A DNA stretch of 64,000 bases, taken from assembly GCA_016204995.1 (NCBI GenBank), contig JACQJR010000001.1:539034-603033 (forward strand), read 5' to 3'. Position 1 is the stretch's first letter. Every line of letters begins with the position of its first letter. Below, one piece after another: positions 1 through 64,000 of the stretch. The position numbers and the translations under genes were made by a program. The notes beneath the pieces were generated by a model. That model saw nothing but the letters and a program-made list of their open reading frames with translations, was not told where the DNA came from and did not search any database. Source of the DNA: Candidatus Microgenomates bacterium. Lineage in GTDB: Bacteria > Patescibacteriota > Microgenomatia > UBA8517 > JACQJR01.

Positions 1-22
1 TCGCCGTCGGCAGACAATTGTA

Positions 23-658
23 ATGGAAATAATCCCCGCTATCTTAACTAATGACAAGCAGGAGCTGGAAGAGAAGATGGCTCGGCTGGCAGGATTAGTT
101 AAAAGGGTACAGATTGATATTATTGATGGAGTTTTTAGCGACAACAAAACAGTTTTGCCGGATGCGCTGGGAAGCATAGAAACTGAATTGTTAATTGATT
201 TCCAATTAATGACCAAAGAGCCAATTGATTGGATAGAACATTGTGTTCGAGGGATGGCGGAGCGGATTTTTGGCCAGATTGAAATGATGAGTAGTCAAGA
301 GGAATTTGTGGGGAAAGTGCAGGAAGTGGGAGCAAAAGTAGGATTGGCTTTAGATTTAGATACACCAATTGAGCGCCTTGATACGGTCATTTTAACTAAT
401 ATTGATGCAGTGTTATTGATGTCAGTTAAAGCCGGATTTGGAGGGCAAAATTTTGATCCCCACATAATTTCTAAAATAAAAGCGTTGGATGAAATTCGCG
501 TGCGGGATAACACGCCGTTTGTAATTTGTGTGGATGGGGGAATTAATGAGGCTAATATAAAAGAGGTAAGACAGGCCGGAGCCGATGAAGTGGCTATCGG
601 CCGGAGACTTTTTGCAGGAGATGTAGAGGAAAATCTTAAGAGGCTGTTAGGCTCTTAG
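23..658 (+). CDS. rpe: ribulose-phosphate 3-epimerase
   Basis: 211-aa ORF; N-terminus MEIIPAILTNDK and length typical of Rpe TIM-barrel; first gene of a pentose-phosphate cluster. Confidence 0.75.
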   Translation: MEIIPAILTNDKQELEEKMARLAGLVKRVQIDIIDGVFSDNKTVLPDALGSIETELLIDFQLMTKEPIDWIEHCVRGMAERIFGQIEMMSSQEEFVGKVQEVGAKVGLALDLDTPIERLDTVILTNIDAVLLMSVKAGFGGQNFDPHIISKIKALDEIRVRDNTPFVICVDGGINEANIKEVRQAGADEVAIGRRLFAGDVEENLKRLLGS

Positions 659-725
659 GTAATTGGGCTTTTGGGTATTTAACCTAAGAGCCAAGGAGCC
701 TAATGCCCTAATAGTCTATATACGC

Positions 726-1331
726 ATGCAAAAGATTAAACAAATTTCTATTTTTGGTTTTGCCGATGCCCAGCGTGATGATCCTTTATACAAGGAAGCT
801 TATGAAGCGGCGCAAGTTTTGGCACAAGCAGGCTATGTCATTATTAATGGCGGTGGACCCGGGGTGATGCGGGCAGCTAGCGAAGGCGCCAAAGCCGTGG
901 GCGGTAAAACCATTGGGGTGACTTTTTATCCCCAGGATATTTCCCATTTTGAAGGCCGAGACCCGGATAATCCAATTGATCAGGAAATTGTCACTCAAAA
1001 TTATCTGGAGCGGACTTTAAAGCTTTTGGAATTAGGTGATGCCTATTTAATTTTCAAAGGCGGGACAGGGACTATTTCCGAATTTGGCATGGCCTGGGGA
1101 TTGGCGAGACTTTATTTTGGTCATCATAAGCCTTTAATTTTATACGGTAAGTTTTGGGAAGAAATAATTGCCTCTTTTATCAATAATATGAGAATGCGGC
1201 CGGAGGAAATGAAAGTCTATCGGATAGTTAGTAATCCTAGAGAGTTATTGGAGGCGATTGAATTATTGGAAGACTTTGCTCCACATGATGGACATTTGGC
1301 TAATGATCACGAACGAGCATTTCAGCTATGA
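726..1331 (+). CDS. LOG-family (TIGR00730 / lysine-decarboxylase-like) Rossmann-fold nucleotide-binding protein
   Basis: INGGGPGVMRAASEGA and GGKTIGV motifs characteristic of the LOG family; ORF-track start 663, but the internal Met at 726 (MQKIKQISIFGF) fits the family N-terminus better. Confidence 0.65.
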   Translation: MQKIKQISIFGFADAQRDDPLYKEAYEAAQVLAQAGYVIINGGGPGVMRAASEGAKAVGGKTIGVTFYPQDISHFEGRDPDNPIDQEIVTQNYLERTLKLLELGDAYLIFKGGTGTISEFGMAWGLARLYFGHHKPLILYGKFWEEIIASFINNMRMRPEEMKVYRIVSNPRELLEAIELLEDFAPHDGHLANDHERAFQL

Positions 1332-1356
1332 ATGACCAGATAACCAGGATACTCGG

Positions 1357-1428
1357 AAAACTCGGAGAACCAGAATATCAGAGAAATCTGATGCTCTGAT
1401 TATCTGATATTCTGGTTCTCCGAGTTTT
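1357..1428. repeat. perfect inverted repeat, 25-bp arms (aaaactcggagaaccagaatatcag / ctgatattctggttctccgagtttt) with 22-nt loop; member of the 'cagaa/ttctg' repeat family
   Basis: read directly; sits between the LOG gene and transketolase N-half; likely transcription terminator/attenuator hairpin; related copies at 27996-28090 and inside a CDS at 37311-37430. Confidence 0.8.
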
Positions 1429-1452
1429 CTGATTTTTCTGATTCTCTGAAAT

Positions 1453-2295
1453 ATGACTATCAAACAGTTAGAACAAAAAGCTAATGAAATCAGAGAAGAC
1501 ATTATTAATATGTTGGTAGCTGCTGGTAGCGGTCATTCGGCTGGTCCCTTGGGCATGGCTGATGTTTTTACCGCTCTCTATTTTCAAGTTCTAAATCATA
1601 AGCCCAAAAATCCCGATTGGCCAGAGCGCGACCGCTTAATTTTATCCAATGGTCATATTGTGCCGGTGAGATATGCGGCAATGAGCGCCGCCGGTTATTT
1701 TCCCAAAGAAGAACTATTAACTTTGCGCAAACTGGGCAGTCGTCTGCAAGGTCATCCGGAGAGAAGAAGATTGCCTGGCGTAGAAACCACTTCCGGCCCC
1801 TTGGGATCGGGTCTGGCCCAGGCAGCAGGTTTGGCCTATGCCGCCCGCATGGATAACCAAAAATTCAGAGTGTATTGCATTTGTTCTGACGGTGAGCATG
1901 ATGAGGGTAATCATTGGGAAGCAGTCCTTTTCGCTGCGAAAAGTAAACTGGCCAATTTAACCGCCATTATTGACCGTAACAATATTCAAATTGACGGCCA
2001 TACGGAAGATGTTATGCCGCTGGAGCCACTAACGGCTAAATATGAAGCTTTTGGCTGGCATGTTTTGGATATTGACGGCCATAATATGAAGGAAATTATT
2101 GATGCCTGTCATCATGCCAAGAGTATTTTTGAAAAACCCACCGTCATTATTGCCCACACCATTCCCGGTAAAGGCGTGTCTTTTATGGAAAATCTGCCCG
2201 AATGGCACGGCAAACCTCCTAGCCGCGAAGAAGCCCAAAAAGCTTTGCATGAATTACGGACACTAGGCGGGAGAATTAGGAGTGAGCATGAATAG
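1453..2295 (+). CDS. tkt: transketolase, N-terminal (TPP-binding) subunit of a split transketolase
   Basis: 280 aa; GSGHSAGPLGMADV TPP-binding signature; ends before the Pyr domain, which is encoded separately at 6234-7235. Confidence 0.85.
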   Translation: MTIKQLEQKANEIREDIINMLVAAGSGHSAGPLGMADVFTALYFQVLNHKPKNPDWPERDRLILSNGHIVPVRYAAMSAAGYFPKEELLTLRKLGSRLQGHPERRRLPGVETTSGPLGSGLAQAAGLAYAARMDNQKFRVYCICSDGEHDEGNHWEAVLFAAKSKLANLTAIIDRNNIQIDGHTEDVMPLEPLTAKYEAFGWHVLDIDGHNMKEIIDACHHAKSIFEKPTVIIAHTIPGKGVSFMENLPEWHGKPPSREEAQKALHELRTLGGRIRSEHE

Positions 2296-2815
2296 TGAGT
2301 ATATATTAAAATCTAGATTGGTCACTCCTATAATTTTAGCTAAAGATTTTATATTGATTTTAATAGTCATAGTCTTGATTTATTATGCAGCACCTCAAAT
2401 TTTAAATAGAGATAGGTTATGGCTTATCCTGATAGCACCTATTTTATATCTACTTACGATCTCTATGAGAATTAGTTCTAAGATTGTTTTATCCGATTCT
2501 CAGTTAGACTTTAGCAAGGAGGTGGCTACTGTTTTTGTATGGCCAGGATTAGGCTCCACCTACAAAGAAGTTTTAGATATTAAAGATATAGTTCAAATAA
2601 AGAAAAATTTCAAAGTAGTAACTATGAGGGGTTGGTATATGTGGTGGACTTTAGATTTGGTTCTAAAAGACGGCAAGCATAAGTCAATTAATTACTATTG
2701 GTATAAAAAGCAGGAATTAGGCAAACTTTTAAGTTTAATTATTACAAATAATCCACGAATAAAGGTTGATAGTTTTACTCAAAATCTAATTTCCACTTTT
2801 AAATTTACCCAATAA
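2282..2815 (+). CDS. hypothetical membrane protein (C-terminal STFKFTQ)
   Basis: 177 aa, GTG start, hydrophobic N-terminal half; last 23 nt identical to the end of ORF 3882-4190. Confidence 0.35.
   Translation: MSMNSEYILKSRLVTPIILAKDFILILIVIVLIYYAAPQILNRDRLWLILIAPILYLLTISMRISSKIVLSDSQLDFSKEVATVFVWPGLGSTYKEVLDIKDIVQIKKNFKVVTMRGWYMWWTLDLVLKDGKHKSINYYWYKKQELGKLLSLIITNNPRIKVDSFTQNLISTFKFTQ
2792..2814. repeat. 23-bp direct repeat copy 1 (tccacttttaaatttacccaata)
   Basis: identical 23-mer again at 4167-4189; the pair brackets a 1.35-kb segment carrying an RHH-PIN module. Confidence 0.7.
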
Positions 2816-2821
2816 CCAGGG

Positions 2822-2850
2822 CTTGACAATTCTATACAAATTATATACAA
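2822..2850 (+). promoter_or_regulatory. sigma70-like promoter (TTGACA-17-TACAAT) for RHH-PIN operon
   Basis: cttgacaattctatacaaattatatacaat read directly upstream of 2858 ORF. Confidence 0.5.
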
Positions 2851-2857
2851 TAGTTGT

Positions 2858-3106
2858 ATGCAAACACAGACTTTCAATATTGCTTTACCTAAAGAATTAG
2901 TAAAAATGGTAGATAGGACAGCTAAGAAGGAGTATAAGAATCGTAGCGAGCTGATTCGGGAGGCCCTTCGTGTTTATCTTAAAGACCAGGAAGATTGGGA
3001 ACAAATATTTCAAGCAGGAGAGGTAGGAATGAAGAAAATGGGTCTTAAAAACGAGAAGCAAGTAGATAATATAGTTTATGAATTTAGGCACGGCCGTAAA
3101 TTATAG
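2858..3106 (+). CDS. ribbon-helix-helix (CopG/MetJ-type) antitoxin
   Basis: 82 aa; N-terminal beta-strand plus two-helix pattern (FNIALPKELVKMVDRTAKKEYKNRSELIREALRVYL); overlaps downstream PIN gene. Confidence 0.55.
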   Translation: MQTQTFNIALPKELVKMVDRTAKKEYKNRSELIREALRVYLKDQEDWEQIFQAGEVGMKKMGLKNEKQVDNIVYEFRHGRKL

Positions 3107-3503
3107 AGTAGTTCTTGATACCAATATTTTAATTTCCGCCATTGGCTTCGGAGGCAAACCAAGAAAAATACTGCTACTAACTTTAGGTGATAATTTTCAA
3201 GGCGTAACATCCTCTATACTTCTGGCAGAGTTTCATGAAGTTATCATCAAGAAGTTTCCTGAACTGCAAAAAATATTACCAATAGTGGAACGAAAAATTA
3301 GCAAAAAGTTTCTTATAGTAAAACCCAGAAAGACATTGGATATCCTAAAGGATAAAGATGATAACAGAGTTTTGGAAGCTGCTATAGAAGGTAATTGTGC
3401 TTTCATAGTAACAGGCGATAAAGAGTTGTTGAAACTTAAAAATTATCAAGGTATAAAAGTTCTAACAGCAGAAGAATTTTTAAGTGTACGAAGATATTCT
3501 TGA
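3078..3503 (+). CDS. PIN-domain ribonuclease toxin (VapC-like)
   Basis: 141 aa; VVLDTNILISAI N-terminal PIN signature with the first acidic residue, and a later acidic TGDKELL motif; overlaps RHH gene by ~29 nt. Confidence 0.65.
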   Translation: MNLGTAVNYRVVLDTNILISAIGFGGKPRKILLLTLGDNFQGVTSSILLAEFHEVIIKKFPELQKILPIVERKISKKFLIVKPRKTLDILKDKDDNRVLEAAIEGNCAFIVTGDKELLKLKNYQGIKVLTAEEFLSVRRYS

Positions 3504-3530
3504 CAATCCTAAAAATGCTATACTGAATTA

Positions 3531-3785
3531 ATGTACTTCGGCTGGTTCGATTATACTCACCACAACTCCTCTCAGTATCATAGACAGCGTGGATTTGCTC
3601 CAATTTTAATAGTTATCTTATTTATTTTTGGCATTATCTTTTTTATCCCCTGGCCTACTTCTCATACGCATATGGCAGAATGTGTTAATTTGCCTCCTAG
3701 TCAGCGTGCAGTTACAGATTGCGTTGAGAGGGTGTGGAATCCTTCCATTGCTCAACAATTATGGACTTTATTTATTACAAAATAA
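3531..3785 (+). CDS. hypothetical small membrane protein
   Basis: 84 aa ORF with one hydrophobic segment; preceded by extended -10 tgctatact. Confidence 0.25.
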   Translation: MYFGWFDYTHHNSSQYHRQRGFAPILIVILFIFGIIFFIPWPTSHTHMAECVNLPPSQRAVTDCVERVWNPSIAQQLWTLFITK

Positions 3786-3881
3786 AATTCTATATCTACG
3801 AAGGGAATAGACATAACAGACGAAACAGCTAACTGGAAAACATATACAAATCATGGTGTTAGTTTTAAGTATCCTGTTGAT

Positions 3882-4190
3882 TTGGAGGTGTTAAGTGATA
3901 ATGAAAATAAAATCGAATTAAGTAATCCAATATGGAATATAGTTATTCTTTCAGTGCTGTTTACTGAAAATCAATCAACTCTAAGTACCGCTCAAATTCA
4001 AACCAGTTTTATTTTAGATAAAATACCAGCTATTCGATTCAATACTTCGAAAGATAATCGTTTTTATCGTGCTACTATTAAAACTACAGAAAAACCTTTT
4101 ATAGAAATCCAATATTATGTAGATATTACAAATCCTCAACCAGAATTTATTTTTGACAAAATCCTCTCCACTTTTAAATTTACCCAATAG
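3882..4190 (+). CDS. hypothetical protein (C-terminal STFKFTQ)
   Basis: 102 aa; shares only its last 23 nt with ORF 2282-2815. Confidence 0.3.
   Translation: MEVLSDNENKIELSNPIWNIVILSVLFTENQSTLSTAQIQTSFILDKIPAIRFNTSKDNRFYRATIKTTEKPFIEIQYYVDITNPQPEFIFDKILSTFKFTQ
4167..4189. repeat. 23-bp direct repeat copy 2 (tccacttttaaatttacccaata)
   Basis: identical to 2792-2814. Confidence 0.7.
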
Positions 4191-4420
4191 ATCTTGAAAT
4201 GAGTCCTAGGAGTGTGTGGGCGAACTCACATTAAAAGATTATTTATATCAAAATTTCTAGATTCTTTGGCGATTAATTTTTCTTTCCCACTGATATGTCT
4301 TCTCCAGCCTTTGAAAGCTATCGCTCTTTTAAGTTTATGACTTATAGATTTATTTTTATTGCTTAAGACGCTCATCAAAAGTAGTATACTCAAAATATAC
4401 CAAAAGACCTAATGTTAATT

Positions 4421-4479
4421 AGATGTAGTGCTTCTGCAACAACTAACATTAATTGTTGCAGTAAATTGATTTACTGCAA
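4421..4479. promoter_or_regulatory. nested palindromes upstream of Fic gene (tgcaacaa...ttgttgca; ttgcagtaaa-ttga-tttactgcaa)
   Basis: read directly; perfect 10-bp-arm inverted repeat 4456-4479 ~20 nt upstream of Fic start; probable operator. Confidence 0.5.
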
Positions 4480-4500
4480 CAACTGTGGTATATTTATCTA

Positions 4501-5565
4501 ATGACTAAGCCCAACCATCCTAATAAATTACCAGTAGAGATAGACTATGGGCGCATAGCTAAGCTTTTAGCTAGGGCGCAGTATGCCTTAGGCCGCTTAG
4601 ATGGTTTACATAACCAATTAAAAGAGCCGAATTTGATTCTTGCCCCTCTTACTACTAAGGAGGCTACAGTTAGTTCTAAAATAGAAGGAACACAAAGTTC
4701 AGTGAGGGATGTATTTTTGCATGAAGCTGGCGAGAAAACTAGATTCACTGATGTGGTGGAGGTTTCAAATTATAAAGAAGCTATGCAGTATGCAATTGAG
4801 GAATTAGAGGCTAGGCCATTAGTTCTAAATTTAATAAAAGAAATCCACGAGATTCTCTTAAGAGGAGTAAGGGGGAAAGGTAGAAAAGGGGTTTTTAGAG
4901 ATGATCAGGTCTGGCTTGGACAAGAAGGGGACCCAATAGAGAAGGCAACATATGTTCCGCCAGAGCAAAATTTAGTAGATGAATATATGACAAATCTTGA
5001 AAAATATATTCATTTTGAAAATGAAGATGTTTTGATACAAGCAGCTTTAATCCATTATCAATTTGAGGCCATTCACCCATTTAATGATGGTAATGGTAGG
5101 ATTGGAAGATTACTTATTCCGCTATTTTTGTATTATAAAAATAAGATTACATTACCAATTCTTTATCTAAGCGGATATTTTGAATCGAATAAAGATGCAT
5201 ATCTTGATGCCTTACATAAAGTAGATATTGATAATGACTACAATAATTGGATTCAATATTTTCTAAATGCCGTGATAAAGCAATCAGGCGAAACACAGAA
5301 ACTTATTGAAAAAATACTCAACTTAAATGAAGAAACGGCTAAAAAGGTGGAAGATATTAAGTCTCCTTATATTTCAAGAATAGTGGAATTTTTGTTCAAA
5401 AAACCCATATTTAATGTACCTATGTTGACGGAAGAAATATCAGCCCATAGGTCAACTATGATCCGTCTAGTAGAAGAATTAATAAGATTAAATATTTTAA
5501 TAGAGATAAAGTTAGAAAAACATAAACGCACATTTGTTTTTACAGACTTAGTGAAGATTCTTTAA
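4501..5565 (+). CDS. Fic/Doc-family protein (Fido domain, C-terminal winged helix)
   Basis: HPFNDGNGRIGRLL = canonical Fic motif HPFx[DE]GNGR; upstream SSKIEG matches the (S/T)xxxE(G/N) inhibitory motif. Confidence 0.85.
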   Translation: MTKPNHPNKLPVEIDYGRIAKLLARAQYALGRLDGLHNQLKEPNLILAPLTTKEATVSSKIEGTQSSVRDVFLHEAGEKTRFTDVVEVSNYKEAMQYAIEELEARPLVLNLIKEIHEILLRGVRGKGRKGVFRDDQVWLGQEGDPIEKATYVPPEQNLVDEYMTNLEKYIHFENEDVLIQAALIHYQFEAIHPFNDGNGRIGRLLIPLFLYYKNKITLPILYLSGYFESNKDAYLDALHKVDIDNDYNNWIQYFLNAVIKQSGETQKLIEKILNLNEETAKKVEDIKSPYISRIVEFLFKKPIFNVPMLTEEISAHRSTMIRLVEELIRLNILIEIKLEKHKRTFVFTDLVKIL

Positions 5566-5582
5566 AGAAGGAGAGCAAATAT

Positions 5583-5654
5583 ATGTCAAAAATTAAAATC
5601 TATTTTGATAAAAAGGGGCGGACTCTTAGTGTCTGGTTTGATGATCCCAATTGA
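5583..5654 (+). pseudogene. 23-codon remnant resembling the N-terminus of DUF2283 antitoxin-like proteins
   Basis: MSKIKIYFDKKGRTLSVWFDDP then stop; compare intact DUF2283-like ORF at 32435-32635 (MKVKYYKKDDLLVIELS). Confidence 0.25.
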
Positions 5655-5668
5655 GCTTAAAGTTACTT

Positions 5669-5709
5669 AGTCACAAATTTGTTGGTAGAAAGTGACTATT
5701 TTTTTTTTG
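5669..5709 (+). terminator. rho-independent terminator (agtcac...gtgact + T10)
   Basis: 6-bp stem, 17-nt loop, followed by run of ten T. Confidence 0.45.
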
Positions 5710-5839
5710 AAAAAAATTAATTTCAAAAACTGCTAATTTTTTAGCCTCGTTTTGTGCGAATTAAACTATTGACAAATGTGAAATAATTCTTCAATCTTAA
5801 TGATGTACCGTATGTTTTACTGACGGACAAAAACCAGCG

Positions 5840-6196
5840 ATGCCTGCAGGACGATATCACATCATTATCCACGCTAATGGCGTAAATAACGATAGCCTCA
5901 CAGATAAAGAAGGTCTAACTAATTTTCTCAATATTCTTCCCGGAAAAATTAACATGAGTATTTTAAATCCTCCGGTGGTAGTGGAAGGCATTCCGGCAAA
6001 TCCCGGACTGTCCGGTTTTGTCATTATTGATTTTTCCCATATCTCAATTCATACCTTTACCGAGTACAACCAGGTGATGGTGGATATTTTTTCTTGCAAA
6101 CCATATGATCAAGAAGACGCCACCCAAGCGGTGTTAGATTACTTCCAAGTGCCCCGTGAGCAGGCGATGGTGGAAAAGGTTTATTGGGGGGAGTAG
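5840..6196 (+). CDS. speH: S-adenosylmethionine decarboxylase proenzyme, small bacterial/archaeal type
   Basis: 118 aa; GLSGFVIIDFSHISIHTFTEY...VDIFSCKPYD aligns with Bacillus/Thermotoga SpeH ([20 protein letters not shown]...DVYTCGD) including the Ser that becomes pyruvoyl. Confidence 0.65.
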   Translation: MPAGRYHIIIHANGVNNDSLTDKEGLTNFLNILPGKINMSILNPPVVVEGIPANPGLSGFVIIDFSHISIHTFTEYNQVMVDIFSCKPYDQEDATQAVLDYFQVPREQAMVEKVYWGE

Positions 6197-6233
6197 AATA
6201 GACTCTAGATATTAGAGTTTAGATTTTAGAACT
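6197..6233. repeat. 'tagaa/ttcta' simple-repeat spacer (tagactctagatattagagtttagattttagaact)
   Basis: read directly; same family as 9941-10010, 22662-22705, 29128-29200, 47403-47520. Confidence 0.6.
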
Positions 6234-7235
6234 ATGCTAAATGCCTCTGCCCACCTTTCTTCGCACATTTTTTCTGCTGATATTGAAAAGATTGCCACGC
6301 GTCAAGGATATGGTGAGGGTTTGGTGGAGGCGGGAGAGAAAGATGAGAATATAGTGGTGTTATGCGCTGATTTGACCGAAAGCACCCGTTCTAATTTATT
6401 TGCTGAAAAATTTCCCGACAGGTTTATTGAAGTGGGAGTAGCAGAACAATTAATGGCGACCCTAGCAGCAGGGATGGCTAATTATGGCAAAATTCCCTTT
6501 ATCTCTTCCTATTCGGCTTTTTCGCCCGGCCGTAACTGGGAACAAATCAGAACCACCATTGCTTTAAACGATGTGCCGGTAAAAATTGCCGGCGCCCATT
6601 CGGGAATTTCGGTGGGGCCGGATGGAGCCACTCACCAGCAACTTGAGGATATTGCCATGATGTCCGCCATGCCCAATATGATAGTGGTGGTGCCAGCCGA
6701 TAGTGTGGAGGCTAAAAAAGCCACTCTGGCCATTGCCGAAAATGGCAAACCTTCCTATCTTCGTTTTGCCCGCCACAATTCTCCCCTTTTTACGACCAGC
6801 CAAACTCCTTTTAAGGTGGGCCGCGCCGAGATTTTCTGGCAAAGTAAAAAGCCGGAAGTAGCGATTATTGCCTGCGGCCCTCTAGTCTATGAAGCATTGC
6901 TGGCGGTCAAAGAATTGGAGGAGAATGGGATGGGGAGCATAGTGGTTAATAACCATACCGTTAAACCACTTGATGAACAAACTCTGGCCCGGGTTGCTAA
7001 AATTTGCGGCTGTGTAGTAACAGTGGAAGAACATCAAATCCAAGGAGGTTTGGGGGCGGCAGTAGCTGAAGTTTTAGCGCGTAGTTTTCCAGTGCCGATA
7101 GAATATGTGGGAATGCCTGATAGTTTTGGTGAGTCAGGCGAGCCAGAAGAACTTTTGGAAAAATATGGTATGACCGCCTGTTATATAATGGAAAAGGCCA
7201 AACTGGTAATTGGCCGAAAAAATCATGGAGATTAA
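6234..7235 (+). CDS. tkt: transketolase, C-terminal (Pyr + C-terminal domain) subunit
   Basis: 333 aa; EVGVAEQLMATLAAGMA... pyrimidine-binding domain signature; partner of 1453-2295 but separated by a 3.9-kb insert. Confidence 0.85.
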   Translation: MLNASAHLSSHIFSADIEKIATRQGYGEGLVEAGEKDENIVVLCADLTESTRSNLFAEKFPDRFIEVGVAEQLMATLAAGMANYGKIPFISSYSAFSPGRNWEQIRTTIALNDVPVKIAGAHSGISVGPDGATHQQLEDIAMMSAMPNMIVVVPADSVEAKKATLAIAENGKPSYLRFARHNSPLFTTSQTPFKVGRAEIFWQSKKPEVAIIACGPLVYEALLAVKELEENGMGSIVVNNHTVKPLDEQTLARVAKICGCVVTVEEHQIQGGLGAAVAEVLARSFPVPIEYVGMPDSFGESGEPEELLEKYGMTACYIMEKAKLVIGRKNHGD

Positions 7236-7974
7236 CAAAATTTTAAAAAATAATCATGGCATGCTACTGGCTTATGACCATGGTTTTGAACATGGACCGA
7301 CAGATTTTGATGAGCGGAGCGTTGACCCGGCCTGGATTATGGATATTGCCGATTCTGGTTTTTTTACCGGGGTAGTTTGTCAAAAAGGCATTGCTGAAAA
7401 GTATTATAATCGTGACAAATATAGCGTGCCTTTAATTGTCAAACTAAATGGCAAAACCGCTTTTCATAAAGATGAGGAGCCGGTTTCTTTGCAAAATTGT
7501 ACAGTGGAGGAAGCTGTTGCTTTGGGTGCAACAGGAGTAGGCTATACCATTTATGTCGGTTCAGAACATGAGCAAACGATGATTGCCGAGTTCGCGAAAA
7601 TTGAAAAAGAGGCCCACCAAAAAGGCCTCATTGTGATTGGCTGGATGTATCCGCGGGGATCACACGTCGCGAGTGATACAGATCGCGACACCTTAGCTTA
7701 TGCCGCCCGTTTAGGATTAGAACTAGGAGCAGATGCCATTAAAATTAAATACACCGGAGACGCGGAAAGTTTTTCCTGGGTGGTTAAAAGTGCCGGGGAA
7801 ACGAAAGTTTTTGTGGTAGGCGGACAAAAAACTGAAACAGCAGCAGAGCTTTATCAAACGGCGAGTGATATTTTGCGAGCCGGCGCCGTGGGTTTGGCCA
7901 TCGGCCGCAATGTCTGGCAGGCGGAAAAACCAATGGAGGTAGCTAAAAAATTAGGAGAAATACTGTATGGATAA
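7210..7974 (+). CDS. class I fructose-bisphosphate aldolase, archaeal DhnA/FbaB type
   Basis: LLAYDHGFEHGP and VKLNGKT motifs of the DhnA family; start may be the Met at ~7225. Confidence 0.65.
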   Translation: MAEKIMEINKILKNNHGMLLAYDHGFEHGPTDFDERSVDPAWIMDIADSGFFTGVVCQKGIAEKYYNRDKYSVPLIVKLNGKTAFHKDEEPVSLQNCTVEEAVALGATGVGYTIYVGSEHEQTMIAEFAKIEKEAHQKGLIVIGWMYPRGSHVASDTDRDTLAYAARLGLELGADAIKIKYTGDAESFSWVVKSAGETKVFVVGGQKTETAAELYQTASDILRAGAVGLAIGRNVWQAEKPMEVAKKLGEILYG

Positions 7975-8953
7975 TTTTGATTTAATCAGTATCGGCGATG
8001 CCTCTTTAGATGTGTTTATTGCTCCGACTGAACATGAAGAACTTTGCACACTGGATCGGGAAAAATGTTTGGTTTGTTTTAACTACGCTGATAAAATTCC
8101 CGTTCGCGATTTAACTTTTTCTATGGGAGGAAACGCGGCCAATAATGCGGTGGGCTCGGCTCGTTTAGGAGTAAAAGTAGCTTTGCTTGCCACCTTAGGC
8201 GATGATAAAACGGCAGGTCAAATTATGGACAATGCTCGCACGGAGGGGGTGGATACTACTTTTGTGACTAAACAGGCAGGAGTAATGTCTAATTATTCAA
8301 CGGCTATTATGTACAATGGGGAGCGGACCATTTTTGTTTATCACGCCCCTTACAATTATCAATTTCCCACCTTGCTTCCTGCTGCCCCGTGGGCATATCT
8401 CACTTCCATGGGGGAAGGTTTTGCGCCATTTTATCAGGGATTAATTGACTGGGCGCGAGCTCATGACACTAAAATCGTTTTTAACCCTGGCAGTTTTCAG
8501 ATGAAAGCCGGCATTGATGCTCTGCGTAATTTATTCCCCTTGATTGAAATTTTATTTGTTAATAAAGAAGAGGCAGCTCGTTTGATGGGAGATCACAATT
8601 CTGTTTCGGAAAAACAACTACTAGCCGGCATGGTGCAATTAGGAGCTAAAAAAGCCGTCATTACCGATGGGGCTAACGGCGCCTTTAGCTTTGACGGTCA
8701 AAAATATTGTCGTTCTCAAGTTTTGCCGGTTGATGCTTATGAGCGAACCGGAGCGGGAGACGCCTTTGCTTCAGGTACTTTAGCCGCCTTAATACAGGGT
8801 AAAAGTATGGATGAGGCTCTACTTTGGGGGACAGTTAATTCAGCATCGGTGATCGGTCATGTCGGTCCGCAGAGAGGGCTGTTAAAAAAAGAACAACTAT
8901 CAGAATGGCTAGAAAGAGCTCAATCAAGCGGAGTAAAAGTAGAAGAATTTTAA
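7967..8953 (+). CDS. PfkB-family carbohydrate kinase (ribokinase-like)
   Basis: GGNAANNAVGSARLG and C-terminal GAGDAFASG motifs. Confidence 0.75.
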   Translation: MDNFDLISIGDASLDVFIAPTEHEELCTLDREKCLVCFNYADKIPVRDLTFSMGGNAANNAVGSARLGVKVALLATLGDDKTAGQIMDNARTEGVDTTFVTKQAGVMSNYSTAIMYNGERTIFVYHAPYNYQFPTLLPAAPWAYLTSMGEGFAPFYQGLIDWARAHDTKIVFNPGSFQMKAGIDALRNLFPLIEILFVNKEEAARLMGDHNSVSEKQLLAGMVQLGAKKAVITDGANGAFSFDGQKYCRSQVLPVDAYERTGAGDAFASGTLAALIQGKSMDEALLWGTVNSASVIGHVGPQRGLLKKEQLSEWLERAQSSGVKVEEF

Positions 8954-9933
8954 TGAAAATATTTATCACTCGCCGAATACCTGGTTCAGCCTTAGATAAA
9001 TTGAAAGAAGTTGGTGATGTTACCATTTCTCCTTACGATCGGCCGATTCAGCTGGAAGAGTTGATTGCCGGCGTAAGAGATGCTGATGCGCTGTTATGTT
9101 TACTGAACGATCATATTGACGCTAAAGTGATGGAGATGGCTCCAAATTTAAAAATTATTGCCAATTATGCCGTTGGTTTTGATAATGTGGATGTGGCCGC
9201 GGCTACCGAACGGGGCATTGTGGTAACGAATACCAGTTCGGATGAAGTTAGCGAAGCCGTAGCCGAATTTAGCTGGGCTTTAATTTTATCTTTATCCCGC
9301 CGTATTATTGAAGGCGATGAATTTGGCCGCAAAGGCGCTTATCAAGGTTGGGAGCCGGATTTATTTTTAGGTCGGGATGTTTATGGCAAAACTTTAGGTA
9401 TTGTCGGTTTGGGCAGGATTGGAGTAATGGTGGCTCGCAGAGCCCGCGGTTTTAAGATGAAAGTACTTTATAACAAACGAGAAAGAGATGAAAAAGCAGA
9501 ACAGGAATTAGGGGTAGAATTTCGCGATTTAGATAGCCTTTTAGCAGAAGCAGATTTTGTTACTTTACATGTGCCGTTAAGTAAGGAAACTCGCCATTTA
9601 ATTTCCGAAGCGCAACTGGCTAAAATGAGACCAACTTCATATTTAATTAATACCAGTCGGGGCGGAGTAGTAGATGAACATGCTTTAGTTAGCGCTTTAA
9701 AGTCGGGCAAAATTGCCGGAAGCGCCTTGGATGTTCACGAAAATGAGCCGGAAATGAATCCTGAACTTTTAATGATGGAAAATGTGATTTTGACTCCGCA
9801 TATGGCTTCAGCCACCGAAGAGGTCAGAGAAAAAATGACCAGCCAGGCAGTAGAAGCAATAGTTAAAACTTTAGCCGGCGAGAAACCAGAAAATTTAATT
9901 AATCCGGAGGTGTGGGAGAAGAGGAAGAAGTAA
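8953..9933 (+). CDS. D-isomer-specific 2-hydroxyacid dehydrogenase (glycerate dehydrogenase-like)
   Basis: GLGRIGVMVARRARGFKMKV NAD-binding motif, catalytic HxxxE region; ORF-track start 8905, but MKIFITRR at 8953 is the likely start. Confidence 0.8.
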   Translation: MKIFITRRIPGSALDKLKEVGDVTISPYDRPIQLEELIAGVRDADALLCLLNDHIDAKVMEMAPNLKIIANYAVGFDNVDVAAATERGIVVTNTSSDEVSEAVAEFSWALILSLSRRIIEGDEFGRKGAYQGWEPDLFLGRDVYGKTLGIVGLGRIGVMVARRARGFKMKVLYNKRERDEKAEQELGVEFRDLDSLLAEADFVTLHVPLSKETRHLISEAQLAKMRPTSYLINTSRGGVVDEHALVSALKSGKIAGSALDVHENEPEMNPELLMMENVILTPHMASATEEVREKMTSQAVEAIVKTLAGEKPENLINPEVWEKRKK

Positions 9934-9940
9934 AATATTG

Positions 9941-10010
9941 AGGTTAGATGTTAGAGCTTAGAAGTTAGAAATATTTACTCTCTAATCTCTAATTTCTAAA
10001 ATCTAATATC
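9941..10010. repeat. inverted simple-repeat element (ttagatgttagagcttagaagttagaaat ... ctctaatctctaatttctaaaatctaa)
   Basis: read directly; downstream of dehydrogenase gene; terminator-like. Confidence 0.65.
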
Positions 10011-10020
10011 AAAAAAACTT

Positions 10021-10287
10021 ATGTTTAGGTTGGGCAGAAAAAAAGTCATTGAAGAGCCGATGAGAATTTCTTCTTCCGGCGCAGCCGGACCGCGGTACAA
10101 ACAAAAGCAGCCACCGAAGCCTTGGGGTAAAAAAGAGAGAATGCTGATAGTTTTTATCTTACTGGCTACCTTAATCGCCGGCCTAACCTCTTGGTTAAGT
10201 AATGGCGGAGGTGTATCCATACCTAGCTTTTCCCTGCCGAATTTTTCCCTAGAAATTCCCTCCCAAACCGTGGAATTAGGTCGGTGA
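10021..10287 (+). CDS. hypothetical small membrane protein
   Basis: 88 aa; basic N-terminus then one TM helix (MLIVFILLATLIAGLTSWL). Confidence 0.3.
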   Translation: MFRLGRKKVIEEPMRISSSGAAGPRYKQKQPPKPWGKKERMLIVFILLATLIAGLTSWLSNGGGVSIPSFSLPNFSLEIPSQTVELGR

Positions 10288-12759
10288 AGGAGGGGGTGAA
10301 TTCTCTTCTTTAGGAGCCAGTTTGCAATAATTTTTAGGCTGGTTTTCTTCCAGAAAAAACTCGCGTTTGACTGGACAATTCTCGCAAGGTAACGTTCCGG
10401 TGATAGAGCAAATGGGAATTTCTACGATGCCGGCCGGTTTTCCCCAAGAGTGATTAGTTGCATCACGCAATAATTCTGCCATAATGTTGTGCCAAATAGG
10501 GGTGGCGCCGGAAATTCCCGAGGCCACATGCGACATTGGTGTATTATCGTTGTTGCCTACCCAAGCTAGGACCACGTAGTTTTGGGTGTAGCCAATAGCC
10601 CAGTTGTCGCGCAGATTTTGGGTGGTGCCGGTTTTAACTGCCACCTCGCTGTGATTGGGAATTACCAGCAAAGAACGAGGGCCAAAAACCGGAAGGCGGG
10701 CATTATTGTCGCTTAAAATACTGGTGATTAAGAAGGCAATGCGAGGATCTAAGACCTGCTCGTCGTCACAAGCGAAATTATCATCTGGAGATTGTGCGGC
10801 CAAAGCTTTTGGAATTATAAATTGAAAATTGCTTATTGTAAATTGAAAATTATTCTGGCACTTGTTTTCTTCCAGCACGCGGCCGTTGCTATCGGTAATT
10901 TTCAGAATAGGATTTAAGGCTACTTTTTGGCCATAATTGGCCAAGGTGCCAAACACCACGGCCATATCTACCATTTTGACTTCACCGCCGCCTAAAGTAA
11001 GGGATAAGCCAAAGCGGGAAGGATCGTCCCAGGTAGTGATACCCAATTTTTTACCTTGCTCTATCATTTTAACTACCCCATAAGAATTTAAAACTTTGAC
11101 CGCCGGAACATTAAGAGATGATCCCAAGGCGGTTCTTAAAGTAACATTGCCGCGAAATTTACTGTCATAATTGTGAGGCGTATAGGGGGTTTGGCCGGCT
11201 TGTGGATAACTAACCGGCGTGTCCTGTAAAATAGTGGCCGGCGTATAACCATGAGCCAGGGCGTAGGAATAATTAACTGGTTTGATAGAGGAGCCGGGTT
11301 GACGACTGGCAGTCGTCACATTAAAATTACCGCTTTTTTTAACATTAAAATAGTCGGTGGAGCCAACCATCGCTAAAATTTCGCCGCTGGCAGGACTGGT
11401 GACCATGGCCGCTCCATTTCCTACTCTTAAGTTAGCCAGTCTGCCAACTTCAAGGGAGACAATTTTTTGGGCTTTTTCCTGTAAGTCTAAATCTAAAGTG
11501 GTAGTGACTGTTAAACCTCCTTCTTCCACCAGGCGCTCCCCGTATTTTTCTGCCAGGAGTTGTCTGACATACATCACAAAATGAGGGGCCCGGATTTCTT
11601 GAACATTAAGAGCAAATGTTAGAGGTTCATTTTCTGCTGTCTGGGCTTGATTAGTGCTGATATATCCTTCCTGGACCATTCTGTCTAAGACTAACTTTTG
11701 TCGAGACCGGGCTAGATCTGGGTCAGAGCCAAAAGGAGAAAACTTGGTCGGAGCAGCTGGCAGGCCGGCAAGGAGAGTGCTTTGAGCCAGATCTAAATCA
11801 CGTGCGCTTTTTCCAAAGTAAAGTTGAGCCGCTTCTTCCACCCCATAAGCTGCCCCGCCATAAGAAACCTCATTTAAATACATGGTCAAAATTTCTTTTT
11901 TGGTAAATTTAAATTCAGTAAAGACCGCCAGAATTATTTCTTTGAATTTTCTGCCCCAGGTTTTTTCCGGTGAGAGCAGGGCATTTTTTACCAGTTGTTG
12001 AGTAATGGTGGAGCCGCCGGTTAATTCTCCCCGGGCAATATTCCTTTGGGCGGAACGGACAATACCTCGTAAAGAGAAACCGGGGTGGGAATAAAATTCG
12101 GCATCCTCAATGGCAATGGTGGCCTGCTGCAGATTATTAGGAATTTCTGCTAAATTCAAATTAGTGCGGTTTTGATTTCGGTAAATTTTAAATAATAATT
12201 TGCCATTCCTGTCTAAAATATGAGTGGTTAAGGGTCGGGGTTTAGCCACTAAATCTTCCGGATTGGGCAAGTCGCGTAGAATTGTCCACCAAAATAAAAA
12301 AGATAGCAAAAAGGCTCCCGCTAGGGCCACGCCGACCACTTTAGTTCTTCTTTTAATCACGAGTGGAGCAGTAGTAGTGTGGCGGGGAATAATTTTCTCG
12401 GCCCTTCGGGTCAGTTTGGTGCCGGCTCGGGGAATTTTGGCAATTTTAGCTTTAACTTTTTCCAAAAAATATAAGGGAGTAATAATAATTGGTTTTTTCC
12501 AGAAGATTAAAAATTTCCAAGAATATTTTTTGATTTTGAGAATGACAATTCTAGCTGCTAAAAAGAGAAAGAGAATAAAAAAGGGAATTCGGCGGATAAA
12601 TAATTGGCCAATTTGATAAAAAAGAACCAGTAGAAGGATAATGATTGACTCAACTATTAAATATAATGGATAGCCAATAAAGGAGAAAAACTTAGTTAAC
12701 AATCTGACTAGTTTTTTTGTTACCGGAATGCGTTTGTGTTTGCGGGAAGTTCTAGCCAT
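10276..12759 (-). CDS. penicillin-binding protein 1A family (bifunctional transglycosylase/transpeptidase)
   Basis: 827 aa; GT51 motifs ATIAIEDAEFYSHPG and GGSTITQQLVKN; transpeptidase SGSSIKP; carries an in-frame aaattgaaaatt tandem at ~10817-10853. Confidence 0.85.
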   Translation of the reverse strand: MARTSRKHKRIPVTKKLVRLLTKFFSFIGYPLYLIVESIIILLLVLFYQIGQLFIRRIPFFILFLFLAARIVILKIKKYSWKFLIFWKKPIIITPLYFLEKVKAKIAKIPRAGTKLTRRAEKIIPRHTTTAPLVIKRRTKVVGVALAGAFLLSFLFWWTILRDLPNPEDLVAKPRPLTTHILDRNGKLLFKIYRNQNRTNLNLAEIPNNLQQATIAIEDAEFYSHPGFSLRGIVRSAQRNIARGELTGGSTITQQLVKNALLSPEKTWGRKFKEIILAVFTEFKFTKKEILTMYLNEVSYGGAAYGVEEAAQLYFGKSARDLDLAQSTLLAGLPAAPTKFSPFGSDPDLARSRQKLVLDRMVQEGYISTNQAQTAENEPLTFALNVQEIRAPHFVMYVRQLLAEKYGERLVEEGGLTVTTTLDLDLQEKAQKIVSLEVGRLANLRVGNGAAMVTSPASGEILAMVGSTDYFNVKKSGNFNVTTASRQPGSSIKPVNYSYALAHGYTPATILQDTPVSYPQAGQTPYTPHNYDSKFRGNVTLRTALGSSLNVPAVKVLNSYGVVKMIEQGKKLGITTWDDPSRFGLSLTLGGGEVKMVDMAVVFGTLANYGQKVALNPILKITDSNGRVLEENKCQNNFQFTISNFQFIIPKALAAQSPDDNFACDDEQVLDPRIAFLITSILSDNNARLPVFGPRSLLVIPNHSEVAVKTGTTQNLRDNWAIGYTQNYVVLAWVGNNDNTPMSHVASGISGATPIWHNIMAELLRDATNHSWGKPAGIVEIPICSITGTLPCENCPVKREFFLEENQPKNYCKLAPKEENSPPPSPT

Positions 12760-12824
12760 AAAATTGCCGAGGGCTAGCTTTGGGGTATTGTATCAGAGAG
12801 TGCAAGAGGAGTTAAGGGGTAAAA

Positions 12825-15077
12825 TTACAATTCATCGGGATTGATGACGGTTGATTCGGTGGCTTCAGGAGTACCTTCAACAAGGGTGCAATCAAGACAA
12901 ACTTGGGTACCCAGAATATCGGTGACAATAGAATGTTCCTGCACTTCAATATTTTCCGGCGGAGTTTTACTGTTAGCCAGGCGGCCGGTCGTTTTATCAA
13001 TATTAACCTGGCGGCGCAAATTTTCCGTTTCGGTGGGGACAGTCCCTTCCAGGAAATATTCAAAGCGGGTGGCGCAGCCGGGATTATCCGGTTGGTCTGG
13101 ATTGGGCGGCAAGAGTCCGGATGGCGTACAGATATTAGCTCCGATAACGCCATCAGGTTGGCGAGACCAGGGATGACCGTGTTTGCCCGATGATTCGCCT
13201 AAATCGCGGACTTCACCTGCCTCAATTTTATCCAGGGTAAATTTCATAATTTTATTCCAAATGGGAGAGGCGCCGGAGACGCCAGAAACGGCGCCAGACA
13301 TAGGCGTATTATCATTATTACCCACCCAAGCGGCCACCACGGCGTCGCTATCATAGCCGATCGTCCAGTTGTCCCGCCGATCATTAGTAGTACCGGTTTT
13401 GGCTGACACTTCAGGGTGATTACCAAGAACCAGGTATGAGACGGGGCCAAAAGTGGGCTGGCGGGCGTTGTTATCATAGAGAATATGAGAAATTAGGAAG
13501 GTCACCTCTAAAGGTAAAACCCGATCACCGTCTACTACCTCGTGTTTTTGTAATATTTTTCCTTTGGCATCCTTAACTTCGCGGATACCAAATAAATCCT
13601 GTTTGATGCCGCCGTTAGCAAAAACGCCAAAAGTAACTGCCATATCCACCATTTTGACTTCGCCGCCGCCCAAAGTGAGTGATAAGCCATAGCGGGTGGG
13701 ATCGGTAATAGTAGTTAACCCCATTTTTTGGGCAAAAGGGACAAATTCATTCAAGGTGTTGAGGGTTAACATTTTAACGGCCGGTAAATTATAAGAGTTA
13801 CCTAGCGCAAAACGGAGCTGGACTGGGCCATGAAAGCTATGATCATAATTAATGGGACAGTAAAGCGGTTGACCCACTACTTGAAAACAAGTGGGAATGT
13901 CGGCAAATAAAGAAGCCGGTGTGACTTTATGGTTTAACAGGCCGAGGGCGTAATTAATTGGTTTAATAGAGGAGCCTGGCTGGCGGGGAGAGAGAGTGAC
14001 ATTAACTTGACCGTCTTCATCTTCGGCAAAATAATTTTTAGAGCCTACCATGGCTAAAATTTCGCCGGTTTTGGGATGGGTGACTAAAGCTGCGCCATTA
14101 CCCACTTTTTGCTTAGCCAGTCTGCCTACTTCTTTAGCGACAGTTTCTTCTGCTGTTTTTTGAATGTCTAAATCTAAAGTAGTGGTAACTTGGAGGCCTC
14201 CTTGTTCCACTAGTCTTTCTCCAAATTCCTCCACCAGTTGTTCTTTAATCCACAGGGCAAAATGGATACCGGCTGGAGTTTTATTGTCGGCTGACTTTCT
14301 AAAGCGCAAGGAAGTTTTAGTCGCCTCATCCGCTTGCTCGGCAGTTATATATTTATCCTCCACCATCCGCCGCAACACTGCCTGTTGCCGGTTCTTGGCC
14401 AGTTGAGGGTTGGCGCCAAAAGGAGAAAATTTAGTAGGCGCTGCTGGCAAACCAGCTAGCAGAGCCGCTTCTGATAAAGTTAAATCGCTGGCTGATTTGC
14501 CAAAATAGGTTTGCGAGGCTGACTCAATGCCGTAAGCAGTGCCCCCATAGGGGATTTGGTTTAAGTACATTTCTAAAATTTGGTCTTTGGAGAAGATTAA
14601 CTCGGCTACTAGGGTTAGTGATAATTCGCGAAATTTACGCCGTAAACTGCGCTCTGGAGTAAGCAGGGCTGTTTTGACTAATTGTTGAGTGATGGTAGAA
14701 CCGCCTTGTAATTTTTGGTTGAATATGGTGTTGCGAGCTGCCCGAATAATACCGGCAGGATCAACGCCAAAATGTTTATAAAAGTCTTTATCTTCAATCG
14801 CGATAGTGGCCTGTTTAACATAAGGAGGTAATTCAGATAAACTAATCGGCGTCCGCCTTTTTTCCGTAAAAATTTCATAAATGAGCTGGCCGTTTCTGTC
14901 TAAAATTTTGGTAGAGATAGGAAAATATTCGCTGGAGGTTAAATGAAAAATCAATCTCAAATCAGTGATAATGGTGAGTAGCAGGAGGGCGGCAACGACG
15001 GCGAGTATCGCCTTAAGTGGGTGAATGCGGGCAAAAGTGCGAAATCGCTGCCATCTGGCCTTTATTTTTTCTAGCAT
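12825..15077 (-). CDS. penicillin-binding protein 1A family, second paralog
   Basis: 750 aa; ATIAIEDKDFYKHFG, GGSTITQQLVKT, PGSSIKP. Confidence 0.85.
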   Translation of the reverse strand: MLEKIKARWQRFRTFARIHPLKAILAVVAALLLLTIITDLRLIFHLTSSEYFPISTKILDRNGQLIYEIFTEKRRTPISLSELPPYVKQATIAIEDKDFYKHFGVDPAGIIRAARNTIFNQKLQGGSTITQQLVKTALLTPERSLRRKFRELSLTLVAELIFSKDQILEMYLNQIPYGGTAYGIESASQTYFGKSASDLTLSEAALLAGLPAAPTKFSPFGANPQLAKNRQQAVLRRMVEDKYITAEQADEATKTSLRFRKSADNKTPAGIHFALWIKEQLVEEFGERLVEQGGLQVTTTLDLDIQKTAEETVAKEVGRLAKQKVGNGAALVTHPKTGEILAMVGSKNYFAEDEDGQVNVTLSPRQPGSSIKPINYALGLLNHKVTPASLFADIPTCFQVVGQPLYCPINYDHSFHGPVQLRFALGNSYNLPAVKMLTLNTLNEFVPFAQKMGLTTITDPTRYGLSLTLGGGEVKMVDMAVTFGVFANGGIKQDLFGIREVKDAKGKILQKHEVVDGDRVLPLEVTFLISHILYDNNARQPTFGPVSYLVLGNHPEVSAKTGTTNDRRDNWTIGYDSDAVVAAWVGNNDNTPMSGAVSGVSGASPIWNKIMKFTLDKIEAGEVRDLGESSGKHGHPWSRQPDGVIGANICTPSGLLPPNPDQPDNPGCATRFEYFLEGTVPTETENLRRQVNIDKTTGRLANSKTPPENIEVQEHSIVTDILGTQVCLDCTLVEGTPEATESTVINPDEL

Positions 15078-15103
15078 ATCTATATTATAACTGATATGAT
15101 TAA

Positions 15104-15586
15104 TTGATGAATGATATTACCCAAAAACCGTGGTGGAGTTATTTAGAGACTAGCCAACAAGATTTATTACTGCAGTCGCAAATGCTACTGGTTAACGAAA
15201 AGGTCCAGGAGAGGCATTTTACCGACTATTCTTTTATTGTTTTTCCCGCCGCTAAGGCTTACGAAGGGTTTTTAAAAAAATTATTTTTTGATTTAGGTTT
15301 TATTAACGAGGCAGTTTATCAAGGTGACAGATTTCGGATTGGCAAAGCTTTAAATCCCAGTTTAGAGAAAGAGTGGCGGCATGAAAGTATTTACGATAAA
15401 TTGGCTGATTTTTGTCAAGGCAGTAAGTTGCCGGATCAATTATGGCAGGCCTGGAAAAATTCCAGAAACAGCGTTTTTCATTTTTGGCCTAATCATCATA
15501 ATTTACTAAGTTTGGAAGAAGCAGAAGCACGAGTGGCAGAAATTATTGCGGCCATCTCGGCCGCATTTGCAGAATGCAAAATATGA
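15104..15586 (+). CDS. hypothetical protein with possible HEPN-like Rx4H motif
   Basis: 160 aa; RNSVFHFW near the C-terminal third fits Rx4-6H; no other recognisable signature. Confidence 0.35.
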   Translation: MMNDITQKPWWSYLETSQQDLLLQSQMLLVNEKVQERHFTDYSFIVFPAAKAYEGFLKKLFFDLGFINEAVYQGDRFRIGKALNPSLEKEWRHESIYDKLADFCQGSKLPDQLWQAWKNSRNSVFHFWPNHHNLLSLEEAEARVAEIIAAISAAFAECKI

Positions 15587-16239
15587 ATAAATTAAAACAT
15601 GCCATTTCTCTTTATGCTTTTATCTTCGTCGTTTGGGGATTTTATCGCTTGCTTTTTAAATTGCCGGAGGTTGTGGAAGAATTAATGCTGAAACTCTTGG
15701 TTTGGCTGGTTCCGCTTTACTGGGTGCTCGCGAAGGAGGGTGTAAGCTCGTCCGCCGAAGCGCTGAAGAGCGTAGGATGGACTAACAAGAATATTTTCAA
15801 AAGTATTTATCTGGCCATTGGTTTGGGAGTGTTATTTGCCGCTGAAGGCATGATTATAAATAGCGTCAAATACGGCGGCTCTTTTAATTTCTTGCAAATT
15901 TCTTTAAGCGGCGTGGCCTTGCTGGGTGCTTTGGGATTGTCGCTGGTAACGGCCATTTCCGAAGAAACAGTTTTCCGGGGTTTTATTTTTAGCCGGGTTT
16001 GGCAAGCCATGAATAATGAATGGAAGGCTAATATTCTAACCAGTATTGCCTGGTCGCTGGTACATCTGCCAATTACCATTTTTGTTTTTAAATATGATCC
16101 GGCGCAAATTGCCAGTTTTCTCCTTTTAACTTTTCTTTTTGGAGCCGCTTCCAGTTTTGTCTACGCCAGAACCGGCAATATTGCCTCTTCCGTCTTACTT
16201 CATGTCTTCTGGGAATGGCCGATCATTTTGTTTAGATGA
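15574..16239 (+). CDS. CPBP-family intramembrane metalloprotease (CAAX protease / Abi)
   Basis: 221 aa multi-TM; ISEETVFRGF (EExxxR), SLVHLP (FxxxH) and LLHVFW motifs. Confidence 0.7.
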   Translation: MQNMNKLKHAISLYAFIFVVWGFYRLLFKLPEVVEELMLKLLVWLVPLYWVLAKEGVSSSAEALKSVGWTNKNIFKSIYLAIGLGVLFAAEGMIINSVKYGGSFNFLQISLSGVALLGALGLSLVTAISEETVFRGFIFSRVWQAMNNEWKANILTSIAWSLVHLPITIFVFKYDPAQIASFLLLTFLFGAASSFVYARTGNIASSVLLHVFWEWPIILFR

Positions 16240-16248
16240 GGAGTAAAT

Positions 16249-16356
16249 ATGACTGAATTACAAGCTTTTTATTTAATTTCAGCAATAGTCCTGCTAGCCC
16301 TTTCTCTTTTGGCCGCGCCAACATTATGGAAGCGCTCTAAAAAAAGAAAAAAGTAA
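16249..16356 (+). CDS. 35-aa single-TM peptide with basic tail (MTELQAFYLISAIVLLALSLLAAPTLWKRSKKRKK)
   Basis: below ORF-track cutoff; read from sequence immediately after CPBP gene. Confidence 0.25.
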   Translation: MTELQAFYLISAIVLLALSLLAAPTLWKRSKKRKK

Positions 16357-16406
16357 CTTCAATTAAATTTGCTTACAGCTTCAAAAAGTGCTATAAATTT
16401 CCATAT

Positions 16407-16598
16407 ATGAATTGGCAAGAAAGGATAAGGGAAGTAGAAATAAGACGACAAGGAGAGGAAAGAGGGCGACTACAGCAACAGTTGGTAGAACGCCAGCGGA
16501 TAGATACCGAAAGAAATGCTATTTTACAACGCCTGGAAGTAGAGAAGTTATTAAAAGGTATAAGAGATGAAGTGTGGGGAGGAGCAGGGGGATGTTAA
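16407..16598 (+). CDS. hypothetical coiled-coil protein, probably N-terminal part of a frameshifted gene
   Basis: 63 aa charged helical; overlaps next ORF by 32 nt across a G5 run. Confidence 0.3.
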   Translation: MNWQERIREVEIRRQGEERGRLQQQLVERQRIDTERNAILQRLEVEKLLKGIRDEVWGGAGGC

Positions 16599-17007
16599 AC
16601 CTTTACCAGGTAGTTTGGGTTTTGAGTTAACTTTTCAATATAGGGATATAACGATGGCAGGTGGTAGTCCCCGCGATATTCCTTATGCTATAGTTGTTAC
16701 CAAACAGCTTTCTTTAGAAGTAAGGTTGGACTATTGTGAAATTGGTGGTAAATATATGCACGGCAGCCAAAAATTGTATGAATATATATCATCTGCTGGG
16801 TATTATTTAGATGTAGATGCAGATGATTTGTGTAGTTATGGGGGTGCGAAAAATCATAAGTTGATTAAAACTGTAGATCCCAAAGCAAAAGAATTATTGA
16901 TAGATACTCTGGCAGATTATTGCTATCAGCAACGTTTAGACGGAAAACGCCTTCACCAACTAGCTGTTGGGGGAGAGAAAAATATTAGAGCTAATGGTTT
17001 AAAATAG
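16567..17007 (+). CDS. hypothetical protein, probably C-terminal part of the same frameshifted gene
   Basis: 146 aa; +1 frame relative to 16407 ORF. Confidence 0.3.
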   Translation: MKCGEEQGDVKPLPGSLGFELTFQYRDITMAGGSPRDIPYAIVVTKQLSLEVRLDYCEIGGKYMHGSQKLYEYISSAGYYLDVDADDLCSYGGAKNHKLIKTVDPKAKELLIDTLADYCYQQRLDGKRLHQLAVGGEKNIRANGLK

Positions 17008-17011
17008 CAAT

Positions 17012-18211
17012 GTGGTTAGTCTCCTTAAAATAAGTTTACTGCTAACAGTTTTTGCGTTACCCCTAATTTCTCCTTTTAATGCTTTTGGTTATGAGAAAGC
17101 TAAAGTAATAGTATTTCTTTTTCTTAATAGTTTTAATTTATTGTTATGGGTGCTTGCTTTATGGAAATATCCCAAGAAGATAAAAATTAAGTGGAATAAC
17201 TTAAAACTGGCAGGGTTAGTTTTTATTATAATTTTATTCATTGCTTCTCTAAGTGGCGTTGATCTATTAACTAGCTTAGTCGGCCGCGAGCCATACTTTC
17301 AAGGATGGGTAGTCTACAGCTATCTATTTACTTTTTATTTAATGGTTTCTTCAATAAAAATTCCTCTAAAAAATTGGGCGACAGTTTTAATAACTTCGGC
17401 CACCATAGTTTCTCTGATTGCTATTAAAGATTGGTTGCTGGTTTTTTTATTAAATATAAATTTAGCTACTTATGCCGGCCGAGTCGGTTCTACTTTTGGC
17501 CAGCCAAATTTTTATGCAGGTTTTCTATTATTGGCTTTGCCATTTCTAACTTTCTTAAAAATAAATAAATTAGCAAAAATTTTAGCAGCACTTATTTTAG
17601 GAACGGGGATAATATTAAGCGGATCGCGAATTGCCATTTTATTTTTACCATTTCTACTTTATTTTTGGCTGGTAATTAGTTTAAAAATTAATTTCAAAAA
17701 AGCGATAAAGGTTTTAGGAATAGTGATCACACTATTAATAATAGCCACGGGAATTTATCTATTGCCTCGTTACTTAGAAGATAGTTTTGGCAAAACAAAA
17801 AATTGGTATGACAGTTATAGCCCAGAAAGAAGAGAATATATTTGGCTGGAAAGTATAAATTTAATTAAAGAGAAATTTGTTTTAGGATATGGTTTAGAAA
17901 ATTTAGCAACCGTGTTTGGTAAAAATTTAAAACCGGAAATTCCCAACGGATTTCCCACCCATATTTTAAATGACATTAAAAATTTAACAGTTAATAGGAC
18001 TCATAATTATTTATTGGACTTGGCAATTTTCAGCGGTATTGGTGGTGTAATTAGTTATTTGGTAATACTCTGGTTAATATTCAAAAGAGCAAGCCAAAAA
18101 TTATTATTAATTCCTTTAATAATATATTTAATTTGGGTCCAATTTCAAAATCAATCAATAGTTCATCTGCTTTATTTTTGGCTGTTAGTAGGATTAATTG
18201 ACTCCGATTGA
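17012..18211 (+). CDS. O-antigen ligase / Wzy_C-family membrane protein
   Basis: 399 aa, ~10 TM; ILSGSRIAILFLPF resembles the GSRxA motif region of the O-antigen ligase family. Confidence 0.45.
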   Translation: MVSLLKISLLLTVFALPLISPFNAFGYEKAKVIVFLFLNSFNLLLWVLALWKYPKKIKIKWNNLKLAGLVFIIILFIASLSGVDLLTSLVGREPYFQGWVVYSYLFTFYLMVSSIKIPLKNWATVLITSATIVSLIAIKDWLLVFLLNINLATYAGRVGSTFGQPNFYAGFLLLALPFLTFLKINKLAKILAALILGTGIILSGSRIAILFLPFLLYFWLVISLKINFKKAIKVLGIVITLLIIATGIYLLPRYLEDSFGKTKNWYDSYSPERREYIWLESINLIKEKFVLGYGLENLATVFGKNLKPEIPNGFPTHILNDIKNLTVNRTHNYLLDLAIFSGIGGVISYLVILWLIFKRASQKLLLIPLIIYLIWVQFQNQSIVHLLYFWLLVGLIDSD

Positions 18212-18219
18212 ATCGGAGT
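18201..18219. repeat. palindrome actccgattgaatcggagt (CCGATTNAATCGG family)
   Basis: read directly; overlaps stop codon of 17012-18211; sister sites at 37936-37952, 39791-39809, 61216-61243. Confidence 0.8.
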
Positions 18220-18243
18220 TGATTCTGAAACCCAAATTGGGTC

Positions 18244-18271
18244 TTGACATGCTGGGGGGGGGAGTTAAATA
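18244..18271 (+). promoter_or_regulatory. sigma70-like promoter TTGACA-16-TAAATA
   Basis: cttgacatgctgggggggggagttaaata upstream of 18281 ORF. Confidence 0.4.
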
Positions 18272-18280
18272 TAAAAAGAG

Positions 18281-19321
18281 ATGGTAAATTCTCGCCAAAA
18301 AGGTTTTGCTCCAATCTTAATTTTACTTTTACTGCTAGGTGGTTTAGTAGTCGGCCTTTATCTGGTAAACCAAAGAACTAATCTTTTCCCATTCGCCTAT
18401 ATGCCTTCCAGGCCGATTAGCTGTGCGACTGATGCAGATTGTCTTCCTAATTATAAATGCCAAATCGATCCTGGGGTTAGTGGTGAGTGTATACCAATGA
18501 CACCTTCTCCTACGCCTAGACCTAAACCAACAACCACTCCTATTCCGACTCCTACGCCTGCAAATACAATTTCTGTTAAGCCTTCAGTGGTCACATCGGG
18601 AGATGATCTTATTGTTTCTTGGAATATCTCTAATGCTACCACTAAAGACTATATCAGAATTTTGACATCCGAGGGAAATCAGTATTTTGGTCTTGGTCCT
18701 TTGGGAATAAATCCAAGTAATAACTGTAATTTAAATAATATACCTGGTATAACTGCGCTCCCACAGGGAAGTTGTAAATTTACATCAGCCGCGATAGGTA
18801 GCGCTTTAGGAATATTTAGATTGGGCTATTTCAATCAAGGAGGAAGCTTGCTCACTAAAAGTGAGACATTTAGGGTTAATGCAGCATCATCGGGAGTTCT
18901 TACTGCAATCATAGTCAGTTCGCAAGTCCATTTGAGCTGGAATGGCATTAGTAATGCAACCACAAGCGATTATATTAATTACATTCACGTTAATGACTAT
19001 AGTGGTGCTGGAGTTCATACTTACTGGCCAACCAATAATTGTTCAATTTTCAGCGGTGGCACTACGCCAGTGCCTACGGGAAATTGTGATATAGAATTTC
19101 CGTTTTCTGGAGGAGATTATAGATTAGTTATGTCTAGTGATAACGGGGGTATTTTAGCAATTAGTAATAATATTACTATTCCACCCATATCTTTCGATGG
19201 TTTTAAAAAGGCTTATGGGGCGAAAAAGGGAGAAGCAAATTATGACGCACGATACGACGCTAATAATGACGGTAAGATAGATGTTTTTGATCTAATCCAA
19301 CTCCGTAGTCAATTTAAATAA
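18281..19321 (+). CDS. secreted/anchored protein with Cys-rich module, Pro/Thr linker and C-terminal dockerin-like Ca-binding repeat
   Basis: 346 aa; N-terminal TM ILILLLLLGGLVVGLYLV; TPSPTPRPKPTTTPIPTPTP linker; DANNDGKIDVFDLIQL matches DxNxDGxIDxxD. Confidence 0.5.
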   Translation: MVNSRQKGFAPILILLLLLGGLVVGLYLVNQRTNLFPFAYMPSRPISCATDADCLPNYKCQIDPGVSGECIPMTPSPTPRPKPTTTPIPTPTPANTISVKPSVVTSGDDLIVSWNISNATTKDYIRILTSEGNQYFGLGPLGINPSNNCNLNNIPGITALPQGSCKFTSAAIGSALGIFRLGYFNQGGSLLTKSETFRVNAASSGVLTAIIVSSQVHLSWNGISNATTSDYINYIHVNDYSGAGVHTYWPTNNCSIFSGGTTPVPTGNCDIEFPFSGGDYRLVMSSDNGGILAISNNITIPPISFDGFKKAYGAKKGEANYDARYDANNDGKIDVFDLIQLRSQFK

Positions 19322-19389
19322 CGGTTTACTTCCCGCCCCGGAAGCATTCCTTGACTTTTATTATTTAAGAGAATTATGATAAACAAAGC

Positions 19390-20013
19390 ATGTGGTATCG
19401 GGTGGCCTCTGTTGTAGCTCTCTTAATTTTTGCTGTTGGTGTTTTAACTACTTCTGTTCTGCGAGCGACCCTGCCGGAATATGCTTTTTCTAAGACTAAC
19501 TCCACCCCTAAACCAACTTTGCAAGTGACGGAAGTGGAATATTATCTTGCCTATCCGGGAATTTTGCCGGATCATTTTTTATGGCCGGCCAAAAATCTAC
19601 GCGATAATTTATGGCTCTTTTTAACCACCGATCCTTTAAAAAAGGCCGAGCTTTATTTAGTGCTAGCTGATAAAAGACTGGGGGCGGCGCTGGCATTGGC
19701 TGACGGAGGGAAAGAAAATTTAGCCGCGCCGACTGCCATAGAGGCGGAAAAATATTTACAGCAGGCAGTGGAGAAAGAAACAATTGCCCGTCAGAAAAGA
19801 GCAGATACCGGTCAGTTATTGGATAAGCTGGCTATAGCTACCCTCAAACACCGCCAGGTTTTGGAAGAGATATACAGTCAGGTTGATGAGGGTGAGAGAT
19901 CAGATATCGCCTCTGCTATTGACTATCCCAAAAAGATTTTTAGCCAGCTTAAGTCGGTTTTAGGTGCTCTTAATAGGGCAGTGCCACCTTCTCCTTTTGA
20001 TATTTCCGAGTAA
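19390..20013 (+). CDS. DUF5667-like membrane-anchored protein
   Basis: 207 aa; N-terminal TM; ILPDHFLWPAKNLRDN...KKAELYLVLADKRLGAA resembles the PxxxLYxxK...AELHL core of DUF5667. Confidence 0.4.
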   Translation: MWYRVASVVALLIFAVGVLTTSVLRATLPEYAFSKTNSTPKPTLQVTEVEYYLAYPGILPDHFLWPAKNLRDNLWLFLTTDPLKKAELYLVLADKRLGAALALADGGKENLAAPTAIEAEKYLQQAVEKETIARQKRADTGQLLDKLAIATLKHRQVLEEIYSQVDEGERSDIASAIDYPKKIFSQLKSVLGALNRAVPPSPFDISE

Positions 20014-20192
20014 ATATTTTATATATCAAATTTTGATGAGAGTAGTGATGATTTTTGCCCGACTAGCTTTCAGGAAAATTTAGCAAAATTTTTTAGCTTG
20101 GTTTTATCCGTAGACTGCCCATCTCTGATACACATTTTTATAGTTGACAGATTTTGGCCCGACAGGCAATTATAGGGTTGTAAACAACATCT

Positions 20193-22658
20193 ATGGAATT
20201 AGTCACTTTAAACGATACCAAAATACAAAAGAAGAAAAGGACTAATGGTAACGGTCATAGTAACGGTGACCTTAAAACCATTTTTGCTCCCAAACCTCAT
20301 TTTGTTTCTATGGATTATGGAACAGAACTTATCGGCATTCGCCGCGATATATTTTTGGATAGATATTCACTAAAAGATATTGATGGTAAAGCTTTGGAAA
20401 CTTACCCGGAGCAGATGTGGCGGAGAGTGGCTTGGGGAATTGCCCAAGTGGAAAAAAATGATAAATTAAAACTGGCATGGGAAGACAAATTTTATCAGGC
20501 AATGAGCGACTTTAAATTTGTCCCGGCTGGCCGCATTTTATCCGGCGCTGGTACTGGATACGAGGTGACTTTTTATAATTGCTACGTCATTCCCAGTCCG
20601 CCCGACTCCAGACACGGCATTATGCAAAATATTGAACTGACGGTGGAAATTCAAGCCCGAGGTGGCGGAGTAGGTATCAATTTATCATCGTTGCGTCCGC
20701 GTGGGGCCCGGGTGAAAAAAGTTAATGGTACTTCTTCCGGCCCGGTTAATTGGGCTGAGCTTTATTCTACCGCCAATCATGATGTTATTCAGCAGGGTGG
20801 CTCCAGACGCGGCGCCTTAATGTTAATGATTAACGATTGGCATCCGGATATAGAAGAATTTATTACCGTCAAACAGGATTTAAGGAAAATTCCTGGAGCT
20901 AATTTATCAGTTTGTGTCAGCGAGGCTTTTATGAAGGCGGTTCGCGAGGATGGGGAGTGGCAAACGGTTTTTCCCGATTTTACTACGTCGCTGTATGATG
21001 AGCTGTGGGATGGAGATTTACAAAAGTGGCAGGAGAGAGACTTGCCGGTTAAAGTTTATAAAACCTTTAAGGCTCGCTATTTGTGGGATTTAATTGCCGA
21101 GGCGGCCTGGAGAAGCGCCGAGCCGGGAGTGGTTTTTATTGACCGCTATAACGAAATATCTAACTCTTGGTATTTTGAAAAAATTATTGCCACCAATCCT
21201 TGCGGCGAACAAGGTTTGGGCGCTTGGGGAGTTTGTAATTTAGGACATATTAATTTATTGCCTTTTGTCAAAGACGGCAAAATGGATTATGAAAGTCTTC
21301 GTGAGCATGTCGCCATTGCTACCAGATTTTTAGATAATGTTATTGACTCCAATTATTATTTTGCCAAAGAAAATGAAGATGCCCAAAAATATGGTATTAG
21401 ACGAACTGGTTTGGGAACATTGGGACTGGCTGATGCTTTAATTAAAATGGGTATTCGTTACGGTAGCGAAGAGTCACTTTCCGAGATAGAAAAAATTTAT
21501 CAAATCATCCGTGACACAGCTTATGAAACTTCTGCAGATCTCTCTCGCGAGAAAGGGCCTTTTGCTAAATTTGAGAAAGAAAAATATTTGCAGAGCAAGT
21601 TTGTGAGCCAGTTGCCCCAAAATATCAAAAATAAAATTGCCAAACAGGGGATTAGGAATGGAATTTTACTTACTCAAGCGCCCACCGGCACCATCTCGCT
21701 TTTGGCCGGAGTTTCCAGCGGCATTGAGCCAGTTTATGAATTTAGCTACCGTCGAAATGATCGAACAGGGGAACATATTGTTAATCATCCGCTTTATCAA
21801 GATTGGCTAGACAAAAATCCCGCCCAGGGCGGCGAAGACGTACCGGATTATTTTGTCAGTGCCGGCGAGTTAACGCCGGAAGAACATATCAGAGTGCAGG
21901 CCATGGTGCAAAAATATACCGATGCCTCCATTTCTAAAACTGTTAATGCGCCTAATGCCCATACTGTGGACGATGTTAAAAATCTTTTTAATTTGGCTTA
22001 TAAATTAGGCTGTAAGGGAGTGACTTACTTCCGTGATGGTTCAAGAATGGGTGTGTTATCTAAAGTGGATGAGGAAAAACCAACCGTCGTCATTCAACAA
22101 GAATCGGTTAAGATACGACCGGTTAAGGCAATGGGTGCCACCTACCGAATTCCTACGCCGATGGGCAGCGCTTTTATCACCATTAATGAAGATGAAAATG
22201 GCGAACCGCTAGAAGTATTTTTGAATGTGGGGAAAGCCGGGTCAGATGTGACAGCCATGGCGGAAGCTTTGGGCCGACTTATTTCTACCTCTTTGAGATT
22301 ACGGGGTAATTTGTCGGCTCGGGAAAGAGTAGTAGAAATTGCCAATCAGCTGGCAGGAATCGGCGGCAGAAGATCATTAGGTTTTGGGCCGGATAAAGTC
22401 CGCTCTTTGCCGGATGCGATAGCCACAGCTTTAAGTATTCACTGCGGAGTCAAAATGAATGGTAATGGTAAAACTCATGATGAAGGAAAAGAAGTAGAAA
22501 CTTTACTGGAAAATTCTGAAAAGCAGCCTAGTTTTACCAATGGGAAACCCTCTTTGCATGCCGCTAAATTTGATCTTTGTCCGGAATGCGGAGCCAGCAG
22601 TATGGTTTACGAAGAAGGTTGCGCCAAATGTTACGAATGCGGCCATAGTGAGTGCTGA
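20193..22658 (+). CDS. nrdJ: ribonucleotide reductase, class II (adenosylcobalamin-dependent)
   Basis: 821 aa; active-site NPCGEQ and CNLG motifs; C-terminal CPECG...CAKCYECGHSEC zinc ribbon. Confidence 0.85.
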   Translation: MELVTLNDTKIQKKKRTNGNGHSNGDLKTIFAPKPHFVSMDYGTELIGIRRDIFLDRYSLKDIDGKALETYPEQMWRRVAWGIAQVEKNDKLKLAWEDKFYQAMSDFKFVPAGRILSGAGTGYEVTFYNCYVIPSPPDSRHGIMQNIELTVEIQARGGGVGINLSSLRPRGARVKKVNGTSSGPVNWAELYSTANHDVIQQGGSRRGALMLMINDWHPDIEEFITVKQDLRKIPGANLSVCVSEAFMKAVREDGEWQTVFPDFTTSLYDELWDGDLQKWQERDLPVKVYKTFKARYLWDLIAEAAWRSAEPGVVFIDRYNEISNSWYFEKIIATNPCGEQGLGAWGVCNLGHINLLPFVKDGKMDYESLREHVAIATRFLDNVIDSNYYFAKENEDAQKYGIRRTGLGTLGLADALIKMGIRYGSEESLSEIEKIYQIIRDTAYETSADLSREKGPFAKFEKEKYLQSKFVSQLPQNIKNKIAKQGIRNGILLTQAPTGTISLLAGVSSGIEPVYEFSYRRNDRTGEHIVNHPLYQDWLDKNPAQGGEDVPDYFVSAGELTPEEHIRVQAMVQKYTDASISKTVNAPNAHTVDDVKNLFNLAYKLGCKGVTYFRDGSRMGVLSKVDEEKPTVVIQQESVKIRPVKAMGATYRIPTPMGSAFITINEDENGEPLEVFLNVGKAGSDVTAMAEALGRLISTSLRLRGNLSARERVVEIANQLAGIGGRRSLGFGPDKVRSLPDAIATALSIHCGVKMNGNGKTHDEGKEVETLLENSEKQPSFTNGKPSLHAAKFDLCPECGASSMVYEEGCAKCYECGHSEC

Positions 22659-22661
22659 TAG

Positions 22662-22705
22662 AGCTTAGATTTTAGAGATTAGAACTTAGAAATTAGTTAA
22701 GGAAT
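22662..22705. repeat. 'tagaa' simple-repeat spacer (gagcttagattttagagattagaacttagaaattag)
   Basis: read directly downstream of nrdJ. Confidence 0.6.
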
Positions 22706-22755
22706 TTTTAGCCTGCCCTATTCCTGAACATCTAAAATCTATTATCTAACTTCAA

Positions 22756-23307
22756 ATGTCTATTTATACACGCCGCGGCGACACTGGCCAGACCAGTTTG
22801 TATGGAAGCCGAGAACGATATGCTAAAACCGACACCCGCTTTGTCGCTTTGGGAACAATTGATGAGCTTAATGCGCACCTCGGGTTGGTTTCTAGTGGAT
22901 GCACCGACCGAAGAGTTAAACGAGAGCTTACCGCAATCCAACAAACCATCTTTGAAATAGGGGCAGAAATTGCCGCGTCAAACGCGGCTAGCGCCACCTT
23001 CAAATTAAAGAAATCTGCTACCACCAGGCTGGAAAAATGGATTGACTTTTATTGGAATAAGTTACCGCCTTTAGCTAATTTTATTTTACCGGGAGGGAGT
23101 GAGGCGGCCGCCCAAACTCATATTGCCCGCACTGTCTGCCGCCGGGCCGAAAGGGCAATAGTGCGCCTGAATGATAAGGAAAGTGTAAACCCTAATATCT
23201 TAACCCACATTAATCGTTTATCAGATTATCTGTTGGCCTTAGCCCGTTGGGTAAATTACTTGGAAGGGGTGGGGGAGATTATTTGGCAAGGCGCTAAGAA
23301 AAAATAA
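22756..23307 (+). CDS. ATP:cob(I)alamin adenosyltransferase, PduO type
   Basis: 183 aa; N-terminal IYTRRGDTGQTSLYG typical of PduO/MMAB-type adenosyltransferases. Confidence 0.8.
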   Translation: MSIYTRRGDTGQTSLYGSRERYAKTDTRFVALGTIDELNAHLGLVSSGCTDRRVKRELTAIQQTIFEIGAEIAASNAASATFKLKKSATTRLEKWIDFYWNKLPPLANFILPGGSEAAAQTHIARTVCRRAERAIVRLNDKESVNPNILTHINRLSDYLLALARWVNYLEGVGEIIWQGAKKK

Positions 23308-23314
23308 CTGCCTC

Positions 23315-23356
23315 TTGACAAATTAATAATGACCATGCTACCATGACTATGGTCAT
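23315..23356 (+). promoter_or_regulatory. TTGACA promoter plus operator-like inverted repeat tgaccat-N11-atggtca overlapping the antitoxin start
   Basis: cttgacaaattaataatgaccatgctaccatgactatggtcatgc read directly. Confidence 0.45.
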
Positions 23357-23582
23357 GCAACAGCTAATTTCTAAATCTCAATTCAAAGCGCAACTATTGG
23401 AATATCTACGCATGGTAGAAAAGAAGAAACAACCTTTAATCGTGACACATGAAGGTAAGCCGGTAGTAAAAGTAATTCCTTATCAGGATGAATCAGTGTT
23501 GCAATCTCTTCGCAATACAGTTACTTATTATCACCTGCCGACAGAGCCGATAGGAGTTAAAAACTGGGAAGCTATAAAATGA
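23343..23582 (+). CDS. Phd/YefM-like antitoxin
   Basis: 79 aa; SKSQFKAQLLEYLRMVEK...PLIVTHEGKPVVKVIPY pattern; translationally coupled to the PIN gene; true start may be a downstream Met. Confidence 0.5.
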   Translation: MTMVMQQLISKSQFKAQLLEYLRMVEKKKQPLIVTHEGKPVVKVIPYQDESVLQSLRNTVTYYHLPTEPIGVKNWEAIK

Positions 23583-23977
23583 TTATTTTAGATACACATA
23601 CTCTTGTATGGTGGGTGAGTAATCCAGAAAAGCTATCCGCCAAGTCGCGAAAAGCAATAGAAGGCGAATTAAAGAAAAAGAAAGAGATTTTAGTTTCTTC
23701 AATTAGCGTGTGGGAAATTTGTTTATTAGTTAAGAAAGAAAGGCTGCAATTAACTATGGATATTGAGAGCTGGATTGATAAAATTAGCCAGCTATCCGCG
23801 TTTAAATTTATTGCCGTTGATAATCAAATTGCCGCCAAATCTGTTAATTTACCAGGCGTATTTCATGATGATCCAGCAGATAGAATGATTGTGGCGACAG
23901 CCCTAGAGTCTGGCGCGAGTCTTATAACTAGTGATAAAAGAATTAGAAAATATTCTCCCGTCAGATCTATTTGGTAA
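23579..23977 (+). CDS. vapC: PIN-domain toxin (VapC family)
   Basis: 132 aa; MIILDTHTLVWW N-terminus; start overlaps antitoxin stop (ATGA). Confidence 0.7.
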   Translation: MIILDTHTLVWWVSNPEKLSAKSRKAIEGELKKKKEILVSSISVWEICLLVKKERLQLTMDIESWIDKISQLSAFKFIAVDNQIAAKSVNLPGVFHDDPADRMIVATALESGASLITSDKRIRKYSPVRSIW

Positions 23978-24059
23978 ATGACGAGGTTTGACCCCGTATT
24001 ATCCGTAGTAGCTTATTTTTCTTCGCAAAATTATTCACCAGAAATGTTACAATATAAGT

Positions 24060-24356
24060 ATGGAAATTAAGACCATTCCGATGGTGGAGCATTTGCCCAA
24101 TGGCAGTCAGCCGTATCCGAAACTAGATGGCATGCCGGTAGGGTCGGTGGGACACGTAGGTGAACACGCCGAACACGAACCGATTGTCAGTGGCGGTCAG
24201 ATAGTAGCGGCACCCCCAGGACATGGTGTCCAGGTTAAGACTATCCCTTCAGCAGAAGAGGTGGAAAAGAGGATGAAAGAAAAGGCCGAGGAAGGTGGCA
24301 GATGGTGGGCAGTTTTTGGAAAGAGAGAAGGATTAAAGAAAGGCAATAGGGTTTAG
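24060..24356 (+). CDS. hypothetical protein
   Basis: 98-aa ORF, Gly/His-rich, no recognisable motif. Confidence 0.25.
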   Translation: MEIKTIPMVEHLPNGSQPYPKLDGMPVGSVGHVGEHAEHEPIVSGGQIVAAPPGHGVQVKTIPSAEEVEKRMKEKAEEGGRWWAVFGKREGLKKGNRV

Positions 24357-24420
24357 GCAATAGGCACTAGAAAGGAAACTTCCTACTAATGCCTAGTTAC
24401 TATTGCCTAGTGCCTAATTA
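24347..24420. repeat. 'aggcactag/ctagtgcct' inverted-repeat element
   Basis: ggcaataggcactagaaagg...ctactaatgcctagttactattgcctagtgcctaatt; sister copy at 59022-59125. Confidence 0.65.
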
Positions 24421-24422
24421 TT

Positions 24423-26762
24423 ATGGAATTTACCGCGCCAGTTACCAATAATATCAACCTTATTTTTTTAATTTTAATTTCTATTGGCCTATTAGGTCTA
24501 GCCGGGGCCATCTTGTTTTACATCGGCTTTACCCTTTTCCGTTTTCGCGACCGGGAAGAACGGTCATTATCCGGCGTACTGTTGCAAGTGGCTGTGCCGC
24601 GGGATAATGAAATCAAAATTGATGCGGCTGAACAGATGTTTGCCGCCCTTACTTCCATTAAAAAAGGCGGTTTCCGGCAAAAGTTTAAAAGCCAAGACAC
24701 GATCTCTTTTGAGATTGTGGCCAGGCAGGAAGATATTCGTTTTTATGTCTGGACACCCAAGCGGCTGATGGATTTAATTGAAAAACAAATTCATGGGGCC
24801 TACCCCGATGCAGAAGTGATAGAAGTAGAAGACCAAAATATTTTCGCCGCAGGAGGAAAAGTAGCATATGGGGCGCTGCAGCTGCGCGGCCTGCCTTATT
24901 ATCCTCTTAAAACTTATAAGGAACTGGCGACGGATCCGTTGTCGCTTTTGACAACAGCTCTAGCCAAGATGGGGCCGAACGAGGCGGCGGCTGTTCAGAT
25001 ATTAATTTCGCCAGCCGAAATGGATTGGCGGGGCTCGGGCCGATCTTTTATCTCTGGCACTAAAAAATCTGAAGCCGATCCGCAAAAAGCCAGTTACAAA
25101 GTAGATGCCAAGTCGCTGGAGGCTATAGAAAATAAAGTAGGCAAACCTGGTTTTGAAACCTCTATTAGAATTGTCGCTACGGCCCCGGAGATGGAAACGG
25201 CCAAGATGAATTTGGCTAATATTAGATCTGCCTTTGAGCAATTCTCCGGTGAGAATAATGGATTTAAAGGACGAAAAATTCGCAATAAAGGATCTTTTGT
25301 GACTGATTTTCTATATCGTTATCAACCGATGTTTCATGTCTTTGGCAACCACCCTTCTATTTTAAACAGTGAAGAGCTAGCTACTATTTTCCATTGGCCT
25401 AATAAACAAATTACGACTCCTCATATTTATTGGATTTATTCCCGTCGGGCTCCAGCTCCGGCCCAAATTCCTACAGAAGGGCTTTATATTGGTAAAAGTA
25501 GTTATCGGGGGATTGAGCGACCGGTTTATATTTCCGACAGCGATCGCAACCGCCATATTTATATTGTCGGTAAAACCGGTACCGGCAAATCAGAACTCTT
25601 GAAGGAATTGGTTTTACAAGATATCCGGGCCGGTAAAGGAGTTTGTTTTATTGATCCCCACGACACGATTGAGAAAATTTTACCCTTCATTCCGCCGGAG
25701 AGAGCAGAGGACGTGATTTATTTTTATCCGCGTGATTTTGACCGACCAATGGGATTAAATCTCCTGGAGGCAGAAACGGAAGAACAAAAGCATTTTATTA
25801 CTTCCAGTATCATTAATATGTTTTATAAATTATTTGATCCTTACCGCACCGGTATTGTCGGTCCTCGTTTTGAACATGGAATTCGTAATGCCATGCTGAC
25901 AGCCATGTCCGAGCCCGGCTCCACGTTTGTGGAAGTAGTGCGGATTATGACTGATGCCCGTTTTGTTCAGGAATTATTGCCTAAAGTGTCTGATCCGGTG
26001 GTGCGGCGTTACTGGACTGACCAGATTGCTCAAACCTCGGATTTTCATAAAAGCGAAGTTTTAGATTACACCGTTTCTAAATTTGGCCGCTTTGTCACCG
26101 ATAAAATGATCAGAAATATTATTGGTCAAAGTCAGAGCTCTTTTGATTTTAGAAAAGTAATGGATGAAGGAAAAATTTTACTGATTAATTTAGCCAAAGG
26201 TGAAATCGGGGAGGAGAATTGTAACTTTTTGGGAACGATTTTAATTCCGCGGCTTTTGATTGCTGCCATGTCCAGACAGGATGTGCCGGAAAGAGAGCGG
26301 CGGGATTTTTATCTCTATGTGGATGAATTTCAGAATTTTGCCACGCCCGACTTTGCCCAGATTTTATCAGAAGCCCGAAAATATAAATTGAGTTTGTGTG
26401 TGGCCAACCAATTTGTTGGTCAAATTGAAGAGGAGGTTAAAAACGCCATCTTTGGTAATGTCGGTAGTTTAATGTGCTTCCGGGTGGGAGTGCCGGATGC
26501 CAATTACTTGGCTCGCGAATTTGCCCCAGTCTTTTCCGAGGAAGATTTATTAAACATTGAGCGTTTCCATGTTTATATGAAGACCATTGTTAATAACGAG
26601 CCAGTGCCGCCTTTCTCGGTAGATTTAACCAAAGACGTAGCGGCCGAGGAAAAACAAGCTAATCCTCGCGTGGCAGAGCTTATCCGCGAAATGTCTCGCC
26701 TTAAATATGGCCGCGATCGGATAGCGGTGGAAGCGGAGATTGAAAGAAGAGCTAAATTATAG
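24423..26762 (+). CDS. membrane-anchored P-loop ATPase of the FtsK/HerA/VirD4 (type IV coupling protein-like) superfamily
   Basis: 779 aa; N-terminal TM pair; Walker A IVGKTGTGKSELLK ~residue 375; Walker B YLYVDEFQNF; no other secretion or conjugation genes nearby. Confidence 0.5.
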   Translation: MEFTAPVTNNINLIFLILISIGLLGLAGAILFYIGFTLFRFRDREERSLSGVLLQVAVPRDNEIKIDAAEQMFAALTSIKKGGFRQKFKSQDTISFEIVARQEDIRFYVWTPKRLMDLIEKQIHGAYPDAEVIEVEDQNIFAAGGKVAYGALQLRGLPYYPLKTYKELATDPLSLLTTALAKMGPNEAAAVQILISPAEMDWRGSGRSFISGTKKSEADPQKASYKVDAKSLEAIENKVGKPGFETSIRIVATAPEMETAKMNLANIRSAFEQFSGENNGFKGRKIRNKGSFVTDFLYRYQPMFHVFGNHPSILNSEELATIFHWPNKQITTPHIYWIYSRRAPAPAQIPTEGLYIGKSSYRGIERPVYISDSDRNRHIYIVGKTGTGKSELLKELVLQDIRAGKGVCFIDPHDTIEKILPFIPPERAEDVIYFYPRDFDRPMGLNLLEAETEEQKHFITSSIINMFYKLFDPYRTGIVGPRFEHGIRNAMLTAMSEPGSTFVEVVRIMTDARFVQELLPKVSDPVVRRYWTDQIAQTSDFHKSEVLDYTVSKFGRFVTDKMIRNIIGQSQSSFDFRKVMDEGKILLINLAKGEIGEENCNFLGTILIPRLLIAAMSRQDVPERERRDFYLYVDEFQNFATPDFAQILSEARKYKLSLCVANQFVGQIEEEVKNAIFGNVGSLMCFRVGVPDANYLAREFAPVFSEEDLLNIERFHVYMKTIVNNEPVPPFSVDLTKDVAAEEKQANPRVAELIREMSRLKYGRDRIAVEAEIERRAKL

Positions 26763-26822
26763 TAAACTCTATTTAGGAGTCTAATTGGTCGCTCGTGGGG
26801 CGGCTTTTTTGTTGTCAAATTT

Positions 26823-27983
26823 ATGAAAAAAAGACCATTATTTTTCCTTTACCTGACGGTGTTTATTAACATGATCGGTTTTGGCATGGTGTTTCCCTTA
26901 ATTCCTTTTTATGCCCAGGAATTTGGAGCGACTGCTTGGGAAGTAGGTTTGTTATTTGCTTCATTTTCCATCGTCCAATTTTTCTCTTCACCCATTTTAG
27001 GTAGAATTTCTGACCGTTTTGGCAGAAAACCAGTTCTATTTTGGGGAATGATTTTGGGAAGTGCCTCCATTTTTTTTACCGGTATTGCCGGTAGTCTGAC
27101 CCAGCTTTTTGTAGCCCGTTCTCTCCATGGGGCAGTGACGGCGGCGGTTCTTCCTACCGCCCGGGCTTATATGGCCGATGTGACACCGCCGGAAAGTAGA
27201 ATCGCCGCCATGGGTAAGGTGGGAGCGGCTTTCGCCTTGGGTTTTATGATTGGACCGGCCTTTGGTTCGGCCCTAGTGGGTTGGGGTGGAATTCACATGC
27301 CGTTTTTTGCGGCCTCGCTGATTGCTCTTTTCAACGCTTTATTTTTATGGCTCTTGCTGCCCGAATCTTTGGCTCAAAAGTCAGAGAAACTGGTGATTAA
27401 AGAAGGAATTTTTAATTTATTCCGCATTTTTTCTCATTTAAAAAGCGAACCAGGAATTTTATTTGGGGTGCTTTTTGTCTGGTCTTTTGGGCTGTCCAAT
27501 AATCAAGTGGCTTTTCCACTCTTAGTCAGCAGTAAATTTTCTCTAGGGGCTGATCACATTGGCTATTTCTTTACCGCCATTGCTTTAGTCTCGGCGGTAG
27601 TCCAAGGTGGCTTTTTAGCTAGAATTGTCAAACTTTTAGGGGAAAAACCAACGCTTTTTGCCGGCATGTTATTGCAGGGGGCGGGCCTATTTTTCATTAT
27701 TTTTGCCCCTAGTGTAGCAATACTAGCGGTTTCTTTTATGGTGGCAGGCTTTGGCAGTGCTCTAAACAGACCGACGGCAGAAGGAATTATTTCACGGCTG
27801 GCCGAGACTGGACAAGGGACGACTTTGGGAGTGGCTAACTCTTTTGAAAGCTTGGGAAGAGTGTTTGGGCCGCTCTTAGGAGGTAGTTTGTATGGGGTAA
27901 ATCCGGCATTTCCCTTTATTTTTTCGGCCGCGCTGTTATGGGGTTTAGGCGTCTTTTCCCTTCGTTTTTTGAAGGTGAAGTGA
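26823..27983 (+). CDS. MFS transporter
   Basis: 386 aa, 12 TM; GRISDRFGRKPVL motif between TM2 and TM3. Confidence 0.8.
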   Translation: MKKRPLFFLYLTVFINMIGFGMVFPLIPFYAQEFGATAWEVGLLFASFSIVQFFSSPILGRISDRFGRKPVLFWGMILGSASIFFTGIAGSLTQLFVARSLHGAVTAAVLPTARAYMADVTPPESRIAAMGKVGAAFALGFMIGPAFGSALVGWGGIHMPFFAASLIALFNALFLWLLLPESLAQKSEKLVIKEGIFNLFRIFSHLKSEPGILFGVLFVWSFGLSNNQVAFPLLVSSKFSLGADHIGYFFTAIALVSAVVQGGFLARIVKLLGEKPTLFAGMLLQGAGLFFIIFAPSVAILAVSFMVAGFGSALNRPTAEGIISRLAETGQGTTLGVANSFESLGRVFGPLLGGSLYGVNPAFPFIFSAALLWGLGVFSLRFLKVK

Positions 27984-27995
27984 TATACTACAATT

Positions 27996-28090
27996 CAGAT
28001 AATCAGTGATCAGAAAACTCAGAAAGCCAGAAAATCTGAATGTCTGAATTTCTGATACTCCGGTATTCCGAGTTTTCCGGTTATCTGAAT
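27996..28090. repeat. imperfect inverted-repeat element of the 'cagaa/ttctg' family
   Basis: cagataatcagtgatcagaaaactcagaaagccagaaaatctgaa...ccgagttttccggttatctgaat; terminal cagataa/ttatctg inverted. Confidence 0.7.
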
Positions 28091-28092
28091 TT

Positions 28093-28117
28093 GCGCCCGT
28101 AGCTCAGTGGTAGAGCG
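28093..28117 (+). other. tRNA 5'-half-like fragment (acceptor stem plus D-arm: gcgcccg ta gctc agtggta gagc g), no 3' half
   Basis: read directly; no matching cgggcgc 3' strand within 300 nt. Confidence 0.4.
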
Positions 28118-28136
28118 TCTATCTTATATCAATTTT

Positions 28137-28212
28137 GGGTGCGTAGCTCAGCGGTTAGAGCGCCACTCTTATAAAGTGGATGTCCTTGGTTCAAATCCAA
28201 GCGCACCCACCA
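28137..28212 (+). tRNA. tRNA with anticodon UAU (reads AUA; tRNA-Ile2-like), CCA encoded
   Basis: manual fold: acceptor gggtgcg/cgcaccc, D-arm gctc-agcggtta-gagc, anticodon stem ccact/agtgg with loop cttataa, T-arm cttgg-ttcaaat-ccaag, discriminator A, cca. Confidence 0.65.
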
Positions 28213-28278
28213 AAATTGATTAATCGCAAGCGAAGCGAGTCCGCCTCTGACGGACTGCGATATAAAGGATTTATATTA

Positions 28279-29127
28279 ATGTCAGAGATTGGTTTTATCG
28301 GTTATGGCATCGTCGGTCAAGCCACAGGCAAGGGGTTGGCTCGCGGCGGCCACACTATTTATTCTTTTGATAAATACCGCGCTCATTCTCATTCTTTGGA
28401 AGAGGTAATAGATAAAAGTGAGTTTATTTTTATCTGCGTGCCCACCCCCATGTATCACGACCACTCGGGGATTGATTCTTCTATCGTAGATGCAGTAGTG
28501 GATGCCGTTGCTCCCCAGGTGGCCGGTACCAAGAAAGTTTTGATTATTAAGTCTACGGTTTTACCAGGTACTACGGCTCGTTATGCCAAAATTTATCCCA
28601 AAACTAATTTTGCCATGGTGCCGGAGTTTTTAACCGAGGCCAAACCGGAGTGGGATTTTCTCCATCCCTATCGGACGATTATCGGAGCCTTAGATAAAAA
28701 GATAGCTAATCGTCTGAAAAAATTACACACCTCGGCTTTGCCAGCCCAAACGCCTTTTTTTATGACCGATCCGACCAGTGCGGAGCTAGCCAAATACATG
28801 AGTAATGTCATGTTAGCTAGTAAAGTAATGTTAGCCAATGAGTTTTACGCCTTGGCCAAAGTCTTAAAGTCTAATTATGACCAAGTGCAGAAAATGGTAA
28901 CAGCTGATCCTCGGATCGGCACTCATTTAAAAGTACCAGGGCCGGATGGCGATTTAGGTTTTGGCGGCAAGTGTTTCCCCAAGGATATTGTGGCCCTACT
29001 TGGTTTGGGGAGGGAATTAAAAGTTGATCTTTCAGTTATGGAGACAATCTGGCGCAAAAACTTAAAAATTCGCAAAAATCACGATTGGAAAGAGATTAAA
29101 GGAGCAGTGACTAAGAAATTGACCTAA
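28279..29127 (+). CDS. UDP-glucose/GDP-mannose dehydrogenase-family protein (short form)
   Basis: N-terminal GFIGYGIVGQ Rossmann motif; catalytic GGKCFPKD; ORF-track start 28180 overlaps the tRNA, so the Met at 28279 with an upstream aaagga SD is used. Confidence 0.65.
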   Translation: MSEIGFIGYGIVGQATGKGLARGGHTIYSFDKYRAHSHSLEEVIDKSEFIFICVPTPMYHDHSGIDSSIVDAVVDAVAPQVAGTKKVLIIKSTVLPGTTARYAKIYPKTNFAMVPEFLTEAKPEWDFLHPYRTIIGALDKKIANRLKKLHTSALPAQTPFFMTDPTSAELAKYMSNVMLASKVMLANEFYALAKVLKSNYDQVQKMVTADPRIGTHLKVPGPDGDLGFGGKCFPKDIVALLGLGRELKVDLSVMETIWRKNLKIRKNHDWKEIKGAVTKKLT

Positions 29128-29200
29128 TTATTCTAATTAACCTAATTGACCTAAAATTTTAGAAATTAGAGCAATTAGAAATTAGAAATTTCTCTCTTAG
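29128..29200. repeat. 'tagaa' simple-repeat spacer (cctaattattctaattaacctaattgacctaaaattttagaaattagagcaattagaaattagaaatttc)
   Basis: read directly between dehydrogenase and recombinase genes. Confidence 0.6.
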
Positions 29201-30045
29201 AGTTCTTCCAGCTGATTAGTTTTACCTTTGGCCGGTTCTTTAATCAGAGAAAGATAACGTTCAGTGGTAGACAATCTTTTGTGACCGACAATTTTAGAGA
29301 GAGTGACTAAATCTACTCCACGGGTCAGTTGATGGACAATAAAAGTATTTCTGATATCGTTGACGGTAGCGTCTTCAACACCAGCTTCCACAAAGCAGCG
29401 TTCAATGGTAGAGCGGATGTTGCGGATTAGTAAGGGCCGGCCGGTTTTGGTGATAAAGAGATGTTTGGAATTTTGAGAGCCGCGAGTTTTTAAATAATTA
29501 TCAATGGTGGTTTTAAGATTGGAATGTAAGGGCAAAGTTCGATCTCCCACTTTAATTCCCCTTGGGGTGATGTCATCCAAAGTTAAGGCGGCCAATTCGC
29601 TGATTCTCATACCGGTTTGCAGCAAAATTTCCACAATGGCGGCAGTTCGGGGATCGCTTCTGGCTGCATCGCGTAAGGCTCGGTATTCTAAAACGGATAA
29701 AACGCGCGGTGCAGGCATTTGGTATTTAGGATGAGCTACCGAAAAAGCCGGGTCGCTGCCAATAAGTGATTTTTGTCTTAACCAGCGGAAAAAGCCCTTG
29801 ATGGCGTTAAGCTTGCGGGCCACGGATTTAGGGGTGTATTTTTTTTCAGCCAACTCGGTTAAAAATGACTCCAAATCAATGGCTAAAACGCTGTTGGCTT
29901 CGGTTTTACCCAGGCGGGCTAAAAATTCCGTCAGCTGCTCCAAATCCTTTTTGTAGGCTATAATAGTAGAGTCAGATTTCTTTGTCTCGCGCAGATAGGC
30001 AATAAAATCAAGCACCAAATCAGCTAGTAGAGTACTGTTTGCCAT
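29197..30045 (-). CDS. tyrosine site-specific recombinase, XerC/XerD family
   Basis: 282 aa; RISELAALTLDDI and C-terminal HxxR...LGHKRLSTTERYLS with catalytic Tyr; size fits chromosomal Xer. Confidence 0.8.
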   Translation of the reverse strand: MANSTLLADLVLDFIAYLRETKKSDSTIIAYKKDLEQLTEFLARLGKTEANSVLAIDLESFLTELAEKKYTPKSVARKLNAIKGFFRWLRQKSLIGSDPAFSVAHPKYQMPAPRVLSVLEYRALRDAARSDPRTAAIVEILLQTGMRISELAALTLDDITPRGIKVGDRTLPLHSNLKTTIDNYLKTRGSQNSKHLFITKTGRPLLIRNIRSTIERCFVEAGVEDATVNDIRNTFIVHQLTRGVDLVTLSKIVGHKRLSTTERYLSLIKEPAKGKTNQLEEL

Positions 30046-30077
30046 AAACCTATATAATATATACTATAGCATAATTT

Positions 30078-30437
30078 ATGAAATTAGTCAAACTAGCCGT
30101 AATTATAGTCAGTTTGGTGATTTCAGTGAGCCTGGTGCGGAGTATCGTAACTGTCCTGGGGGTGAAAGATCGTCTCCGCCAGGCCCAAGAAGAAGTAGCC
30201 AGCTTACAGAAAAAACAGGCCGATCTTGAGGCCAGACTCGTGGAAGCGACCAGTAGTACTACGATTGAGAAGGTGTTGCGGGATAAATTGGGTTTGGCCA
30301 AAAGTAATGAATATGTGGTAGTTTTACCTGATAATCCGGAATTATTAAGGAATTTGAGCCCGGAATTAAATAAAGAAGAGATTGAATCCGAGCCTGTTTT
30401 ACCTACTTGGCAGAAGTGGCTCGTGCTATTTTTTTAA
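30078..30437 (+). CDS. septum-formation initiator family protein (FtsB/DivIC-like)
   Basis: 119 aa; N-terminal TM, coiled coil, then IEKVLRDKLGLAKSNEYVVVLPD matching the FtsB/DivIC C-terminal motif. Confidence 0.55.
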   Translation: MKLVKLAVIIVSLVISVSLVRSIVTVLGVKDRLRQAQEEVASLQKKQADLEARLVEATSSTTIEKVLRDKLGLAKSNEYVVVLPDNPELLRNLSPELNKEEIESEPVLPTWQKWLVLFF

Positions 30438-30473
30438 CTACTCAATTTACTTCTTGACAAACAATTCATACAC

Positions 30474-30758
30474 ATGATAATATGTATGTGTATGTTAACT
30501 AAAAGAACTAACATTTTATTTGACCAAGAATTATGGAAGAAGCTTATTTCTCTTGCTGAGAAACGTAGTATTTCCATCGGCGAACTTGTAAGGACAGCCG
30601 TCAGAAAACAATATTTAAATGATATTGCTGAAGAGCAAAGGAAAGAGGCAATAGTAGGAATTAAAGCATTCAGAGAAAAATATGGAAAAACCGCAGGGGG
30701 AGGGGAAGATAGCGCTTTAATTATAAGAAGAATGCGTGATAGTCGGTATGGGAAATAA
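30474..30758 (+). CDS. ribbon-helix-helix antitoxin-like protein
   Basis: NILFDQELWKKLISLAEKRSISIGELVRTAVRKQYL RHH pattern; overlaps downstream PIN gene. Confidence 0.5.
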   Translation: MIICMCMLTKRTNILFDQELWKKLISLAEKRSISIGELVRTAVRKQYLNDIAEEQRKEAIVGIKAFREKYGKTAGGGEDSALIIRRMRDSRYGK

Positions 30759-31155
30759 AATCCTTGACACATCGGTTATCGCTAAATGGTTTTGTGAGGA
30801 AGAGGGAAGTGATCGAGCGCAGAAATATTTAGATGAGTTTGGTCAAGGTAAGTATGGAATAACTGTTCCCACGCTTCTTTTTTACGAAATTGGGAATATG
30901 CTGCTTAATAAAAAAATAGAAACAATAAGGGTAAGTGAAATTATGAGTCGTTTGCAGAATGTAAGTTTCAATATTGTTGATATTGGTTATGAAGCCTTTA
31001 GAAAAATATTTCAAAACGCACAGGAATTAAGTATTACCTTTTATGATGCTGCCTACGTTACTTTAATGCAAAAGGAAGACGCGGAATTTATCACTGCTGA
31101 TAGGAAACTTTATGAGAAATTGCATCGTAAATTCTCTGCCGTCACGCTTCTGTAA
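30736..31155 (+). CDS. PIN-domain toxin (VapC-like)
   Basis: 139 aa; ILDTSVIAKWF N-terminal PIN signature and conserved acidic residues. Confidence 0.65.
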   Translation: MIVGMGNKILDTSVIAKWFCEEEGSDRAQKYLDEFGQGKYGITVPTLLFYEIGNMLLNKKIETIRVSEIMSRLQNVSFNIVDIGYEAFRKIFQNAQELSITFYDAAYVTLMQKEDAEFITADRKLYEKLHRKFSAVTLL

Positions 31156-31188
31156 AGTTGTTAAAGGATTTAGGGTATTTGCGAATAG

Positions 31189-31761
31189 TCATTTCTGAAA
31201 AATTAAAGCAAGTACACTTATGACCAACGTAAGTGTTACAGCGATACCAATTGAGATCAAAGTTAAATAACCAAATCGTTTACTAATAGAGATTGTGTTT
31301 CTTAGATACTCTTTAGCTGTTCCTTTCCTTCCATGTTGTTTTATCTTTAATCCGACAGTTTGTATTCCTAGATATAACCCATATATTACCAAACAAATTA
31401 AGATTAGATAACTTAAAAACTCACCTATCGGATTTTTCCAGAACATGTCAAACGATTCTTTAAAGAAAAATATCCATATTAAAAGAGGTATGCTTAATAT
31501 AACCAGTGTGGCTTGTCCCCAATATTCATATGATTCTTCATCTCCACCATCTCTTAATTTATTAAGAAGTTTCATTTCTAATAGGATTAAAAATCCTAAA
31601 CCTATGATGCCACCAAGTAGTTTACCTGGAGTTAATGAAGCAAAGGGAGTATCAAGAAAATCCTTAACACCAGGATAAAGAAACAGTAATAAAATTAGTA
31701 TTGGTTGCCCAAATTTGCCTACTTTAATATATAATTTTCGGTCAAATTCATTATCTTTCAT
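31189..31761 (-). CDS. hypothetical membrane protein
   Basis: 190 aa, ~5 TM helices. Confidence 0.35.
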   Translation of the reverse strand: MKDNEFDRKLYIKVGKFGQPILILLLFLYPGVKDFLDTPFASLTPGKLLGGIIGLGFLILLEMKLLNKLRDGGDEESYEYWGQATLVILSIPLLIWIFFFKESFDMFWKNPIGEFLSYLILICLVIYGLYLGIQTVGLKIKQHGRKGTAKEYLRNTISISKRFGYLTLISIGIAVTLTLVISVLALIFQK

Positions 31762-31898
31762 AAATCTTTTACAAATATTATTACAACAATAATTAATTGT
31801 ATCCTCAATATTTGACCATAGTCAAGAAATAAGTCATGGTAATAATTCACTTATAATTATCACTATTTTATTCTAAAAGAATTTTATATTGCTGCTTA

Positions 31899-32003
31899 TT
31901 AGTCCTCTACGTCAATTGCCACCCCGCCTTCATTAATTTCTTCTTCACTAATATCAACAACAGTATTTTCTGTATTTTCGATAGGATTTCCTTCTAAATT
32001 CAT
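31899..32003 (-). CDS. 34-aa acidic peptide (MNLEGNPIENTENTVVDISEEEINEGGVAIDVED) with strong SD
   Basis: below ORF-track cutoff; aaaggtggtg SD 7 nt upstream of ATG on the minus strand. Confidence 0.25.
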   Translation of the reverse strand: MNLEGNPIENTENTVVDISEEEINEGGVAIDVED

Positions 32004-32024
32004 ATTTTTTCACCACCTTTCACG

Positions 32025-32056
32025 AAAAAGGGGAACAATATTGTTCCCCTTTTTAT
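32025..32056. terminator. bidirectional rho-independent terminator (aaaaa-ggggaacaa-ta-ttgttcccc-ttttt)
   Basis: perfect 9-bp GC-rich stem with A5 and T5 flanks; a second hairpin ggccagg-agtcgcg-cctggcc follows at 32058-32088. Confidence 0.75.
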
Positions 32057-32196
32057 CTTATGTTGCGGGGCCAGGAGTCGCGCCTGGCCTGGAAGATTAT
32101 GAGCCTTCCGTGCAACTCTACACTACCCCGCATGTACCTGAACATTATACCCTTTGAACTTTACAGAGTCAACATTTTTAGTTATAATTTGTAAGG

Positions 32197-32463
32197 GTGT
32201 TTGAGTACACGATACACGCTAGAAATAAATTTAGACGTAAGAAAATTAGAGAATTGAGGATTAAGGCCAAGATTGTAGAAAATGTAGTTATTAAACCGGA
32301 CGTAATAGATGAAGATAGATATCCCAGAATTGCGGTAGCAGCTATAAGTAAGAATTTGTCTTTAGTGGTAGTTTTCAGAGAAGTAGAAAAAGGGTGTAGA
32401 ATTATTACCTTTTTTCCAGCAGAAAGGGGTCGTTATGAAAGTAAAATATTACAAGAAGGATGA
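32197..32463 (+). CDS. DUF4258-family (RelE-fold) toxin-like protein
   Basis: 88 aa; YTIHARNKFRRKKI N-terminal HAxxR and ...VVVFREVEKGCRIITFF core. Confidence 0.45.
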   Translation: MFEYTIHARNKFRRKKIRELRIKAKIVENVVIKPDVIDEDRYPRIAVAAISKNLSLVVVFREVEKGCRIITFFPAERGRYESKILQEG

Positions 32464-32635
32464 TTTATTGGTAATTGAACTTTCCAGAAAGCCTTTTGAT
32501 GATGCGGAAATGGAAGGGGATTTTATTGTGCATTACTCCAAGGATAAGGAGCCAGTATCTATAGAAGTTTTAAACGCCAGTAAATTTCTCAAGGCTACCA
32601 GCAAAGCAGTGGGAACAAAACAATTAACTGTTTGA
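32435..32635 (+). CDS. DUF2283-family antitoxin-like protein
   Basis: 66 aa; MKVKYYKKDDLLVIELS resembles the DUF2283 MKITYDxEADALYIRL start; overlaps DUF4258 gene. Confidence 0.45.
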   Translation: MKVKYYKKDDLLVIELSRKPFDDAEMEGDFIVHYSKDKEPVSIEVLNASKFLKATSKAVGTKQLTV

Positions 32636-32642
32636 GGTGTAT

Positions 32643-32716
32643 GCCAGGGTAGCTCAGTTGGTTAGAGCACCGGATTCATAAACCGGCGATCGTGGGTTCG
32701 ACCCCCACCCCTGGTA
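32643..32716 (+). tRNA. tRNA with anticodon CAU (elongator Met, or Ile2 if lysidinylated); CCA not encoded
   Basis: manual fold: acceptor gccaggg/ccctggt (G1-U72), D-arm gctc-agttggtta-gagc, anticodon arm ccgga-ttcataa-accgg, T-arm gtggg-ttcgacc-cccac. Confidence 0.65.
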
Positions 32717-32722
32717 CTAAAT

Positions 32723-32941
32723 ATGTGTGTGGAAATAAATTCGGACATCAACTGCGACCGGACCATCCTGGAAAGAGCCAAGAACGAACATAATAAAACT
32801 GCCGCCGGTTGCGTCTTACGCATCAAACCATCGGCCGGGAATGAGACAGGGCTGGTAGCAGAGGCGGCGCGTCATCACAGGGCGGCTCAATATATTGAAA
32901 AGGAGCTAGAGCCAGTTCATAAATTGGTGAGGGAACAGTAG
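32723..32941 (+). CDS. hypothetical protein
   Basis: 72-aa ORF directly after the tRNA; no motif. Confidence 0.2.
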   Translation: MCVEINSDINCDRTILERAKNEHNKTAAGCVLRIKPSAGNETGLVAEAARHHRAAQYIEKELEPVHKLVREQ

Positions 32942-32973
32942 ATTTTTCTTGACAGTAAGCGCTTAATTGAGCA

Positions 32974-33002
32974 TTGACAATGCGTACGCAAAAGCGTACA
33001 CT
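32974..33002 (+). promoter_or_regulatory. TTGACA-17-TACACT promoter with embedded palindrome gcgtacgc/gtacgc-aaaa-gcgtac; the -10 ends ~8 nt before the yefM ATG
   Basis: read directly; spacing means little or no 5' UTR (leaderless). Confidence 0.5.
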
Positions 33003-33010
33003 TATTCTGT

Positions 33011-33319
33011 ATGAATACAGTTTCCGCAACTACTGCTAGGGCTAATCTTTATGATTTAATTGACGAGGTGGCCTCGGGTAAACGCGTGGGAATCACCAAT
33101 AAGGGTGAGACTAAGGCTATTCTAGTTAGTCAAGAGGAATGGAATGCTATGATAGTTACTCTTGAGACTTTGTCTGATCCGGAACTCATGGAGCAAATAA
33201 AGGAAAGTAAAAAAGATATCAAAGCAGGAAGAGTTCATAATTGGGAAGATGTCAAAAAAGAGTTTAGTTTAGAGGATGTATCAGATAAAACTGTCAAATC
33301 GCGCAAAAAAAGAGCTTAA
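33011..33319 (+). CDS. yefM: YefM/Phd-family antitoxin
   Basis: 102 aa; ARANLYDLIDEV...ILVSQEEWNAMIVTLE classic YefM core. Confidence 0.75.
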   Translation: MNTVSATTARANLYDLIDEVASGKRVGITNKGETKAILVSQEEWNAMIVTLETLSDPELMEQIKESKKDIKAGRVHNWEDVKKEFSLEDVSDKTVKSRKKRA

Positions 33320-33530
33320 AAAACTGGCTTTAAATTATAAATCTAAAGTTACAAGAATAATAGATTTACTTAGCGAAAATCCTTTCCTAGGAGAAAAAAT
33401 GAGCGGTGAATTTAAAGGATGGTATAGTATTAAAATACCGCCGATTAGAATTATTTACACCACTGATTTTCAGAACAAGATAATCATAATTAGGGCTATT
33501 GGTCATCGGGGTGATATTTACAAAAACTGA
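33276..33530 (+). CDS. relE: RelE/ParE-family toxin
   Basis: 84 aa; MYQIKLSNRAKKELKKL start and ...IIIIRAIGHRGDIY C-terminus; overlaps the antitoxin 3' end. Confidence 0.7.
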   Translation: MYQIKLSNRAKKELKKLALNYKSKVTRIIDLLSENPFLGEKMSGEFKGWYSIKIPPIRIIYTTDFQNKIIIIRAIGHRGDIYKN

Positions 33531-33538
33531 AAGTCAAC

Positions 33539-33567
33539 TTGACAAGGAAAATTTTTATTTGTATACT
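33539..33567 (+). promoter_or_regulatory. consensus-like sigma70 promoter TTGACA-17-TATACT
   Basis: cttgacaaggaaaatttttatttgtatact read directly. Confidence 0.55.
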
Positions 33568-33573
33568 AAATTC

Positions 33574-33730
33574 ATAGTTATGAATAGTTGCTTAAATTCT
33601 AAATGGTTTCGGCATTATGTCGCCTAACAGGCGGGTTTTGTCGTGGCAGTTAGAAGGCAACAAATAATAAGAAAAAACTAAAAACTAATAAAAAAGACAA
33701 GATCCGCCACAAACTGGGCGGATTTTTTTA
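33574..33730 (+). ncRNA. candidate small RNA or leader (~155 nt) between the promoter and an intrinsic terminator
   Basis: no ORF above 16 codons; internal hairpin cgcctaacaggcg; ends with atccgcc-acaaact-ggcggat + T7. Confidence 0.25.
33702..33730 (+). terminator. rho-independent terminator (atccgcc...ggcggat + T-run)
   Basis: 7-bp GC stem, 7-nt loop, T7. Confidence 0.6.
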
Positions 33731-33945
33731 TGGAGATAGAAACATTTATTAATAAAGAGGTTTTGTTTTACCGCTCTTTAGCAGAGGATAAAGAGTTTTG
33801 TTGCAGCGGCTGTGGGAGTAAAGCATATAGGGTGATATTAAGTGCGGAAATTCCTGTAGATGGTAGACAAATCTTGCCAGAAGATTTAGAGATAATGAGA
33901 TTATGTAATATTTGTATTATGAATTCTAAAGAGGAGGTAATATAA
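33730..33945 (+). CDS. small Cys-rich (CxxC...CxxC) zinc-ribbon-like protein
   Basis: 71 aa; CCSGCGSKAY...CNICIMN; stop overlaps trpS start. Confidence 0.35.
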   Translation: MEIETFINKEVLFYRSLAEDKEFCCSGCGSKAYRVILSAEIPVDGRQILPEDLEIMRLCNICIMNSKEEVI

Positions 33946-34937
33946 TGAAACAAATGAACAGGCGAGTGTTATCGGGAATTCGCGCTACGGGCAGACTACA
34001 CCTGGGAAATTATCTGGGAGCGGTCAAGGGGATGTTGGCTTTACAGGCGGATCCTAATTATGAAACTTTTTACATGGTAGCTGATTTGCATACTATTACT
34101 ACCCCTTACGACCCTAAAATACTAAAAGAAAATGTCCGGGAAGTGATTTTGGATTATTTGGCAGCCGGTCTTGATCCGCAAAAGAGCGTTATTTTTATTC
34201 AGTCGCAAGTACCCCAACACACAGAATTGGGGTATCTTTTTTCCACTCTGGTAACTGTCGCCCGGATGCAGCATTTGCCAACTTTTAAGGAAAAAGTAAA
34301 GCAGCATCCAGAAAATGTGACTATGGCTCTTTTAAATTACCCGGTGTTGATGGCGGCTGATATTTTAATGTATAAAGCGAGCCTGGTGCCGGTGGGGATT
34401 GACCAGGAGCCGCATCTGGAAATTGCCCGGGAAATTGCTAGCAAGATCAACTCGCGATTTGGTTTAGCTTTTCCCGAACCCCAGCGTTTTGCCACCAGTG
34501 GCGAATACGTGCCGTCTTTAACTGGCGAAGGTAAAATGAGCAAAAGCGTAGAAGGAAGTAACATTGGTTTAAGTGATGATTTAGCAGCAATCCGCGAAAA
34601 ATTAGCCAAAGTGCCGACTGATTCTGGCAGTGGCAACCAGGTGCCTACCGAAGGCGGAGTGGCTACTTTATTAACTTTAGTAGAACTATTTGAGGGAAAG
34701 GAAAAAACAGAACAATATCGGAAGCAGTATCAAACAGAAGGCATCAAATATCAAGATTTAAAGAATGAGTTGGCAGAGGCGATTTATCAAGAACTTAAGC
34801 CAATTCAAGAGAGGCGATTAGAATTTGAAAACAAACCAGAAATGGTGGATAAGATTATTGAAGAAGGCAACGAAAAAGCCAGGCAGGAAGCCCAAAAAAC
34901 TCTCTCCGAAGTTAAACAGGCTATGGGTTTAATCTAG
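33945..34937 (+). CDS. trpS: tryptophan--tRNA ligase
   Basis: 330 aa; class I HIGH-type TGRLHLGNY and KMSKS (GKMSKSVEG). Confidence 0.9.
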   Translation: MKQMNRRVLSGIRATGRLHLGNYLGAVKGMLALQADPNYETFYMVADLHTITTPYDPKILKENVREVILDYLAAGLDPQKSVIFIQSQVPQHTELGYLFSTLVTVARMQHLPTFKEKVKQHPENVTMALLNYPVLMAADILMYKASLVPVGIDQEPHLEIAREIASKINSRFGLAFPEPQRFATSGEYVPSLTGEGKMSKSVEGSNIGLSDDLAAIREKLAKVPTDSGSGNQVPTEGGVATLLTLVELFEGKEKTEQYRKQYQTEGIKYQDLKNELAEAIYQELKPIQERRLEFENKPEMVDKIIEEGNEKARQEAQKTLSEVKQAMGLI

Positions 34938-34979
34938 CCATTTTCTTTTTCTGCCCTTTTTTGCTATAATTTCCCAGTT

Positions 34980-36893
34980 ATGAAACCGAGACTTCCTAAA
35001 GCTAAAGGCTCGCCTCGCGCCAACGGCGACGCAAGGCGCGGCGAAGCGGGCAAGAAATTTGAGTTGAAGATGCATTTAAATATGCGTAATGTTTTAATTG
35101 CTCTCTTGATTATTTTCTTCATCGGCCCATTTCTGTTTTCTTTAAGTGGCCGCCGGCCGGCAGAAGAAGTGGCGCTATCGGCGGCTATTTCTGACATCAA
35201 AGACAAAAAGGTCAGTGATGTTAAAGTTGATCAGGATCGGATTTTATTAACCTATAAAGATGGCAAGATGAAAACTGCCTTTAAAGAGCAGAATGCCTCT
35301 TTTGCGGAGCTTCTCAAAAATGCCGGTTTAGAACCCAACGCTGTTTCTTACAGTATTGTTGACCAAAGTTTATCCAAAGTGTGGCTGGATATTGCTGGCA
35401 TTGCTTTGCCCTTGGCTTTAATGGCCTTATTTTTCTTTTTTATTTTCCGCCAAGCCAGGGGGGCGCAAGATACTCTTTTTACCTTTGGTCAATCACGGGC
35501 CAAAATTTTTGCCAAAGGTAAACAATCAACTACTTTTAAAGATGTGGCCGGAGTGGATGAAGCTAAAAAAGAGCTGGAAGAAATAGTAGATTTTTTGAAA
35601 AATCCCGGCAAATATCGGACGATGGGAGCTCGGACGCCCAAGGGAGCGCTACTGGTGGGACCGGCTGGCGTTGGTAAAACTTTGCTAGCAAGGGCCGTAG
35701 CGGGAGAAGCAGGCGTACCTTATTTTTCTATCGCCGGTTCCGAATTTATGGAGATGCTGGTAGGGGTGGGTGCTTCCAGAGTGCGTGATTTATTTAACCA
35801 GGCCAAGAAATCCTCGCCGGCCATTATTTTTATTGACGAAATTGATGCTATTGGCCGTCAGCGCGGTTTTGGCATGGCCGGCGGGCACGACGAGCGGGAG
35901 CAAACTTTAAATCAGATTTTGGTAGAAATGGATGGTTTTACGCCCAGCGATAACGTGGTAGTTTTAGCAGCCACCAATCGGGGTGATTTGTTAGATCCGG
36001 CCTTGTTGCGGCCCGGCCGTTTTGACAGAAGAGTAGTTTTAGATATGCCGGATAAAGAAGGAAGGCTGGCTATTCTGCATATTCATGCCCGGGGCAAAAA
36101 ATTTGGCGAGAACATTAATTGGGGTCGGGTGGCGGAAAGAACCGTCGGATTTAGCGGCGCGGATTTAGAAAATATGCTTAATGAGTCTGCCATTTTAGCC
36201 GCCCGCGATAACAAGAAGGAAATTAGCATGCTAGACATTGAAGAGGCGGCTACTAAAGTGAAGCTGGGACCGGCCAAGAAGCGGCTGCAAAGCGAGGAAG
36301 ATAAAAGAATTACGGCCTACCATGAAGCCGGGCATGGTATTGTAACTCACAAGCTGCCCCACATGGATCCGGTCCATCGGATTTCTATCGTGGCCCGCGG
36401 CATGAGTCTGGGCCATACTTTGATTCCGCCGGCGGCTGATCGGTCACACGAAACCAAGAGTCATTTAATTGAGCAAATTACAGCCATGCTCGGAGGTCGG
36501 GCGGCGGAAGAGTTGATCTTTAATGAGATGACCACTGGTGCATCAAATGATATTGAAGCCGCCACTCGCTTGGCCCGCCACATGGTCATTGACTTTGGGA
36601 TGAGTGAGTTAGGCCCAATTGATTTGGGGCCACAGGTTGATTATGGAGAGTTTGGCCGCTCTTGGGTAGAGCCGACCCAAGTTTCTCAATCCATGCAAGA
36701 GAGAATTGATAGTGAAACCAAAAAAATTATTGATTTAAGTTATAAAAATGCCAAGTTAATTCTGGCTAAAAGTAAAAAAACGCTGGATAAAGTTGCTCAG
36801 GCTTTATTAGTTCGCGAAACCCTGGAAAGGGATGATTTTGAAAAATTAGTCGGAGCCAAAACTCAAGTTTTACCTGCTTTTATCAAAGCTTAA
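34980..36893 (+). CDS. ftsH: ATP-dependent zinc metalloprotease FtsH
   Basis: AAA Walker [12 protein letters not shown], zinc-binding HEAGH; true start probably the downstream Met near 35070 (MHLNMRNV...) before the TM helix. Confidence 0.9.
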
Positions 36894-36894
36894 T

Positions 36895-37971
36895 GTGTCT
36901 TCGCCGTACGCATGCTACAATTACTTCGTGAGTGATAAAAAACGACTGGTCTTAATTGATGGCAATGCCATTCTTCATCGGGCCTACCATGCTTTGCCGC
37001 CTTTAACTTCTCGGTCCGGCCAATTGGTGAATGCCGTCTATGGTTTTTGTGCGATGCTATTTAAAGTGGTAAATGACCTGCAGCCTGATTTTTTGGCTGT
37101 CACTTTTGATACACCTAAACCGACTTTTCGCCATGCCGCTTATGTTGGTTATCAAGCTCACCGGCCGCGGATGGAATCTGACCTATCAGATCAAATTGAA
37201 CTGGTGCATGAAGTAGTGCGGGCGGCTGATATTCCGATTTATGAAGAGCCGGGTTATGAGGCAGATGATGTAATTGGGACGCTTGCCATGCAAGCTGTTT
37301 CGGAGAATCAGGCTACTCAGAAAACTCAGAAAACTCAGAAAACCAGAAAGCCAGAAAGCCAGAAAGCCAGAATTTCTGATATTCAGAATCTCCGGTCCTC
37401 TGAGTCTTCCGAGTTTTCTGGTCCTCTGGAAGTAATCATAGTTTCCGGTGATCGGGATTTACTGCAATTAGTCAATGACCGTGTCAAGGTTTATATGCCG
37501 ATTAAAGGCGTTACCGAAGCTAAGTTATTTGGGACTGCCGAAGTAGAAGAAAGAATGGGGGTTAAACCCTCACAAATTGTGGACTTAAAAGCTTTGATGG
37601 GCGATGCTTCTGATAATTATCCTGGCATTCCTGGCATTGGCCCTAAAACTGCTGCTATCTTAATTGGCAAATTTGGCACCTTAGAAAATATTTTTAGCCA
37701 GCTTGATAAAATTGATGATAAGACCGTGGCAAAACTGGCGGCGGGACATGAGAGTGGAGTGCTGTCTAAAAAATTAGCCCGAATTGAAATTAATGCTCCC
37801 GTCACTTTAGATTTAGAAAAAGTCCGGTTGACTCCCCTAGTTGGTAATAAAAACTTAATTGAGAAACTAGCAGAATTTGGTTTTAAAAGTTTAACGGCCC
37901 GGGCCCGGGGGATAGTTAAGAAAGAAGACGATCAATCCCGATTAAATCGGGACCAGTTGAAGTTGATATAA
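36895..37971 (+). CDS. 5'-3' exonuclease (Pol I N-terminal/FEN-like domain protein)
   Basis: LVLIDGNAILHRAYHALPP and acidic metal-binding motifs; contains a ~40-aa low-complexity insertion encoded by repeat 37311-37430. Confidence 0.8.
   Translation: MSSPYACYNYFVSDKKRLVLIDGNAILHRAYHALPPLTSRSGQLVNAVYGFCAMLFKVVNDLQPDFLAVTFDTPKPTFRHAAYVGYQAHRPRMESDLSDQIELVHEVVRAADIPIYEEPGYEADDVIGTLAMQAVSENQATQKTQKTQKTRKPESQKARISDIQNLRSSESSEFSGPLEVIIVSGDRDLLQLVNDRVKVYMPIKGVTEAKLFGTAEVEERMGVKPSQIVDLKALMGDASDNYPGIPGIGPKTAAILIGKFGTLENIFSQLDKIDDKTVAKLAAGHESGVLSKKLARIEINAPVTLDLEKVRLTPLVGNKNLIEKLAEFGFKSLTARARGIVKKEDDQSRLNRDQLKLI
37311..37430. repeat. ~120-bp 'cagaa/ttctg'-family repeat element embedded in-frame in the exonuclease CDS
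   Basis: ctcagaaaa x3, ccagaaag x3, then tctgatattcagaatctccggtcctctgagtcttccgagttttctgg; encodes QATQKTQKTQKTRKPESQKARISDIQNLRSSESSEFSGPLE. Confidence 0.75.
37936..37952. repeat. palindrome tcccgattaaatcggga (CCGATTNAATCGG family) inside the exonuclease 3' end
   Basis: read directly; encodes SRLNRD. Confidence 0.75.
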
Positions 37972-38011
37972 TAACATTGAAAACCAACTTGTCAAGAGCG
38001 GATTAACATAT

Positions 38012-39148
38012 ATGAAAGTAGCGATAGTCCATGATTATTTGAATGAATTTGGGGGAGCAGAAAGAGTAGTATTGGCAATGTCTGCGATCTGGCCCGATGC
38101 GCCGATTTATACTTCTTTTTATAAAAAAGGTTCTCCGGCCTGGGAAAGATTTAAAGATAAAGACGTGCGAGTGTCGTGGGTACACTACATTCCATTTTTT
38201 GCCACTTTTCTGCATAGCCCTTTAAGATTTTTAGCTCCTTTAATTTGGAATAGTTGGGATTTTTCAGCTTATGATGTAGTCATTACTTCCTCTGGCTGGT
38301 ATGTGACAAAGGGAATTAGAAAAGGTCCAAAAACAGTGGAAATTTGCTATTGCCACACTCCGCCCCGCTGGCTGTACGGTTATAAAACTTCTATAGAATT
38401 TCAAAAGTATTGGCCGGTGAGGGTGTATGCTGCCATCGTGGGTCATTTTATGAGAATGTATGATTTTTGGGCAGCGCAAAGAGTCAATTATTTTATTGCT
38501 AATTCTCAAAACGTCCAAGCGCGGATTGAAAAATTTTACAGAAGAGAGTCAACCGTGATATATCCGCCGGTGAGTTTAGATGTTAGAGGTTTGAGCTTAG
38601 AGCTTAGTAAAAAATCTAACGTCCAAAATCTAAAATCTAATAACTATTTTTTGGTGATTTCCCGGATTGTGGGAGGCAAGGGTTTGGATTTGGCGGTAGA
38701 AGCAGCCTTGAGGTTAGGGTTGAAATTAAAAATTGCTGGTCGTCCTGCTGGTTATTATACCGAGTATAAAAAATTAGCCAAGCGTGCAGGCGGTAAGGTG
38801 GAATTTTTAGGCTATGTTAGCGATGAGGAATTAGTGCGGCTTCACCAGGGAGCCAAAGCTTTTCTGGCCTTAGCGACAGATGAAGATTTTGGCATGACAG
38901 TGGTAGAAGCCCAAGCCTGTGGTACGCCAGTAATTGCCTATAAAGGCGGTGGTTATTTGGAAACAGTAATAGATGGTAAAACCGGCATGTTTTTTGACGA
39001 ACCTAATGTTGATGCATTAGTTAATACCTTGAAACAGTTTGACAGTAAAAAATGGAATCATGCCTTAATCGCCAAACATGCTCAAAAGTTTTCCAAAACC
39101 CGATTTCAAAAAGAAATACAAGAATTTGTTGAAAAACATCTAAAATAA
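38012..39148 (+). CDS. GT4-family glycosyltransferase
   Basis: 378 aa; C-terminal EDFGMTVVEAQACGTPVIAY (EX7E); contains in-frame 'tagaa' repeat at 38583-38642. Confidence 0.8.
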   Translation: MKVAIVHDYLNEFGGAERVVLAMSAIWPDAPIYTSFYKKGSPAWERFKDKDVRVSWVHYIPFFATFLHSPLRFLAPLIWNSWDFSAYDVVITSSGWYVTKGIRKGPKTVEICYCHTPPRWLYGYKTSIEFQKYWPVRVYAAIVGHFMRMYDFWAAQRVNYFIANSQNVQARIEKFYRRESTVIYPPVSLDVRGLSLELSKKSNVQNLKSNNYFLVISRIVGGKGLDLAVEAALRLGLKLKIAGRPAGYYTEYKKLAKRAGGKVEFLGYVSDEELVRLHQGAKAFLALATDEDFGMTVVEAQACGTPVIAYKGGGYLETVIDGKTGMFFDEPNVDALVNTLKQFDSKKWNHALIAKHAQKFSKTRFQKEIQEFVEKHLK

Positions 39149-39193
39149 TGCTAGCCGTAGCTATCTTTAGTCTTTTTGTTATACTACGTTAGT

Positions 39194-40147
39194 ATGCCGG
39201 AGCTTCCAGAAGTAGAAACTATCCGCGGCGGACTTGAGAAGAAAATTGTTGGGTTGACGATTAAAAAGGTTGATATTTGTGCTCCTAAAAGCTTCATCGG
39301 CAAAGCGCAGGAAGTCCAAGGCAAGAAAGTAATTAAGGTATGGCGCAGAGCCAAAATGTTGGGAATAGATCTAACGACGGGTCCTGCCGGGGGCTCGTCC
39401 CGCCCGATGTCCTCGCTGAACGCTGCGGGCACTCGTCGGGACTCCCTCCGCCCCCGTCACCCGTCGCTTGCACTTTTGTTTCATCTGAAAATGACCGGGC
39501 AGCTGGTTTTGGATGATAGAAAGTGGAAAGTGGAAGGTGGAAGGATGGTTGGGGGACACCCCACTCCTGATATGCGGGATGCAATGCCTAATTCTCACAC
39601 GAGGGTAGTTTTTTCTTTTAGTGATGGATCCCGTCTTTATTTTAATGACCAAAGGCGTTTTGGGTGGGTGAAAGTAGTTCAGAGTTCGGAGTTAGGAGTT
39701 CAGGGTTTGTTTGAGAAATTAGGGCCGGAGCCGTTAGAAAAAGAATTTACTTGGCAGATTCTCAAGCAGAATTTATTAAAACATAAATCCACCCCGATTA
39801 AATCGGGGTTAATGGATCAACAAGTGGTGTCCGGAGTGGGGAATATTTACGCTAATGAAGCGTGTTTTAATGCTAGGATAGATCCTAGAGCTAGGAGCTT
39901 AGAGCTTAGTAACGCACAGTTTAAAAAATTGCATCAAGGTGTTGTTAAAGCCCTTCGCGACGGTATTAAACATGGTGGTTCAACCAGAGCTCATTTTGTA
40001 GACAGCGAAGGGCATCGGGGTTATTTTTTAGATTATGCCTATGTTTATGGCCGGGACGAGCATCCTTGTAAAATTTGCCAAACAGAAATTAAAAAAGTGA
40101 CTTTAGGCGGCCGCGGTACCTACTTTTGTCCCGCCTGCCAGCGCTAG
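39194..40147 (+). CDS. mutM: formamidopyrimidine-DNA glycosylase
   Basis: starts MPELPEVE (catalytic Pro2); C-terminal CKICQ...CPACQR zinc finger; carries at least three repeat-derived in-frame insertions; ORF-track start 39176. Confidence 0.85.
   Translation: MPELPEVETIRGGLEKKIVGLTIKKVDICAPKSFIGKAQEVQGKKVIKVWRRAKMLGIDLTTGPAGGSSRPMSSLNAAGTRRDSLRPRHPSLALLFHLKMTGQLVLDDRKWKVEGGRMVGGHPTPDMRDAMPNSHTRVVFSFSDGSRLYFNDQRRFGWVKVVQSSELGVQGLFEKLGPEPLEKEFTWQILKQNLLKHKSTPIKSGLMDQQVVSGVGNIYANEACFNARIDPRARSLELSNAQFKKLHQGVVKALRDGIKHGGSTRAHFVDSEGHRGYFLDYAYVYGRDEHPCKICQTEIKKVTLGGRGTYFCPACQR
39376..39465. repeat. ~90-bp GC-rich palindromic element in-frame inside fpg (termini gacgggt / acccgtc; internal gtcccg / cgggac)
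   Basis: base composition contrasts sharply with the flanking gene; encodes TTGPAGGSSRPMSSLNAAGTRRDSLRPRHPSLA; 90 bp is a multiple of 3. Confidence 0.6.
39791..39809. repeat. palindrome accccgattaaatcggggt (CCGATTNAATCGG family) inside fpg
   Basis: read directly; encodes TPIKSG. Confidence 0.8.
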
Positions 40148-40185
40148 GCGCAGTCTTGGCGGGCAGGCCTCACTGCCAATCTTAA

Positions 40186-41289
40186 ATGCTATTAAAAAAT
40201 ATCCATCTGCAAAATTTTCGCAGCTTTAATAAAGTTTCTTTTAATTTTTCTGCTACCACCACAGCTATTGTCGGTCCTAATACGGCTGGTAAAACTAATC
40301 TTCTAGAAGCAGTTTATTTATTGGCTACCGGTAAATCTTTTCGGGCCAGCCTGGAGGAAGAAATGATTCAAACTGGTACTGAATTTAGCAGGGTTAAGGG
40401 TGCGATAACCCTGCCTGCTGGCGCAGACAAGCCTGCGCAGGCAGGTAGTGAAACTTTAGAAGTAATTTTAACTCGCGGTGAAGTGGGGGGAGAAAGAGTC
40501 AACCGAAAGATGTTAAAGGTTAATAATTTAGGTAAAAGATTGGTGGATTATCAGGGGATTTTGCGGGTGGTGATTTTCGGCCCCTGGGATTTGGAATTAA
40601 TTATTGATTCACCCTCTGTCAGGCGTAAATTTTTAGACAGCGTCCTTTTGCAAGTAGACCGGGAGTATCGGAGATCAGTGATGGCCTATGAGAAGGGATT
40701 AAGATCCAGGAATAGACTCTTGGAAAGAATTAGAGAGGAAAATTTAAGCCGGTCGCAACTGCTGTTTTGGGATAAATTGCTGATCAAAAACGGCGATTAC
40801 ATCTCCCAAAAAAGGGAAGAGCTGATTGATTTTATTAATCAAACAAAACCTTTAAGTAACGAGCAATTCCAATTAATTTATGATAAAAGTGCTATTTCCG
40901 AGGGTAGACTGGCTCAATATAGCCAAGAAGAAGTGGCGGCGGCGACTACTTTAGTCGGTCCACACAGAGATAATATTATATTCCAAGTTCTAAATTCTAA
41001 GCTCCAAACTCTAAACTTAGAAGTTTATGGATCGCGCGGGGAACAGCGGATGTGCGCTTTATGGATCAAGCTAGCTGAACTGGCTTTTATTGAACAGGCC
41101 ACCGCCACACGTCCGGTCTTGCTGTTGGATGATATTTTTTCCGAGCTGGATCACGAGCATCGGGAAGTTGTGATGAATGTTGTAGGAGAGCAGCAAACAA
41201 TTCTGACTACCGCCGATCCGCATATGATTAGCGGCCTGCCTGCGCAGGCAGGTTTAAAAAATGGATTAGAGAAGATTGAATTGGGCTAG
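40186..41289 (+). CDS. recF: DNA replication and repair protein RecF
   Basis: N-terminal Walker A GPNTAGKTNLLEA; C-terminal ABC signature and LLLDDIFSELD Walker B; contains two copies of the palindrome cctgc(c)tgcgcaggcagg. Confidence 0.85.
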   Translation: MLLKNIHLQNFRSFNKVSFNFSATTTAIVGPNTAGKTNLLEAVYLLATGKSFRASLEEEMIQTGTEFSRVKGAITLPAGADKPAQAGSETLEVILTRGEVGGERVNRKMLKVNNLGKRLVDYQGILRVVIFGPWDLELIIDSPSVRRKFLDSVLLQVDREYRRSVMAYEKGLRSRNRLLERIREENLSRSQLLFWDKLLIKNGDYISQKREELIDFINQTKPLSNEQFQLIYDKSAISEGRLAQYSQEEVAAATTLVGPHRDNIIFQVLNSKLQTLNLEVYGSRGEQRMCALWIKLAELAFIEQATATRPVLLLDDIFSELDHEHREVVMNVVGEQQTILTTADPHMISGLPAQAGLKNGLEKIELG

Positions 41290-41546
41290 CGTTTTTTCTT
41301 TTTCTGTTCTTTGCTTTTCAGTTTTTCTGATAGTTGGGATAGCTGGATGGTAATCACCACAGCTAGAATTGTGACAGTGAGGGCGTAGACCAACAGGGAA
41401 ATGATACCGCTTTTGTCTCCCGGTAGCCACTGCTTGATATACTGGTTGACAAATTCCTGGATGACATTATTCCAGGCGAGTGCCGCCACTAAGCCAAAAC
41501 CGCTGGTAGAAAGAGTTAAGATTTGTTTAATAATTTCCCGATGCAA
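41286..41546 (-). CDS. hypothetical small membrane protein with Lys-rich tail
   Basis: 86 aa, two TM segments; C-terminal KEQKKKKR. Confidence 0.35.
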   Translation of the reverse strand: MHREIIKQILTLSTSGFGLVAALAWNNVIQEFVNQYIKQWLPGDKSGIISLLVYALTVTILAVVITIQLSQLSEKLKSKEQKKKKR

Positions 41547-41686
41547 GATCCTCCTTTTAGCCGGAAATAATTACCAATTTCAAATCAATTATAAAATAAA
41601 AAATATTAAATATTTAGATATTCTTTATTGATTGGTATTTATTGGTAGTATTGGTATTTATTTTTATTATTCTCATGTTACTATAA

Positions 41687-42757
41687 TTGTATCACACCAT
41701 GTATGCTCCTAAATACACCATTAACAATGCCATCTTGAAAAATATTGGTACCATTGAAGCCTGTCGGGAGGTGATTGATAATGCCCCTCTTGTTCCAGCT
41801 TATGAGAAAAAATTCAAAGACGAGGCAGCTTTGCGCACTGTTTACCACGGTACTCATTTAGAAGGGAATGATTTAAGTTTTAGCCAGGCCCAACGGATTT
41901 TAGAAGGCGAAGAAATTTCAGCCCGTGACCGCGACATTCAGGAAATTATTAATTATAGAAATGTAGTCAATTTTTTAGACGGCATTGTTAAGCCGCTAAC
42001 TTACAGCGTGGATTTATTGTGTCGCTTGCATGAGTTAACGACGGATAAGTTGTTGACAGCCGATAAAGTGGGCCAGATTCGGACTTCGCAGGTGGTAATT
42101 AAAGATGGGGCAACAGGGGAGATTACTTTTCGGCCACCGCCAGCCATTGAAGTGCCGTTTTTGCTGGCTGATTTTTTTGACTGGCTTAACTCGTCCATGG
42201 GGCGTGAGGTTCATCCAATTTTAAGAGGGGGAATTGCTCACTACGCGCTAGTCGCCATCCATCCTTTTGTGGAGGGAAACGGCCGGGTCTCGCGGGCTTT
42301 TGCCACCTTAATTTTATACGCCGAAGGTTATGACACCAAACGTCTTTTTTCCCTGGAGGAGTATTTTGATAGAGATGCGGCGAGCTACTACGATACCTTA
42401 ATTAACACTTCGTCACAGTCAGAGGAACTGGCAGGGCGGGATTTAACAGAGTGGCTTAGTTATTTTACCAAAGGCTTGGCGATTGAACTGGAGAGGGTGA
42501 GAGATCAGATTCGGCGCATTTCGGCTGATTTGCAAATTAAAAAAAGGATGGGGCAGCAGGTGGCCTTATCTGATAGACAGCTTAAGCTAATGGAATATCT
42601 CAATCAACACAGCCGAATCCAAATGAGAGAGGCTAAAAAGTTGTTGCCGATGGTATCAGAAGATACCATTTTGCGGGAGTTTCAGGATTTGTTTAAGAAG
42701 GGTATAATTAAAAGAGAGAGCTTTGGCCGCGGCGCGGTATATAAATTAAGAACATGA
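41687..42757 (+). CDS. Fic/Doc-family protein, second paralog
   Basis: HPFVEGNGRVSRAF Fic motif; C-terminal HTH-like region. Confidence 0.8.
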   Translation: MYHTMYAPKYTINNAILKNIGTIEACREVIDNAPLVPAYEKKFKDEAALRTVYHGTHLEGNDLSFSQAQRILEGEEISARDRDIQEIINYRNVVNFLDGIVKPLTYSVDLLCRLHELTTDKLLTADKVGQIRTSQVVIKDGATGEITFRPPPAIEVPFLLADFFDWLNSSMGREVHPILRGGIAHYALVAIHPFVEGNGRVSRAFATLILYAEGYDTKRLFSLEEYFDRDAASYYDTLINTSSQSEELAGRDLTEWLSYFTKGLAIELERVRDQIRRISADLQIKKRMGQQVALSDRQLKLMEYLNQHSRIQMREAKKLLPMVSEDTILREFQDLFKKGIIKRESFGRGAVYKLRT

Positions 42758-42948
42758 CTGCCACTGACCCGCAATTTTTTTACATGGTGTTAATTTTGCC
42801 GACCCTGTTTGGTTTGACTTTGGTGGGCGAGGGCTTGGTTAAAATTTTCCATGATGAGAGTGGGGGTTGGCTGTCTATGATCTTCGGCGGCATTTTCATT
42901 ATGGTGGTAATTTTAGCCTTTCTTTTTTTCTCCACCATGATGAAGTAA
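42754..42948 (+). CDS. hypothetical small membrane protein
   Basis: 64 aa, two hydrophobic helices; start overlaps Fic stop. Confidence 0.25.
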   Translation: MTATDPQFFYMVLILPTLFGLTLVGEGLVKIFHDESGGWLSMIFGGIFIMVVILAFLFFSTMMK

Positions 42949-43087
42949 GAAGTGCGCTGCTCGGTCGCCGTGTTCACATCGCATGCGAGCGTTAGCGTCT
43001 GAATGCTAGCGCGTTCAGATACGGCCTGCGGCCTAGTGAATGCTCGTTCAACGGCTTCCTTGCACGCTTAAATGTGATAGAATTAAG

Positions 43088-44875
43088 ATGGTTATGACTT
43101 TTCAGAAACTGGCTCTTTATTTAGAAAAGTTAGAACAAACTTCTTCCCGGCTGGCCTTAATTGATATCTTAGTTGATCTCTTCAAAGAAGTTAATTCACC
43201 CCAAGAAATAGCTTTAATTTCCTATTTGGCCCAAGGCCGAGTGGCCCCATTTTATGAACCGGTAGAAATTGGTATGAGTGAGAAACTAGTCGCCCAGGCG
43301 ATTGCCCGTGCTTATGAGATAGAGCGCGAAAAGGTGTTAGAGGAATACGGTAGAATAGGTGATTTGGGAAAAGTGGCAGAGAAACTCAAATCTCAAAACT
43401 CAAATCTCAAAACCATAACTCATAACAAAGCAAAGCTTGGCCCTTCGGGCGCAAAACTTTCAGTACAAGAAGTATTTAATTCTTTATTAGAAATTGCACG
43501 TGCTTCGGGTGCAGGCACGGTGGAAAAAAGAGTTTCAATTTTGTCTGATTTATTAAAAAAGATAGATGGTGTTTCAGCTAAACATTTAGTACGAATTCCC
43601 TTAGGGACTTCGCGTTTGGGAGTAGGCGACCCCACTATTTTAGACGCTTTTGCCAAAGCCAAACTGGGAGATAAAAGCAAACGGAAATTATTGGAGGGAG
43701 CTTATAATCGGGTTTCTGATTTAGGCTTAATTGGCCAAACTTTGTGGAAGGGGGGACTATCGGCAGTAGAAAGATTAAAAGTAACAGTCGGTCGGCCAAT
43801 TCGTTCCGAGCTGGCCGAGCGTTTGCCCACGGCCGAGAAAATCGTAGAAAAACTCGGTACAGTTAATGCCCAGCGCAAAATCGATGGATTTAGGGTACAA
43901 ATTCACAAAGACGGAGACAAGGTTAGGCTTTTTTCCCGCAATTTAGAAGAGACAACCCCCATGTTTCCGGAAATTGTCCAAGCAGCTAAAGTCCAAATTA
44001 AAGCCAGGACTGCTATTTTAGATGCTGAAGCTATTGGCTATAACCCGAGTTCGGGTGAATTTTTGCCTTTTCAGGAAACTACCCAGCGCCGCCGTAAATA
44101 TCATATCGCGGAAATGGCCCAAAAAATTCCTCTAAAAGCTTTTATTTTTGACATCCTTTATAAAAATGGCCAGTCGTTAATTGATCAGCCCTTAACTGAC
44201 AGACTTCAGGTTTTAAAGAAGACGGTTTCGGCGGGCAATACCCTGGTAATAGAAGAGGGGGTAGAGGTGCGCGATAAAGATAAATTGCAGCTACTCATGG
44301 ATCAGTCCATTACCGATGGCTTAGAAGGACTCGTGGTCAAGCGGCCTGATTCCAAATACGAAGCCGGTGCCCGTAATTTCAATTGGGTCAAATTAAAACG
44401 GCATTCTGACGGCGAGCTGAAAGATACCATTGATTGTGTCATTCTAGGCTACATTTTCGGCCGGGGCAAAAGAGCTGAATTTGGGGCAGGGGCACTTTTA
44501 GTAGGGCTTTATGATAATAAAAAAGATGAATTCGTGACAGTGTCTAAAATTGGGACCGGTTTGACAGATGAAGAATGGCGGGAAATCCACCGGCGGGCGG
44601 ATAGGATTAAAGTAGACCAAAAGCCAGCCCGAGTCAGGGCGATTTTGACTCCTTCGGTGTGGATCAAGCCCCAGATTGTCATTGAGGTGTTGGCTGATGA
44701 GATTACTCGTTCTCCCATTCATACTGCCGGTAAAAATGATTCAGAGCCAGGCTATGCTTTGCGTTTTCCCAGGTTAGTAAAGTTCCGCGAAGCCGATAAA
44801 AAGGCCGAGGACGCCACGACTGTCAAAGAATTAATTGAGATGTACAAGCAGCAAGGCCACGTTCATGTAAGCTGA
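43088..44875 (+). CDS. lig: ATP-dependent DNA ligase (Lig I/archaeal-eukaryal type)
   Basis: adenylation motif KIDGFR (KxDG), motifs III-VI, OB domain; ORF-track start 43040; contains an in-frame ctcaaatctcaaaactcaaatctcaaaa repeat. Confidence 0.8.
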   Translation: MVMTFQKLALYLEKLEQTSSRLALIDILVDLFKEVNSPQEIALISYLAQGRVAPFYEPVEIGMSEKLVAQAIARAYEIEREKVLEEYGRIGDLGKVAEKLKSQNSNLKTITHNKAKLGPSGAKLSVQEVFNSLLEIARASGAGTVEKRVSILSDLLKKIDGVSAKHLVRIPLGTSRLGVGDPTILDAFAKAKLGDKSKRKLLEGAYNRVSDLGLIGQTLWKGGLSAVERLKVTVGRPIRSELAERLPTAEKIVEKLGTVNAQRKIDGFRVQIHKDGDKVRLFSRNLEETTPMFPEIVQAAKVQIKARTAILDAEAIGYNPSSGEFLPFQETTQRRRKYHIAEMAQKIPLKAFIFDILYKNGQSLIDQPLTDRLQVLKKTVSAGNTLVIEEGVEVRDKDKLQLLMDQSITDGLEGLVVKRPDSKYEAGARNFNWVKLKRHSDGELKDTIDCVILGYIFGRGKRAEFGAGALLVGLYDNKKDEFVTVSKIGTGLTDEEWREIHRRADRIKVDQKPARVRAILTPSVWIKPQIVIEVLADEITRSPIHTAGKNDSEPGYALRFPRLVKFREADKKAEDATTVKELIEMYKQQGHVHVS

Positions 44876-44877
44876 AC

Positions 44878-45861
44878 GTGGCAAGGCAAAAAACAATGAC
44901 TATTTTGATTGTTATTTTACTTTTTCTCTTTCTCGCTTTGCTTTTATATGGAGCCAGTTTAACAGTTGGGGGATTGCGTAAATTGACTGCCACTACCCAT
45001 GCCGGCGTTTTTGCTATCTCGGCAGTCCTTTTGGGTTTAGCTACCTCTTTCCCCGAACTGTCAGTAGCTATTAAATCCGGTTTGTCTGGTAATTCTGCTC
45101 TTTCCTTGGGCAATATTTTAGGAGCCAATATTGCTAATTTAACTTTGGTAGCAGGCAGCGCAGCCTTAATCGCCGGCAAAATTAAAGTGGAGGGTTCATC
45201 TATGATTCGTGAAATTATTGCTACCTTTTTAGCTGGTCTAGCTCCCTTACTTTTTTTACTTGATGGTCAGATTTCCGGTTTAGAAGGAATAATATTGATA
45301 GCATTTTGGGTTGGTTATGTCTTGCACTTTTTTCATTTCCGTTTTGCTAGACATGCCCAAGTTGTGCAGGAAGAGAAAAAATGGCATCGCTTTATCCATC
45401 AGAAAAATTTGCGGCAGATGGAGGGAGAAGTAATTCATTTACTAATTGGTATAGCCTTGATGGTGGCGGCTGCAGAAGTGGTAGTTAGGTTGGCCATATT
45501 TTTATCAACCAGCCTGGGAATTTCTTTATTTGTAATTGGAGTAATCATATTGGCCATCGGTACTACTTTATCCGAGCTGATTTTTTCCTTTAGATCAATT
45601 TTGGCCGGTGAATCTAAAATGCTTTTAGGGAATATCATGGGGGCAATCGTAGCTAATTCTACTTTGGTGGTGGGGGTAGCAGCCTTATTTTCTCCCATAG
45701 TTACGCCTTTTGCCACCAGCCTCATGATTGGTTTAATTTTTATCTTAGCTTATTTACTTTTTTGGTATTTTATTGGCGCCACGCATGAAATTAACCGCTT
45801 TGAAGGGGGAGTTTTGCTGCTTCTTTATTTGATTTTTATCTTAGTGGTAGTGGTCAGGTGA
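44878..45861 (+). CDS. Ca2+/cation antiporter (CaCA/YrbG family)
   Basis: two alpha-repeats GNILGANIANLTLVAGSAAL and GNIMGAIVANSTLVVGVAAL. Confidence 0.75.
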   Translation: MARQKTMTILIVILLFLFLALLLYGASLTVGGLRKLTATTHAGVFAISAVLLGLATSFPELSVAIKSGLSGNSALSLGNILGANIANLTLVAGSAALIAGKIKVEGSSMIREIIATFLAGLAPLLFLLDGQISGLEGIILIAFWVGYVLHFFHFRFARHAQVVQEEKKWHRFIHQKNLRQMEGEVIHLLIGIALMVAAAEVVVRLAIFLSTSLGISLFVIGVIILAIGTTLSELIFSFRSILAGESKMLLGNIMGAIVANSTLVVGVAALFSPIVTPFATSLMIGLIFILAYLLFWYFIGATHEINRFEGGVLLLLYLIFILVVVVR

Positions 45862-45996
45862 GTGGTTTTCATCTGATACAATACCTTTATGTCCACCTTA
45901 TTTTCGCACTCGGCTTTATAATTCTACTGCGAAGCAGTAAGCTTTGCTTATTCGAATACGCCTCGTGCCAAAATTATTGGCGGATAAGCAGATTTT

Positions 45997-47406
45997 ATGA
46001 AAGTTTTAGCTGATTTGCATTCTCATTCCAGATTTTCCCGAGCAGTTTCCCAACAAATGACCTTGCCGGTAATGGCCGAGTGGTCGCGGCGTAAGGGGAT
46101 AGATCTAGTGACGACAGCTGACTGGACCCATCCGTTGTGGTTAAAAGAGCTCCAGAGCGGCCTAGAAGAAGCGACAGAAGGTCTATATAAGTTAAAGGGT
46201 GGCCAGCCATCACCTTTGTTCCTTCTGTCTACAGAAGTGGCGGCGATTTATTCTCAAGGAGGTAAACAGCGGAGAATTCACTTATTGATTTTTGCGCCAA
46301 ATTTTGCGGCGGCTACCAAAATCAATGCCGCCTTAACCCGTTTAAGAATGAACTTATTTTCCGATGGACGGCCAATTTTAGGCATGAGCGCCCGCGATAT
46401 TACCAGGCTCGTGATGGAAACAGATGGGCGAAGCCTGGTGATTCCGGCTCATGTCTGGACTCCCTGGTTTTCTTTGTATGGCTCCATGTCCGGTTTTGAT
46501 TCTATTGAGGAATGTTTTGGTGATATGGCTAAATTTATTTATGGCATTGAAACAGGGCTATCTTCTGATCCGGCCATGAATTGGCGGGTTCAGGATCTGG
46601 ATAATAGGTCTATTTTATCTTTTTCCGATGCCCATAGCCCGGCCAAACTTTTGCGGGAAGCGACAGTTTTTGAGTTGGAAGAATTAAGTTATGGTAATAT
46701 TTACCAGGCTATTAGGCTCTCGGGCTCCTTGGCTCTTGGGCCGGAAGAAAAAAATCCTAATAGCCTAATGCCCCAACAGCCTAAGAGCCGTATTCTCTAT
46801 ACACTTGAATTCTATCCCGAAGAAGGAAAATATCATTACACCGGGCATAGAAATTGTGGGGTAAAACAAACACCGGAAGAAACTAAAAAAACGGGAGTAA
46901 TTTGTCCCAAATGTCACCGGCCGTTGACGGTAGGGGTGATGCAGCGCGTGCAGGATTTGGCCCGCGAATTTTCAAGCCCGCAGGGCCAAGCTCCGCTTAT
47001 GTCAAATGTCCAATTTCCAATGGATGAGTACGGAGTAAGATGGATGAAAAGTCAAGAATCTCGTCTGCCATATGTGATGATGGTGCCGCTTTTGGAGATA
47101 ATTTCCGAGGCCCTTAATTCAACAGTTTCCAGCCAAAAAGTGTTAAATGAATATAAAAAATTAACAGACGTGTGTGAAAATGAGAGCACAGTTTTACTCC
47201 GAACAAGGGGCGAAGAAATTGAAAGAGTATCAGGCCGAAAAATAAGCGAAGGAATTGAGAAAGTTAGACGGGGAGATATTTTTGTAGACCCGGGTTTTGA
47301 CGGAGAATTTGGCAAGGTAAAAATTTGGTCTGAAGGAGAGGATGGGGAAGAAAGTATAGAAAAAGTTGATAAGGTTGACCCAAAAGAACAGTTAGGACTG
47401 TTCTAG
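45997..47406 (+). CDS. PHP-domain protein with C-terminal zinc finger (endonuclease Q-like)
   Basis: DLHSHSRFSRA PHP start, later HVWTP and CPKCHRPL Cys cluster; EndoQ assignment is inference. Confidence 0.5.
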   Translation: MKVLADLHSHSRFSRAVSQQMTLPVMAEWSRRKGIDLVTTADWTHPLWLKELQSGLEEATEGLYKLKGGQPSPLFLLSTEVAAIYSQGGKQRRIHLLIFAPNFAAATKINAALTRLRMNLFSDGRPILGMSARDITRLVMETDGRSLVIPAHVWTPWFSLYGSMSGFDSIEECFGDMAKFIYGIETGLSSDPAMNWRVQDLDNRSILSFSDAHSPAKLLREATVFELEELSYGNIYQAIRLSGSLALGPEEKNPNSLMPQQPKSRILYTLEFYPEEGKYHYTGHRNCGVKQTPEETKKTGVICPKCHRPLTVGVMQRVQDLAREFSSPQGQAPLMSNVQFPMDEYGVRWMKSQESRLPYVMMVPLLEIISEALNSTVSSQKVLNEYKKLTDVCENESTVLLRTRGEEIERVSGRKISEGIEKVRRGDIFVDPGFDGEFGKVKIWSEGEDGEESIEKVDKVDPKEQLGLF

Positions 47407-47520
47407 GAAATTTCTAATTTTCAATTTCTAATTTCTAATGAATTTTCAATGATTAAATGTTTAAAACATTAAAAAATTAAAAATTGATTGAAAATTGTAG
47501 ATTAAAAATTAAACCTATGT
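47403..47520. repeat. AT-rich 'ttcta/tagaa' simple-repeat spacer
   Basis: gaaatttctaattttcaatttctaatttctaatgaattttcaatgatt...aaaattaaaaattgattgaaaattgtagattaaaaattaaa. Confidence 0.6.
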
Positions 47521-48140
47521 TTCAAAATCGTTATCAAGCCGGTCAATTATTAGGAGAGGAATTAAAGAAGAGAGGTTATGGTAAAAATTGTATTATCTTG
47601 GCTATTCCGAGAGGTGGAGTGGTGACAGGTAAAGCAGTGGCAGACATTTTAGGAGCTAAATTAGATGTGGTGGTGGTACGTAAACTGGGAGCGCCGCCGC
47701 AGCCCGAGCTAGCAGTTGGTGCTGTTGGACCTGGAGGAATTAGGGTTATTAATCAAAATTTGATTAATAGTTTTGGATTAGATAGCCAGGATTTAGAAAA
47801 TATGGTTAGTATTTTAGAGGAGGAAATTAAAGAGAGAGAAGAAAAATTTAGAAGCGGAAAACGACATTTGATCCTAAAAAATAAAATAGTAATTTTAGTG
47901 GATGACGGAATTGCCACTGGGGCCACCATAGAAGCAGCTCTGGAATATATTAAATCAAAAAAGCCTTTACAGGTGGTTTTGGCTGCGCCGGTGGCTTCAG
48001 CCGATACTTTGATGCACTTAGAGATGTTAGTAGATAGTTTAGTAGTATTAGAAAAGCCGGTAGAATTCGGATCAATGGGCCAGTTTTATGGTGAATTTCC
48101 CCAAGTGACAGACGAAGAAGTGGTACAATTATTGTTATGA
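47517..48140 (+). CDS. phosphoribosyltransferase-family protein
   Basis: ILVDDGIATGATIEAAL PRPP-binding motif; start at the Met at 47517. Confidence 0.65.
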   Translation: MFQNRYQAGQLLGEELKKRGYGKNCIILAIPRGGVVTGKAVADILGAKLDVVVVRKLGAPPQPELAVGAVGPGGIRVINQNLINSFGLDSQDLENMVSILEEEIKEREEKFRSGKRHLILKNKIVILVDDGIATGATIEAALEYIKSKKPLQVVLAAPVASADTLMHLEMLVDSLVVLEKPVEFGSMGQFYGEFPQVTDEEVVQLLL

Positions 48141-48613
48141 AATTAATTATCGGTTTAGGTAATCCAGGAGCAGAATATGCCAATACCCGACATAATGTAG
48201 GATATATGGTAGTTGATCAATTAAAAGTGCAAAGTGCAAAGTTCAAAGATATGACATTTGCTAAAACTAATGTTTTTATGAATGAGTCAGGTCAAGCAGT
48301 AAAAAGGATAATGCCAAATGCCAAATGCCAAATGCCAAATTTATACATAGTTCACGATGACTTAGACATCCCGCTGGGCCAATTTAAGATCCAGTTTGGT
48401 AAAGGTCCCAAAGACCATAAAGGTATTCAATCTATTGAAGAAGCGCTCAAAACAGATCAATTTTGGCGAGTAAGGGTAGGGGTGGACAACCGTGATCCCA
48501 AATCTAGGATTCCAGGTGAAGAATATGTGCTGCAGGAATTTAATAGTCAGGAGCAGGAAGTTTTGACTGGCGTCATCTCCAAAGTTACCCAAGAGCTTGC
48601 TAAATTACCATGA
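48137..48613 (+). CDS. pth: peptidyl-tRNA hydrolase
   Basis: MKLIIGLGNPGAEYANTRHNVG with catalytic His; contains in-frame tandem repeats at 48224-48248 and 48311-48340. Confidence 0.8.
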   Translation: MKLIIGLGNPGAEYANTRHNVGYMVVDQLKVQSAKFKDMTFAKTNVFMNESGQAVKRIMPNAKCQMPNLYIVHDDLDIPLGQFKIQFGKGPKDHKGIQSIEEALKTDQFWRVRVGVDNRDPKSRIPGEEYVLQEFNSQEQEVLTGVISKVTQELAKLP

Positions 48614-48915
48614 GTCATTTTGATAATGTTGGTAGCATTTTGAAACGTTTTAATCCACTCTCGGACAAATATATTTCGCGGGAATTCCAAAAGTATGGTT
48701 ATGATTTGGCGCTGGAGTTCGCAGATGAAGATCATAAATCCTTATATATCAAGCTGGCCAAAGAATTACCCCGGGCTCTTTTGGAAGAAGCGCGTTATTT
48801 TGTTAAAGAAGCCAAAGCCGATTCTAAGCCTAAACTATTTATGTGGAAATTAAAGCAACTCAAAACTCAAATGTTAAATGTCAAATCCGAAGCTCAAAAT
48901 CTAAAATCCAGATAG
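48610..48915 (+). CDS. hypothetical protein
   Basis: 101 aa; C-terminal codons overlap a 'tagaa'-family repeat. Confidence 0.3.
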   Translation: MSHFDNVGSILKRFNPLSDKYISREFQKYGYDLALEFADEDHKSLYIKLAKELPRALLEEARYFVKEAKADSKPKLFMWKLKQLKTQMLNVKSEAQNLKSR

Positions 48916-48989
48916 TTTTTAGATTTAAGTTATAGTTTTGAGCTTTGCACCCGAGGGGTCAAGCTTCGCTTCGTTCTAAGTTTTGAATT

Positions 48990-49961
48990 ATGTTAAACGG
49001 TAATTGGGTAGATTTAATAATTTTAGTCATCCTGGCCTTTTATATTTTGGAGGGCCTGGAGAGAGGATTTTGGGTGCTGGTAGCAGAACTGGCGGGATTT
49101 TTAGGGTCTATTGCGGCGGCTTTACGTTTCTATCCACTGGTTGCTAAGCTACTGATTGATAATTTCAATTTGCCCCATTCTTTGGCTAATGCCTTAGGTT
49201 TTCTGGCGGCGGCAGTTGCCAGTGAGATGGCGATTTCTTATCTAATTGTCAAAATAATTTGGCCGCGGATTCCCAGACGTTTTTTAGAAACTCCTATTCA
49301 AAAATTTCTAGGCATTATTCCATCACTTTTTAATGGTTTGATACTGATCGCTTTTTTCTTAACACTCTTTTTAGCTTTGCCTCTTAACCCGCAAATTAAA
49401 GCTGATATCAATAATTCCAAAGTTGGCGGCTATTTAGTTGATCGGACAGTTGGCTTGGAAAGAAAGCTGGCTGACATTTTTGGTGGTGCTATTCGTGATA
49501 GTTTGACATATTTTACTGTAGAGCCGAAATCTAATGAAAGGGTTAGTTTAACAAACCTGACGCCTGCTAAATTAACTATAGATACACAGGCAGAAACACA
49601 ACTGTTTGCCTTAGTGAATAAAGAGAGGCGGGATCGGGGGATAGCAGAGTTGGTCTGGGATCCCCAAATTGTGGAAGTGGCCCGAAAACACTCTCGCGAT
49701 ATGTGGGAGCGGCATTATTTTGCCCATGTTGATCCGGATGGTAAAGATCCGGGAGATAGACTGAAAGCAGGGGGCATATCTTTTACCTTAGCCGGAGAGA
49801 ATCTGGCTTTGGCTCCGACTACTCAAATGGCCCATCAAGGCTTAATGAATAGTGAAGGCCACCGTCGTAATATTTTAGATCCGGATTTTAAGAAAATTGG
49901 TATTGGAGTTATTGATGGAGGAGTATATGGAAAAATGTTTACACAGAATTTTACGGATTGA
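48990..49961 (+). CDS. CvpA-like membrane domain fused to a CAP/SCP (PR-1-like) domain
   Basis: N-terminal 4-TM CvpA-like region; C-terminal HYFAHVDPDG...GENLA...GHRRNIL CAP signature motifs. Confidence 0.55.
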   Translation: MLNGNWVDLIILVILAFYILEGLERGFWVLVAELAGFLGSIAAALRFYPLVAKLLIDNFNLPHSLANALGFLAAAVASEMAISYLIVKIIWPRIPRRFLETPIQKFLGIIPSLFNGLILIAFFLTLFLALPLNPQIKADINNSKVGGYLVDRTVGLERKLADIFGGAIRDSLTYFTVEPKSNERVSLTNLTPAKLTIDTQAETQLFALVNKERRDRGIAELVWDPQIVEVARKHSRDMWERHYFAHVDPDGKDPGDRLKAGGISFTLAGENLALAPTTQMAHQGLMNSEGHRRNILDPDFKKIGIGVIDGGVYGKMFTQNFTD

Positions 49962-50382
49962 TATATTCCTGATATTCTCCTGATTCAATTCTGCTCAAAA
50001 CACTTTTAATTAACTCGTAATCGCCTGATTCTAAAGCTATTTTTTCCTTGTCAAAAACTCCTGTAATAAGTTTTCTGGCTTGACCGGTTGATGTAAAGAA
50101 ATAACCAACATTTCCAGATGCTGTCTCTTCGTCAAATTTTATGTTAACTATCTCACCCTCAAGTTCAGGTAGAAATAATTTAAATGTTGCGTTAGAGGGG
50201 CAATCTTTTCCATTCACACTAAGCAATATAAATCTATAATCTGTGTTGGAAGCAGAAGTAAAAAAATCCTTTCTTTGCTGGGTGAAAGGATAAAACTCTT
50301 TATTTCCCACCACGATTCTTTTTATCTGATTTGCTATTTCACTATTCAACATCCTTAAACTTTCTTCCTCTTGTTTTTCCAT
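49951..50382 (-). CDS. hypothetical protein
   Basis: 143-aa ORF, no recognisable motif. Confidence 0.3.
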   Translation of the reverse strand: MEKQEEESLRMLNSEIANQIKRIVVGNKEFYPFTQQRKDFFTSASNTDYRFILLSVNGKDCPSNATFKLFLPELEGEIVNIKFDEETASGNVGYFFTSTGQARKLITGVFDKEKIALESGDYELIKSVLSRIESGEYQEYINP

Positions 50383-50439
50383 AACTATGATATTATATCA
50401 TAAATGAGGCTAAAAATATTTTTAATTGCGGTTGGTTTT

Positions 50440-50730
50440 ATGAAACTCCAGAAAGATATCTATCGCTTAATTAAGAAAATTCCCCGGGGCAAAGTAACTA
50501 CTTATGGAACTATTGCCAGAGAACTAAAAATTTCTGCCAGAAGTGTGGGGCAAATTTTACACCGCAATCCAGATCCGGCACATATTCCCTGTCATAGAGT
50601 AGTAGACAGAAATGGTCGTTTAGCCGAAAATTTCGCTTTCGGCGGGGCCAGGGAACAGTACAGACTATTATTTAATGAAGGCGTGAAGTTTAAGGATTTC
50701 TTGCATGTTGATTTAGAAAAATATCTGTAA
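50440..50730 (+). CDS. methylated-DNA-protein-cysteine methyltransferase, DNA-binding/catalytic domain only (Ogt-like)
   Basis: TYGTIA...IPCHRVV with the acceptor Cys in PCHR; ORF-track start 50404. Confidence 0.65.
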   Translation: MKLQKDIYRLIKKIPRGKVTTYGTIARELKISARSVGQILHRNPDPAHIPCHRVVDRNGRLAENFAFGGAREQYRLLFNEGVKFKDFLHVDLEKYL

Positions 50731-50775
50731 GCAAAGCTTGTAAAGCCGTGGGCTTTATAGTACAGTTTAGAAGGC

Positions 50776-51513
50776 ATGCGAAAAATTAAGAAGTGGATTT
50801 TGTGGGGTGGGGTGGGGGTAGTAATAATAGCCGGACTGTGGTGGTTAGCTCGCGAGGCGACTAAACCAGTGCCGGGCGAGACTTTGGGAGAAAAAGTGGC
50901 CGATATGGGAGCAAATCATGTTACCGATATTTCTGGGGTGACTTATAATTCCGATCCTCCCACCTCCGGACCTCATTTTGGTATCTGGGCCAAGAAGGGA
51001 GTTTATGATCGGGTCATTTCCGATGGACATTTGATTCATTCCCTAGAACATGGTTATGTAGCTGTTTCCTATAACTGCGACAAACTAGTGCCTAGTGCCT
51101 ACTCCGAAGGAGCAAGCTTTGCTTACTATCTAGTGCCTTCTGTATTGGCCCATGAGAGTGATGAACCGCATGAGGAAGCAACTGTTTCTGGTACTGCCAC
51201 CGATAGTGCTCGTCCTTTAACTAGAATGAACACCAGCGGCATGAGTTTTTTTACGCCCAGTAATCCACCAGCCAGCGAGGTGACTCTTTCAGAAAATTTC
51301 CAAAGCGAGGGGTGTAAAAAGCTGGTCAATGATCTTTGGGAGACTGTTAAAGGTTGGCAGAGAGTCATTGTGGTGCCGCGACCAAATATGGATAGCCCAA
51401 TTACGCTAACTGCTTGGACCAGAATTTTGAAATTGGATTCATACGACAGCCAAAAAATTAAAGAATTTGTGGAAGCTTTTCATAATCGGGGACCGGAAAA
51501 AACAACAGAGTAA
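50776..51513 (+). CDS. DUF3105-domain protein with N-terminal membrane anchor
   Basis: HSLEHGYV and PTSGPHF motifs typical of DUF3105. Confidence 0.45.
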   Translation: MRKIKKWILWGGVGVVIIAGLWWLAREATKPVPGETLGEKVADMGANHVTDISGVTYNSDPPTSGPHFGIWAKKGVYDRVISDGHLIHSLEHGYVAVSYNCDKLVPSAYSEGASFAYYLVPSVLAHESDEPHEEATVSGTATDSARPLTRMNTSGMSFFTPSNPPASEVTLSENFQSEGCKKLVNDLWETVKGWQRVIVVPRPNMDSPITLTAWTRILKLDSYDSQKIKEFVEAFHNRGPEKTTE

Positions 51514-51521
51514 ACTATTTA

Positions 51522-52715
51522 TTGAAGATGAAAATATCCTTATTTTTAATTTTTAGCGGCCTAATCTGGTTGGGATTCTGGCTGGGCTTAAACGTAGGTA
51601 AAATCTCCAGTTTTGTGCGGAGCCCGCGACTGCCGGCTATTTATTTGCCAAGTGCAGGCGAGAATATGACACCTAAACAGCTGCAAGAAGCCCTATCCAA
51701 CAAAAATTTTACTTTCATTAATGTCCACACTCCTTATGAAGGGGAGATAGCAAAGACAGATTTGTTTATTAACTTTGACGAAATGCAGGCCAATGAAAAA
51801 CTCTTGCCCCAAGATAAAAATACTGCCATTGTCCTTTATTGCAAAACCGGCAATATGAGCGGTCAGGCTCTCTCCACCTTAAAGAAAATGGGCTACACCA
51901 ATGTTCGTCATTTAGCAGGCGGTATGGATTCTTGGCAAAAGAATGGTCAAGCTGTCTTGGATTTGTCCAAACTGACAGAGCAAGTGTTACCCAAAGATGG
52001 AGTGACTTTGCCGGTTAACTGGGGTGGGCTTGGTCCCAAGCTGGTCGCGGCCGGAGTAATTGATCTGGACAAATTTACCAAAGCTACGAAGTTAACTGAC
52101 GAGCAGAAAAAGATTTTGAGCCAAGGGGGAGAGATGCCGATTAAGATTGATAATAGTAATAGCCATTTCGTCGTTAATGTGCTTTGGGCCTTGGGGCTGG
52201 CCCAAAAAAGCCTAGTTTACGATGAAGGGCCGTTGGGCAAGGAATACAAAAATAAAGCCGGCAACTTTGCTTCTACCGGCGGCTGGACTTTAGCTAAAGG
52301 AACGGCCACAAATTATCTGAATAAATTTGATTTAATTCCTTTAACTGGCGATCAGCAAAAGAAAGTAGGTGAGATTGCCAAAAATATCTACCGTCCTTGT
52401 TGCGGCAACCCTACCTGGTTTCCGGATTGCAATCATGGCATGGCAGCTTTGGCGGTGATTGAGCTATTAGTGTCTCAAAACCTCTCGGAATCAGAAATTT
52501 ATAAATATATCTTGGGTTTTAATTCCTTCTGGTTTCCTGATAATTATTTAACCGCCGCTACTTACTTTGCCCGTCAGGGAACTAAATGGGATCAAGTTGA
52601 TGCTAAAAGAGTCTTGTCGGCCGAATTTTCTTCGGCCAAAGGAGCTTCCGAAGTTGCCAAAAAAGTCGGGCCGCTGCCTTATGCTAATATCAGCGGCGGC
52701 AGTTGTGGTGCCTAA
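51522..52715 (+). CDS. rhodanese-domain protein with uncharacterised C-terminal domain
   Basis: N-terminal signal/TM; rhodanese active-site loop YCKTGNMSG; C-terminal ~230 aa unassigned, with a CCGNPTWFPDCNHG cluster. Confidence 0.5.
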   Translation: MKMKISLFLIFSGLIWLGFWLGLNVGKISSFVRSPRLPAIYLPSAGENMTPKQLQEALSNKNFTFINVHTPYEGEIAKTDLFINFDEMQANEKLLPQDKNTAIVLYCKTGNMSGQALSTLKKMGYTNVRHLAGGMDSWQKNGQAVLDLSKLTEQVLPKDGVTLPVNWGGLGPKLVAAGVIDLDKFTKATKLTDEQKKILSQGGEMPIKIDNSNSHFVVNVLWALGLAQKSLVYDEGPLGKEYKNKAGNFASTGGWTLAKGTATNYLNKFDLIPLTGDQQKKVGEIAKNIYRPCCGNPTWFPDCNHGMAALAVIELLVSQNLSESEIYKYILGFNSFWFPDNYLTAATYFARQGTKWDQVDAKRVLSAEFSSAKGASEVAKKVGPLPYANISGGSCGA

Positions 52716-53356
52716 TACAAAAGTTTATCTACTTCAACTGTCAGCTCTTGATTTCTGATTGCCATGGCCGGGTCGTCTTTAATGAACTTGACAATTCCTT
52801 CTTTGTCAATTAAGACGTAGCTATGTCCGGGAAATTGACCTTTGTGCATTGAAGAGGGAAGGGTTAAGACTCCATATTTTTGGGAAATTTCCCGTCCGCT
52901 ATCAAAAAGCACGGTGGCCAAAGCCAACTCGGGCATTTTGTTTACCGCCGCTTTCCAATCATTTTTAGGATCAACTGTAATATTTAAAATTACTGCTTTA
53001 CTATTTAATGTCGTATCTTTACTAAAGGCGGTAATTTGATTCCAACAAGACGGATAACACATTAATCCTTCGTTAAAAAAAAGAATGACGTTTTTACCTT
53101 TTAACTGGCTCAAAGAGATTTTTTTACTATCATAAGTTTCCAGAGTGAAGCCGGGCGCTGTTTTGCCCACTAAACCGTTAAAAATGGTAGCATCCACCGC
53201 TGCGCCACTTCCATGATGATCGGCTGTAGAAACTGTAGAATTAGCCTGGGTGTTAGTAGTGGCAGTTTTGTCTTTGGTAGTAAGGTTAATAAAAAATACA
53301 ATCAGTGTTAAAATTATGCCGTTGACGGTAATGACAATAAATATATTTTTAGCCAT
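52712..53356 (-). CDS. thioredoxin-fold thiol-disulfide oxidoreductase (redoxin/TlpA-like), membrane anchored
   Basis: VILFFNEGLMCYPSC Cys pair in thioredoxin-fold context; N-terminal TM. Confidence 0.5.
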   Translation of the reverse strand: MAKNIFIVITVNGIILTLIVFFINLTTKDKTATTNTQANSTVSTADHHGSGAAVDATIFNGLVGKTAPGFTLETYDSKKISLSQLKGKNVILFFNEGLMCYPSCWNQITAFSKDTTLNSKAVILNITVDPKNDWKAAVNKMPELALATVLFDSGREISQKYGVLTLPSSMHKGQFPGHSYVLIDKEGIVKFIKDDPAMAIRNQELTVEVDKLLY

Positions 53357-53359
53357 TTT

Positions 53360-54259
53360 TCACCTCCTTTTACTTTTGGTAGCTTTACGCGAAAATGAGC
53401 TTCGTCTAAGAGACATAAACTGTTTAATGGCTAAATAAATAAGCAGTATGGTTATGCCTATAAAAATAGCCGCCCACACATTTTCCGGAACAAAGCTGGT
53501 GAAATTACCTATCAATTTAATAAATTTGGTCAAGTAAATATTAAGAGCTACTTGATAGGAGGCATGCGAGGTTAATCCACCTACCATAGCCAGATAAATA
53601 ATCATTATTCCCAGAATTAAAAACATTAATCCGGAAAATAGATTAGCTAAAGTTAAACTGATTTTTTGACCTAGGATAGTATAAGAAAAGCCTCTCCTAA
53701 AGACAAAAAATTTCTTGGTAAAATCTATTTTATCCAAAAAGAAAGCGATGGTAAATAAAGGCAGTACCATGCCCAAAACATAAGCTAAGGTATAAACTCC
53801 TCCTAAAAAGACTGAGCCGGGAAGAGCAGATAAAGTCAAGACGCCAGCCAAGACCGGAGCGCAACAAGTGGTGGCCACAGCCGAAAATACTCCTAAAATA
53901 TAGACAGAGATAAAATCCTGCCTTTTTAACTCGGGGTGGGCACTAAAGGGTAAAGAAAACTGTTGTCCCAAAAGCAAACTAGTGCCCAAGAATAATAAAA
54001 AGATGCCTCCGGCAATAAAAATCGTGTCGTGATATTGACTGAAGATTTGAGTGATAAAGGAAACCCCTAGGCCAATTGGCAAAAAGATAGATAGAATACC
54101 TAGAAAATAGACAAAAGTCATTAAAAAGACGGTCGTTTTTTGCTTGAAAATGGAAGCCAAATAGGTGGGTAAAAGTACAGTAATACAACAAGGAGCAAAA
54201 AGAGCGGCAATGCCGGCGACAAAGGAGGCGATAAAAGAAGCACTGACTAAAAGGTCCAC
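53360..54259 (-). CDS. ccdA: cytochrome c-type biogenesis/disulfide-transfer protein CcdA (DsbD core) family
   Basis: FAPCCITVLLP and TTCCAPVLAG: two TM Cys pairs characteristic of DsbD/CcdA. Confidence 0.7.
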   Translation of the reverse strand: MDLLVSASFIASFVAGIAALFAPCCITVLLPTYLASIFKQKTTVFLMTFVYFLGILSIFLPIGLGVSFITQIFSQYHDTIFIAGGIFLLFLGTSLLLGQQFSLPFSAHPELKRQDFISVYILGVFSAVATTCCAPVLAGVLTLSALPGSVFLGGVYTLAYVLGMVLPLFTIAFFLDKIDFTKKFFVFRRGFSYTILGQKISLTLANLFSGLMFLILGIMIIYLAMVGGLTSHASYQVALNIYLTKFIKLIGNFTSFVPENVWAAIFIGITILLIYLAIKQFMSLRRSSFSRKATKSKRR

Positions 54260-54675
54260 CTAAAACTCCTTTCTGTTACACCACCCACATTTTTAATCTT
54301 TAATTCAATAGATTTCGGTCTGGGAGAAATAGTCTTAAATTTTAGTATTCCACGGCGGTGATGGCCGCCTGGCGGATCACCCTCCCACGAAAGCGGTTTA
54401 AACACCTTTCCTTGATCATCCATTAGAAGAGACATTGCCACTAAATCTGTGTTAAGTTCCTCTGAATGAGTGTCCAGAGTGATATCAAAATCCCAAGTGT
54501 TTACTCCATTTTCCCAACCGTGAGGAGCAACGGTTACCGTCACCGGTCCTTCACTATTTTCTTTGACTGCCAGAATGATATTACTGCCAGTATCTGGCGG
54601 GGGGTTAATTATCATTTTGGCTGCCACTCCTACTAGTGCTATCACAACTAAGATAATTATAATTTTTTTCATCAT
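54247..54675 (-). CDS. hypothetical exported protein
   Basis: 142 aa, N-terminal signal anchor; His-rich patch GGHHRRG. Confidence 0.3.
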   Translation of the reverse strand: MMKKIIIILVVIALVGVAAKMIINPPPDTGSNIILAVKENSEGPVTVTVAPHGWENGVNTWDFDITLDTHSEELNTDLVAMSLLMDDQGKVFKPLSWEGDPPGGHHRRGILKFKTISPRPKSIELKIKNVGGVTERSFRWTF

Positions 54676-54702
54676 TTGAGATTAGTGGAATAATTCTCGT
54701 GT

Positions 54703-55158
54703 CTATTGCTGGTAATTTAATACCTTGTTGCCAATAAAATATATGCCTAAAAGATTAAAAAATAAACCAATCCAGAAAAATTGGACTTGATATTGACCAA
54801 TAATGGTAATTATCCCCGTTGCTCCCAAAATTGGCAAGATGTTGGTTAGATAGTGAGCACAACAAGAAATCATCGCGGCAGTGGAGGTGGCTCCGGTAGT
54901 TGCTAAAACTTGCGGCGAAGCATTTTTAATCAGAGCTTTTAGATAACTATACAAACCAACTTGTATCCCGAAACCGATGGCTAAGGCCATGATAAAATAC
55001 CAAAACCGAGAAAATTGGTCTTGAGCAAAAACCCAACCAGAGATGGAGGTGAGAATAATAAAATATATCGCCAATAAAATTATGATAGCGATAAAACCTG
55101 TCAAGATTGCCTTGACGATAAGTTCCAGCTTAAAATCACTTTTCATAAAGTAATGCAA
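54703..55158 (-). CDS. hypothetical membrane protein with intramembrane Cys-Cys pair
   Basis: 151 aa, 4 TM; SCCAHY. Confidence 0.3.
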   Translation of the reverse strand: MHYFMKSDFKLELIVKAILTGFIAIIILLAIYFIILTSISGWVFAQDQFSRFWYFIMALAIGFGIQVGLYSYLKALIKNASPQVLATTGATSTAAMISCCAHYLTNILPILGATGIITIIGQYQVQFFWIGLFFNLLGIYFIGNKVLNYQQ

Positions 55159-55222
55159 AAACTAGCTGTTACTAAATTTACGAGAAAACAATTAGTACAG
55201 CTATTTGCCACCTTTCATGTAG

Positions 55223-55501
55223 TTAGGCATCGGGTTTCAATTTATTATAAACACCGGCAAAAACATAACCGACCAACCAGGTACCGATCATAGCGCTGAC
55301 TAATCCCAACACAAAATTACTGCGGGGAGTACCGGTCCAAATTTGGTTTAAATCCAAACCATGAAACCAACTCTCAGCCAGTGCTTTGGAAAAATCTGGC
55401 AAAAAGGCTACGGCTGCCGCGCACACCACATAGATAAGACCAGTGACAATAGCCGACGCATTAGCCCAAGCCAATTCATTTAATTTCATCTTTATTTTCA
55501 C
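55223..55501 (-). CDS. hypothetical small membrane protein
   Basis: 92 aa, 2-3 TM; immediately upstream of the P-type ATPase in the same orientation. Confidence 0.3.
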   Translation of the reverse strand: MKIKMKLNELAWANASAIVTGLIYVVCAAAVAFLPDFSKALAESWFHGLDLNQIWTGTPRSNFVLGLVSAMIGTWLVGYVFAGVYNKLKPDA

Positions 55502-55514
55502 CTCCTTTCGGTTT

Positions 55515-57683
55515 TTATACAGAAATTAGATCTTTCTCAGCGCGATTTAGTAGTACGGCATTAGTTGCGACAATAATGGAAGAGATGCTCATTAAAAGCG
55601 CCGAGATTTCCGGTCTAAGGGAAATGCCAAAACCAGGGTAGAGAATACCGGCGGCAATAGGAATGGCAAGCAGGTTATAGATTGAGGCCCAAAAGAGATT
55701 TTGTTTCATCTTGCTGACAGTGGCTTTAGAAAGTCTAATTGCTCTTAAAATATCAGTCGGGTCAGATTTCATTAGAACCACTTTGGCGGTTTCGACGGCG
55801 ACATCAGTACCGGCCCCAATCGCCATGCCGATATCAGCTTGAGCGAGAGCCGGAGCGTCGTTAACTCCATCTCCCACCATGGCCACAAATTTTCCCTCCT
55901 CTTGTAGCTTTTTGACATACTTGGCTTTATCTTCTGGCAACACTTCTGCAAATATGCGGTTGATTCCTAGCTCCTGACCAATTGCCTTCGCTGTTTTTTG
56001 ATTATCACCTGTAATCATCGCCACCTCAAGTCCCAGCTCTTTCATTTTTTGAATCGCTTTTGGGGCAGTAGATTTAATGGGGTCGGCCGCCGCCGCTACT
56101 CCCACCACTTTGCCTGCTACTGCCAGTATCATAATGGTTTTGCCTTGATCCAGTAGTTTATCAATTTCTTTTTGTAGAGGAGTAATATTAATTTTTCTAT
56201 TCCTCATTAATTTGACAGTGCCCACTAAAACCTGTTTACCGTCAACTCTGGCTTCTACGCCCAGGCCGGTAATATTAGTAAATTTTTCCACTTTAGTGGG
56301 GATTTTAATTCTCCTTCTCACCGCCTCTTCTAAGATGGCTTTACTTAAAGGATGGGATGATTTAGCCTCTACTGCTGCATCTAATTTAATAATTTCATCC
56401 TGGGAAAACCCGCGGGTAGTTATAACATCGGTGATGATTGGTTTGCCCTCGGTCAGCGTTCCCGTTTTATCTAAGACGACGGCTTGAATTTTAGAAGTTT
56501 GTTCAAGCGTTGGAGCGTCTTTAATTAAGATATTATGTTTGGCGCCCAAACCGGTGCCGACGGCGACGGCGGTGGGGGTGGCTAGACCCAAAGCATCGGG
56601 ACAGGCAATCACGACGGTAGAAATAGCAAAAGTTAAAGCAAAAAGGAGTGGTTGTCCTAAAATCAAAAACCAGACGGCAAAGGTAATTAAACCTCCGCCT
56701 ACAGCCACGATCACCAAATACTTGGCAAAGCGATCGGCAATCTTTTGTCCCGGAGCTTTGGAGCTTTGGGCAATTTCTACCATTTTGATAATTTGAGCCA
56801 GAGCTGTATCTTCGCCAATCCTAGTGGCTTTAAATTTAACTGAACCGGTGGTGTTAAGAGAGCCGCCAATGGCCCGATCGCCGACTTTTTTGGCAACTGG
56901 CAGCGATTCGCCGGTGACTAAGGACTCATCTATGGCTGTTTCACCCTCAATGATTTGGCCATCAACCGCCACTTTGTCTCCAGGTTTTAAGATTAAAATG
57001 TCACCAATTTTAACTTGGCTGGTAGGAATAATTTCTTCTTTCCCCCGACGTAATACCCGAGCTTGAGGGGGGACGAGAGCAAATAAAGCTTGTAAGGCAT
57101 CAGTGGTGCCGCGGCGCGATTTCATTTCCATCCAATGACCAAACAGGACAAAGGTAATAAGAAGTGCTGCTGCTTCATAGTAAGAGTCGCTGCTGTTAGT
57201 TAAAGTTAACACCACGCTAAAACCAAAAGCAGCAGTAATACCGACAGCAATTAAAACCGCCATATTGAGGGTTTTGGCTTGCAATGCCTTAAAAGTAGAG
57301 TAGAGGAAAATCCAGCCTGAATAAAAAAACACCGGTGTGGTCAGCAGGAATAAAATCCAGCTGGCGGGAATGGGTGTGGGCAAAGTTACTCCCAGAATTT
57401 TTTCTCCTAAAGGCGAATAGAGAATAATGGGCAGGGAAAAAACAAGGGCAAAGAAAAATTTGTGGCGAATATCTTCTTCCATAAGTTTTGCCATCTCCCG
57501 GCCAGCCAGACCACCATGTTCCATGCCCATGGTCATGCCCATGCTCATTTTGAATTTTTCCCAACCTGACATTTGGGAAACTGTGGCGTTTTTGATTTCG
57601 TGAAGTGCCATACCGCAGGAGGGACATCTACCGGGTTGATCGGTTTGTATTTGAGGATGCATGGGACAGGTATACATTTTCAT
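55515..57683 (-). CDS. heavy-metal (probably copper) translocating P1B-type ATPase
   Basis: DKTGTLT phosphorylation motif, GDGVNDAP; TM6 motif is CPD (IACPDALGLATP, checked on DNA) rather than CPC; N-terminal YTCPMHP...CPSCGM domain and MGMTMGMEHG Met-rich stretch. Confidence 0.85.
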   Translation of the reverse strand: MKMYTCPMHPQIQTDQPGRCPSCGMALHEIKNATVSQMSGWEKFKMSMGMTMGMEHGGLAGREMAKLMEEDIRHKFFFALVFSLPIILYSPLGEKILGVTLPTPIPASWILFLLTTPVFFYSGWIFLYSTFKALQAKTLNMAVLIAVGITAAFGFSVVLTLTNSSDSYYEAAALLITFVLFGHWMEMKSRRGTTDALQALFALVPPQARVLRRGKEEIIPTSQVKIGDILILKPGDKVAVDGQIIEGETAIDESLVTGESLPVAKKVGDRAIGGSLNTTGSVKFKATRIGEDTALAQIIKMVEIAQSSKAPGQKIADRFAKYLVIVAVGGGLITFAVWFLILGQPLLFALTFAISTVVIACPDALGLATPTAVAVGTGLGAKHNILIKDAPTLEQTSKIQAVVLDKTGTLTEGKPIITDVITTRGFSQDEIIKLDAAVEAKSSHPLSKAILEEAVRRRIKIPTKVEKFTNITGLGVEARVDGKQVLVGTVKLMRNRKINITPLQKEIDKLLDQGKTIMILAVAGKVVGVAAAADPIKSTAPKAIQKMKELGLEVAMITGDNQKTAKAIGQELGINRIFAEVLPEDKAKYVKKLQEEGKFVAMVGDGVNDAPALAQADIGMAIGAGTDVAVETAKVVLMKSDPTDILRAIRLSKATVSKMKQNLFWASIYNLLAIPIAAGILYPGFGISLRPEISALLMSISSIIVATNAVLLNRAEKDLISV

Positions 57684-57684
57684 A

Positions 57685-57960
57685 TCATTGATGGATTCTT
57701 TTAAATAGTCTTTTAAGTTCTTCTATAGCCTTATCTTGTTGATGCTGAAATTGATCTGCGACGTGGGTTTTTAAGTGCTTTTCAAAAATAAGAGCATCTA
57801 AACTTTTGATAGAATTTTGAATAGCCAGGCTTTGATTAAGTAAATCTATACAATACTTATCTTCTTCAATCATTTTCAAAAGTCCTTCCAGCTGTCCTTT
57901 AATAATATTAATTCTTTTTTTGGCCTCGTTCTTAACACTTTCAGAGTTTTTCATATACAC
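57685..57960 (-). CDS. csoR: CsoR/RcnR-family metal-sensing transcriptional repressor
   Basis: 91 aa; KYCIDLLNQ...H...H helix-bundle pattern with the Cys/His metal ligands of CsoR; adjacent to and co-oriented with the ATPase. Confidence 0.7.
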   Translation of the reverse strand: MYMKNSESVKNEAKKRINIIKGQLEGLLKMIEEDKYCIDLLNQSLAIQNSIKSLDALIFEKHLKTHVADQFQHQQDKAIEELKRLFKRIHQ

Positions 57961-57965
57961 CCATA

Positions 57966-57986
57966 ATATACCCCCCTAGGGTATAT
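57966..57986. promoter_or_regulatory. CsoR-type operator candidate: atataccc-cccta-gggtatat (GC tract flanked by an AT palindrome)
   Basis: perfect 8-bp inverted arms immediately upstream of csoR. Confidence 0.55.
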
Positions 57987-58046
57987 GTCAACCCCGTTCA
58001 GCTGGGCGTAGCAGGTATCACTGATTTGTGATATGATATCTAATTA

Positions 58047-58463
58047 ATGCGGGGATTTGTGAATGGTTTGCTATTAGGAATTTTGCTGGCCGGCTTTTTA
58101 TTTCTCTTTAACTTTTTATCAATTGCTAAAATTAGGCTAATTTGGCAAAACAGCACTGCCAGACTTAGTGAATTGACGGGTTTACAAAATTTAGCTATTG
58201 CTCAGGCAGTTAAAGATGGCAATTACCACTGTTGCATTAATCCGCCTTGCACCATGTGTTTTTGGCAGGGTAATAAGTGGAATTATAATACGCCCGGTAC
58301 TTGTGATTGCGATGCCTTTATCGCTCGGGGAGAAGAGGCTTGTCCGCAATGTGCTCGAGGTGAAAAAGAGGGAAAGTGCGGCGGCAGTTCTGGCGTGTCT
58401 ACTTCTAGTTCGCCGACTAGTTGCCTCTTTGTTCCCCAAAGTTTTACTCGAAGTGGGGCTTGA
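58047..58463 (+). CDS. membrane-anchored Cys-rich protein (12 Cys), possible metal-binding
   Basis: N-terminal TM then HCCINPPCTMC...CDCDAF...CPQC...KCGG clusters. Confidence 0.35.
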   Translation: MRGFVNGLLLGILLAGFLFLFNFLSIAKIRLIWQNSTARLSELTGLQNLAIAQAVKDGNYHCCINPPCTMCFWQGNKWNYNTPGTCDCDAFIARGEEACPQCARGEKEGKCGGSSGVSTSSSPTSCLFVPQSFTRSGA

Positions 58464-58499
58464 CACTTACCGCCCCTTTTGTGGTATGGTGAAAAACGT

Positions 58500-58817
58500 A
58501 TGATAGCGGCAGTGACTGATAATGATTTTGAAGAAGAGGTTTTAAAAAATCCCAAGCCTGTTCTAGTTGACCTGTGGGCTGTTTGGTGCGGGCCTTGTCG
58601 GCTGGCCGAGCCGATTTTGGAAGAGTTAGCCGATCAATATAAAGAACAAGTCATAGTAGCCAAACTTGATGTGGATAAAAATCCCGCGACTGCCCAAAAA
58701 TATAACGTCATGTCTATTCCCACTACCATTTTATTTAAAAATGGCCAAGAGGTGGGGCGTCAGGTGGGATTTTCCGGTAAAGCTCCGTTTGAAAATTTAA
58801 TTAAGAAAGGATTATGA
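58500..58817 (+). CDS. trxA: thioredoxin
   Basis: WAVWCGPCR active site, ~105 aa from the Met at 58500; ORF-track start 58479 is a TTG. Confidence 0.85.
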   Translation: MIAAVTDNDFEEEVLKNPKPVLVDLWAVWCGPCRLAEPILEELADQYKEQVIVAKLDVDKNPATAQKYNVMSIPTTILFKNGQEVGRQVGFSGKAPFENLIKKGL

Positions 58818-58836
58818 GAGGGGGTGAATTAATTTA

Positions 58837-59016
58837 ATGGATCCAAATCAAAATCAACCAGCTCAACCAGTTAATCCGCCAGCAGATACTCCTGTTGCAC
58901 CGAGTACGCCTGTCCCGACTGGGTCGGGACCAGCAGCACCAACCATGCCAGAACCAACAACACCTCCTACTGCTGAAGAACCAGAAACAGAGCAGCCCGC
59001 TCAACCAGCAGCGTAG
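58837..59016 (+). CDS. 59-aa Pro/Thr/Gln-rich peptide (MDPNQNQPAQPVNPPADTPVAP...)
   Basis: below ORF-track cutoff; gagagggggtg SD upstream; low complexity. Confidence 0.2.
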   Translation: MDPNQNQPAQPVNPPADTPVAPSTPVPTGSGPAAPTMPEPTTPPTAEEPETEQPAQPAA

Positions 59017-59021
59017 AGTAA

Positions 59022-59125
59022 GGCACTAGGCAATAGGCAAAGCTTGACTCTTCGGGTTAGATACTAGGCACTAGAAATAAGAAAAAAATTAGTGCCTAAT
59101 GCCTAGTCCCTAATGCCTAATACAT
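59022..59125. repeat. 'aggcactag/ctagtgcct' repeat element, second copy, running into the trxB start codon
   Basis: gtaaggcactaggcaataggcaaagc...tactaggcactagaaataag...ttagtgcctaatgcctagtccctaatgcctaat. Confidence 0.65.
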
Positions 59126-60090
59126 ACGACATAGCAGTTATTGGTTCTGGTCCAGCTTCTCTTACGGCGGCCATTTACACCAGTCGCGGCGCCGCTAAAA
59201 CCGTCATTTTGGCAGGCAGTAATTGGGGTGGTCAGTTAATGCTGACGACAGAAGTGGAAAATTTCCCCGGCTTTGATCATATTTTAGGGCCGGAGTTAAT
59301 GGCCAAAATGAAGAATCATGCTGTCAAATTCGGGTCAGAATTTATAGGAGCAGATGTAGAAGAAGTAGATTTTAGCCGGCAGCCGTTTACTCTGAAAGCT
59401 AATGGAAAGGATTATCAGACCAAGTCGGTAATTATTACCACCGGCGCCAATGCTCGTTGGTTGAATCTGCCATCCGAGCGGGAGTTTATCGGCCGCGGAG
59501 TTTCCTCTTGCGCTCCTTGCGACGCCCCCTTTTTTAAGGAAAAAAACGTCATTGTAGTGGGCGGGGGAGATAGTGCTATGGAAGAAGCGCTGGTGTTGAC
59601 TAAATATGCTGCGAGTGTCACGATTGTTCATCGCCGCAGTAACTTTCGCGCTTCCAAAATTATGCAAAGCAAGGTGCTAAATCATCCCAAAATTAAAGTA
59701 ATTTGGGATACGGAAGTTACGGAAATTTTAGGGACAGATAAGGTTAGCGGGGTCAAATTAAAAAATGTTAAAACCGGCGAAACTCGTGACATGCCGATTG
59801 ATGGAGTTTTTGTCGCCATCGGCCATGATCCCAATACCAAACTGTTTGCGGGAAAGTTAGAGCTAGATGAAAAAGGATACATCAAGATAATTTCTAATTC
59901 CAAATTTCTAATTTCTAATGAAAAAGGGGAAGAGGTGGGAAACAGATTTTCTACGATGACTTCGATAGAAGGAATTTTTGCGGCCGGAGATGTGCATGAT
60001 TTCCGCTACCGCCAAGCGATTACCGCCGCCGGCTTTGGCTGTCAGGCAGCAATGGATGCGCTGTCGTGGCTTGAGGAGGTTCGTCCATGA
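59113..60090 (+). CDS. trxB: thioredoxin-disulfide reductase
   Basis: FAD motif VIGSGPAS, redox-active CAPCD, NADPH motif VVGGGDSAMEEA; in-frame repeat at 59888-59920. Confidence 0.85.
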   Translation: MPNTYDIAVIGSGPASLTAAIYTSRGAAKTVILAGSNWGGQLMLTTEVENFPGFDHILGPELMAKMKNHAVKFGSEFIGADVEEVDFSRQPFTLKANGKDYQTKSVIITTGANARWLNLPSEREFIGRGVSSCAPCDAPFFKEKNVIVVGGGDSAMEEALVLTKYAASVTIVHRRSNFRASKIMQSKVLNHPKIKVIWDTEVTEILGTDKVSGVKLKNVKTGETRDMPIDGVFVAIGHDPNTKLFAGKLELDEKGYIKIISNSKFLISNEKGEEVGNRFSTMTSIEGIFAAGDVHDFRYRQAITAAGFGCQAAMDALSWLEEVRP

Positions 60091-60782
60091 AGTCTGTTCC
60101 AAATTTGCTAACCCTCATTCTAATTACTCTTTTAGTAGTCTGTGCTTTTTTAATCGGTATGTTTTGGACTAAAGTGCAGACTTTGGAAAAGGGTGTTGCT
60201 GTTTCTGGAACTCCCACTTTAAGGCCCGCTCCGCCGGTTTTATCCGCTGATAAATTTAACGAAGTGGTCAAAGAGGCCATCTTTGTCGGTGGCGATCCTA
60301 ATTCCAAAGTAAAATTAGTAGAATTTGCTGATTTTCAGTGTCCGGTCTGCGGCAACTTTTTTACAAACTACTTGCCGACGATTGAAAAAGAATATATTGA
60401 TACTAAAAAAATTGGTTTTTATATTCGCCATTTTCCGCTTTACTCTTTGCACCCTGACGCGGAAAATGCGGCTTTGGCTATGGAATGCGCCCGGGAGCAG
60501 GATAAATTTAAGGCTCTGCACGATGTTCTTTTTCAAAATCAGCAAAGTTTGTCTACTACTGACCTGAAAAAATACGCCGCCCAGCTTCAAATGAAAACCA
60601 GTCAATTTAATGCCTGTTTAGATTCTAAAAAATACAAGGCTAATATTGATCGGGATGTCAAGCTGGGTGAATCTTTAGGAGTGACAGGCACGCCTAATTT
60701 TTTCCTTAACGGTCGCTTAATTGCCGGAATTTCTACCCTAGCCGCTTTCCAAGTTACCCTTGACGAAGAGTTGAAGAAGTGA
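60087..60782 (+). CDS. DsbA-family thiol:disulfide oxidoreductase, membrane anchored
   Basis: N-terminal TM; FADFQCPVCGNF CxxC in DsbA-like context. Confidence 0.7.
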   Translation: MKSVPNLLTLILITLLVVCAFLIGMFWTKVQTLEKGVAVSGTPTLRPAPPVLSADKFNEVVKEAIFVGGDPNSKVKLVEFADFQCPVCGNFFTNYLPTIEKEYIDTKKIGFYIRHFPLYSLHPDAENAALAMECAREQDKFKALHDVLFQNQQSLSTTDLKKYAAQLQMKTSQFNACLDSKKYKANIDRDVKLGESLGVTGTPNFFLNGRLIAGISTLAAFQVTLDEELKK

Positions 60783-61193
60783 TTAGGATTTTTTAATTAC
60801 TACATATCCCGTCCCAGTTAGCATAATTGCTAATAGCCCCATCACCCACAAGGGGAATCCTGTTTTTGGTAGTTGGCTGACCGGCGATGGTTTGGGGGTA
60901 GCAGTGGCTTTGGGGCTGGCCCCGATTTTATCGGGGCTGGTAGTCGGTAAAGTAAAGCCCGGATAAGGAGTTGGTTTAACAGTAGAAGTTGGCAAAGGAT
61001 AGAAAGTAGGAGTGGGTTTGACAGTGGAAGATTTAGTGGCATTTTGCCACAAAGCAATTAAAACCACAATAATAACTAAAACTACCAGGGCGCCAAGAGC
61101 GATAGAGGCAATGTTGCCAAAGCGGGGAGAGAGGGAAGGTAATTTGGATCGGTCAAAGCCCTCAAACATATTTTGAGGCAGAGGTAGAGTCAA
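60783..61193 (-). CDS. Pro/Thr-rich surface protein with C-terminal LPXTG-type sorting signal
   Basis: 136 aa; N-terminal TM; C-terminus ...QLPKTGFPLWVMGLLAIMLTGTGYVVIKKS = LPKTG + hydrophobic helix + basic tail. Confidence 0.55.
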   Translation of the reverse strand: MTLPLPQNMFEGFDRSKLPSLSPRFGNIASIALGALVVLVIIVVLIALWQNATKSSTVKPTPTFYPLPTSTVKPTPYPGFTLPTTSPDKIGASPKATATPKPSPVSQLPKTGFPLWVMGLLAIMLTGTGYVVIKKS

Positions 61194-61215
61194 GTATAGG
61201 ATAATTTAAACTCTT

Positions 61216-61243
61216 GTCAAGCCCCGATCAAATCGGGGTTGAC
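61216..61243. repeat. palindrome gtcaag-ccccgatcaaatcgggg-ttgac (CCGATTNAATCGG family), intergenic
   Basis: read directly between the LPXTG-protein gene and the response regulator. Confidence 0.8.
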
Positions 61244-61266
61244 TCTTTCTAGTATAATCTTAATAT

Positions 61267-61935
61267 ATGAACAGCATCCTAATTGTAGAAGATGATCAAG
61301 GAGTGCAAAAATTCTTAAAAGAATTTTTGCTGGATAACGGTTTTTCAGTCAGAATGGTCGGTGACGGGTTAGAAGCAATGGCACAAATTGAAAAGTTACC
61401 CCCGGATGTTGTTATTTTGGATTTAGGTTTGCCTAATATGAGCGGAGAAACAGTTTGCACCGAGGTCAAGAAACAATACCCTCATTTACCAATTATTATT
61501 TTAACAGCCCGCGACACCACTTCAGATATCGTTCAGGGACTCAACTTAGGAGCAGATGACTATATGACTAAACCTTTTGTGGCTGATGAGTTACTGGCGA
61601 GGATCAAGGCTCGGCTGCGAGCTGATGGTTTGGCTACTACTAGGGTTAAAATAGCAGATTTAGAACTGGATAAAAATCTGATAGAGGTCAAGCGCAATGG
61701 TAAATTAATTTCGTTAACTCCGCAAGAATTTAAACTACTGGAATATTTAATGAATAACGCCGGCCGTATTTTGACTCGGGATATGATTTTAGATCGGGTT
61801 TGGTCTTATTCAGCGGAGATAGAAAGTAGGGCAGTAGATGTTTATATTGGATATCTACGTAAGAAAATTGATAATGGTTCTAAAAAGAAGCTAATTCATT
61901 CAGTTAGAGGCTTCGGTTACGTAATTAAAGAATAA
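61267..61935 (+). CDS. OmpR/PhoB-family response regulator
   Basis: REC domain with phospho-acceptor Asp (VVILDLGLP) and winged-helix DNA-binding domain. Confidence 0.85.
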   Translation: MNSILIVEDDQGVQKFLKEFLLDNGFSVRMVGDGLEAMAQIEKLPPDVVILDLGLPNMSGETVCTEVKKQYPHLPIIILTARDTTSDIVQGLNLGADDYMTKPFVADELLARIKARLRADGLATTRVKIADLELDKNLIEVKRNGKLISLTPQEFKLLEYLMNNAGRILTRDMILDRVWSYSAEIESRAVDVYIGYLRKKIDNGSKKKLIHSVRGFGYVIKE

Positions 61936-62974
61936 GGCGGCGGTGAATTGGTTTATCCAAGATTGGCATAAAGGACACTATATATCGATCGGCTGGTACT
62001 CCTAAATCTTCAAACGTAAATTGAGCAAAGGTAGCTTCATCCCTGGCATTAATGTTACTGCCTAAGGCTTCCATGGCTAAGGATTTGCGAATAATATCTC
62101 GTTCAGAGGATTGGTCAAAAATCTCCCGAGAAAGATCATAGGACATTTCAGCCATTCTTTCTGGATTATAATTTTCCGGTAGTTTAATTTTTTCGGCCTT
62201 TTGGTAAAATTTTTCCGCCCCAACTCTTTCCCTAAAAGCATGGACCTGGTTTCTTGCCTCCCTTTTAATTACCGCAGTTTCTTCCAGGGTGGCCATATTG
62301 ATGAACCATTCTTTGATTTTTGCCCCCGCTTCTTTAGAGTCATCTAAATCTACAATTTCTTTAAATTTTTCTCTCATAGTTCTTATTACAGCTTCGTCTG
62401 ATAATTGGGGAATTTCTTCTCGCATGGCAAGTCCTTTGCTTTGATGATAAGCATGGTTAATTAAGTAGATAAATAAAGTATTATTCATATTGGCGGCTAT
62501 ATATTCAAAGGCAGTTACGCCTCGATCTTTGGGGAATTTGTCGCCGACTGAGGGCGATTCAATTAAATGGATAGCCTTGATATTATAACCAGGATAGATC
62601 ACAATTGCCTCACTAGGATGATTGATTTTTTCCAGAAAAAAAATATTAAATTCAGGTGAATCCGGAATGATTCCTTTAGATCGGGCATCGGCTAATTCTT
62701 TTTCATATAAAATTTTATTAATCGCGAGAGGAACTTGCAGAATTTGTGCATTCTGCTCCAGGGTGCTAGTGATTTGCTCCAACAAGGTGCTCTTGCCGGC
62801 TAAGGGCGGACCCATTAGAAAAAAAGTATCAATTTGAGTGTCAAACAACAATCTATAAATTAAATTTTGAGCAATCAATTGACCTTCGGTGTCAGTCAAG
62901 CCGGCCAGTACCTCACAGGTTTCTTGATCAATCACGATCATTTCCGGAGTAATATTTCTTTCAGATTCGGCCAT
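61925..62974 (-). CDS. hypothetical P-loop NTPase
   Basis: 349 aa; Walker A LMGPPLAGKSTLLEQ; overlaps histidine-kinase gene stop by 14 nt. Confidence 0.4.
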   Translation of the reverse strand: MAESERNITPEMIVIDQETCEVLAGLTDTEGQLIAQNLIYRLLFDTQIDTFFLMGPPLAGKSTLLEQITSTLEQNAQILQVPLAINKILYEKELADARSKGIIPDSPEFNIFFLEKINHPSEAIVIYPGYNIKAIHLIESPSVGDKFPKDRGVTAFEYIAANMNNTLFIYLINHAYHQSKGLAMREEIPQLSDEAVIRTMREKFKEIVDLDDSKEAGAKIKEWFINMATLEETAVIKREARNQVHAFRERVGAEKFYQKAEKIKLPENYNPERMAEMSYDLSREIFDQSSERDIIRKSLAMEALGSNINARDEATFAQFTFEDLGVPADRYIVSFMPILDKPIHRRLIL

Positions 62975-64000
62975 CTATTCCTTTCAAAATGGGTAATTTT
63001 ATTTCAAAAATTGTTTCTTTGTGTGGTTTGGAGTGGACGGTGATTGTGCCGTGATGCTGGTCAATAATATTTTTGGCTAAAAATAATCCGAGGCCCATAC
63101 CGCTTTTTTCTTTGCCAGAAGTACCTTTATAAAAGCCCTCAAAAATTTTTTCTAACTCTTCAACGGCGATGCCTTTACCACGATTTTTTATTTTTAAAGT
63201 AACAATGTTACCATCTCCCTTGAGAGTAACATGAATAGGGTGGGCGGGTGAGGAAAATTTAGCGGCATTATCTAAAAGATTAATAATTACCTGCATAATT
63301 TTATCAAAATCAGCCACGATTAAATCGCTTTGGCCCACTAAAAGATCAGCGAAAATCACTTCGCGGCCTGGATGGGTAAACCTAAAATCAGTAAAAGCCC
63401 GGCTTAGAATGACCCTAAAACTACATTCTTGCCAGGAATATTGTAATTGACCCGTTTTAGCTTGTTCAACTTGAACTAATTCCTGGACTAGTTTAGTTAG
63501 TCTGGTAGCTTCCCAAGATAATTCTTCCACCCATCTTTTTTCCGTCGGCAGCTCGTCTGGTATTCTATTTTTGAGCATTTGGACATAGCCGTTAATGGTG
63601 GTCAAGGGTGTACGCAATTCATGAGTGGCCATAGCAATAAATAAGTCGCGATTGACAATTGCCTGTGTTAATTCTGTATAGAGCTGGTTTTTCCTAATTG
63701 CCAGAGAGGCCATAGAGCCAAATAGTCTTAGAATACTTAACCCTTTTGAGTTAAAATATTTTCTTTTCAGAGAGTCCAGAGAGAGAAGGCCGATAGAGCT
63801 ATTTTTGTAAGACAAAGGGATATAAATAATGGACTTGATTCCTTTTCTTTTAATTTCCGGATGAATCTTTTCAATACTTTCTGTATCAATGATGGAAGGT
63901 TTATTAGCTTTGAATGCTTTAAAGGTGAACCCCCTTTTTCTGGCTTTTATTTTAAATAAGAATGGTTGGTTTGCATAAACCTTTTCCAGTTCATCGCCGC
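62961..64000 (-). CDS. sensor histidine kinase (GAF-like + HisKA + HATPase), 5' end beyond window
   Basis: H-box ATHELRTPL, N/G-box HATPase motifs; the reading frame stays open upstream of the track's start (a TTG at 63813-63815) to the window edge. Confidence 0.8.
   Translation of the reverse strand, partial: GDELEKVYANQPFLFKIKARKRGFTFKAFKANKPSIIDTESIEKIHPEIKRKGIKSIIYIPLSYKNSSIGLLSLDSLKRKYFNSKGLSILRLFGSMASLAIRKNQLYTELTQAIVNRDLFIAMATHELRTPLTTINGYVQMLKNRIPDELPTEKRWVEELSWEATRLTKLVQELVQVEQAKTGQLQYSWQECSFRVILSRAFTDFRFTHPGREVIFADLLVGQSDLIVADFDKIMQVIINLLDNAAKFSSPAHPIHVTLKGDGNIVTLKIKNRGKGIAVEELEKIFEGFYKGTSGKEKSGMGLGLFLAKNIIDQHHGTITVHSKPHKETIFEIKLPILKGIDGRI

Follow-up and report, generated by a model that had tools for sequence, protein, structure and literature searches.

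A 17-bp palindrome in the window

The window is a 64-kb stretch of DNA in which the sequence CCGAT-N3-ATCGG occurs exactly at five sites (18204, 37938, 39794, 60922, and 61224). The repeat is a 17-bp palindrome made up of 7-bp arms and a 3-nt centre, with the consensus CCCCGAT-TNA-ATCGGGG. The arms, comparable to the terminal inverted repeats of MITEs, reach 8 bp where the centre is T-N-A. Their complementarity is perfect in all window copies, and variant copies have both arms altered jointly. By chance, ~0.025–0.09 sites would be expected in the window; a first-order Markov model predicts 0.025 against the five seen, and 100 dinucleotide shuffles produced a mean of 0.09 strand-matches against eight. 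These values bear out the strongly non-random occurrence claimed in the preliminary description. All four sites listed there were found at their coordinates and in the contexts given, but the count was too low, as a fifth exact match (60922–60934) and a diverged copy (58912–58930) had been overlooked.

Of the six copies in the window, four are contained entirely in ORFs, where they occupy three different frames, and another overlaps a stop codon. The latter, copy 1 (18198–18222, previously listed as 18201–18219), consists of CTCCGATTGAATCGGAG (18202–18218) between two TTGA tetranucleotides (at 18198 and 18219), a perfect 4-bp target-site duplication. Its central TGA is now the stop codon of a Wzy_C-type ORF (17012–18211), which would end in ...GLIDSETQIGS* instead of ...GLIDSD* if 21 bp were removed. 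The DNA hairpin of this copy has a folding energy of -7.6 kcal/mol (z = -4.8). Copy 2 (37936–37952, TCCCGATTAAATCGGGA) is located in the last 12 codons of a 5'-3' exonuclease ORF (36895–37971), in the C-terminal tail of the protein (…DDQSRLNRDQLKLI*). Its flanks, TCAA and CCAG, form an imperfect duplication, and its pairing is retained because both outermost arm bases are altered together (T…A). Copy 3 (39791–39812) reads A-CCCCGATTAAATCGGGG-T followed by TTAA and is within fpg (39194–40147).

Copy 4 (60916–60940) has a second perfect 4-bp duplication, with CCCCGATTTTATCGGGG (60920–60936) between CTGG at 60916 and CTGG at 60937. It is found in a minus-strand ORF for an LPXTG-type surface protein (60783–61193), adds the residues S-P-D-K-I-G-A to a Pro/Thr-rich linker, and is the same in three independent Logan contigs. 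Copy 5 (61216–61243, with CCCCGATCAAATCGGGG at 61222–61238) is intergenic, between the divergent genes for the LPXTG protein and an OmpR-type response regulator (61267–61935). It is flanked by GTCAAG and TTGAC, inverted repeats instead of direct ones, so that the hairpin extends over 12 bp with a single bulge (-11 kcal/mol, z = -5.7). The sequence GTCCCGACTGGGTCGGGAC at 58912–58930, in a small Pro-rich ORF (58838–59016), is probably a diverged copy of the palindrome in which the innermost T:A pair has become C:G on both arms; its flanks (CCTG and CCAG) are identical at three of four positions. Perfect duplications are missing from copies 2, 3, and 5, half of the six in the window.

The flanking sequences in the window (TTGA, CTGG, TCAA/CCAG, TCCA/TTAA, and CAAG/TTGA) have nothing in common, and alignment of ±40 bp around the six copies revealed no conservation beyond the palindrome. 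The 17 bp are therefore the whole repeat and not the core of a larger MITE. Independent Logan contigs from four sequencing runs have 100% identity across copies 1, 2, 4, and 5, and the palindromes are thus not an assembly artefact. Presence/absence polymorphism in the source population was not seen, all four runs being identical. A scan of the window at Rfam gathering thresholds identified two tRNAs and no family match for the palindrome. A second recurring sequence, the 14-mer ACTTTAGATTTAGA, has two copies in two adjacent penicillin-binding-protein genes and represents ordinary coding similarity.

Copies in related loci and metagenomes

We searched for the repeat in 1.4 Mb (1.39 Mb) of loci from related Daviesbacteria, members of the candidate phyla radiation (CPR), in which Fpg is at most 66% identical to the Fpg of the window. 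The perfect consensus 17-mer has six copies in these loci, with none expected, and two-mismatch variants occur 10 times against 2.4 expected. Eight of the 10 variants are perfectly paired (CTCCGAT/ATCGGAG, TCCCGAT/ATCGGGA, CCCCGAC/GTCGGGG, and CCCCAAT/ATTGGGG), and paired arm variants are found repeatedly, at separate loci. At four loci, the copies are bordered on both sides by perfect 4-bp direct repeats: L008 (TAAA), L032 (ATTA), L038 (TTGA), and L060 (TCAG). The copy at L038, CCCCGAC…GTCGGGG, is related to the diverged window copy at 58912–58930.

An independent metagenome scan produced the same pattern. Identical 4-mers abut both ends of 29 of 128 exact 17-mers, compared to 0–3 at shifted offsets and 2 of 131 in viral contigs used as a control (binomial P ~7e-27). 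A target-site duplication of fixed length, as is typical of MITEs, is thus present at two window copies, four copies in relatives, and 29 of 128 metagenomic copies. TTGA or its complement TCAA makes up 17 of the 35 distinct duplications and is dominant among the metagenome flanks. Every copy with a duplication has 7-3-7 geometry, and a search of the unbiased Daviesbacteria set for loops of 0–2 and 4–7 nt with 4-bp duplications identified no more family members. The centre base of the 17-mer varies among copies, and no link between the centre tetranucleotide and the duplication was seen by eye.

In related Daviesbacteria, comparison with orthologues shows that the 17-bp unit and one 4-bp repeat together form an exact insertion of 21 bp, or seven codons, in CarA, a membrane protein, and an MBL-like protein. 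CarA at L060 has TS[APIESGS]GEVVFNT where seven orthologous loci have TTSGEVVFNT. Orthologues and paralogues show an exact seven-residue gap opposite GGYL[VYSDKIG]VYQ at L008 and FLI[NPDLIGV]NGV at L037, and a DPDLIG segment in MurC (L322) is missing from 116 of 120 homologues. Twelve of the 35 copies with duplications are within plausible ORFs. Recognisable hosts, as read from the translations, are of the housekeeping type (MurC, ATP synthase gamma, Obg, L7/L12, prepilin, and CarA), and the inserted peptide is …PRLNRG…, …PDLIGV…, or …TPIKSG…, depending on the frame. Copies are also nested: removal of 21 bp at L037 regenerates CCCCGATTAGATCGGGG, and at L032 the sequence reads directly as a third copy containing two copies.

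Some occurrences of the 17-mer are not insertions. In unrelated DNA, the same sequence also forms the stem of ordinary terminators, between runs of A and T, or caps longer repeat hairpins.

A putative ultra-small insertion element

The palindromes are likely copies of a non-autonomous, non-coding, ultra-small insertion element, a palindrome of 17 bp. The duplications and the comparisons with orthologues show that the element enters DNA with a 4-bp target duplication, that TTGA is preferred, and that one event adds 17 + 4 = 21 bp, or seven codons. This length plausibly allows copies to persist not only in spacers and promoter regions but also inside protein-coding genes. Existing copies serve as targets, as the nested arrangements show. 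Other small hairpins are possibly targets too; the signal for pre-existing hairpins is weak, with a stem of at least 5 bp at 6 of 37 sites and at 7.5% of random positions.

Insertion would involve a 4-bp staggered cut of the double-stranded target by a factor supplied in trans. The symmetrical element would probably be recognised as a dyad or a hairpin, which would explain why the variants found all keep arm complementarity. No transposase domain and no RAYT (IS200/IS605-type Y1 transposase) domain was identified by Pfam in the ~50 window ORFs scanned. In 2.2 Mb of loci there was no cognate insertion sequence with matching ends and, separate full copies aside, no pair of CCCCGAT…ATCGGGG sequences 25–4000 bp apart sharing a duplication. 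The mechanism is uncertain because, to our knowledge, no transposase substrate is as short as a 17-bp duplex. A single-strand model in the style of IS200/IS605, with TTGA as target and right-end cleavage site, was rejected because flanks other than TTGA are also duplicated on both sides and the element lacks strand asymmetry.

The element is most simply viewed as a selfish passenger and ranks among the smallest apparently mobile DNA units observed in bacteria. In the window it would have created a stop codon (copy 1), inserted seven residues into one protein (copy 4) and probably a second (copy 2), substituted two residues of Fpg (copy 3), and placed a stable hairpin in a promoter region (copy 5), all as side effects.

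The copy in fpg differs from a simple insertion. It translates as T-P-I-K-S-G-L, and the length of the protein is unchanged relative to its homologues. At this position, all 64 fpg orthologues encode P-[VI]-K-V/A-A and none encodes S-G; the palindrome is absent from the orthologous position in the 64 relatives. Copy 3 and a plausible TPIKVAL ancestor are separated by ~5 nucleotide changes, all towards the palindrome. A model of insertion at TTAA followed by a 21-bp deletion yields the observed 48 nt of fpg exactly, and copy 3 would fit such an insertion followed by deletion between 11-bp repeats. The element may have inserted at TTAA four codons downstream of the native TPIK-coding stretch, which would already have matched 11 nt of it. 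Deletion between the two resulting 11-bp direct repeats, exactly 21 bp apart, would then have restored the protein length and changed V-A to S-G. Against the insertion-element reading, copies 2, 3, and 5 lack a perfect duplication, and the fpg copy requires this additional deletion step, which we infer.

More speculatively, Daviesbacteria and perhaps other CPR bacteria might possess a previously unrecognised mechanism that writes a 17-bp palindromic duplex into 4-bp staggered, TTGA-like breaks, the duplex being far below the size that any known transposase synaptic complex could use. This would define a new class of mobile DNA, a "nano-transposon" that diversifies housekeeping proteins by heptapeptide insertions, a somewhat unlikely prospect in our judgment. 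Candidate routes would be break-and-join capture of self-annealed hairpin oligonucleotides or the action of a dyad-recognising nuclease/ligase.

Alternative explanations

The insertion element was weighed against four other readings of the repeat. It is unlikely that the 17-mers are excision footprints instead of units that move themselves. Such scars would be left behind by a larger DNA transposon that ends in CCCCGATT… and duplicates 4 bp of its target, and each would be composed of the duplication, ~8 nt of each terminal inverted repeat, and the duplication again. The arrangement of the copies, with two short inverted termini enclosed by direct repeats, resembles such a footprint, and the variable centre base is what a repaired junction would leave, but the length is uniform, with 7-3-7 geometry wherever a duplication is present and no family members with other loop lengths. 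A full-length element with such termini was not found in the 2.2 Mb, paired arm variants recur across loci, and nested copies would require that insertion and excision had happened several times within the same few bases. The preliminary description had offered several roles, of which a very small MITE alone fits the evidence; an operator or nucleoid-protein site, an uptake sequence, and a restriction-modification target do not explain the duplications or insertions and are a poor match for where, and how often, the copies occur. For an operator or nucleoid-protein site, a dimeric protein would bind a 5-3-5 or 7-3-7 dyad and selection would keep the sites. The dyad symmetry, the position of copy 5 in a divergent promoter region beside a response-regulator gene, and the many reconstructed targets that read TTGAC(A), similar to a -35 box, are consistent with this reading. 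We nevertheless regard it as quite improbable, since it leaves the direct 4-bp repeats, the 21-bp insertions relative to orthologues, and the nesting unexplained, and a protein site would not be expected to show paired, symmetric changes in its two halves. The four copies inside ORFs, in three frames, and a fifth on a stop codon also argue against it, as does the lack of a conserved site at orthologous positions in the 64 fpg loci. Copy positions are heterogeneous, whereas an operator would keep a consistent position relative to promoters. A binding site and an insertion element are not mutually exclusive because a mobile element could carry such a site.

RNA hairpins that evolved separately at each site, as intrinsic terminators or as stabilising or processing signals, would account for the stability of the hairpins and for the location of copies 1 and 2 at the 3' ends of genes. 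In AT-rich contigs from phages and metagenomes, this stem is bordered by runs of A and T and looks like a bidirectional terminator, and some of these unrelated stems have the form of a Rho-independent terminator. The window copies do not: no T-tract comes after any of them, copies 3 and 4 sit in the middle of genes, copy 5 precedes both of the genes that it separates, and no Rfam family matches. Independent evolution would yield neither target duplications nor identical 17-mers, and we regard this origin as very improbable. A DNA uptake sequence, built up by biased uptake and recombination like the DUS of Neisseria and the USS of Haemophilus, is the least probable reading and an extremely remote one. 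CPR bacteria carry competence genes, and the motif is over-represented and found within genes, including two for DNA repair (the exonuclease and fpg). DUS and USS are dense (~1 per kb), oriented, non-palindromic 9–12-mers that arise by substitution, whereas the repeat described here is palindromic and without orientation, its copies originate as insertions with target duplications, and its density is low, at ~1 per 13 kb in the window (5–6 copies in 64 kb) and ~1 per 170 kb in relatives (~8 copies in 1.39 Mb).

If the insertion-element reading is true, the lower size limit of mobile DNA that generates target-site duplications in bacteria falls to 17 bp, and the mechanistic problem becomes that of an enzyme inserting 17 bp with a fixed 4-bp stagger and a preference for TTGA. 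Streamlined, symbiont-like CPR genomes would gain in-frame heptapeptides, new stop codons, and local sequence replacements, with effects on essential proteins (CarA, MurC, ATP synthase gamma, Obg, L7/L12, pilin, and Fpg). A 17-mer with identical abutting 4-mers is a simple signature that any MAG can be screened for and tallied; it would account for small indels in alignments of CPR proteins that have so far gone unexplained, and could provide strain-level markers.

Comparison with known systems

A full-text literature search returned nothing on the palindrome sequence itself or on palindromic insertions in CPR bacteria. MITEs and Rickettsia palindromic elements (RPEs) resemble the Daviesbacteria unit in having terminal inverted repeats, a target-site duplication, non-coding sequence, and stem-loop potential, and in-frame insertion into unrelated genes is also known for RPEs (PMC3184786, PMC10969869). 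MITEs are generally <200 bp, with some of ~400 bp, and RPEs are ~150 bp (PMC3184786, PMC10969869). MITEs have a core between their inverted repeats (PMC3184786), whereas the 17 bp found here are taken up by 7–8 bp at each end, leaving no core.

REPs and REPINs, which are mobilised by RAYT, are also short GC-rich hairpin repeats, and some REPs are intragenic, often in replication or repair genes, and can provide stop codons (PMC3733652). REPs are imperfect palindromes of 21–65 bp with a GTAG or CGTC tag at one end; they are mostly extragenic and often in inverted pairs, and target duplications have not been reported for them (PMC3184786, PMC3733652). In contrast, the Daviesbacteria unit lacks a GTAG/CGTC tag, has a perfect dyad and a 4-bp duplication, and occurs only as single units that in the window are mostly (four of six) inside ORFs. 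Like the Daviesbacteria unit, mitochondrial GC clusters (yeast GC42) and the repetitive hairpin-forming elements (RHEs) of sponges have constrained stem positions, form merged or nested units, sometimes insert into genes for proteins or rRNA, and have no known mechanism of movement (PMC4478555, PMC2800124). They differ in being organellar, ~30–84 bp in length, and flanked by 2–3 bp duplications. [quoted passage not shown]

The closest precedent is the group of cyanobacterial small dispersed repeats (SDRs). Elhai et al. reportedly described these in 2008 as 21–27 nt hairpins with compensatory changes and nested self-insertions. Both systems comprise tiny non-coding dispersed repeats with compensated hairpins and self-nesting that are sometimes found inside genes and are taken to be mobile, with no enzyme known for either. 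The 21-bp inserted length, the paired arm changes, and the nesting at L032 and L037 match the SDR type, a resemblance in kind only; we know of no sequence relation between SDRs and the Daviesbacteria palindrome. In cyanobacteria, HIP1 is used as an insertion site by SDR5 (PMC5861425, PMC3116915). SDRs belong to cyanobacteria (Nostocaceae) rather than CPR bacteria, and set beside them the Daviesbacteria unit is distinguished by a perfect 17-bp palindrome, a measurable 4-bp duplication, a preference for TTGA, and many copies that are exact seven-codon insertions in housekeeping proteins. SDRs posed a similar problem in 2008, and the Daviesbacteria unit would add a second, independent system for addressing it, one in which target duplications can be measured.

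Occurrence and anatomy of the palindrome

The source host belongs to the Daviesbacteria/Microgenomates group of the candidate phyla radiation, and the nearest homologues of its Fpg (MBI4059202.1) carry the name Candidatus Daviesbacteria. Matches to CCGATNNAATCGG occur in the window at 18204, 37938, 39794, 60922, and 61224. These give eight strand-matches, compared to a mean of 0.09 in 100 dinucleotide-preserving shuffles of the window; CCGAT-N3-ATCGG is present at five sites, compared to 0.025 in a Markov control. The preliminary description had listed four palindromes. All four, with their contexts, were correct on re-checking, but the count overlooked the site at 60922 and a diverged copy at 58912–58930 (copy 6). 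Logan contigs from four sequencing runs have 100% identity to the window over copies 1 (18202–18218), 2 (37936–37952), 4 (60920–60936), and 5 (61222–61238), which excludes assembly artefacts as the source of the palindromes. No polymorphic site of the element was seen in these contigs. The finding is real: palindromes are unusually dense in the window, the 64 kb over which the source genome was seen, and are present in several Daviesbacteria.

Outside the palindrome, the window copies share no sequence. The conserved unit is 17 bp, with 7-bp arms and a 3-nt centre (consensus CCCCGAT-TNA-ATCGGGG). The window and 80 related Daviesbacteria loci fetched via Fpg alignment (1.45 Mb total) contain six sequences with no mismatch to this consensus (0 expected), two with one mismatch (0.2 expected), and ten with two (2.4 expected). 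Eight of the ten two-mismatch copies pair perfectly, i.e., their arms are altered jointly (CTCCGAT/ATCGGAG, TCCCGAT/ATCGGGA, CCCCGAC/GTCGGGG, CCCCAAT/ATTGGGG). Perfect 3-nt-loop hairpins in these sequences most often have the CCGAT stem, and folding of the copies as single-stranded DNA gives −6.5 to −11 kcal/mol (z −3 to −5.7). Between them, the window copies occupy three reading frames and both coding strands, and the constraint is therefore on nucleic acid, not protein. In the related locus L079, one match encodes ADLIG in a transporter and is a coding coincidence, in line with the ~0.6 matches expected by chance across the relatives' DNA.

Target duplications, 21-bp gains, and nesting

Copy 1 reads TTGA-CTCCGATTGAATCGGAG-TTGA and copy 4 reads CTGG-CCCCGATTTTATCGGGG-CTGG; three of the six copies in the window have no clean duplication. 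A blind search of the 1.45 Mb for 7-3-7 palindromes of any sequence, bordered directly by identical 4-mers, returned eight cases, compared to ~1.7 expected. Six belong to the CCCCGAT family: window copies 1 and 4, and copies in the related loci L008 (TAAA), L032 (ATTA), L038 (TTGA), and L060 (TCAG). Comparison with orthologues identified gains of exactly 21 bp, or seven codons, in L060, L008, and L037. A CarA-like protein in L060 reads TS[APIESGS]GEVVFNT where seven other loci have TTSGEVVFNT, the inserted DNA being CCCCGATTGAATCGGGG plus TCAG. The bracketed residues of a membrane protein in L008 (GGYL[VYSDKIG]VYQ) and an MBL-like protein in L037 (FLI[NPDLIGV]NGV) correspond to 7-residue gaps in the comparison. 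In silico removal of 21 bp at copy 1 restores the ORF end …GLIDSETQIGS followed by the stop, and at copy 4 it removes SPDKIGA from a Pro/Thr-rich linker. Copies are also nested: a 21-bp deletion in L037 regenerates CCCCGATTAGATCGGGG, and the loop and arm of one copy in L032 hold two further copies.

A CCAG flank is common to three window copies (37936–37956, 58913–58933, and 60916–60940): it lies to the right of copies 2 and 6, and in copy 4 it is the duplication as read on the minus strand. An outer T…A arm variant is likewise common to copies 2 and 6. These similarities could be coincidental, or they could hint that a flanking tetranucleotide can travel with the element.

Metagenome survey and target preference

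We searched public metagenome contigs for CCCCGATTNAATCGGGG and identified at least 120 loci, with 128 analysable occurrences among the matches listed. Identical 4-mers exactly abut both ends in 29 of these 128 (binomial P ~7e-27), whereas offsets shifted by 1–6 bases gave only 0–3 matches and a viral-contig control gave 2 of 131. Among the matches listed, TTGA or its complement TCAA accounts for 17 of 35 distinct duplications, most others are one base off TTGA, and reconstructed empty sites are frequently TTGAC(A). The centre base has no correlation with target orientation, as expected of a symmetrical double-stranded unit. Contigs bearing duplicated copies have a G+C content of 33–47%, and several matches come from 0.1-µm groundwater fractions, e.g., Hainich contigs. 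About one-third of the listed copies with duplications are inside plausible ORFs, with host proteins recognised from their translations as MurC, ATP synthase gamma, Obg, L7/L12, and prepilin. The DPDLIG segment of the MurC copy (L322) is absent from 116 of 120 homologues, the nearest of which are Daviesbacteria proteins.

Three other classes make up the remaining metagenome and phage occurrences: ordinary terminator stems bordered by runs of A and T, the tips of longer hairpins from bigger repeat families, and chance coding matches. The CCCCGATTNAATCGGGG stem tips longer hairpins in two widespread families, GGATT-…-AATGAC and GTCATTGCGAG…CTCGCAATGAC (metagenome loci L226, L235, L248, L270, L285, L296, L323; L204, L222, L223, L228, L236, L303). 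In L236, an ATTGCT/AGCAAT stem carries it in a CCGG loop and CCGG is duplicated, suggesting that the element can enter the hairpin loops of other repeats. Targets fall in pre-existing hairpins at 16% of sites versus 7.5% of random positions; a preference for such targets (e.g., the CarA CCACCTC/GAGGTGG stem or CCGG in the ATTGCT/AGCAAT stem) is suggestive but weak.

The copy in fpg

The copy in fpg (39791–39812) involves no length change. The window protein reads KHKS-TPIKSGL-MDQ, where 64 Fpg orthologues have …[MQT]P[VI]K[VA]A[IL]… and none has S-G. CCGATTAAA is already supplied by the native P-I-K codons, and a TPIKVAL ancestor, the state present in L064, differs from the window by about five nucleotide changes, all toward the palindrome. 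From this sequence, we infer insertion followed by repeat-mediated deletion. Insertion at a TTAA four codons downstream would leave an 11-bp sequence (CCCCGATTAAA) directly repeated at a spacing of exactly 21 bp, and deletion between the repeats would restore the length and replace V-A with S-G. This model yields the observed sequence exactly, and the right flank is TTAA, which is also found as a duplication elsewhere. Alternatively, another copy may have served as the template for short-patch conversion.

Elsewhere in fpg, a segment with 73% G+C (39375–39475; genome, 41%) codes for ~30 extra residues (…GPAGGSSRPMSSLNAAGTRRDSLRPRHPS…) in a loop with no counterpart in many homologues. Different insertions occupy this position in others, e.g., PANAGIQ…LDSRLRGND, which is composed of two hairpins (TCCCTGCgaatGCAGGGA, ATTCCCGCctacGCGGGAAT). 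The loop appears to be a hotspot at which larger palindromic repeats insert in frame.

Other repeats in the window and related loci

An 18-bp perfect palindrome, CCTGCCTGCGCAGGCAGG, is near the 3′ end of recF (41235–41252 in 40186–41289), and a related imperfect palindrome (…CCTGCCTGCTGGCGCAGACAAGCCTGCGCAGGCAGG…) is in its 5′ part (40412–40445); these may represent a second intragenic palindromic repeat family. Further 17-bp 7-3-7 palindromes of unrelated sequence occur in relatives (L012 2100, L071 9303, L057 11681, L008 17999; L028 14499; L012 10674). Some have abutting 3–4-bp direct repeats, such as TTTG-ACCAAGTctgACTTGGT-TTTG and GAA-GCCAAGTcagACTTGGC-GAA, and the 17+4 architecture may therefore extend beyond the CCCCGAT family.

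At 18244–18280, a G9 homopolymer (18254–18262) separates TTGACA and TAAATA hexamers directly upstream of an ORF (18281–19321) and 32 nt downstream of the right duplication of copy 1 (18219–18222), an arrangement characteristic of a putative phase-variable promoter spacer. The A/T-rich motif TTAGAAATTAG recurs at 9988–10000, 22686–22696, 29159–29190, 47409–47436, and 59889–59916, mostly in intergenic spacers, together with the heptamer AGAAATT in short tandem form, (AGAAATT)2. Tandem heptamers are a frequent setting of small dispersed repeats in cyanobacteria. Two tRNA genes (28137–28209 and 32643–32716) flank a lower-G+C stretch within 28137–32716 that contains a tyrosine recombinase (29197–30045, minus strand) and several small ORFs without a family match; this stretch is possibly an integrated element or what remains of one. 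Short tandem repeats at 37300–37380 (CAGAAAACTCAGAAA, CAGAAAGCCAGAA) produce a low-complexity QKTQKTQKT… insertion between the N-terminal and C-terminal domains of the 5′-3′ exonuclease; a similar string is found at 28010–28035.

Mechanism and alternative explanations

The best explanation of the palindromes is an ultra-small palindromic insertion element that duplicates 4 bp of its target. The unit is a discrete 17-bp dyad with a fixed 4-bp duplication, a preference for TTGA, and a net gain of 21 bp; existing copies are reused as targets, and only arm variants that preserve pairing survive. A trans-acting activity would recognise the element as a dyad or hairpin, cut duplex DNA with a 4-bp stagger, and join the element in. 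Window genes include a Xer-like tyrosine recombinase, an ATP-dependent DNA ligase, and RecF. There was no transposase domain in ~50 window ORFs, and 2.2 Mb of sequence contained no longer element that shares the termini. The mechanism of insertion is potentially novel.

Reading the palindromes as operators, uptake sequences, or terminators accounts for some positions but leaves the duplications, 21-bp gains, and nesting unexplained. Operators are further opposed by a lack of conservation at orthologous positions, uptake sequences by a far lower density than is usual for them, and terminators by the absence of a T-tract after any window copy. Origin of the 17-bp units as excision footprints is disfavoured by the invariant 7-3-7 geometry and by copies nested in copies. 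Two observations speak against an IS200/IS605-type single-strand model: flanks other than TTGA are duplicated at both ends, and the element has no strand asymmetry.

Comparison with known elements

A full-text literature search found neither the 17-bp sequence nor such elements in CPR bacteria in any paper searched. Closest in kind are the small dispersed repeats of cyanobacteria, as reportedly described by Elhai et al. in 2008. That study is cited in PMC5861425 and PMC3116915. Like MITEs, the 17-bp unit has inverted termini, a target duplication, and no coding capacity; it differs in size, MITEs being described at tens to hundreds of bp (PMC3184786, PMC10969869). No cognate insertion sequence was found in 2.2 Mb. 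Unlike REP/REPIN sequences, it has a duplication and lacks a GTAG/CGTC tag and a predominantly extragenic location (PMC3733652, PMC3184786). In-frame gene invasion is shared with Rickettsia palindromic elements, which are ~150 bp (PMC10969869), and short flanking duplications and stem constraint are shared with mitochondrial GC clusters and hairpin elements (PMC4478555, PMC2800124). We rate the 17-bp element as a variant that belongs with very small mobile repeats and MITE-like elements.

Follow-up and report, generated by a model that had tools for sequence, protein, structure and literature searches.

The recF gene of an ultra-small Candidatus Microgenomates bacterium carries two GC-rich palindromic segments, one single and one doubled, which are probably copies of a dispersed 18-bp palindrome acting as a miniature insertion element of Patescibacteria (candidate phyla radiation). 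They were found in a stretch of 64,000 nucleotides, the window analysed here, which has a GC content of 41.4% (78% for the 18-bp unit). The unit of this element would be R-CCTGCCTGCGCAGGCAGG-Y, i.e. the palindrome together with a purine before it and a pyrimidine after it. Insertion adds the 18 bp in one block, with no duplication of the target, at unrelated places in ordinary genes and spacers. Surviving coding copies are mostly in the Leu-Pro-Ala-Gln-Ala-Gly frame, those of recF lying in predicted loops, and existing copies can gain a second copy inside or beside them, as happened at recF site 1. The coordinates of the features are given in Table 1.

Table 1. Palindromic features of recF and of the neighbouring fpg gene (positions in the window)
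Feature	Coordinates	Strand	Description
recF CDS	40186–41289	+	367 aa; from the ORF list and its translation; host gene of both palindrome sites
Site 1, 36-nt double copy	40410–40445		encodes LPAGADKPAQAG, residues 76–87
Site 2, perfect 18-bp palindrome CCTGCCTGCGCAGGCAGG	41235–41252		exact match; sole perfect copy in recF
GC-rich hairpin covering the stop codon of fpg and the spacer between fpg and recF	40130–40168		arms containing GCCTGCC / GGCAGGC
Different GC-rich imperfect palindrome in fpg, ~93 nt, in frame	39375–39468	+	~28-aa segment missing in three Fpg orthologs

The product of the host gene is 100% identical to the NCBI protein 'RecF [Candidatus Microgenomates bacterium]', the protein database holding one identical RecF only and the next closest proteins showing 65–70% identity. 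It matches the Pfam families SMC_N, AAA_15 and AAA_23. RecF is an SMC_N-type ATPase characterised by three motifs (Walker A, signature, Walker B), all of which are intact here, and an ortholog alignment shows that the invariant columns G30, K36, T37, S283–R288, D315 and D316 are kept. The gene looks intact and, for recF itself, the outcome is deflationary: the palindromes are no recF-specific device, and the inserts would be tolerated passengers, devoid of gene-specific function, in a functional RecF.

The sequence-only reading had reported a perfect palindrome occurring twice in recF. One perfect copy does exist, one base to the right of the 41234–41251 first noted; the other site is a 36-nt double whose best ungapped match to the 18-mer, at 40428–40445, reaches 16/18. 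That two copies are not expected by chance was borne out, since two matches with three mismatches or fewer were observed in the window where shuffles predict 0.01, and two were reached in 0/100 shuffles. The 18-mer is the second-longest perfect palindrome of the window. At site 2, it is inserted within a glycine codon, between GG and T, and is read as LPAQAG (residues 351–356), giving with its flanking residues the G-LPAQAG-L (residues 350–357) that had been correctly translated at the outset.

The insertion status of both segments was judged against 29 aligned RecF orthologs, and both sites proved to be insertions, the possibility for which an alignment had been suggested. PAQAGL of site 2 is a 6-aa insertion missing in 29/29 orthologs and lies within coil 349–360 of the AlphaFold model, with pLDDT <50 at 354–359. 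Site 1 falls in a variable-length loop between strands 67–75 and 88–96, with pLDDT <50 at 80–85 (alignment and AlphaFold model). According to the alignment and the model, both segments are thus in-frame insertions into predicted surface loops of RecF. Three other RecF orthologs also carry family members: the exact 18-mer at residue 227 of P0118, the 20-bp variant CCTGCCTGCCGGCAGGCAGG at residue 183 of P0077 and this variant with one mismatch at residue 109 of P0087. These orthologs appear to have been hit independently, at three other positions.

Site 1 has the layout CCTGCCTGC + 18 nt + GCAGGCAGG. Its outer copy is intact and split after the fourth base (CCTG at 40410–40413, CCTGCGCAGGCAGG at 40432–40445), and its inner copy, CCTGCTGGCGCAGACAAG at 40414–40431, agrees with the 18-mer at 14 of 18 positions. 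With k=4, the nested model leaves 4 mismatches in 36, and an equal fit was obtained in 1/2000 shuffles of the inner 18 nt. The whole site folds into a 15-bp interrupted hairpin (z = −4.5). The outer copy is perfect and the inner one bears four changes, whereas a recent nested insertion would, in the simplest case, be expected to show the reverse.

The 18-mer extends far beyond this genome. It is found exactly in at least 119 stretches of species-representative genomes, which come from independent assemblies of many laboratories; among the matches listed, 70 are labelled as Patescibacteria of many classes. Two cultured isolates, Litoribacter ruber and Rosettibacter primus, also carry it exactly. 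At 40% GC, its calculated chance frequency is ~1.3e-12 per position, and every match in a low-GC genome is therefore non-random. Far from the motif being absent elsewhere and both segments lying on conserved residues, which would have spoken against the sequence-only reading, the motif is widespread and both segments are insertions. This supports a dispersed repetitive palindromic element, REP-like in the broad sense that had been proposed, whereas a strict REP does not fit: there is no GTAG head, the unit has only 18 bp, and 61 of the 105 low-GC copies among the matches listed (~58%) fall within ORFs of 150 aa or longer, the remainder including spacers.

The hosts are unrelated housekeeping genes, which among the matches listed include those for TopA, PolA, RecJ, UvrC, GyrB, DnaG, six aminoacyl-tRNA synthetases, Mur ligases, ribosomal proteins L15 and L17, superoxide dismutase (SOD) and others. 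In two SOD genes, the insert appears as extra residues compared with homologs. The flanks of the copies are mutually unrelated among the matches listed, and no longer conserved element surrounds the 18-mer in Patescibacteria, flanks being shared solely between orthologous loci or inside individual Bacteroidota genomes. The density is about one copy per 60–130 kb (two sites in the 64 kb of the window). No description of the 18-mer, or of palindromic in-frame inserts in Patescibacteria, was found in the searchable literature.

Two possible biases in this distribution were considered and discarded. DNA-metabolism genes provide 10 of 57 hosts (~18%), which is not convincing; such genes make up roughly 10% of coding length. 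Viral contigs give no hint of a phage source: their 25 matches are mostly to contigs of 58–67% GC, where they are explained by chance or by unrelated repeats.

The reading frames of the coding copies are unevenly used. None of the frames of the 18-mer contains a stop codon and, being a palindrome, it gives the same reading on both strands. As the unit corresponds to 6 codons, a coding insertion adds only six residues. Among the matches listed, 61 copies belong to ORFs of 150 aa or more; 46 of these are read as LPAQAG, 11 as PACAGR and 4 as CLRRQ. Insertion would be roughly random, and purifying selection would then filter frames and positions, as suggested by the rarity of the Cys/Arg-rich frames PACAGR and CLRRQ and by the over-representation of intergenic copies. 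A purine precedes 81% of the arms (position −1, matches listed); in intergenic-like copies, 29/35 have a purine at −1 and 23/35 a pyrimidine at +1. Direct repeats flanking the 18-mer copies are not above control, i.e. no target-site duplication was detected at these copies. Variants differ mainly at the centre, such as the 12-bp CCTGCCGGCAGG and the 20-bp CCTGCCTGCCGGCAGGCAGG. In an unbiased 134-kb metagenome sample obtained by a protein-guided scan (relatives of at most 66% identity), the 20-bp variant was found at one locus.

The cysteine desulfurase gene of Yonathbacteria displays, at a single codon, the empty, filled, doubled and decayed states. The empty state reads ATA AAT GGT GAC; the filled state, 82% identical to its empty relative at the protein level, reads ATA AAC GG, then the 18-mer, then T GAC. 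A 97%-identical relative carries a nested double, with 3 mismatches to the nested model, and at 67% identity an 8-aa remnant (P0130) represents the decayed state. This series spans 97% to 67% protein identity and does not show very recent movement, and no precise empty allele with identical flanks was found in metagenomes at this site. Taken with the distribution, this one graded series nevertheless suggests that the 18-mer is mobile.

The most speculative step concerns the mechanism. A folded single strand could be inserted by a putative conserved hairpin-specific nuclease/ligase acting in trans, which would be HUH/Y1-transposase-like, as proposed for REP/RAYT, rather than a DDE transposase. 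Single-strand hairpin insertion is favoured because of the lack of target-site duplication, the hairpin form and the identity across very distant lineages. This analysis brought up no mobilising enzyme, no donor copy and no transposition intermediate. If the miniature element is real, it raises the question of which agent places a perfect 18-bp hairpin at purine/pyrimidine junctions without target duplication. It would be a bacterial counterpart of mitochondrial GC clusters and of Rickettsia palindromic elements (RPEs), cut down to 18 bp and unchanged across a vast uncultured radiation. It would also partly explain the odd short Pro/Ala/Gly/Gln-rich inserts of Patescibacteria proteins and provide an easily searchable marker of insertion and decay dynamics in unculturable genomes. 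For annotation and structure prediction, 'LPAQAG'-type segments would then be passenger loops, not conserved motifs.

A bolder form of this reading is possible, though we regard it as doubtful: R-CCTGCCTGCGCAGGCAGG-Y might be a 'nano-element' active at present throughout the superphylum, the smallest self-contained insertion unit known to be dispersed in bacteria, written without target duplication by a Patescibacteria-wide hairpin-specific enzyme (or spread horizontally). Letter-perfect conservation would then reflect recognition by the insertion machinery. A neutral selfish element would not usually keep eighteen base pairs letter-perfect across anciently diverged lineages; the consensus of REPs, for example, drifts between species. 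A functional site, or else frequent horizontal transfer, would account for such conservation equally well or better. A stronger alternative is that the 18-mer may be a functional DNA or RNA signal, so far unrecognised in these organisms, which is spread through insertion.

Among RPEs, GC clusters and other known systems, RPEs come close in several respects. They are dispersed palindromes found in spacers and in-frame in housekeeping genes of a reduced AT-rich bacterial genome, and the 18-mer likewise occurs in-frame in protein genes and in spacers. RPEs are 100–150 bp in length (PMC1779305). Unlike the 18-mer, they are imperfect palindromes belonging to several lineage-specific families (RPE-1 to RPE-8) restricted to Rickettsiales, whereas the unit described here is perfect (36 bp when doubled), identical across a superphylum and hosted by Microgenomates and other Patescibacteria; this comparison is one of traits.

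Mitochondrial GC clusters (yeast GC42 and M/G/V clusters, the Neurospora 18-bp PstI palindromes, the double-hairpin elements of Allomyces) are also GC-rich palindromes scattered across an AT-rich genome, sporadically present or absent between relatives and occasionally in-frame within genes. Yin et al. in 1981 reportedly described the Neurospora core, CCCTGCAGTACTGCAGGG, as an 18-bp perfect palindrome that flanks tRNA genes. Mitochondrial clusters spread horizontally and undergo 'merger' of units into composite clusters (PMC4478555), which the nested doubles of the 18-mer mirror. The yeast clusters have 30–50 bp, with a putative AG target duplication for GC42 (PMC4478555). The 18-mer thus shares with GC clusters the GC-rich palindrome in an AT-rich genome, the sporadic presence and the merging. 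It differs from them in being bacterial, in lacking target duplication and in remaining invariant between phylum-level lineages, whereas GC clusters are organellar and species-specific in sequence.

The likeness to other short repeats is more partial. REPs are extragenic imperfect palindromes of 20–40 nt that carry a conserved GTAG-type head, number in the hundreds per genome and differ in consensus from species to species. The REP/REPIN-RAYT systems (Y1 HUH transposases) resemble the 18-mer in their short hairpin repeats, their doublets, their lack of target-site duplication and the trans-acting, hairpin-recognising enzyme that is favoured. The 18-mer, unlike them, has no head motif, is a perfect palindrome of invariant sequence, lies mostly within ORFs and would stay below the tens to hundreds of copies of REPs. 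Miniature inverted-repeat elements (MITEs), which depend on a DDE transposase, have terminal inverted repeats, a target-site duplication and 50–500 bp; the 18-mer has no duplication and only 18 bp. Uptake sequences (DUS of Neisseria, USS of Pasteurellaceae) and the 20-bp dRS3 repeats of Neisseria are also short words found in coding sequences, in preferred frames and as inverted pairs, and Patescibacteria presumably rely on taking up DNA. DUS and USS are, by contrast, non-palindromic 9–12-mers present about once per kb and far more often singly than as inverted pairs, whereas the 18-mer is far sparser and its isolated half-sites are rare: 820 kb of low-GC loci contain 21 of them vs 106 full palindromes, and most of these half-sites are centre variants of the hairpin.

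The principal rival to a mini-insertion element is a functional signal under selection, either a dimeric-protein binding site used across Patescibacteria (parS/matS/Noc-like) or a hairpin for RNA processing or termination, genic copies being sites that chanced into tolerant loops. We consider this rather unlikely, although the exact conservation of the 18 bp and of the R/Y flank over very distant lineages speaks for it. In five Parcubacteria genomes an exact copy is kept at the same place inside an orthologous tRNA-Gln-like 5′ fragment whose flanks have diverged, a pattern suggesting that the sequence is under selection there. The Bacteroidota copies of the hairpin follow a conserved ~70-nt repeat and precede a T-run, a terminator-like arrangement. 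The copy number, estimated at ~5–20 per genome from second copies in 8-kb blocks, would also be nearer to that of parS or matS than to that of REPs or uptake sequences.

Several observations argue against such a signal. Copies originate as 18-bp block insertions and not by point mutation of existing sequence. Individual sites are dispensable, given their decay to unrecognisable remnants (as in P0130) and their absence in close relatives. Positions are not clustered, one 598-kb contig having at least three copies at about 41, 151 and 344 kb. The window contains neither dnaA nor dnaN and no skew switch, so that recF is not origin-proximal, and, as to parS, the 18-mer differs from the consensus TGTTNCACGTGAAACA and shows no clustering near the origin. 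The recF copies are ORF-internal, lack a T-run and are not called by a terminator scan, and are thus not intrinsic terminators in the sense of a GC-rich hairpin with a T-run at a gene end; no Rfam match was obtained at either recF site. Beyond the tRNA-Gln locus, association with tRNA genes is not significant: a tRNA gene is found at 500 bp or less from 10 of 101 copies, and five of these copies represent that one orthologous locus.

An excision footprint is very unlikely. Here a larger cut-and-paste element with inverted ends starting CCTGCCTGC would leave nine bases of each end behind, joined head to head, and two inverted ends kept in this way would yield a perfect palindrome of 9 + 9 nt with no target duplication, variation mainly at the centre being equally in line with it. 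The 820 kb of low-GC loci, however, contain no longer element bounded by CCTGCCTGC...GCAGGCAGG ends, and the excess of full palindromes over half-sites goes against it as well. No bacterial insertion sequence is known to leave a 9-nt footprint of its ends.

The phase variation or deletion hotspot put forward by the sequence-only reading is scarcely credible. Both recF sites share a 16-nt direct repeat, GCCTGCGCAGGCAGGT (40431–40446 and 41238–41253), and recombination between these identical repeats, or between the palindromes, could delete or invert in frame the 807 bp (269 codons) that separate them; moreover, two family members in one 1.1-kb gene are somewhat unlikely if copies are few per genome. 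Single copies in unrelated genes are, however, the rule among the matches listed, the other element-bearing RecF orthologs have one copy each at different places, and such a deletion would cost the protein its signature and Walker B motifs. The genes around recF (fpg, DUF5654, Fic and an ATP-dependent ligase) include no recombinase or transposase gene, and the protein database contains no alternative assembly form. Chance similarity, a selected peptide motif or a sequencing or assembly artefact is effectively refuted, since the 18-mer is expected by chance only for the ~20–25 matches listed from high-GC genomes (Streptomyces, Burkholderiales, others) and not in the window, nucleotide-level identity without synonymous variation excludes peptide selection, and the frame bias, the desulfurase series, the independent assemblies and the two isolates go against an artefact.

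Two further palindromic features involve the fpg gene upstream of recF. A segment related to the palindrome had been noted just before recF; such a segment exists, with arms GCCTGCC at 40133 and GGCAGGC at 40162, separated by 22 nt, and includes the stop codon of fpg. Across the window, CCTGCC...GGCAGG pairs no more than 60 nt apart occur at three places only, which all fall in 40134–41252. The left arm is nevertheless native coding sequence for the conserved Cys-Pro-Ala-Cys (CPAC) zinc finger of Fpg, for which orthologs use other codons, and the fold is no better than those of shuffles (z = −0.9). This hairpin could be a diverged relative of the 18-mer or an unrelated terminator-like hairpin. 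The larger insert within fpg folds as a long hairpin (z = −2.9), a stability equalled in 0/200 shuffles, and no second copy of it was found in the window or in comparison loci L001–L152. The same genome thus tolerates larger hairpin inserts in housekeeping genes, and the Pfam Fapy_DNA_glyco match of the fpg product is correspondingly stretched, with 158 aa over 116 profile positions.

The sequence-only reading had proposed that recF carries a perfect GC-rich palindrome twice. One perfect copy of CCTGCCTGCGCAGGCAGG (hereafter the 18-mer) is indeed present near the 3' end (site 2), one base away from the position first reported, and ranks second in length among the perfect palindromes of the window, whose GC content is 41.4%. 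The other site (site 1) is composite and its right half (40428-40445) matches the 18-mer at only 16 of 18 positions. Two such copies are nevertheless not expected by chance, as claimed, since shuffled sequences give 0.01 matches with at most three mismatches and none of 100 shuffles held two. The peptides had also been read correctly: LPAGADKPAQAG at site 1 (RecF residues 76-87) and LPAQAG at site 2 (residues 351-356).

Features of the recF-fpg region (window coordinates)
Feature	Position	Strand	Remark
fpg	39176-40147		adjoins recF
Imperfect GC-rich palindrome, ~93 nt	39375-39468		in-frame in fpg; adds ~28 residues (PAGGSSRPMSSLNAAGTRRDSLRPRHPS)
Hairpin across fpg stop codon	40130-40168		arms GCCTGCC/GGCAGGC, also found in the family
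recF	40186-41289	+	ORF, 367 aa
Site 1, GC-rich block	40410-40445		two 9-nt arms, 18 nt in between
Site 2, perfect CCTGCCTGCGCAGGCAGG	41235-41252		exact match

The RecF of the window is 100% identical to the NCBI RecF of 'Candidatus Microgenomates bacterium' (609,565-bp contig), its closest other relatives sharing just 65-70% identity. When it was aligned with 29 orthologs (59-70% identity), as had been suggested earlier, both segments appeared as insertions and not as conserved RecF residues. Six residues of the C-terminal region, PAQAGL, are missing in all 29 orthologs, and site 1 falls in a length-variable loop, which in the window protein exceeds that of the nearest relatives by about 8 residues. 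At the DNA level, removal of the 18 bp from AGC GG-CCTGCCTGCGCAGGCAGG-T TTA restores Ser-Gly-Leu-Lys, as in the orthologs, and removal of the 36 nt from ATA AC-(36 nt)-T AGT leaves Ile-Thr-Ser. In an AlphaFold model built from the 29-ortholog alignment (mean pLDDT 70), residues 76-87 form a turn joining strands 67-75 and 88-96 and residues 349-360 a coil preceding the final strand, pLDDT falling below 50 in three segments, 80-85 (site 1), 354-359 (site 2) and 160-169. Alignment and model indicate that both segments are insertions in loops. The protein looks functional, because the alignment shows its Walker A, signature and Walker B motifs preserved and Pfam recognises SMC_N.

The strongest evidence on how such segments arise comes from a class-V aminotransferase (cysteine desulfurase) of Candidatus Yonathbacteria (locus L021), whose relatives display four states. 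Three relatives (e.g. locus L151; 81-84% protein identity to L021) have an empty site, ATA AAT GGT GAC; L021, the reference, has a filled one, ATA AAC GG-(18-mer)-T GAC; protein P0122 (locus L150; 97% identity) has a nested one, its second 18-mer interrupting the first behind base 7, with 3 mismatches to this model; and P0130 (67% identity) shows, at this codon, the 8 residues left of a decayed copy. Judging from these sequences, the 18 bp enter as a block, can be re-hit and later erode. The insertion target, GG/T, is common to the L021 gene and recF site 2. Like the nested Yonathbacteria case, site 1 of recF appears to be a double of the 18-mer: the best model is CCTG, a complete 18-mer, then CCTGCGCAGGCAGG (4 mismatches over 36 nt), a fit that was equalled only once when the inner 18 nt were shuffled 2000 times, and the predicted fold of the composite is a 15-bp interrupted hairpin (z = -4.5). 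Oddly, the outer, split copy is perfect and all four changes fall in the inner one.

A survey of the 120 best RecF homologs for this palindrome family revealed an exact 18-mer in P0118 (residue 227), a 20-bp variant, CCTGCCTGCCGGCAGGCAGG, in P0077 (residue 183) and the same variant with one change in P0087 (residue 109), at positions that all differ. Including the window, there are five sites in 4 of 120 orthologs; among 120 cysteine desulfurases, the insert occurs in one lineage. It may be that recF tolerates inserts well, the numbers being small. Unrelated GC-rich inserts also occur in other RecF orthologs, e.g. P0009 and P0010 (L146:1420-1490, L148:895-975): PFDKLRASQ (TTCGACAAGCTCAGGGCAAGC) and STRSARSGQAS, whose SARSGQAS is encoded by the hairpin GCTCGCT-CAGGGCA-AGCGAGC, both being peptide words that many bacteria also have in translated repeats. 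The Fpg of the P0077 genome (L145:501-1451) carries an Arg/Pro/Gly-rich insertion of ~45 residues within its zinc-finger region, in which GSPACRQGRN resembles what the palindrome family gives when read in frame 0.

An exact-match search across Bacteria and Archaea, with a single genome for each species, found the 18-mer in at least 119 stretches. Of those listed, 70 have record titles that place them in Patescibacteria, where they span many classes (WWE3; Microgenomates including Woese-, Gottesman-, Beckwith- and Shapirobacteria; Paceibacteria; Saccharibacteria; Kaiser-, Nomura-, Uhr-, Yonath-, Zambryski-, Dojka-, Magasanik- and Staskawiczbacteria); the matches listed also include ~15 Bacteroidota, 10 low-GC MAGs labelled Gammaproteobacteria and ~20 high-GC genomes, for which chance is enough. 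The low-GC matches cannot be chance because the calculated frequency at 40% GC is ~1.3e-12 per position. The copies share the 18 bp alone, their flanks being unrelated. Isolated 9-nt half-sites number 21 versus 106 full copies (820 kb) and are mostly centre variants of the same hairpin; a 12-bp form, CCTGCCGGCAGG, recurs as does the 20-bp one.

Some perfect 18-mers have their own partial or diverged copies alongside (L013:2636, L019:4544, L123:7426, L139:2877; e.g. CCTGCCTGTGCG...18-mer...CGCAGACAGG), and a right-arm variant, GCAGACAGG, recurs in L150, L234 and site 1, which hints at a sister family or repeated self-targeting. In the Sphingobacteriales MAG bin43 (Bacteroidota), the 18-mer lies within larger repeats (L012, L033, L071, L076, L082, L101), four copies showing a conserved ~70-nt sequence ending in CGTTAACGACGGTAGCGG, then the 18-mer, then a T-run, an arrangement that recalls a small repeated unit ending in a terminator. 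Five Parcubacteria-type genomes (L027:1735, L037:3540, L038:6792, L042:372, L109:728) have an exact 18-mer at the same position of a tRNA-Gln-like 5' fragment (TGCCGGGTCG-18-mer-TCTAATGGTAGGAC), where an intact tRNA-Gln gene lies 27-385 nt away and the surroundings have diverged; in L038 the 18-mer breaks an apparent second, damaged tRNA-Gln copy, for which ARAGORN makes no call.

The 18-mer has a stop codon in no frame. Among the 61 low-GC copies located in ORFs that encode 150 aa or more, it is read as LPAQAG in 46, PACAGR in 11 and CLRRQ in 4, and 35-44 of the 105 low-GC copies analysed are intergenic-like, far above the expectation from the non-coding fraction of such genomes, about 10%. 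This frame bias and intergenic excess fit insertion followed by purifying selection. No target-site duplication was found at the copies. A purine precedes the 18-mer in 81% of arms and a pyrimidine follows it (29/35 and 23/35, respectively, for intergenic-like copies); since these two flanking bases do not covary, the palindrome is not simply one of 20 bp. The products of the 57 host ORFs are housekeeping proteins of ordinary kinds, among them TopA, PolA, RecJ, a UvrD/AddA-like helicase-nuclease, UvrC, GyrB, DnaG, six aminoacyl-tRNA synthetases, GatB, TruB, TrmD, L15, L17, EF-Ts, Obg, NusB, Mur ligases, Ddl, FtsW, SOD and DHFR. The share of DNA-metabolism genes (10/57) is suggestive, not clearly above expectation.

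Together, the comparisons show block insertion without target duplication, an R/Y context, a frame filter, nesting, decay and a very wide distribution. The 18-mer would thus be a mini-element, selfish or neutral, that proteins tolerate in their loops; the lack of target duplication and the invariant sequence suggest, speculatively, that a conserved, putative hairpin-specific enzyme could mobilise it in the form of a folded single strand. The main rival is a putative functional binding site or RNA hairpin, kept in contention by the extraordinary constancy of the sequence, the exact copy kept inside the tRNA-Gln-like fragment of five Parcubacteria genomes and the terminator-like use in Bacteroidota. 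A switch specific to recF, a transposon footprint and an artefact all appear unlikely.

REP/RAYT, MITEs, uptake sequences, parS and terminators are each defined by features that the 18-mer lacks. Nearest in size are reportedly the 18-bp PstI palindromes of Neurospora (Yin et al. 1981, cited in PMC4478555). Its closest analogues are the Rickettsia palindromic elements (RPE; PMC1779305) together with the GC clusters of mitochondria, mobile units that merge and spread horizontally (PMC4478555). The searchable literature yielded neither the 18-mer nor such inserts in Patescibacteria, which is not proof of absence.

recF is flanked by fpg on one side and by a DUF5654 gene, then Fic and ATP-dependent ligase genes on the other, with no dnaA/dnaN or skew switch in its region. 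The ~28-residue insert of Fpg is missing in three orthologs; its palindrome is predicted to fold as a long hairpin (z = -2.9), is RPE-like in size and situation and has no further copy in the window or loci L001-L152. GC-rich perfect hairpins number 13 in the window versus 3.5 in codon-block shuffles. The hairpin across the fpg stop codon corresponds to the related segment noticed earlier upstream of recF: it has arms of the family but cannot be assigned to it.

A second family, CCCCGAT-N3-ATCGGGG, has three copies versus 0 expected (39792-39808, 60920-60936, 61222-61238). The copy in fpg involves no insertion, aligning residue for residue with orthologs (STPIKSG versus STKIKPL), and, unlike the 18-mer, seems to have arisen in place. 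Another palindrome, (T)CCGCCAGCTGGCGG(A), occurs at seven places in unrelated loci (L066:2080, L081:1716, L081:7274, L096:7451, L104:4963, L106:5739, L111:5471) and reads PPAGG in the longest open frame of 5 of them, these frames spanning only 66-335 codons. These genomes thus seem to harbour several families of palindromes, comparable in density. Long imperfect inverted repeats made of degenerate short periodic units (e.g. CAGATAACCAGGATACTCGGAAAACTCGG) lie at 1337-1448, 28013-28077, 24341-24416, 641-701 and 59057-59113 of the window, and similar periodic sequence is found beside several intergenic 18-mers of other Patescibacteria (e.g. L001, L025, L054, L080). The longest perfect palindrome of the window, the 30-bp AAAAAGGGGAACAATATTGTTCCCCTTTTT (32025-32054), looks like a bidirectional intrinsic terminator.
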